Under the pieces are notes generated by a model. The model had not been told where the DNA came from. It saw only the letters and a list, made by a program, of their open reading frames with translations, and made no database searches. Shown in pieces: positions 1-24,176 of a stretch of 24,176 bases of DNA. Positions within the stretch are counted from its first letter, which is position 1, and every line of letters begins with the position of its first letter. The translations under genes and the position numbers were made by a program. The stretch comes from a bacterium. Lineage in GTDB: Bacteria > Zixibacteria > MSB-5A5 > GN15 > FEB-12. The stretch is taken from the NCBI GenBank assembly GCA_043811375.1, contig JBDRNJ010000015.1, positions 1-24,176 on the forward strand, in the 5' to 3' direction.

Positions 1-43
1 AGCGATAACGTAAATCTTTGTCTGTAAACCACAAGTTTACCAC
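1..43 (-). CDS. 5' end of a putative gene running off the window (VVNLWFTDKDLRYR...), product unknown
   Basis: GTG at 43-41 with AAGGAG Shine-Dalgarno at 57-52 (8-nt spacing); frame open to the window edge; only 14 codons visible. Confidence 0.45.
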   Translation of the reverse strand, partial: MVNLWFTDKDLRYR

Positions 44-291
44 GGGTTTGACTCCTTTCATTTGGTTCGAAAGACTCAAAGTCAAACCCGTTGTTATTTC
101 AATCTACCAATTTACACAACTTAGTTTACACTACCGTGATATTTACCTTCTTTTTTTATGCCTGCCCCGTCTGCTTCTGGCTGGTGCCGGGGAGGGAGAG
201 GGTATTCTTTAACCGGGTTCGCAAGGATCACTACGAACTGGTGGGAGATGTTTGCGGCAAGAGAAGTCTCGGGGCCGGACCGGCCCGGATT

Positions 292-1752
292 TCATTCGCT
301 GAGCAGTTGCTCGAAGAGTTTTTCGTAGAGACGCGCCGATCTCGCCCAGGAGAAGTCCTGTCGCATACCGGCTTTCATTAATTTCATCCATTGACGTGGC
401 CGGGCATACAGTTCCGCAGCCCGGCTCAGGGCGTTCAGCATAGCCTCCGGTTCGTATTCACTGAAGACAAAACCGGTGCCCTCACCGCCGGTGGGATCAT
501 AATCGACGACGGTGTCGACCAGACCACCGACCTCTCGCACCACCGGCACCGTGCCGTATTTCAGTGAGTACATCTGGTTCAGGCCGCACGGTTCAAAACG
601 CGACGGCATCAGAAAGATATCCGCTGCGGCCTCGATGAAATGCGCCAGTACCTCGTCAAAGGTCAGCCAGACACGCAGTTTGTCGGGATACTTACGTTCC
701 AGATCAGCGAGCAAACGGTGGTATTTCTCCTCGCCTGTCCCCAGAACCACCATCTGGATATCCATTTCAAAGAGGCGATCGGCGGCGGCGGCAATCAGGT
801 CGAATCCCTTTTGATCGACCAGGCGCGAAATGATGCCTATCAATGGCGACCGAGGTCGAACCGGCAGTCCGGCACGACCCAGCAACGCCACTTTGTTCAT
901 GCGCTTGCCGGACAGATTATTGATATGGTACCGGTGGGGAATACGCCGGTCTCGGGATGGAGACCAGACCGAGTAGTCGACGCCGTTGAGGATACCGACC
1001 AGATCATCGCGGCGCTGCTGCAGCACGCCGTCCAGACCACACCCCAGCTCCGACGAGGACTGGATTTCGGCGGCGTATCGCGGTGAGACGGTGGTGATCT
1101 TGTCGGCATATATAATAGCCGCCTTCATGAAATTCACCTGTTCGTAGAACTCAAAGGAAGCGGTGGGTTCAAAGAGAGCCGGTGGCAGATTCAGCATAGG
1201 GAACCGTTCACCGTGAAACACTCCCTGATGAGCCAGATTATGAATCGTCAGAACGGTTTTGATTTCGGAAAAGAGCAACTCGGCGGCGGTCGTCTTGAGA
1301 TACACCGGTATCAGAGCAGCCTGCCAGTCGTGGACATGAATGATGTCCGGTTTGAAGTCGATTCGTCTGAGGCTTTCCAGAACCGCCCGGGCGAAAAAGA
1401 TGAAGCGCTCATCGTTATCGCTGTAGTCGGTGCCCGTGGCCGGATCACGGTAGAGATCCCGGCGACCGAAGTAATCTGTGTTTTCCACGAAACAGGTTTC
1501 CAGAGGTAACCGGCGATGACGCCGAGTCTCCAGCGACACAGGTACCGGTCGCCCGTTGACGGTTATGTTAGCGGTCCAGTCCAGCGGGCGCAACGAGTAC
1601 AAACGTTCATCAATGGCCCGGTAGAGCGGAACAAAAACCTTGACCTGGTGCCCCAGGCGGGCCAGCGCTTCCGGCAGAGCACCGACCACATCACCCAGGC
1701 CGCCAGTCTTGACATAGGGCGCCATCTCGGAAGCTGCGATCAGTATCTTCAT
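292..1752 (-). CDS. glgA: Glycogen synthase (GT5)
   Basis: MKILIAASEMAPYVKTGGLGDV (KTGGL motif), HVHDWQ, TIHNLAHQG, GILNGVDY, MPSRFEPCGLNQMYSLKYGT; ATG at 1752 directly follows the galT stop (ORF track starts at 1785). Confidence 0.96.
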   Translation of the reverse strand: MKILIAASEMAPYVKTGGLGDVVGALPEALARLGHQVKVFVPLYRAIDERLYSLRPLDWTANITVNGRPVPVSLETRRHRRLPLETCFVENTDYFGRRDLYRDPATGTDYSDNDERFIFFARAVLESLRRIDFKPDIIHVHDWQAALIPVYLKTTAAELLFSEIKTVLTIHNLAHQGVFHGERFPMLNLPPALFEPTASFEFYEQVNFMKAAIIYADKITTVSPRYAAEIQSSSELGCGLDGVLQQRRDDLVGILNGVDYSVWSPSRDRRIPHRYHINNLSGKRMNKVALLGRAGLPVRPRSPLIGIISRLVDQKGFDLIAAAADRLFEMDIQMVVLGTGEEKYHRLLADLERKYPDKLRVWLTFDEVLAHFIEAAADIFLMPSRFEPCGLNQMYSLKYGTVPVVREVGGLVDTVVDYDPTGGEGTGFVFSEYEPEAMLNALSRAAELYARPRQWMKLMKAGMRQDFSWARSARLYEKLFEQLLSE

Positions 1753-1753
1753 C

Positions 1754-2800
1754 TCAGGCGTTTTTCTCAACTCCATCAACGGCAACCGTGGCCGGTGATT
1801 GTGTCAGATCGATATCTCTCAAAAAAGCAGCCGCCTCTTCGGGGGGCGTAGGGTTGATATAGAACCCCGAACCCCATTCGAAGCCGGCTACCTTGGTCAG
1901 CTTGGGTATGATCTCGAAATGCCAGTGATAGTACTCGGCGTGTTCACGGGAGATCGGGCTGGTGTGCAAAGCGAAGTTGAAGGGGGGATCATTCAGAGCC
2001 ACTTTCAGCCGGGCCAGGGTATCCTTGAAACTGCGGGCTAAAATCGTATAGTCCGAGTCACTCATCTCCAGATAACCGGACTGGTGCGTTTTCGGCAGCA
2101 GCCAGGTCTCAAAAGGAAAACGAGGAGCAAATGGTTCGATAGAGATAAACGAATCATAGTCATTTACCATTCGTTCCTGATCCTTGAGTTCCTGCCGGAT
2201 GATGTCGCAGTATACACACCTTTCCTTGAATTCGTAATAACGTTTAGCTCCCTGGATCTCCTCGGCCACTCGCTTGGGCACAATAGGGGTAGCGATAAGT
2301 TGACTGTGAGCGTGCTCCAGCGACGCTCCGGCAGCTTCGCCGTGGTTTTTGAAAACAACGATGTACTGGAAACGCCGATCTCGCTGCAGGTCCAGCATCC
2401 GCTCCCGGTAGGCCCAGAACACGTTGCGCACTTCTTCTTCCGACATATCCACCATGTCGTGAGCATGCTGGTTGGTTTCAACGATAACCTCGTGGGCACC
2501 GACACCGTTCATCTTATCATACAGACCGTGAGGTTCCCTGGTCAGGAGACCTTCCACCATCAGGGCGGGATAGCGGTTGGGGAAAACGCGTAATGTCCAG
2601 CCGGGTTTGTTGGGTTCGGTGCCGCTTTCGCGATAAGCCAGAAGTTCCGGCGGTGTGCTGGCTTCCTGCCCGGGACAGAAGGGGCACAGGTGAGCCGAAG
2701 ACGTTTTTTCTACCGAACTTAATGAACTGGGGCGTTTCCCGCGTTCGGTGGAGATAATCACCCAGCGGCCTATAATCGGGTCTCTTCGCAGTTCCGGCAT
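1754..2800 (-). CDS. galT: GalT-family hexose-1-phosphate nucleotidyltransferase (galactose-1-phosphate uridylyltransferase-like)
   Basis: MPELRRDPIIGRWVII..RGKRP, Zn motif CPFCPG, GASLEHAHSQL (HxHxQ), YHWHFEIIPKL..AGFEWGSG; GGAG RBS before ATG at 2800. Confidence 0.9.
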   Translation of the reverse strand: MPELRRDPIIGRWVIISTERGKRPSSLSSVEKTSSAHLCPFCPGQEASTPPELLAYRESGTEPNKPGWTLRVFPNRYPALMVEGLLTREPHGLYDKMNGVGAHEVIVETNQHAHDMVDMSEEEVRNVFWAYRERMLDLQRDRRFQYIVVFKNHGEAAGASLEHAHSQLIATPIVPKRVAEEIQGAKRYYEFKERCVYCDIIRQELKDQERMVNDYDSFISIEPFAPRFPFETWLLPKTHQSGYLEMSDSDYTILARSFKDTLARLKVALNDPPFNFALHTSPISREHAEYYHWHFEIIPKLTKVAGFEWGSGFYINPTPPEEAAAFLRDIDLTQSPATVAVDGVEKNA

Positions 2801-2896
2801 GTCATTTACTCCATGGACAACCTTAATGTCGTTCGATAATGTCAATCAATCACTGTCGATATATTCTTACCGGTCCCCGGCGACCGTTCCGTCAAT

Positions 2897-4171
2897 TCAC
2901 GTCACTTCAAGACGGAGGATCCCCTCATCGGACAAAGAGTCGTCGCATATCGCCTGCAGAATCTCAACCTCGTTATCCGACAGACAATGGCCTCGACGTT
3001 CAGTTGCCCGCCGGGCAGTCTGCAGCGCTTTGTCAATCTGATACCGTTCCCAGGCTCCGCTTTCGCCCCAACTGAACGACGGCACTTCCTTGTCCGTAAC
3101 CAGGCTGCCGCCAAAGATGTTGCAGCAGACTCCGATATTGATCCCCGTCGTCAGCAGAGTGCCGATACCAAACTTGCTGTGGTCACCGATAAATGAGCCC
3201 ACCTTGATGGAACCGGAATCAATCGTTTTGCCGTTGAGGGTCAGGCGAATCGGCGAATAGTTGTTCTTGAGGTCAGAGTTGGTCGTCATAGCGCCGAAAT
3301 TCACCCACTGCCCGACATAGCTGTGACCTATAAACCCGGCGTGGTACTTGTTGACGTAAGCCTGAAAAACCGACTCTTCCACCTCACCCCCGACACGGCA
3401 GGTATGGCCGATGGATGAACCGGCAATCCGACCCGCCAGCACAATTGTGTTGGGTCCGATATAACTGGGGCCGATAATCGTTGCCTGGGGTTCCACCCTG
3501 ACATTATCGCCGATATAAACCGGACCACAGGCGGCATCGATCACAACTGTGGGCAGCAGCTCGGTACCTTCGCCCAAGAAGACGTTATCCTGGTTGATCA
3601 GGCGGGCTCCATCGCGGACCCGAACGTTCTGCGGCAGCGGCAAGGTCGGCCTCAGATGCTCAAAATCGGCAACTACTTCCGTCTCCACGTCGGCCATGAT
3701 CTCCCAGCAGTAATCGTACAGAGTGGTCGTGGTAGCGGCATAAAACAGATCGGCGGCCATTTGTTGATACAACTCGAAAAACTCTTTCTGCGTAGCCACG
3801 GCCGGAAAGCTCTTCAGAGATTTTGCCTTAAACAGAACCGCCACCACGCTTTTGTTGCTGGTGAAAACGGATGAATAGCGCGCCTGTTGTATTTTCTGCG
3901 GCAGGTCACCATAATCGCGAAGGCGGCCATTGAGCAGCAGAACGTCACCGTCACCCCGCTTTATAATGTTGACGGGGAAATCACGGAATGTCTCCGTCAG
4001 CAGAGGGGCAATCCGGTCTCGACAGGCCAGGCAAAGATGGTCAGCCTGGAAATGTCTCTCAAAACGTTTGAATAGGGGCACAATACCGGCCCGCAGGGTG
4101 TACACCGGGCGGGTCAGAGTCAGCGGGAAGAAATCCCGATATATCTCATCTTCGTAAAAGCAGATCGTCAA
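2897..4171 (-). CDS. GlmU-like putative sugar-phosphate nucleotidyltransferase with left-handed beta-helix (hexapeptide repeat) domain
   Basis: N-terminal FPLTLTRPVYTLRAGI; hexapeptide repeats (GPVYIGDNVRV, IGPSYIGPNT); RVGGEVEES..NKYHAGFIGHSYVGQWVNFGAMTTNSDLKNNY; TTG start with GGAGAG RBS. Confidence 0.85.
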   Translation of the reverse strand: MTICFYEDEIYRDFFPLTLTRPVYTLRAGIVPLFKRFERHFQADHLCLACRDRIAPLLTETFRDFPVNIIKRGDGDVLLLNGRLRDYGDLPQKIQQARYSSVFTSNKSVVAVLFKAKSLKSFPAVATQKEFFELYQQMAADLFYAATTTTLYDYCWEIMADVETEVVADFEHLRPTLPLPQNVRVRDGARLINQDNVFLGEGTELLPTVVIDAACGPVYIGDNVRVEPQATIIGPSYIGPNTIVLAGRIAGSSIGHTCRVGGEVEESVFQAYVNKYHAGFIGHSYVGQWVNFGAMTTNSDLKNNYSPIRLTLNGKTIDSGSIKVGSFIGDHSKFGIGTLLTTGINIGVCCNIFGGSLVTDKEVPSFSWGESGAWERYQIDKALQTARRATERRGHCLSDNEVEILQAICDDSLSDEGILRLEVT

Positions 4172-4497
4172 AAGCGAGTCTCTCCAAGCTTATTGTCCCC
4201 AACATCCAATATCAGTATCGGTTGCCGTCCTGATCGGCTTAAAGAATGATAAGATGATCTCCCGGCGACCCGGAGGCAACAGTTATTTATTGCAGGCCCA
4301 AACCCGAATTGCCTCACAATAAATGTTACCGATGGGGGTCATATTGAAGCTGTCAACCATGTAGGGCAGATCCGGAGCGGACCAGCAGCCGCCAATAGTG
4401 CAAATGATCCAGAAAAGCCCCATGAAAGCATGTTATTTCGAATCAGCGGGACAGCCAAGCCGTTTTCGTCAGCCCTTCTTCCCGCTTCCATAATGTC

Positions 4498-4526
4498 AAT
4501 AGCGGTGCAGGGACTTGAACCCCGGA
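4498..4526 (-). repeat. 29-bp direct repeat of the tRNA-Met 3' end (distal att site)
   Basis: aatagcggtgcagggacttgaaccccgga is identical to 15206-15234; identity stops abruptly and the rest of the tRNA is absent here. Confidence 0.95.
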
Positions 4527-4616
4527 TTCCTCAAGAGGGGTTTTTGCAACCCCCTTAGAACCACCGACTTATGCGGTTATCCCGTTTCCTACCTTCGAGT
4601 TACTTTTTTTATGCAG

Positions 4617-4677
4617 TGTGACCTGTTTTGATGATTTTTGACCAGTTTTGACCCCCAAGTGTCACAAATCTGTCACA
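4617..4677. repeat. att-proximal short repeats: three phased 10-mers and TGTCACA direct repeats (putative integrase arm / Xis sites)
   Basis: acctgttttg-atgatttttg-accagttttg (4621-4650); tgtcaca at 4660-4666 and 4671-4677; inverted tgtgac at 4617-4622. Confidence 0.5.
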
Positions 4678-5387
4678 GCGATTCATGACAGTGGACGAAA
4701 ACTCCCGCCACGAGTGCTCGTATCGATGATAACGCGCAGTGCTGGCAGTGAGTGAATACCGAGAGGGTCCGAATAGACCTGTCGCTCGTGGGTTTTTAGT
4801 GCATGGCCTATTTTCCGGGAGCCTTGAATGTGGATGACACTGTCCGTGGAAAAACGGGACTGGAATACTCGGCTCAAGTATCCATTTGCCAACCCACGGC
4901 GCATCAATTGGTTGTCCTGACACAAGAGAGACTTGTGACGAATGAGTGACAAGGTTTGTCACAGGGAAATGGCATTGTTTTCACGAAGTGAAGGATCGGC
5001 GCTGCGAGCATCCCACCGGCGTACGAATGACACTGAATCGGGCACTCCTTCTCTATTAGACGCCCTTCTGGTCGCCATGTCGGTCAGTCGATTCTGGCGA
5101 ATCCTATGATTTCAGGAACCCGTCTCGCAAGGCCCGCTTGGTGCGCTGTGAATCCGGTCTTGACGGTAAAGACGCCCTGGTATCAGATGTTCTTGAGCGC
5201 TTTGCTGCCGAATCGCGACCAGACTCCAGTTGCACATCACTTGCCGCGAACGTGCACGTCTAGCTGTATTCCCGTCCAGCCCACCTCCCAATTCTTAGCT
5301 GTAGGCACCACAAGAATGCCCAGAGTTTCTATCCCAAAAGCCTTTATCACGGAACGGTCTATGTCAAGGGTGGCACTCCCGTCCTTG

Positions 5388-5535
5388 ATGGTCTCCCGTC
5401 AGCACTTCTACGATATCAAGAAGGCCTGGGAGAGTCAAGGTTTAGAGGGGCTTTGGAGAATCCTTAAAAGGGAGGTCAGAGTCTGGATTCTGTTTCGACC
5501 TCCCAGCTTAAACGGCCATGTAGAGAGGTCGCAAG
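5388..5535 (+). pseudogene. IS481-family-like transposase remnant
   Basis: VSRQHFYDIKKAWESQGLEGL resembles the IS481 N-terminal HTH; PSLNGHVERSQ resembles the PxxNGxVER motif of the DDE core; the sequence between them is missing. Confidence 0.5.
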
Positions 5536-5702
5536 TGCAAGCAACGTCAGGCAAGACTCCGCGTCCCGCCGGCTGCTGCCGGCAACGATTGAAGTCAGCT
5601 AAGGGAGCAATCTGAAAATTAGATGGCACTTGCAGAAGAGCGCCGGTTAACATATCTTCTTTATCGAAATCGTCACTGGGACCATCATGAAGACGACTTG
5701 AC

Positions 5703-7226
5703 ATGGAAGACATATCGGGCACACAAAGGAGGACCCTGTTTCGCCATCCCTTAGCCGCTGTCGGCGGCGCCCTGGCGACAGCCGGCCTGTTTCTCTTTCT
5801 AATCCTCCTCCTCTACGACATCACCAGCGGCGAGGAAAATCCATATCGGTCACTTCTCACGTTCGTGGTCGCCCCTTCTGTAATGGTAATCGGTACCGTT
5901 CTTTTCCTCGTTTCGGTATGGATCCAGGTCCGTACCGCACGTAAGCAGGGCGAAGCAGTACGATTCTCACTCTCACTTGACACAACCGATCCTCGATACG
6001 TGAGAAACCTCTGGGTCTTCCTCGTTCTCTCGGCGATCTTCGTCTTTCTCACGGCTTACGGCGGCACACGAGTATACGAAGCCACCGATTCGGTTGCCTT
6101 TTGCGGCGAAACCTGCCACGATGTTATGGATCCCCAATATGTAACCTACCATCATTCTCCGCACGCCAGGATTTCCTGTGCCGAATGCCACATCGGCCCG
6201 GGAGCTTCATTCTGGGTTAGGTCCAAAATCGACGGAATCCGGCAGGTCATAGCCACTATACGGAACACGTATTCGCGTCCCATTCCAACACCCGTCCACA
6301 ATCTCCGCCCGGCCCAGGAAACATGCGAGACATGTCACTGGCCGCAACAGTTCTATGGGGACAAGTTTGTCACCCACACGTATTATCGCACCGATGAAGC
6401 CAATTCGCCCTGGACAATCAGCATGCGGGTGCGAATCGGCGGTGGCAATCCGCGCACCGGCAGTCCCGAGGGGATCCACTGGCATATGCTGACGGAGAAC
6501 GTCATTGAGTACGTTGCCACCAATCCCAAGCGCCAGACGATCTCCTGGACTCGGGTAATCACCCCAACCGGTGATACGACTACGTATGTCAACCAGGACG
6601 TCGATTCGCCGGACACCGTCATTGGCTCGACGGCAATGGTCAGGCGTTTCGATTGTATGGACTGTCACAATCGTCCCAGCCACACTTTTCAACCGCCAGC
6701 GGTGGCCATCAACCAGGCTCTCAAATCCGGCCAGCTTTCGGGAAAGCTGCCTTACATACGCCTTAAAGCCGTCGAATTGCTGAACGCCGAATATGAGACC
6801 AAACAGGAAGCACTGGCAACTATCGCCTCAGGCATAAAGGACTATTACCTAGAAGATTACCCCAGTATGGCCCCCGAGATTCGCCCGGAAATGGAGGAAG
6901 CAATCCCCATCCTTCAAGAGATCTTCGAGGACAACTTTTTCCCGGAAATGAAAACGGACTACCGAGTTCGCGAAAACAATCTGAGTCACTTCGTCAATGA
7001 TGGCTGTTTTCGCTGCCACAACGAGTCGATGGTCAATCGAGAGGGTAACTCCATGGCTACTGCCTGTACAACTTGTCACCTAATTGTGGCGCAGGGCCCA
7101 TCGGAAGAATACGGTGTCCTTGAAGCGAACCTCACGGGACTGGAGTTCAGGCACCCGGAGGATATTGACGAGGCCTGGAAAGAGATGAAGTGCACAGATT
7201 GCCATGACCCAGCATCCGGTTACTAG
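5703..7226 (+). CDS. NapC/NirT-domain inner-membrane multiheme cytochrome c, ImcH-like (7 heme motifs)
   Basis: Three N-terminal hydrophobic helices; FCGETCH (CX3CH) plus 6 CxxCH (CAECH, CETCH, CMDCH, CFRCH, CTTCH, CTDCH); NapC-like SPHARISCAECHIGPGA..SKIDG. Confidence 0.85.
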   Translation: MEDISGTQRRTLFRHPLAAVGGALATAGLFLFLILLLYDITSGEENPYRSLLTFVVAPSVMVIGTVLFLVSVWIQVRTARKQGEAVRFSLSLDTTDPRYVRNLWVFLVLSAIFVFLTAYGGTRVYEATDSVAFCGETCHDVMDPQYVTYHHSPHARISCAECHIGPGASFWVRSKIDGIRQVIATIRNTYSRPIPTPVHNLRPAQETCETCHWPQQFYGDKFVTHTYYRTDEANSPWTISMRVRIGGGNPRTGSPEGIHWHMLTENVIEYVATNPKRQTISWTRVITPTGDTTTYVNQDVDSPDTVIGSTAMVRRFDCMDCHNRPSHTFQPPAVAINQALKSGQLSGKLPYIRLKAVELLNAEYETKQEALATIASGIKDYYLEDYPSMAPEIRPEMEEAIPILQEIFEDNFFPEMKTDYRVRENNLSHFVNDGCFRCHNESMVNREGNSMATACTTCHLIVAQGPSEEYGVLEANLTGLEFRHPEDIDEAWKEMKCTDCHDPASGY

Positions 7227-10188
7227 GACCCGAGCCATCGCACCACCAAAAGACTATTCCCATTCAGCCCGGCGCAATCCAATCCTCTCCGCCATGGTCG
7301 TCGTATTAGCTTTAGCCGGTAACTCACTGGCGCAGAGCGACATAGAAACGTGCTTGTCCTGCCACGAGGATGTGGACCTCACCGGGATGAACAAGTACGG
7401 ATCGGAGGTATCCGTATATGTGGCACTGGATAGGTTCCAAGCGTCAGTGCACGGCGAAATGGAGTGCGTGGATTGTCACCTTGACTTGGCTGACGCCGAG
7501 GACTATCCCCATGACGAGGAACTGGCACCGGTTGACTGCAGCCAGTGCCATGATGACGTCTTTGCTGTACACGACCGGAGCGCACACAGCCGCACCGCGA
7601 ACTGCGAGGACTGCCATGGCTACCATAACGTGGTGTCACCGGCCGATTCGGACGTAGGGGAAGGTGGTGTAAACTGCGGCAAATGCCACCGGGAAATCGC
7701 CGCCGAGTACGACCGGTCACTTCACGGTCGAGCTGTCCACACCGGCGCTCCCCTGGCTCCACGCTGCTGGGACTGCCACGGGGCTCACAACATAGCCGGT
7801 GATCGGGCCGTAGCTTCGAGCATTACAAGATTCAATATCCCGTTCCTGTGCGGCAACTGCCACAAAGAGGGAACTGACGTTACACGGAAGTATGACATTC
7901 ACGAAGACAGCATCCTTCTGCACTATTCGCAATCTATTCACGGTTACGGTCTATACACCCAGGGTCTGATCGTGACGGCTGTTTGCACCGATTGTCACAC
8001 CGCCCACAACGTGCGCGATCACACCGACCCGGAATCAAGCATCCATCGCGGCAACGTCGCCACCACCTGCCTGAAGTGTCATGGTCTAATCGAAAAGGTC
8101 CACCGCAAGGTGATTCGGGGCGAGCTATGGCAGAAGGAACCTCACAAGATACCCGCCTGTGTCGATTGCCACTCCCCTCACCGAATTCGTCGCGTCTTCT
8201 ATGAGGAAGGAATTGCTGACAAGGAATGTTTGCAGTGTCACGCTCAGCAGAACCTGACCATGGTGAGAAACGGCGTCACCGTCTCCATCTACGTCGACAC
8301 GCTCGAGACCCACAGTTCCGCCCACAGGAGCGTCACCTGTGCCCAGTGCCACACCGGGGCGAGCCCCGTACACGAGCGTCCTTGTGCCACTATGGCCGAG
8401 CGGGTGGACTGCTCCATATGCCACAGCGACGCAGTCGTCGCCTTTGACTCCAGCACGCACGGGCAGCTGGCAGACCGCGGCGATCCGATGGCGCCAACCT
8501 GTATCGAGTGTCACGGCCGCCACAATGTTCTCCGCCAAGTGAATCCCAGTTCCCGCACATATCCGCGAAACGTGCCGTCGCTCTGTGCCGATTGCCATCG
8601 CCATGGAGCACCCGCGGCAAAGCGGCTCGAAGATGATCACGAACGGGTGAACGAATACGTGATGAGCATCCACGGGAAAGGTCTTCTCGAAAGCGGCCTG
8701 ATTGTGACCGCCATGTGTACCAACTGCCATACGGCGCACAACGTGCTGCCGCCCGGCAACCCCGCTTCAACCGTTCACAAAGAGAACATTCCCCACACGT
8801 GCGCCAAATGCCACATCGGCATCTTCGAAACGTTCGTCACCAGTATTCATTCACCCACAGTAAGCGACTCCGAAGAGCCGTTGCCAACCTGCGATGACTG
8901 CCATCAGTCCCACGCCATCGTGCGCACCGACAACGAGGGATTCAAGCTGCAGATCATGAACCGGTGCGGACGATGTCATCAGGATGTGACCGACACCTAC
9001 TTCGAAACGATCCACGGCAAGGTTTCCAAACTCGGCTATACCGTCGCCGCCAAGTGCTATGATTGCCACGGAGCCCATGACATCCTGCCGACGGTGGACC
9101 TTGCTTCCAGCCTCTCCCGACAAAACATCGTTGCCACCTGCAGCGCCTGCCATCCCGGGTCGCACCGGCAGTTCGCGGGCTACCTGACACACGCCACGCA
9201 CCACGACCGAAACAAGTATCCCATCCTATTCTATACCTTCTGGTTTATGACCTTTCTGCTCGTTGGCACGCTCGTGTTGGCCGGAACGCACACCATCCTC
9301 TGGTTACCGCGGTCCTTCCAGGCCATGAGAGCACACAAGAAACTCCGCGCCACCTACCATGGAAAACTGGAGTACCGTCGTTTTAAGCGCCTGCACAGCG
9401 TCCTTCACATTATGATCATAGTCAGCTTTCTGGGCCTGGCAGCAACCGGCATGACCCTGAAATTCTCTTACCTGGAGTGGGCTCAGTGGCTCTCCCGGAT
9501 GTTGGGCGGTTTCGAATCGGCATCTTACATCCACCGCCTATGCGCTCTTATAACATTCGCCTACTTTGTCACCCACCTCGCTGACTTGTACGTCCAGAAA
9601 CGGCGAAGCCGAAAAACCTGGCGTGAGTGCATGCAAAGTACTCGCTCCATGCTGCCCGGCAAAACCGACGTGCAAGAACTTATTGGAAGCCTGAAATGGT
9701 TCGTGGGTCGCGGTCCCCGGCCGCGATACGGACGCTGGACGTATTGGGAAAAGTTTGACTATTTTGCAGTTTTTTGGGGAGTGGCGGTGATCGGGATCAC
9801 CGGCCTCATGCTATGGTTCCCGGAGTTCTTCACGCACTTCCTGCCCGGATGGATAATCAACGTGGCAACCATCATTCACTCCGATGAAGCCCTGCTTGCC
9901 ACCGGCTTCATTTTCACCGTACATTTCTTCAACACCCATTTCCGACCCGACAAATTTCCGATGGATACCGTCATTTTCACCGGCCGCGTTCCGATTGAGG
10001 AACTCCGGCAGGACCGACCGCGCGAATACGAGGCATTGGTGAGAACGCGACAGCTGAAACGCTACCTCGCCGAGCCGCTTCCGCCCGTAATCGTCCGCAC
10101 CATCCGGGTGTTGGCATCATTGGCGCTGCTGGTCGGCCTCGCGCTCATCGGGCTCATTATCTACGCCGAGATATTCGGATACCGTTAG
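7204..10188 (+). CDS. Multiheme cytochrome c / cytochrome b (FdnI/HydC-like) fusion, CbcL-like, 21 CxxCH
   Basis: Signal-like segment (LALAGNSLA-Q); 21 CxxCH motifs; C-terminal polytopic domain with YRRF..H..LH, IHR, YGRWTYWEKFDYFAVFWG, IIHSDEALLA..VHFFNTH; overlaps the upstream gene by 23 bp; start could be 7294. Confidence 0.88.
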   Translation: MTQHPVTRTRAIAPPKDYSHSARRNPILSAMVVVLALAGNSLAQSDIETCLSCHEDVDLTGMNKYGSEVSVYVALDRFQASVHGEMECVDCHLDLADAEDYPHDEELAPVDCSQCHDDVFAVHDRSAHSRTANCEDCHGYHNVVSPADSDVGEGGVNCGKCHREIAAEYDRSLHGRAVHTGAPLAPRCWDCHGAHNIAGDRAVASSITRFNIPFLCGNCHKEGTDVTRKYDIHEDSILLHYSQSIHGYGLYTQGLIVTAVCTDCHTAHNVRDHTDPESSIHRGNVATTCLKCHGLIEKVHRKVIRGELWQKEPHKIPACVDCHSPHRIRRVFYEEGIADKECLQCHAQQNLTMVRNGVTVSIYVDTLETHSSAHRSVTCAQCHTGASPVHERPCATMAERVDCSICHSDAVVAFDSSTHGQLADRGDPMAPTCIECHGRHNVLRQVNPSSRTYPRNVPSLCADCHRHGAPAAKRLEDDHERVNEYVMSIHGKGLLESGLIVTAMCTNCHTAHNVLPPGNPASTVHKENIPHTCAKCHIGIFETFVTSIHSPTVSDSEEPLPTCDDCHQSHAIVRTDNEGFKLQIMNRCGRCHQDVTDTYFETIHGKVSKLGYTVAAKCYDCHGAHDILPTVDLASSLSRQNIVATCSACHPGSHRQFAGYLTHATHHDRNKYPILFYTFWFMTFLLVGTLVLAGTHTILWLPRSFQAMRAHKKLRATYHGKLEYRRFKRLHSVLHIMIIVSFLGLAATGMTLKFSYLEWAQWLSRMLGGFESASYIHRLCALITFAYFVTHLADLYVQKRRSRKTWRECMQSTRSMLPGKTDVQELIGSLKWFVGRGPRPRYGRWTYWEKFDYFAVFWGVAVIGITGLMLWFPEFFTHFLPGWIINVATIIHSDEALLATGFIFTVHFFNTHFRPDKFPMDTVIFTGRVPIEELRQDRPREYEALVRTRQLKRYLAEPLPPVIVRTIRVLASLALLVGLALIGLIIYAEIFGYR

Positions 10189-10279
10189 GTATCGAGGTCG
10201 CCGATTACCCGGGCAAACAAAAAGCGCATCCAAAGAGGCGCTTCCTGCAATCCGGTTGCACTCTGACCGCGCAACGGTT

Positions 10280-10864
10280 CTATTCGTCCTCGCCCACTTT
10301 CTTAGGTGCGGCCTCTTCCTTGGTACTCGCCTCCTTCGCCGGAATCATGTGGATGCCCTTGGCTTTCATCTTCTCGAAATCGAAGTCCTTGGCCAGGGCC
10401 GCCAGCTTCGGCGGGGCTTTCTCGTGATGACACCGCATGCAAGTGTTCTCATCCGGCATCAAAAGACCGTTGGCGATCGACTTCTCTCTGTCCTCCATGA
10501 TGCTCTTCTTCTTGTAGGCGCTACCCGGACCGTGGCACGCCTCGCACTGAACGCCGGTCAGCAGTTCACCTTTGGCAGTGGTGCCTGTGGTGTAGTACTT
10601 CTGGTGTTCTTCGCACTTCTGGTTCTCGGCCGACAGACTGTCCCATGCCCAGGCGTGTTTGGTAGCCAGCCAAGACTCATAGATGCCGCTCTTCTTATGA
10701 CAGATTTTGCACTTGTCGGCGCCGATGTACTCGTATTTGACTTCCTCTGCTGCAGCTTTCGCCGCCGCTTTCACTGTCTCTTTCGCTTCCTCCTTGGCAT
10801 CCTCCGCTGTCGTGCTCAGGGAGATCGCTAGGAGCATCGCTGCGAGAAAAAAAAGATGCTTCAT
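10280..10864 (-). CDS. Periplasmic cytochrome c554-family protein (3 CxxCH)
   Basis: Signal peptide; YIGADKCKICH, W..TKHA.AWDSL, GVQCEACHGPGS, CMRCH; AAGGAGG RBS. Confidence 0.85.
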   Translation of the reverse strand: MKHLFFLAAMLLAISLSTTAEDAKEEAKETVKAAAKAAAEEVKYEYIGADKCKICHKKSGIYESWLATKHAWAWDSLSAENQKCEEHQKYYTTGTTAKGELLTGVQCEACHGPGSAYKKKSIMEDREKSIANGLLMPDENTCMRCHHEKAPPKLAALAKDFDFEKMKAKGIHMIPAKEASTKEEAAPKKVGEDE

Positions 10865-11187
10865 GACTTTGTATCCTCCTTATGCTAAGGGCACACCTTT
10901 CTTTAGTCTATTCTGATTTATACCTTGTATCACCATATATAAGTTCTTATTAAAGCGAGGTCAAGACTCCCGATAGTCAAATGTTAAACACTGTTGTCGT
11001 CCGCGCGTTCCTATGAATATCAAGGACATTCCGTCCTGAAACGTTTGGAAGTCCCTGACGTACAGTAGGTTTGTGACGCCTGCCAACTTGCGTGGCAGGC
11101 CCCCCTGGCGGGAACCTCCGAAGAATAATTTATTGTCGATACTAGCGAAAAAAATCCACGGCTGTTGTATATCCGCGAGCCGGCATC

Positions 11188-11277
11188 ACCATGGGCGTCA
11201 CCGGTGTTGGCCGCGGCCCGGGCTTTGTCTTTCGTGGGGTGGCATTTCAGACATGTGTGTTCCACCGTCAGATATCC
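11188..11277 (-). pseudogene. Orphan C-terminal fragment of a multiheme cytochrome c
   Basis: GYLTVEHTCLKCHPTKDKARAAANTGDAHG with one CxxCH and a terminal His; no signal peptide or RBS; in-frame stop a short way upstream. Confidence 0.4.
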
Positions 11278-11331
11278 GCTGGCAGAACCTCTACGTCCTT
11301 GCCCCCACGCCTGTCACGGGTAGGGTTGGCT

Positions 11332-11364
11332 AAAGAAGGCCCCTCCCTGGTGAAGGGGCCTTTT
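11332..11364 (-). terminator. Rho-independent terminator after the porin-cytochrome operon (possibly bidirectional)
   Basis: AAGGCCCCT-9nt-AGGGGCCTT stem, followed by TTCTTT on minus and TTTT on plus, about 20 nt after the stop at 11383. Confidence 0.75.
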
Positions 11365-11382
11365 GGTTCCGCGTTAAAGCTG

Positions 11383-12480
11383 CTAGTGAGCAGAAATCAG
11401 TTTCGGTCCAACAGTAGCAGGCGCACCATTTGGATCGCCGGTGTTCAAAAAGTTTATCGATGACTTCAGAAGGGCGACCGCGTAATCGGTGTTGTGTACA
11501 CCAATCGAGCGATCCTCTTCCACAAACATGAAGTTGTACACGGCACCGGCTGAGTCTGCCGTGGTCACAACCCGACCACTAACGGGATGGTGGTCCGAGT
11601 CAACCAGCCCGGCCGATTCCAGAAGCATGCCGAGGCTGTCTAGAAGATGGTGCAGCTCGGTCTGTACTCCATCGACGTTCCCGTCACCGTCGAAGTCCTC
11701 AACGTCTTCACGATCTACCGAAGAGACCGGGTCAGAACCGTGGCAGCCGTCAATATTGCAGCCGGTTATGTTCTCGAAGCCGCGATCTTCATTCTTCATA
11801 TTCCAGCTATGGCCGCCAATGCTCTCGTGCGCCGAAGCGCTCATATGGCACGAGGGGCAGCCGTTAGTCACGCCTGTCTCGTGCCACGAGCCATCATAGT
11901 CGTCATAGCCCGCGAATTCGTAGGCATTCTCGCCGATTAACATATCCGATTGATTGCTATGGTGCGGGCCAAAGTGTGAACTCAATGTTACACCCGCATA
12001 CACATAGTCATTCACGTCTCTGCGACTATGGTGACAGGAAGCGCAGATGTTCGAATTCCCGCGATCATATGACGCACCGTTTTCCAGCACCACTGGCTGG
12101 GTTACCCTCACGCTGAAGTTGCCGTTGGAATGAGGCTCGTGGCATGTGAAGCAATCAAACGCTGAGAAACGATCTCCACTAGCCGGTACACCGGTTACCC
12201 TGGCAATAAACCCTTCGCTGGTGTGACATTGCTCACAGCTTGCGTAACCAGGTGATGTCAACCGGTTCCGATCAGTATTGTTTCCCGAGCCGTGGACCGA
12301 ATAGGCGAACTGTGCCAGGACGCCCCGGTTAGGACCGCTTCCGTCGCTGTGACATTCCAGACAGCCGATGGAAGCGTCTTCCTCTATCACGTCAACGTCG
12401 CCGGTGATTTCGCGGTCGCAGCCTGCCGACAGCATGGCCATCGCTGCCAGCAGTACCATTGTTACCCTCAACCGATTCAT
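11383..12480 (-). CDS. Multiheme cytochrome c lipoprotein (5 CxxCH + 1 CX4CH), probable outer-membrane/surface component
   Basis: AGGAGG RBS before ATG 12480; lipobox MLSAG-C; CLECH, CEQCH, CFTCH, CASCH, CPSCH, CNIDGCH; DFDGDG motif; C-terminal YNFMFVEEDRSIGVHNTDYAVALLKSSI helical domain. Confidence 0.85.
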   Translation of the reverse strand: MNRLRVTMVLLAAMAMLSAGCDREITGDVDVIEEDASIGCLECHSDGSGPNRGVLAQFAYSVHGSGNNTDRNRLTSPGYASCEQCHTSEGFIARVTGVPASGDRFSAFDCFTCHEPHSNGNFSVRVTQPVVLENGASYDRGNSNICASCHHSRRDVNDYVYAGVTLSSHFGPHHSNQSDMLIGENAYEFAGYDDYDGSWHETGVTNGCPSCHMSASAHESIGGHSWNMKNEDRGFENITGCNIDGCHGSDPVSSVDREDVEDFDGDGNVDGVQTELHHLLDSLGMLLESAGLVDSDHHPVSGRVVTTADSAGAVYNFMFVEEDRSIGVHNTDYAVALLKSSINFLNTGDPNGAPATVGPKLISAH

Positions 12481-12558
12481 GTTACCTCCTGTAGAGTAAG
12501 TAAAATCATAATCATTTAGCATCGCCTTTCCACGCCGGTGAATGTGGGTAGCCCGGTC

Positions 12559-14115
12559 CTACAATTCAAAGATGATATTCGCCTGTACCACGTTGGCTGT
12601 GTAATACTCCCGGTATGGAACCGAGCTGTCTGCCATATTATCGAAATTGTGCGCAGAGTATATCACCTCGAGTATTGCGGTTTCGAGCAAGCGGTGTTTT
12701 CCTGTAAACTTCACCTCGAAAGATTCAACATCAACGTCCTGCCGTCCACGATAGTAAACACCTCCAAAACCCGCCTGTACGCGACGGTACTCGCGACTGG
12801 TGACCTCACCTGACAGGACATGCTCTTCATATTCAAATGTACCGGCGCTATTTTTGTATTCACCAGTACCGTAGGCATAAGAGACGGTAAGTTCACCATA
12901 CTCAGCGCGAGTAACCGAGAGATCACCTGAAAACCGCACCAAATCGACGCTGCTGCCTATATCGTCATTGTCTCTTCGGCGATCCTCCAGTTTAGCACGG
13001 ACAAACAAGTTCGAATAGCGGTAACGCACCGAGAGCCAATGGCGTGAATACTCGCGATTTCCCGTGAGTGTCCGCCCGGCATCAACGTTGTCTTCGTCGA
13101 AGTTCAGCCCGGCGCGGAGAGTCAGTCGCTGCGTCGGGACTAACCATCCCGACAGAGAATAGCCGCTGCCGGAGCGCTCATCATAAACGTCATCGTTCAG
13201 GTGGTACCGATATCCGAACATAATGCCACCGCGGCTGCGCCAGTTTTTGCCTATCTGGATCGACTGGCTGATATTGTCCGTCGCTGATATGTCGCCGGTA
13301 TGCCGGGCACGGTCGAACAGGAAACTGTATTTCGCGTGGTACCCGAGTTTGTGAGTGTATTTTGCAGCGCCCCAAACCGTATTAGCGGTCAGCGTGTCGG
13401 ATCGGTCTACAACTTCGTGTTCGTAGTGTTGAAAGCCGCCACTGAGTACAACATCATCGAAGGATGGCACCGGTGTGTAGGCGGTCAGTCGGACGCACTG
13501 CGAAGAGCGATCGCCGGTCGCTTCAAAGTCATCACTATAATCTGATGTTCGGTATTCTACCCGTGCGAGCCTGCGCTTCTTCTTGAACTCAACCCCGACA
13601 TTGGCAAACTGATTGAGGTAGTCTACCTTGCCGATGCTCGAAAAGCCATCGGTCTCGAACAGCCCCAGCGAGCTGCCGTGCTTTTCGGTGACGCCAAAAC
13701 CTCCGAATAGCTTGACATATTGGATTGGTTGAACCCACAGCGAACCATTAGTCGTGCGCCGGCGCGTGAACCTGGTATCGTCAAAGTCGTAACTCCGACG
13801 ATAAGCAGTGTGTCGAATGGTCACACCACCGAGTCCGGGACGCGCGAGCCCAAGAGCAAGGCGACGGTTGTTCATGGTGATATTACGGAGATCTCCCGTC
13901 AAGCGCATTCCGTTGTCCCACTGGTACCGGAATCGTTCCAGAGAAAGTGCCAAGCCGTCGTACAAGTTAAAGGTTGGCTGGTTTACTCCGAGGTTACCTT
14001 CGAGGTCGGTGAAGACATAACCGGCCCGTACCGTGCCATCGTACTCGGCTGCCGGGAGGGAAGCTGTCACCAGAAGGGCTGTCACAACGATCAAGATGTA
14101 CTGTATATTCTTCAT
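12559..14115 (-). CDS. MtrB/PioB-like outer-membrane beta-barrel porin
   Basis: Signal peptide; alternating amphipathic beta-strand pattern rich in Y/G/R/S/D; no heme motifs; C-terminal VVQANIIFEL; directly downstream of a decaheme gene; GAGGAGG RBS. Confidence 0.75.
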   Translation of the reverse strand: MKNIQYILIVVTALLVTASLPAAEYDGTVRAGYVFTDLEGNLGVNQPTFNLYDGLALSLERFRYQWDNGMRLTGDLRNITMNNRRLALGLARPGLGGVTIRHTAYRRSYDFDDTRFTRRRTTNGSLWVQPIQYVKLFGGFGVTEKHGSSLGLFETDGFSSIGKVDYLNQFANVGVEFKKKRRLARVEYRTSDYSDDFEATGDRSSQCVRLTAYTPVPSFDDVVLSGGFQHYEHEVVDRSDTLTANTVWGAAKYTHKLGYHAKYSFLFDRARHTGDISATDNISQSIQIGKNWRSRGGIMFGYRYHLNDDVYDERSGSGYSLSGWLVPTQRLTLRAGLNFDEDNVDAGRTLTGNREYSRHWLSVRYRYSNLFVRAKLEDRRRDNDDIGSSVDLVRFSGDLSVTRAEYGELTVSYAYGTGEYKNSAGTFEYEEHVLSGEVTSREYRRVQAGFGGVYYRGRQDVDVESFEVKFTGKHRLLETAILEVIYSAHNFDNMADSSVPYREYYTANVVQANIIFEL

Positions 14116-14124
14116 GTCTCCTCC

Positions 14125-15072
14125 TCAGCCATCTATATTGTGACAGAAGCACGACTTGGCCGCGCCTCCGATCCTGGCTCCAAGCTGCGGATCAAGGAGC
14201 GTTCTGCTTATGTGCGACCCGTGTATATCGCTGTGACACTCTATGCAGGCGAACTGCGATCCGATACCGCCATGTTTGGTGCGATGCTGTGGAGGCACTC
14301 CATGGCATTGCATACACAAACGGCTGCCGTTCTGGGTAAGAAGGCGTTCATTGGGGCTGCCGTGCGGCTGATGACAGGCCGTGCAACCATCTCCTTCTGT
14401 AGAAAAGGAAGTCGTTGCCCGGTGTTCAAACATAAAGGGCCCCGACTGCTCCGGATGGCAGGCAGTACAATTGCTGCTCCCGCCGTGTCCGATAATTGCA
14501 TGGTTGCGACCGGTGAAGTCGTGACAATTCATGCAGGTAACGGCCTGGTCGGTGAGAGGATGGTTGGAGCGCCGGCGAAACTGGTTTACGACCGAAACGT
14601 GGCAAGTGCTGCAGAATTCACCCTCATCGTCAACCAGCAGGGAACTGTTGTCTGTGTGCACTTGGTGGCAGGACGTGCATGAAAAATCCTGTGTCTGGTG
14701 CGGATCGAACCCTATAACGCCGGACTCCGTGTGTGGGTTGTGACAGGCAGTGCAGGTAGCCTCAGTCTCACTGGGGGATGCTGTAGTGGGGTTCAGTATA
14801 TTTCCTATCTCCGGATCATCGACGTGCATCTCGCCACCTTCGTGGCAACTGACACAACTGATGTCGACAGTTGCATTCTTATTGTCGGAACTTAGCCTGT
14901 GGGCGGTCCTCGCCAGACCGTCATTATATGCATCGTGGCACATCAGGCAGGTTTCGTCGTCAGTCTCCGAGTTCTGTGGTAGTGCTGATGCCGGGAACAA
15001 ACCCAGCATAATTGTGGTTGTAAGTATTGTTAGGTGGGGGATGTATTTGAGCCTGAAAATGCCAGGAAACAT
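14125..15072 (-). CDS. MtrA/DmsE/PioA-family periplasmic decaheme cytochrome c
   Basis: Signal peptide; 10 CxxCH; family motifs QF..RSNHPL, CHPEQSGPFMFEH, CTACHQPHGSPNERLL..LCMQCH, CHSDIHGS; extra C-terminal CFCH. Confidence 0.9.
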   Translation of the reverse strand: MFPGIFRLKYIPHLTILTTTIMLGLFPASALPQNSETDDETCLMCHDAYNDGLARTAHRLSSDNKNATVDISCVSCHEGGEMHVDDPEIGNILNPTTASPSETEATCTACHNPHTESGVIGFDPHQTQDFSCTSCHQVHTDNSSLLVDDEGEFCSTCHVSVVNQFRRRSNHPLTDQAVTCMNCHDFTGRNHAIIGHGGSSNCTACHPEQSGPFMFEHRATTSFSTEGDGCTACHQPHGSPNERLLTQNGSRLCMQCHGVPPQHRTKHGGIGSQFACIECHSDIHGSHISRTLLDPQLGARIGGAAKSCFCHNIDG

Positions 15073-15207
15073 ATTCTAGTCCCTCCAGATTGCTATCCAC
15101 CAATAGTGATAGCAGTATACATAACTAAATATACCTTTATAGTCGCTTTAACGCAATAATAAAAACACCCCAGCAGGGACTTGTCAAGTAATTATTTGAG
15201 AAAAGAA

Positions 15208-15281
15208 TAGCGGTGCAGGGACTTGAACCCCGGACACGCGGATTATGATTCCGCTGCTCTAACCAGCTGAGCTACACCGCC
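15208..15281 (-). tRNA. tRNA-Met (CAT), probably elongator type; CCA not encoded
   Basis: GGCGGTGTAGCTCAGCTGGTTAGAGCAGCGGAATCATAATCCGCGTGTCCGGGGTTCAAGTCCCTGCACCGCTA folds as a cloverleaf; anticodon stem GCGGA/TCCGC; T-loop GTTCAAG; no initiator GGG/CCC anticodon stem or C1:A72 mismatch. Confidence 0.95.
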
Positions 15282-15306
15282 ATTTCTATGTGATCTCAGA
15301 AACCCG

Positions 15307-15334
15307 AATTTAGACCAAATCAGGCTCCCGTCAA
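15307..15334 (-). promoter_or_regulatory. Putative sigma70 promoter of tRNA-Met
   Basis: TTGACG-16nt-TAAATT, ending about 25 nt upstream of the tRNA 5' end. Confidence 0.45.
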
Positions 15335-15406
15335 GGTATTTATCGTCAGCACAGCCTAAATATGAATCCCTCCGGGTCATGCGATTACAGCCCCTGACGA
15401 GCTGCC

Positions 15407-15904
15407 TTACTCAGCAAGTTCCAACTCGATTATCGGACTTTCCGTATCAACCTGGTCGCCGGCAGCGAAATTGATCGCCTTGACTTTGCCATTGGCCCGA
15501 CTGTTAACCTGGTTTTCCATTTTCATCGCTTCCACAATCACCAGCGGCTGCTTGACCTCTACCTCATCGCCAACCGCCACCATGATCTTAACGATCTTGC
15601 CGGGCATCGGGGCAAAGACTTTGTCCTTTTCTCCACCGGAATCGCCACCACCCCCGGCACCGACGTCCTCGGACACTTCCCGGACTTCCAGCAACACTGA
15701 ATCTATATCGATGTAGAAGCCGTCCCGGTGTCTGGCGGCGGCGATCAGCATTCGACTACCATTGACAGTAGTGGCATACAGGTTGTCGCCCAGCGGCAAA
15801 AACGTGAACTCCCGGTCACCGACTTTCACTCTCAGCAACTGACCGTCCTTCTCCAGAGTCGAAGCGACCACATCACCATCTATGACGAACTCCCAGTTAC
15901 TCAC
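15407..15904 (-). CDS. Biotin carboxyl carrier protein (separate subunit of acyl-CoA carboxylase)
   Basis: APMPGKIVKIMV..GDEV..QPLVIVEAMKMEN biotinylation motif; GTG start overlaps the biotin carboxylase stop. Confidence 0.92.
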   Translation of the reverse strand: MSNWEFVIDGDVVASTLEKDGQLLRVKVGDREFTFLPLGDNLYATTVNGSRMLIAAARHRDGFYIDIDSVLLEVREVSEDVGAGGGGDSGGEKDKVFAPMPGKIVKIMVAVGDEVEVKQPLVIVEAMKMENQVNSRANGKVKAINFAAGDQVDTESPIIELELAE

Positions 15905-17426
15905 CGATGTTATCCCCTATCTGCCAGTTGCCGATTATCTGCCACGGCGAAGGTCTCTTCGAGACGCCCGCGCCTACACCGGTGTTGGAAATCGCGCCGG
16001 TCGATGATGTAGCCGCCGAGGCAACCGTTGCTGCAGCCACAGCCAGGTCCCGGAAGGTATCACTGTCCAGTTGCCGATCGGACATGTTTTTCTCAATGAA
16101 GTTTGTAAACGTTTGGCCGGCCACAAAATCAGGGTGGGTCATAACATCGATCATGAACCTCTTCGATGTCCTGACACCGAGAATCTTGTAAGCATTAAGT
16201 GCCGCAATCATCCTGGCTATGGCCAGTTCACGAGTGGGGGCATGGACGATCAACTTGGCCATAATGGGATCGTAGTCGATCGTTATCTCCATCCCCTGCT
16301 GCATTCCCGAGTCGACACGCACACCCGGTCCGACCGGTTCACTGTAGTGTACGATTGTTCCCGTCGACGGCAGAAAGTTGTTCTCGCCGTCTTCAGCGTA
16401 AATACGGCATTCGATAGCGTGACCACGTTGGTTGAGATCATCAAATTGATCGCTCAGAGGCAAACCGGCGGCAATCCGAATCTGCTCGATCACCAGGTCG
16501 GTGCCGGTGACCAGTTCCGTTACCGGGTGCTCCACCTGGATACGAGTGTTCATCTCCAGGAAATAGTAGCCGCCGTTTTCATCAAGAAGGAATTCGACCG
16601 TACCGGCGTTGGTGTAGTCGGCAACCTGGGCGACCCTGACGGCATCGGCACCCATCTTTGCTCGAAGCTGATCGTCAAGTGCCACTGAAGGGGTTTCCTC
16701 AATGATCTTCTGGTGCCGACGCTGAATGGAACACTCGCGCTCAAAAACATGAATGGTCTTCCCATGGTGATCGGCCAGAACCTGAAACTCGATATGCCGC
16801 GGATTGACGATATACTTTTCCAGGTAAACGGTGTCGTCATCAAAGGCGTTCTTTGCTTCTCTGCGCGCTGCCTCAACCGCTTCCCCGAGACCGTCGGGTT
16901 TATCAACGACGCGCATACCTTTGCCGCCCCCACCAGCCGCGGCCTTGATCAGCACCGGATAACCCACTTCGGCAGCAATCTGCTCGTATTCGGCCAGATC
17001 AACCGAACTTGTTTTCATCCCGGGAATAAGCGGCACCCCGGCATCGGCCATCTTTATGCGCGATTCCACCTTGTTGCCCAGAAGTCTGATGGCGTCCGGA
17101 GTGGGGCCAATGAACATTATCTTCTCCTCGGCACACCTCTGGGCCAGCAGCGGGTTTTCAGCCAGGAAACCGTAACCGGGATGGATAGCATCACAGCCGG
17201 ACTGCTTCGCGGCATCGATTATCTTCTCGATATCAAGATATGACTCGCGGGGTGGCGCCGGACCGATATGCACCGCTTCGTCGGCAAACAGACGATGTTT
17301 GCTGTTGCGGTCGGCATCGGAATAAACCGCCACCGACGGAATGCCGAGTGTCCGGCAGGCATTCATCACCCGGACGGCGATCTCCGAACGATTGGCGACG
17401 AGGATTTTATTAAACAGCTTTTCCAT
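15897..17426 (-). CDS. Biotin carboxylase subunit (3-methylcrotonyl-CoA carboxylase alpha-like)
   Basis: FNKILVANRSEIAVR, HPGYGFLAEN, KAAAGGGGKGMR, ERECSIQRRHQK, FLEMNTRIQVEHPVTE; true start MEKLF at 17426 (the ORF-track extension reads through REP elements). Confidence 0.93.
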   Translation of the reverse strand: MEKLFNKILVANRSEIAVRVMNACRTLGIPSVAVYSDADRNSKHRLFADEAVHIGPAPPRESYLDIEKIIDAAKQSGCDAIHPGYGFLAENPLLAQRCAEEKIMFIGPTPDAIRLLGNKVESRIKMADAGVPLIPGMKTSSVDLAEYEQIAAEVGYPVLIKAAAGGGGKGMRVVDKPDGLGEAVEAARREAKNAFDDDTVYLEKYIVNPRHIEFQVLADHHGKTIHVFERECSIQRRHQKIIEETPSVALDDQLRAKMGADAVRVAQVADYTNAGTVEFLLDENGGYYFLEMNTRIQVEHPVTELVTGTDLVIEQIRIAAGLPLSDQFDDLNQRGHAIECRIYAEDGENNFLPSTGTIVHYSEPVGPGVRVDSGMQQGMEITIDYDPIMAKLIVHAPTRELAIARMIAALNAYKILGVRTSKRFMIDVMTHPDFVAGQTFTNFIEKNMSDRQLDSDTFRDLAVAAATVASAATSSTGAISNTGVGAGVSKRPSPWQIIGNWQIGDNIGE

Positions 17427-17458
17427 AGTATTTACCGTCACGTACACTGTAACACTTT

Positions 17459-17795
<337 letters not shown>

Positions 17796-17819
17796 AGTTA
17801 CTCATGCAAATAAAACACA

Positions 17820-18602
17820 CTATGTGTGCCACTTCGGCTTCCTCTTGTTCAGAAAGGCGGCCATCCCTTCCTGGCCTTCATCGGATACCCGCAGCCGGGA
17901 GATCATCTCGGCCGTGTAAGTCTTAGCCTGCTGGAGCGTCATTGACGGCACTTCGCCGATTAACTTCTTGGCCATCGCTACAGCTTCCGGACCGGAGGTG
18001 AGGATCGACCTGGTTAATTTTTCAACTTCGTCGTCCAGTTGATCGTCATCGACGACACGATTGACCAGTCCCACTTCGTAGGCACGCTCGGCGCTCATCC
18101 GCTCGCCGGTGATAAACAACTCTCGTGTCCTCCCTCCACCCATCTTCCTGATGACATACGGTCCGATACAGGCCGGCACAATGCCGATCTTAACCTCTGA
18201 GAATGAAAAGACCGCCGAACGAGCGGCAACGGCAATGTCGCAAACGGCCACGAAACCGGTGCCACCACCGATAGCCGCGCCGTTGATCCGACCGACAATC
18301 GGACGCCGACAACTGTGCATATCAAAGAACAGTTCCGCCAGTTCCATCGAATCGGCCAGGTTTTCCTCAAACGACTGACCGGCTACGGACCGCATCCAGT
18401 TCAGATCGGCCCCGGCGGAAAACGATTTGCCGGCACCGGTCAGGATGACCAAACGGATGCTGTCGTCCTTGTCGATCTCAGCAAAGACCTGCCGCATCTC
18501 TGAAATAAGAGCAGCATTGAAGGCGTTGTGCACCTCCGGACGGCTGAAGGTCACCCGGGCGATGCGGTTGGCGACTTCGTAGCTGATAGTTGAAAAGTTC
18601 AT
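17820..18602 (-). CDS. Enoyl-CoA hydratase/isomerase, methylglutaconyl-CoA hydratase (LiuC)-like
   Basis: RPEVHNAFN, FSAGADLNWMR, GAAIGGGTGFVAVCD, FSEVKIGIVPACIGPYVI, EGQEGMAAFLNKRKPKW; lies between the MCC subunit genes. Confidence 0.9.
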   Translation of the reverse strand: MNFSTISYEVANRIARVTFSRPEVHNAFNAALISEMRQVFAEIDKDDSIRLVILTGAGKSFSAGADLNWMRSVAGQSFEENLADSMELAELFFDMHSCRRPIVGRINGAAIGGGTGFVAVCDIAVAARSAVFSFSEVKIGIVPACIGPYVIRKMGGGRTRELFITGERMSAERAYEVGLVNRVVDDDQLDDEVEKLTRSILTSGPEAVAMAKKLIGEVPSMTLQQAKTYTAEMISRLRVSDEGQEGMAAFLNKRKPKWHT

Positions 18603-18621
18603 CCTGATATAATCCTGCGCC

Positions 18622-20229
18622 CTACATCCTGAACACGCCGTATTGCTGATCGGGGATAGGCGCGTTGAGTGACGCCGAAATAGCCAGCGCCAGCGCCTGG
18701 CGGGTTTCTGTCAGGCTGATCATGCCGTCATCCCACAGCCGGGCTCCGGAATAGTACGGTGTCGATTCCTCTTCGTATTGCTTCAGTATCGGCTGCCTGA
18801 TGGCGTCGATTTCTTCTTCGCTGAGTTTGCGGCCTTCTTTCTCCAGTTGCCGAATTTTGACCGATGTCAGCACGCCGGCCGCCTGCTCGCCGCCCATGAC
18901 ACAGATACGGGCATTGGGCCACATCCACAGCAGTCGCGGGAAAAACCCCCGGCCGCACATGGCATAGTTACCGGCGCCGTTGGAGGCGCCTACAATGATT
19001 GTGAACTTGGGTACATCGGCATTGGCCACCGCGTGCACCATCTTGGCACCGTCACGGGCGATACCGCCCGACTCGTACTGCCGTCCAACGATAAAACCGG
19101 AGATGTTCTGCAGGAATATCAGCGGAATTTTGCGCGAGGTGCACAGCTCCACGAAATGCGCCGCCTTGAGCGACGATTCGGAGAACAGAACGCCGTTGTT
19201 GGCGACAAAACCGACCAGGTAACCCATAATCCGGGCAAAACCGGTCACTATCGTCGATCCGTACAATTCCTTGAATTCATGAAAACGCGAACCGTCAACG
19301 ATACGAGCAATGGCTTCGCGGACGTCAAACGGTTTGTGCACGTCGTGCGAGACGACGCCGTACAATTCTTCGGGATCATAGTAGGGGTCTTCCGACTCCG
19401 TCCGGTCAAGTTCGGTGTGGGGCGGGCGATTGAGGTTCTCTACGATATTCCGACATATCTGCAGCGCGTGCTCATCGTTCTGGGCATAATGATCGGTGAC
19501 ACCCGATGTGCGGCAGTGGACGTCGGCGCCACCCAGGTCCTCGGCCGTCACCACTTCACCGGTGGCCGCTTTGACCAGCGGCGGCCCGCCGATGAAAATC
19601 GTCCCCTGTTTGCGGACAATTACGACCTCGTCCGACATAGCCGGCTGGTAAGCACCACCGGCCGTGCAGGACCCGACCACCGCCGATATCTGGGCGATCC
19701 CCTTGGCCGACATGCGCGCCTGGTTGTAAAAAATACGCCCGAAATGATCCTTGTCGGGGAAAGTTCCCTTTTGCAGCGGCAGGAAAATGCCGCCCGAATC
19801 AACCAGGTAGACACACGGCAGGTAATTGTCTTCGGCCACCCGTTGAGCACGGGCATGTTTGAGAATGGTCATCGGGTAGTAGGTGCCGCCCTTGACAGTG
19901 GCATCGTTGACGATCACCATCACTTCCCGTCCGCGCACACATCCGATACCGGTGATAATGCCGGCCGATGGCGCATCGTTGTTGTACATATCATACGCGG
20001 CCAGCGAGCTCAGTTCCAGAAAGGGCGTGTTGCGGTCCAGCAGTCGCGCCAGGCGTTCCCGGGGCAGCAGTTTGCCGCGGTCGGTGTGACGCTTGCGGGC
20101 TTTTTCCGACCCGCCTAATTTTACCTTTTCCAGACGATGTTTGAACTCGGTATGAAAAGCCCGGTTGCGCTGATCGTTTTCCTTAAACAGTTCGGATTTG
20201 GTGTCGATTTTGGATTCTATACGAAACAT
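18622..20229 (-). CDS. 3-methylcrotonyl-CoA carboxylase beta (carboxyltransferase) subunit, LiuB/MccB-like
   Basis: [79 protein letters not shown]-terminal YGVFRM. Confidence 0.94.
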
Positions 20230-20329
20230 ATCCTACTCTTTCGAATCAATCGTTCTCTTCCGGCCGCAATCAGATAAACCGTTGCCCGTCAACAAAATTA
20301 GCCGATAGTCAGCCGGGTTTTGGATGGGG

Positions 20330-20358
20330 AATATAGGCTTCAAAAGGGGGTTTGGCAA
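20330..20358 (-). promoter_or_regulatory. Putative sigma70 promoter of the leucine-degradation operon
   Basis: TTGCCA-17nt-TATATT, about 100 nt upstream of ATG 20229. Confidence 0.55.
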
Positions 20359-20377
20359 GGAGAGTCTTACGGTTCAA

Positions 20378-21466
20378 TTATGGATCGACCGGACGAACCG
20401 CATGGCCGGTCGACTGCCGTTGAGTCTGTACCGACCGGCCGGCGTCACCAGGGCTTTCGTATAACTCCCGCCACTTCTTCTCAATGACAGACTGCAAACA
20501 ATCGGCCACTGACCGGGATGCATTCCGAGACAATCGCTCGGCCAGTGCCGGTGACTCGACCAGTTGGATGATGCACTCGGCCAACCCGGCCGGGTCGTGG
20601 GATTTGACAATCAGGCCGTTATCGCCGTCAGTCACCACCTCGCTGATACCGCCGGCATCGGTCGTCACTACCGGCAGCCCGGCCGTCAGAGCCTGTATGA
20701 GCGATTCCGGAAGTCCGTCTACGGATGACGCGTTGACATACAGATCGGCCTCGTCCAGACAGCGCGCCTGTTCACGACCATCCACCCTGCCCATAAAAGT
20801 AACGCCGTTTTGTTTAAGGGATCGAACCAGTCGCTGAAGGTCAGCTCGACGGGGACCATCGCCGCAGATGATCAGTTCGGCCCGTGGGTATTTCTGTTTC
20901 ACCCGGGCCATAGCCTCGATAATACAGGCCACGTTGTTGCGGCTTTGCAGCGAACGAGCTACGATGACCTTAGGCTGTATGTGACTGACCAGACGCCGCT
21001 CAAGCAGATCAGGATCAACCGCCGGGGGTATGACAACCGTCGTGACACCATAGCGACCCAGCAGTTCTGCTGCAAACCGGCTGGACACGACCACCCGGTC
21101 ACACAACCGCAGAACCGGCAGCAACCACCAACCGTATTGTTCCAGATCGGTCTCCAGTTGGTTGCGTTTATAGTGCACAATGATCCGCTTCCCCAGGAAT
21201 CGTGATATCAGCAACGGCGGTAGTGCCTGTCTAAGTATCGAAACCTCGGAATCGAGATTGAGCCGGACCGACCGGCAGTTCCTCAGAGTCCTGATGAATT
21301 TCTTCAGAAAGGTGACCGTTTCCCAGCCATTGGCGGGATACCGCAAGCCTGATATTGTCTCAGGTAAGCCGTTGCTCGGAAACAATATATCTATCCCGGC
21401 CGCCCCCTCCCAAGAAGTCGGCTGGGAAGATTGCGTTTGAAATCTGAGATTGTTGCTCATTATCAT
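20378..21466 (-). CDS. Glycosyltransferase family 4 (GT-B fold)
   Basis: LIICGDGPRRADL, VTFMGRV, ADLYVNASSVDGLPESLIQALTAGLPVVTTDAGGISEVVTDGDNGLIV. Confidence 0.88.
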   Translation of the reverse strand: MIMSNNLRFQTQSSQPTSWEGAAGIDILFPSNGLPETISGLRYPANGWETVTFLKKFIRTLRNCRSVRLNLDSEVSILRQALPPLLISRFLGKRIIVHYKRNQLETDLEQYGWWLLPVLRLCDRVVVSSRFAAELLGRYGVTTVVIPPAVDPDLLERRLVSHIQPKVIVARSLQSRNNVACIIEAMARVKQKYPRAELIICGDGPRRADLQRLVRSLKQNGVTFMGRVDGREQARCLDEADLYVNASSVDGLPESLIQALTAGLPVVTTDAGGISEVVTDGDNGLIVKSHDPAGLAECIIQLVESPALAERLSRNASRSVADCLQSVIEKKWRELYESPGDAGRSVQTQRQSTGHAVRPVDP

Positions 21467-21596
21467 ATCATCCGGTCAATTTGCGTTCACACCGCAGTAT
21501 TACTTTGTACCCAGGAAGTGACATTTGGTTTGCAGCGAATAGGTCATGGGATAGATCATTTTATCCTTACCCGATCTCAGATTCTTTTCACCGTTA

Positions 21597-21685
21597 CGGC
21601 AGGTCTTGGCGTCGCCGCAGGCGGTGGTGTGACCTGCCGCCTGACTAATTCGTCAGGTCACACGGCTTTGCCGCAAGATCTAACG
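21597..21685. repeat. Pair of related palindromic elements in inverted orientation (REP-like)
   Basis: cggcaggtc...gacctgccg (21597-21639); second unit cgtcaggtcacac...caagatctaacg resembles the reverse complement of the first. Confidence 0.45.
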
Positions 21686-21899
21686 AAACAGAATTGAGAT
21701 CGCCAAGCCCGACTTCGGAGAACTCGCGATAGTGGATACAATAAATGCCGCTTGCGGCCGGTTACCATCGGCGAAAAGGAAGGGTTGACCGAAGCGCTCA
21801 ACCGGCTCTTATTGCGGCGGTCCCAGAAACAATTGAGGTAAATGGGCCGTAAGGCATTAGTACAATGATATCCGCTATATCCAACAGGAGTAATCGCCA

Positions 21900-22991
21900 A
21901 TGATCAAGAAAGTGCTCGCTATCATTTCCGTTGTTGTAGTGATCGGGGCTGTCCTCTTCTTTGCCATCGACGGCGCCGCCAAGAAAGAAGATGGGTACAA
22001 AACCGTAGCGGTCGAGAAAGGGTCGATTATCGACAAGGCGCTGGCGGTCGGCCGTATCGAACCTAAGAGAGAAATCTCCATCAAGTCCAAAATATCCGGC
22101 ATCGTGGGGAAGGCCTACGTTGATATCGGCGATAAAGTCAGGGCCGGTGATCCCCTCTTTGATATTGCCCCCGACCCGACTCCGGTCGAGTTCGCCGAGG
22201 CCAAACGACAGGTCGAGCTGTACCAGGTAACTTTTGACAATACTAAGCGAGAATACGACCGTGCCCAGACGCTGCTGGATAAACAATTGATATCCAACCA
22301 GGAGTATGACATCACCCGAGCCGGTTACGACGAGGCCGAACTGCGGCTGAAACTGTCCCAGGAGAAGCTGTCGCTGATTGAATCCGGGCATACCGAGATC
22401 GCCGACCGCACTGTGGACAATACCATCAAATCCCCTATCGACGGGATGGTGCTGTCGTTGCTGGTCGAAGAGGGCGACCCGATAGTACCCCTGACATCGT
22501 ACCAGGCCGGAACCGACCTGATGACGCTGGCGCAAATGGACGACCTGATTTTCAAGGGTAACGTCGACGAGATCGATGTCGGCAAGCTGTACATCGGCAT
22601 GACGACCGAGATCGAAATCGGGGCCGTCTCCGGAGACAAGATCAATGGTCTGCTGAAGAAAATCTCTCCCAAGGCCCACCGTGAAGAAGGTTCGACGCTT
22701 TTTGGCGTGGAGATTGAAATCGACGGTGACGTCGGCAGCCTGCGCGCCGGCTACAGCGCCAATGCCGACGTGATCATCAACAAGAAGGAAGATATCCTCC
22801 TGATCCCGGAGCGGCTGGTTTCAATGGAAGATTCAGTGGCCACGGTTGAGGTCGAAGATTCCTTGGGGGTGGTGGCTACCGTGGAGATCGAAACCGGCCT
22901 GTCCGACGGTATTAACATCGAGGTCGTGACCGGTCTGGCGGAGGGCGACCTGATAGTGGAGCGTCCTCCAAAAGAGATCACTGCCGATTAG
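21900..22991 (+). CDS. Efflux periplasmic adaptor subunit (MacA/HlyD-family membrane fusion protein)
   Basis: N-terminal TM anchor; GRIEP..EISIKSKISGIV..VDIGDKVRAGDPL; coiled coil; IKSPIDGMVL; VDEIDVGKL; ETGLSDGINIEVVTGLAEGD; AGGAG RBS. Confidence 0.9.
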   Translation: MIKKVLAIISVVVVIGAVLFFAIDGAAKKEDGYKTVAVEKGSIIDKALAVGRIEPKREISIKSKISGIVGKAYVDIGDKVRAGDPLFDIAPDPTPVEFAEAKRQVELYQVTFDNTKREYDRAQTLLDKQLISNQEYDITRAGYDEAELRLKLSQEKLSLIESGHTEIADRTVDNTIKSPIDGMVLSLLVEEGDPIVPLTSYQAGTDLMTLAQMDDLIFKGNVDEIDVGKLYIGMTTEIEIGAVSGDKINGLLKKISPKAHREEGSTLFGVEIEIDGDVGSLRAGYSANADVIINKKEDILLIPERLVSMEDSVATVEVEDSLGVVATVEIETGLSDGINIEVVTGLAEGDLIVERPPKEITAD

Positions 22992-23013
22992 TCGGCTTAA
23001 TGGAACTCCGGCT

Positions 23014-24176
23014 ATGATTCATCTGCTGACAGTCAGACAATTCTTCAACGACATTCGCCGTCAGAAGCTGCGGACGGCTTTGACGATGTTCGGCATTTTC
23101 TGGGGCACCTGCTCCATCGTGCTTCTGTTTGCCTTCGGCAAAGGCATTACCGATGCCCAGATCAAATCACAAAAAGGTCTCGGCGACAACATTGCCATTG
23201 TCTGGCCGGGGGTCACCTCCCAGGAGTTTCACGGACTGCCCAAGGGACGCAACATCCGGCTGACTGAGGATGATATCCGATTTCTGAAGGATCGCGCCAC
23301 CACCATTTCGCGTATTTCGCCCGAGTTTCAAAAGTGGAGTGTGCGGATGAAATACGGCAAGCAAAGTACGCTGCGCTATGTCGGCGGCGTCTGGCCGGAG
23401 TTTGCCGACATGCGTAATGTTATTCCTGCCGAGGGCTCGCGCTTCATCAATGAACGCGATATCGCTGAAAAACGCCGGGTGATTTTCCTGGGCAACACTC
23501 TCAAGAATGACCTGTTTGACAAGGAGGAAGCGGTCGGTGAGCGTATCCTGGTCAACGGGACGCCATTCACGGTGATTGGTATCATGAAAGAGAAAGAGCA
23601 GAACAGTTCCTACACCGGTCGCGACAACCGACATTCCTGGATACCGGCCTCAACCTTCAAGGCGATGTTCTCGCGGACGCATATCAATCTTTTCATCGCC
23701 CAGGCACCGCCGACACTCAGTATGGAAGTAACCAAGCAGGAAATACACCGGCTGCTGGGTGCCCGTCTGCGCTTTGATCCCGAGGACAGCGAAGTCCTGG
23801 GAATATGGGACACCACCCGTGGTATTGCTTTCCTGAAAACGTTTTTCCTGGCCTTTCGCTATTTTCTCATCGGGATAGGTGTCGCCACGTTAATCACCGG
23901 CGGCATTGGCGTCTCCAATATCATGAACGTAGTGCTGGAAGAGCGCACCAAAGAGATCGGTATCAAGATGGCACTGGGAGCTCGCAAGAGCATGATATTG
24001 ACACAGTTCGTGATGGAAACCCTGTTGATCACGGCCGTGGGCGGATTGCTGGGTTTCCTGTTTGCGTACGGTCTGGTGCAGGTGGTACCCATGTTCGAAC
24101 TGGAGGAATATATCGGCGTCCCCCGGGTGGACGTCTGGGGCGGCATCATGGTTGTCATAGTGTTGGGTCTGATCGG
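23014..24176 (+). CDS. ABC transporter permease, MacB/FtsX family (3' end beyond the window; absent from the ORF track)
   Basis: Translated by hand from ATG 23014: MIHLLTVRQFFNDIRRQKLRTALTMFGIFWGT...GGIGVSNIMNVVLEERTKEIGIKMALGARKSMILTQFVMET; no stop seen before the window end. Confidence 0.9.
   Translation, partial: MIHLLTVRQFFNDIRRQKLRTALTMFGIFWGTCSIVLLFAFGKGITDAQIKSQKGLGDNIAIVWPGVTSQEFHGLPKGRNIRLTEDDIRFLKDRATTISRISPEFQKWSVRMKYGKQSTLRYVGGVWPEFADMRNVIPAEGSRFINERDIAEKRRVIFLGNTLKNDLFDKEEAVGERILVNGTPFTVIGIMKEKEQNSSYTGRDNRHSWIPASTFKAMFSRTHINLFIAQAPPTLSMEVTKQEIHRLLGARLRFDPEDSEVLGIWDTTRGIAFLKTFFLAFRYFLIGIGVATLITGGIGVSNIMNVVLEERTKEIGIKMALGARKSMILTQFVMETLLITAVGGLLGFLFAYGLVQVVPMFELEEYIGVPRVDVWGGIMVVIVLGLI

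Follow-up and report, generated by a model that had tools for sequence, protein, structure and literature searches.

A multiheme cytochrome cluster beside tRNA-Met

The window, meaning the whole 24,176-nt stretch of DNA that was analysed, contains six intact ORFs between a tRNA-Met gene and a displaced copy of its 3′ end. These encode 45 CxxCH motifs (6+21+3+5+0+10 in gene order) and three atypical ones, a CxxxCH at residue 134 of an ImcH-like protein, a CxxxxCH in a lipoprotein, and a CxCH at the C-terminus of a decaheme cytochrome, which reproduces the counts of the preliminary description. The first gene (5703..7226, + strand) encodes a 507-aa ImcH-like inner-membrane cytochrome with three N-terminal TM helices, the CxxxCH and six CxxCH motifs; this is the ImcH architecture (495–519 aa, three N-terminal TM helices, CX3CH next to TM, six CX2CH), and the protein gave no PDB match. 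In the CbcL-like cytochrome (7204..10188, +), 21 CxxCH motifs are fused to a cytochrome-b-like membrane domain with five C-terminal hydrophobic segments, consistent with the N-terminal multiheme region and C-terminal cytochrome-b-like domain of 4–6 TM helices of the CbcL/MtrH/MtoC group, and its matches to PF01292 and TIGR01583 are both below cut-off.

The remaining four genes lie on the opposite strand. The triheme cytochrome (10280..10864, −) is predicted to be periplasmic and has a signal-like N-terminus. The 365-aa lipoprotein cytochrome (11383..12480, −; ORF to 12522), with five CxxCH motifs plus the CxxxxCH, is a predicted outer-membrane or surface partner; all 13 aligned homologs share its lipobox Gly-Cys, its only domain match is a partial one to PF22113 below cut-off, and its structure model (pLDDT 52.8) was too poor for a structure search. 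No extracellular decaheme of the MtrC/OmcA type, as in MtrCAB, is present among the six genes, the 5+1-heme lipoprotein being found instead. The porin (12559..14115, −) has no Pfam or NCBIfam match, and its model (pLDDT 85.4) predicts a 26-strand barrel of the MtrB fold with 6r2q_B as best PDB match (E 3e-16, TM 0.78). The MtrA/DmsE-like decaheme cytochrome (14125..15072, −) scores 166 bits against TIGR03508 (cut-off 192) and matches 6r2q_A (E 1e-26). Thus, a decaheme MtrA homolog, scoring under the curated cut-off, stands beside a porin that has 26 strands by predicted fold, the arrangement of an MtrAB-type conduit. The segment contains no heme-maturation gene, and the earlier proposal of a self-contained electron conduit is therefore not supported. 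Flanking genes are glgA, galT and an alternative glmU, and biotin-carboxylase and enoyl-CoA genes. The host probably belongs to the Zixibacteria.

The 29-bp repeat and its probable integrase arms

The intact tRNA-Met(CAT) gene (15207..15282, −) is the integration target. Its 3′ end, at 15206–15234, is repeated in direct orientation with 29/29 identity at 4498..4526 (−), the far-end att; as the preliminary description had claimed, the duplication brackets the segment exactly, and no further exact copy occurs in the 3.56-Mb assembly. A duplicated tRNA 3′ end bounding a segment directly is characteristic of tRNA-targeting tyrosine-integrase islands, and tRNA was the sole Rfam match in the window and in three further loci of the genome. 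An assembly artefact, which the preliminary description had named as fatal to its reading, is unlikely because one independent 151-nt contig (run X2, depth 2) spans 4419–4561 with six mismatches and one gap. The sequence does come from a metagenome assembly, with repeats at both contig ends, but the bridging contig and the biologically coherent flanks of the repeat, a recombinase tail on one side and an arm on the other, make misassembly the most improbable of the explanations considered here.

At the far end, 161 bp from the att core, lies a tandem motif of 11-bp period (4661..4677, +), a predicted and likely integrase arm-binding site. The same motif occurs +159 to +163 from the att cores of eight other junctions (G012, G079, G050, G151, G109, G119, G062 and this genome's own contig C42), so that the segment has the far-end spacing of the family; there are 12 occurrences genome-wide, and the chance of one in a 14-nt slot is ~2e-5. 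Intact tRNA-Met tyrosine-integrase islands are present in four relatives (G012, G014, G050 and G079), and all four have a TTGACA box at +19/+20, followed by the arm motif at +62 to +64 and then the integrase. The segment resembles them in target, core length, far-arm spacing and TTGACA box (15182..15187, −; 20 bp after the tRNA), but the box is the only surviving piece of its tRNA-side arm: both the integrase and the +62 to +64 motif, kept in the relatives, are missing, and homology to the intact elements ends just past TTGACA. Collectively, these sequence comparisons support assignment of the repeat as an att of the tyrosine-integrase type, arranged with its arm as in the intact islands, and the absence of the tRNA-side arm motif and of an intact integrase leads us to file the segment as a decayed derivative rather than an active member. 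Promoter capture at the TTGACA box was also considered and dropped when a promoter/terminator scan found no site there.

Scraps of three different mobile genes, and no intact integrase, lie at 4412–5474; the missing integrase and these scraps had been overlooked earlier. Just outside the island, an older element at this tRNA has left the C-terminal end of its large serine recombinase (4412..4498, +), which over 29 aa shares 66% identity with the C-terminus of the intact recombinase at tRNA-Glu on contig C69 and is also supported by Pfam. The DNA at 4434–4526 is 83% identical to that immediately after tRNA-Met in G018, where the match continues 64 bp beyond the tRNA; no same-genus genome, and hence no direct empty site, was found. 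Positions 4527–5000 had no relatives at E 0.001 in 40 genomes. Inside the island, a 37-codon scrap (5129..5239, +) resembles the N-terminal part of a tyrosine integrase encoded beside tRNA-Asp on contig C27 (46% identity, 38.1 bits; best of 100 shuffles, 26.2 bits). It did not match any of the four tRNA-Met integrases significantly, had zero homologs in a large protein search and one borderline match in 150 genomes, and integrase-HMM profile searches of the window returned nothing significant. It lies at the wrong end and on the wrong strand for the tRNA-Met island family and resembles a different integrase, which argues against arrival of the cytochrome genes with the island. The third scrap (5394..5474, +) derives from an IS481-family transposase (70% identity over 27 aa to a C27 transposase that passes NF033577).

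With the integrase gone and the tRNA-side arm missing, the segment is not the self-mobile unit first envisaged. It is very doubtful that it is still excised by an integrase acting in trans and spreads metal respiration today: the exact repeat, the intact far arm and ten tyrosine-recombinase matches elsewhere in the genome would permit this, but the tRNA-side motif is lost, the contig itself has no tyrosine-recombinase match, no near-identical cargo exists elsewhere (closest full-length porin 57%, closest CbcL region 79%), and near-identical pieces of the cargo and both flanks co-occur in the same runs. The read check covered five DNA runs, no RNA run being listed for the region; each holds a small share of it, and uncovered parts carry no evidential weight; the excision joint 4526/15206 was absent among the 15 of 51 joints listed, which came from sparse contigs of related strains only. 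Nor did an empty site with tRNA-Met adjoining glmU, as had been anticipated, appear in any of 20 relatives, the glmU junction being a separate rearrangement. Three further tRNA-Met att-like junctions are scattered on the genome's own contigs C72, C42 and C29, and because the genome reshuffles at such junctions the cargo could have entered later than the island.

Origin of the cytochrome genes

The segment is not compositionally foreign, contrary to what had been expected of an acquired island. Its GC content is 54.4% versus 53.6% (69th percentile), 12.7% of 536 windows are equally deviant in tetranucleotides, and codon use is normal, as judged with a gene set from crude ORF calls. By homology the cargo is likewise lineage-typical: among 107 family genomes the porin is present in 75, ImcH-like proteins of at least two subtypes in 84, and full CbcL-like proteins in 31. 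Moreover, the same genes in the same order recur across the order without tRNA-Met, and so the cargo is not special to the island. The porin is not enriched at tRNA-Met, lying within 15 kb of it in one (G121) of 51 relatives having both, many on short contigs. No multiheme gene was found in the fetched stretches of the three relatives' islands that were fully seen, which also weighs against cargo and island having come together.

Core-gene and cargo trees nevertheless conflict, which supports that part of the preliminary description's reading. RpoB places this genome (G000) with G010, G008, G018 and G081 (SH-aLRT 99) and rejects G000+G087 (p 0.001) and G000+G087+G101 (p 1e-6), whereas the concatenated decaheme, porin and lipoprotein (29 rows) join it to G087 at 100/100 and reject G000+G018 (p 4.5e-5). 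Five of the six genes are closest to one cluster in G087, a genome of a different genus, or to its clade; G087 carries five of the six in a single cluster beside an IstB scrap and is the top lipoprotein match among the 107 genomes. The cluster was probably acquired from within the family. The conflict, which is that expected of an island, lies within the family only. The claim of acquisition as one unit stands in part: five genes share one cluster or clade, but CbcL is nearest to G107/G146/G148/G150, has no match in G087, and speaks against a single origin. For ImcH, support drops to 84/97 with bootstrap, and the gene shares its strand with the porin operon in G087 but not in this genome, a further point against transport of the cargo with the island. 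The tested groups were named after the matches had been seen, and the trees left out the porin operons of G146, G150, G135, G090 and G132 and the rest of the G087 contig.

An early reading of pure vertical descent was dropped once closer homologs joined the trees. A modified version, in which differential loss of ancient paralogues created the conflict and the cluster merely moved next to tRNA-Met, appears improbable. Trees with fewer taxa did not reject vertical descent (porin p 0.25, CbcL p 0.17), nor did the decaheme alone with enlarged sampling (p 0.12), and the breadth of the genes in the family, two porin copies in G012, normal codon use and four-fold sites saturated relative to G087 (0.29–0.33) are all compatible with it. 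However, it requires parallel losses in G018, in G010, G008 and G081 (the three nearest genomes by GalT, where the porin had no match) and in congeners of G087, whose porins score far lower (539–556 versus 651 bits).

We favour, with a probability of roughly 0.55, an integrase-less tRNA-Met island relic whose six-gene predicted extracellular electron transfer (EET) chain was brought in long ago from another member of the same family; the island itself is real and immobilised. An element of the type seen in the four relatives would have recombined into the tRNA 3′ end, displacing the older serine-recombinase element; the integrase would then have been lost and the island fixed, and a later rearrangement may have joined the displaced end to glmU. 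A weaker but substantial contender is that an unrelated island left att and arm behind as its scar and that the cytochrome genes arrived later, in one or two steps driven by IS elements or recombination, taking the place of the integrase end and coming either from a different member of the family or from another part of the chromosome. The IS481 and mis-oriented integrase scraps between att and cargo, the end of homology just past TTGACA, the different nearest clade of CbcL, the IS debris beside the G087 cluster, which has no att in the fetched stretch, and the coincidence of rearrangement breakpoints with att-like junctions all fit this account. It needs extra events, however, and both ends are still linked, exact and in register, with one nearest cluster or clade common to five genes. 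A bolder proposal, which we regard as rather unlikely, is that an undescribed tRNA-Met tyrosine-integrase island family carries a whole electron-export chain for two potentials (ImcH, CbcL, periplasmic shuttle, MtrAB-type conduit and surface lipoprotein) as a single unit from one member of the Zixibacteria to another; intact versions able to excise would still circulate in sediments, and this copy would be a domesticated one.

Predicted electron flow and relation to known systems

In the proposed pathway, quinol would be oxidised by the ImcH-like or the CbcL-like protein. In Geobacter, ImcH and CbcL are used at different acceptor potentials. Electrons would then pass through the 21-heme arm and the triheme cytochrome to the decaheme inside the porin, and the lipoprotein would likely hand them to an outside acceptor, while heme attachment and export would depend on host genes outside the island. 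Outward (reducing) flow seems the likelier direction, and the linkage of the genes speaks for reduction of a metal or electrode rather than for iron oxidation, the role originally suggested for Zixibacteria.

Earlier publications already cover both the mobility of mtr genes and MtrAB in Zixibacteria. MtrCAB has been proposed to be mobile, with a Shewanella insulae copy between tandem tRNA-Leu genes, and as here a decaheme and 26-strand porin core travels with accessory inner-membrane cytochromes; the main text does not mention Zixibacteria, and the present segment differs in its lipoprotein, which replaces the MtrC decaheme, and in its defined tyrosine-integrase-family att and arm (PMC8805035). 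In the same phylum, RBG-1 encodes homologs of MtrA and MtrB in a cluster that also includes multihemes of the periplasm and inner membrane; RBG-1 was described as lacking extracellular cytochromes, and the cluster was interpreted as serving iron oxidation (PMC3903129). The present segment differs in having a lipoprotein cytochrome after the porin and ImcH-like and CbcL-like genes next to them, and in being att-bounded. The literature searched, mainly main texts with few subscription papers, describes neither a tRNA-Met island in Zixibacteria nor this cluster, although a similar one may appear in RBG-1 supplementary figure S9. Perchlorate reduction genomic islands likewise carry a respiratory module transferred mainly within narrow phylogenetic groups, but they are near-identical in divergent genomes (PMC4623255), in contrast to the saturated synonymous sites and decayed element of the present case.

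Earlier inferences of EET gene transfer rested mostly on patchy distribution and nearby transposases, and the present case adds a named mechanism, site-specific integration at tRNA-Met, with exact ends. Its interest is bounded by the element being dead, the cargo common in the lineage and Mtr mobility already published. The 9.4-kb gene set could be used for heterologous testing, and across an uncultured sediment phylum ImcH-like, CbcL-like and MtrAB-like genes sit together in a single compact cluster. Compared by architecture only, the ImcH-like protein corresponds exactly to Geobacter ImcH and the CbcL-like protein falls within the stated range of 3–23 hemes (PMC6295460). That 2018 survey found no mtrAB next to imcH, whereas here imcH and the porin gene are only a few kb apart, as they also are in 6 of the 68 relatives whose loci were fetched.

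Two element types at tRNA-Met and a decayed island

The 29-bp duplication reported in the preliminary description is exact and unique within the assembly, and it represents the 3′ end of the tRNA-Met gene at 15207-15282. The far copy is spanned by a single 151-nt contig from sequencing run X2 (79 bases on the left, 35 on the right), and we regard an artifact as barely credible. The tRNA-Met is an insertion hot spot: the genes upstream of it (accB/accC and neighbors) are common to the host and its relatives G008, G010, and G018, while the downstream DNA is different in each of 17 relatives. Two types of element are found there. The first encodes a large serine recombinase, the gene for which terminates within the tRNA-Met 3′ end in G020 and G013 and is displaced in G012; the tail of such a gene lies at 4412-4498 of the window, and in G018 the DNA directly after the intact tRNA shows 83% identity with window 4434-4526. 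The second encodes a tyrosine integrase, beginning about 80-105 bp past tRNA-Met in G012, G014, G050, and G079, and all four of these elements carry a TTGACA box at +19/+20 and a tRNA-side tandem arm motif at +62 to +64 (bp from the att core or tRNA). At far-end att copies the arm motif lies at +159 to +163 (G012, G079, G050, G151, G109, G119, G062, and the host's own contig C42); none was seen at the junctions on host contig C72 or in G059 and G157. Its position, together with general integrase biology, marks the tandem motif as a putative integrase arm-binding site.

The window retains the far arm motif at +161 and TTGACA at +20, and its island lacks the tRNA-side arm motif and an integrase. 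We consider it most likely, with a probability of about 0.55, that a tyrosine-integrase island delivered a family-typical extracellular electron transfer (EET) cluster to tRNA-Met and would then have been immobilized through loss of its integrase end; that it is still mobile seems improbable. Between the far arm and the cargo lie an IS481 scrap and a 37-codon tyrosine-integrase scrap (38.1 bits, against at most 26.2 in 100 shuffles), the latter matching a tRNA-Asp integrase on host contig C27 and not the tRNA-Met integrases. The main rival reading, to which we give distinctly less credence, is that an older relic gained the cargo through subsequent steps.

An 11-bp copy of the tRNA T-arm at 15173-15183 overlaps the TTGACA box precisely where homology to intact elements ends, and is possibly a deletion scar. 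One contig from run X1 (depth 2.1; short side 26 bases) skips 164 bases at 4699-4862, a weak hint of ongoing decay. Elsewhere in the host, an apparently intact 13.6-kb element occupies tRNA-Glu(CTC) (C69:22009-35694), with a large serine recombinase gene that terminates inside the tRNA and, at the far junction, an inverted repeat flanking a short core; its recombinase family also targets tRNA-Met, and both tRNAs share a terminal CCGCTA. A repeated element opening with a similar tandem GTCACA motif is present in nine copies on contigs C45, C51, C71, C80, and C83, with several copies per small contig.

Origin of the left flank

The DNA that flanks the island on its left is not the native neighbor of tRNA-Met. 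In none of 20 relatives does glmU adjoin tRNA-Met, and 5 of them have it close to a divergent glutamate dehydrogenase gene. The intergenic DNA found 5′ of glmU in G007, G008, G010, and G018 lies in the host on C72, beside the glutamate dehydrogenase gene; a second att-like junction, with 32 inner bases in common with the window, is 2.6 kb away from it. Thus, the empty site envisaged in the preliminary description, with tRNA-Met adjoining the nucleotidyltransferase (glmU)-galT-glgA region, cannot be found as framed. The att junctions of the host coincide with rearrangements.

In all, three more tRNA-Met att-like junctions are present in the host (C72:219127, C42:3246, and C29:13232), the first lying between nadA and gdhA, each parted from its usual neighbors. 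A conserved noncoding stretch at C72:221666-221985, upstream of glmU in four relatives and with no match in Rfam, is possibly a regulatory element or small RNA. A short repeat at the glmU-side breakpoint (4305-4380) recurs past tsaD on C21 and is frequent in sediment contigs; palindromic and dispersed repeats that recur many times in the genome occupy 17491-17650, 21586-21761, and 1-141, and seven contigs share the repeat at the left contig end.

Predicted function and distribution of the cargo

The earlier tally of 45 CxxCH and three atypical motifs was correct on recount. In an assembly 95% complete, the island accounts for 5 of the 10 ORFs with at least three CxxCH, for 45 of 72 such motifs, and for the only decaheme. 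The 507-aa protein has the features that define ImcH in the accessible text of PMC6295460, the 994-aa protein fits CbcL/MtrH, the 518-aa protein has a predicted 26-strand barrel nearest MtrB, the decaheme matches the MtrA chain of 6r2q, and the lipobox cysteine of the lipoprotein is invariant. By homology, quinol electrons would pass to the ImcH-like or CbcL-like protein, cross the periplasm to the porin-held decaheme, and reach the lipoprotein. In the Zixibacteria genome RBG-1, oxidation has been proposed (PMC3903129, as far as its accessible text goes); in contrast, we favor reduction here, because the cargo includes a lipoprotein partner and the accessible text of PMC6295460 links ImcH only to outward electron flow.

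The triheme partially matches a UshA-like (seleno)protein model, and the host encodes tRNA-Sec (C9:69469-69564). Two proteins on C72, outside the island, carry what we take to be a heme-lyase motif.

The host is probably a member of the Zixibacteria, since 14 of 17 taxon-named CbcL-like matches are labeled Zixibacteria or GN15; no same-genus genome was among those available for comparison. By submitter title, the 25 porin loci from the named genome collection comprise 10 Zixibacteria, 10 "uncultured Ignavibacteriales," 1 Deferrimicrobium, and 4 "bacterium." The cargo genes are typical of the lineage: the porin occurs in 28 of 40 relatives and in 75 of 107 family genomes, ImcH-like proteins in 84 and full CbcL-like proteins in 31 of the 107. 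In a nonrandom set of 68 relatives, picked by their matches and each represented by some of its loci, 32 have the decaheme-porin-lipoprotein operon, 10 an imcH-cbcL pair, 7 a linked triheme, and 6 an imcH no more than 4 kb from the porin. G030, G033, and G036 have the gene order of the window without cbcL, and G035 and G038 have imcH-cbcL-triheme. The comparison of island with surroundings proposed earlier revealed no anomaly, its GC, tetranucleotide, and codon use being ordinary.

According to the accessible text of these sources, mtrCAB mobility, including a tRNA-flanked copy (PMC8805035), within-clade respiratory islands (PMC4623255), and EET-gene transfer near integrases (PMC11434368) are already in print; in our search of partially accessible literature, neither tRNA-Met islands in Zixibacteria nor a linkage between imcH and mtrAB turned up.

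Cargo phylogenies

A first taxon set was compatible with vertical descent of the cargo (host plus G018 for the porin, p 0.25; host plus G010 for CbcL, p 0.17), a reading given up once the best family matches were included. All trees were built under LG+G4 with no mixture, mostly in quick mode, and test groups were picked after matches were seen. In the enlarged set, RpoB places the host with G010, G008, G018, and G081 and rejects its grouping with G087, G101, or G107. The host instead joins G087 and G101 for decaheme and porin, G087 for the lipoprotein, and G101, G087, G146, and G150 for ImcH (support 84/97); the concatenated operon unites host and G087 at 100/100. In the cargo-versus-core comparison proposed earlier, the porin, lipoprotein, and ImcH trees each reject, at p below 0.001, the grouping with G018 that RpoB keeps, but the decaheme alone does not (p 0.12), and CbcL falls in another group, with G107, G146, G148, and G150 (SH-aLRT 99; host plus G010, p 0.04). 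Vertical descent with hidden paralogy appears unlikely to us. In G087, one cluster next to an IstB scrap contains counterparts of decaheme, porin, lipoprotein, ImcH, and triheme, with respective identities of 60, 52, 71, 67, and 67%. Four-fold sites between this cluster and the cargo are saturated (0.29-0.33) and no near-identical cargo occurs in the protein collection searched, so any transfer is old or its donor unsampled.

In many relatives (loci L081, L087, L088, and others) a second module, of a decaheme, a partner of ~575 aa, and a TetR-like gene, adjoins cbcL; it is absent from the window. In G121, a decaheme-porin-lipoprotein operon from another clade (L232, 11372-15733) ends 650 bp past tRNA-Met in opposite orientation, with no att copy seen there, and in other relatives this operon adjoins tRNA-Leu, tRNA-Ser, or tRNA-Glu.
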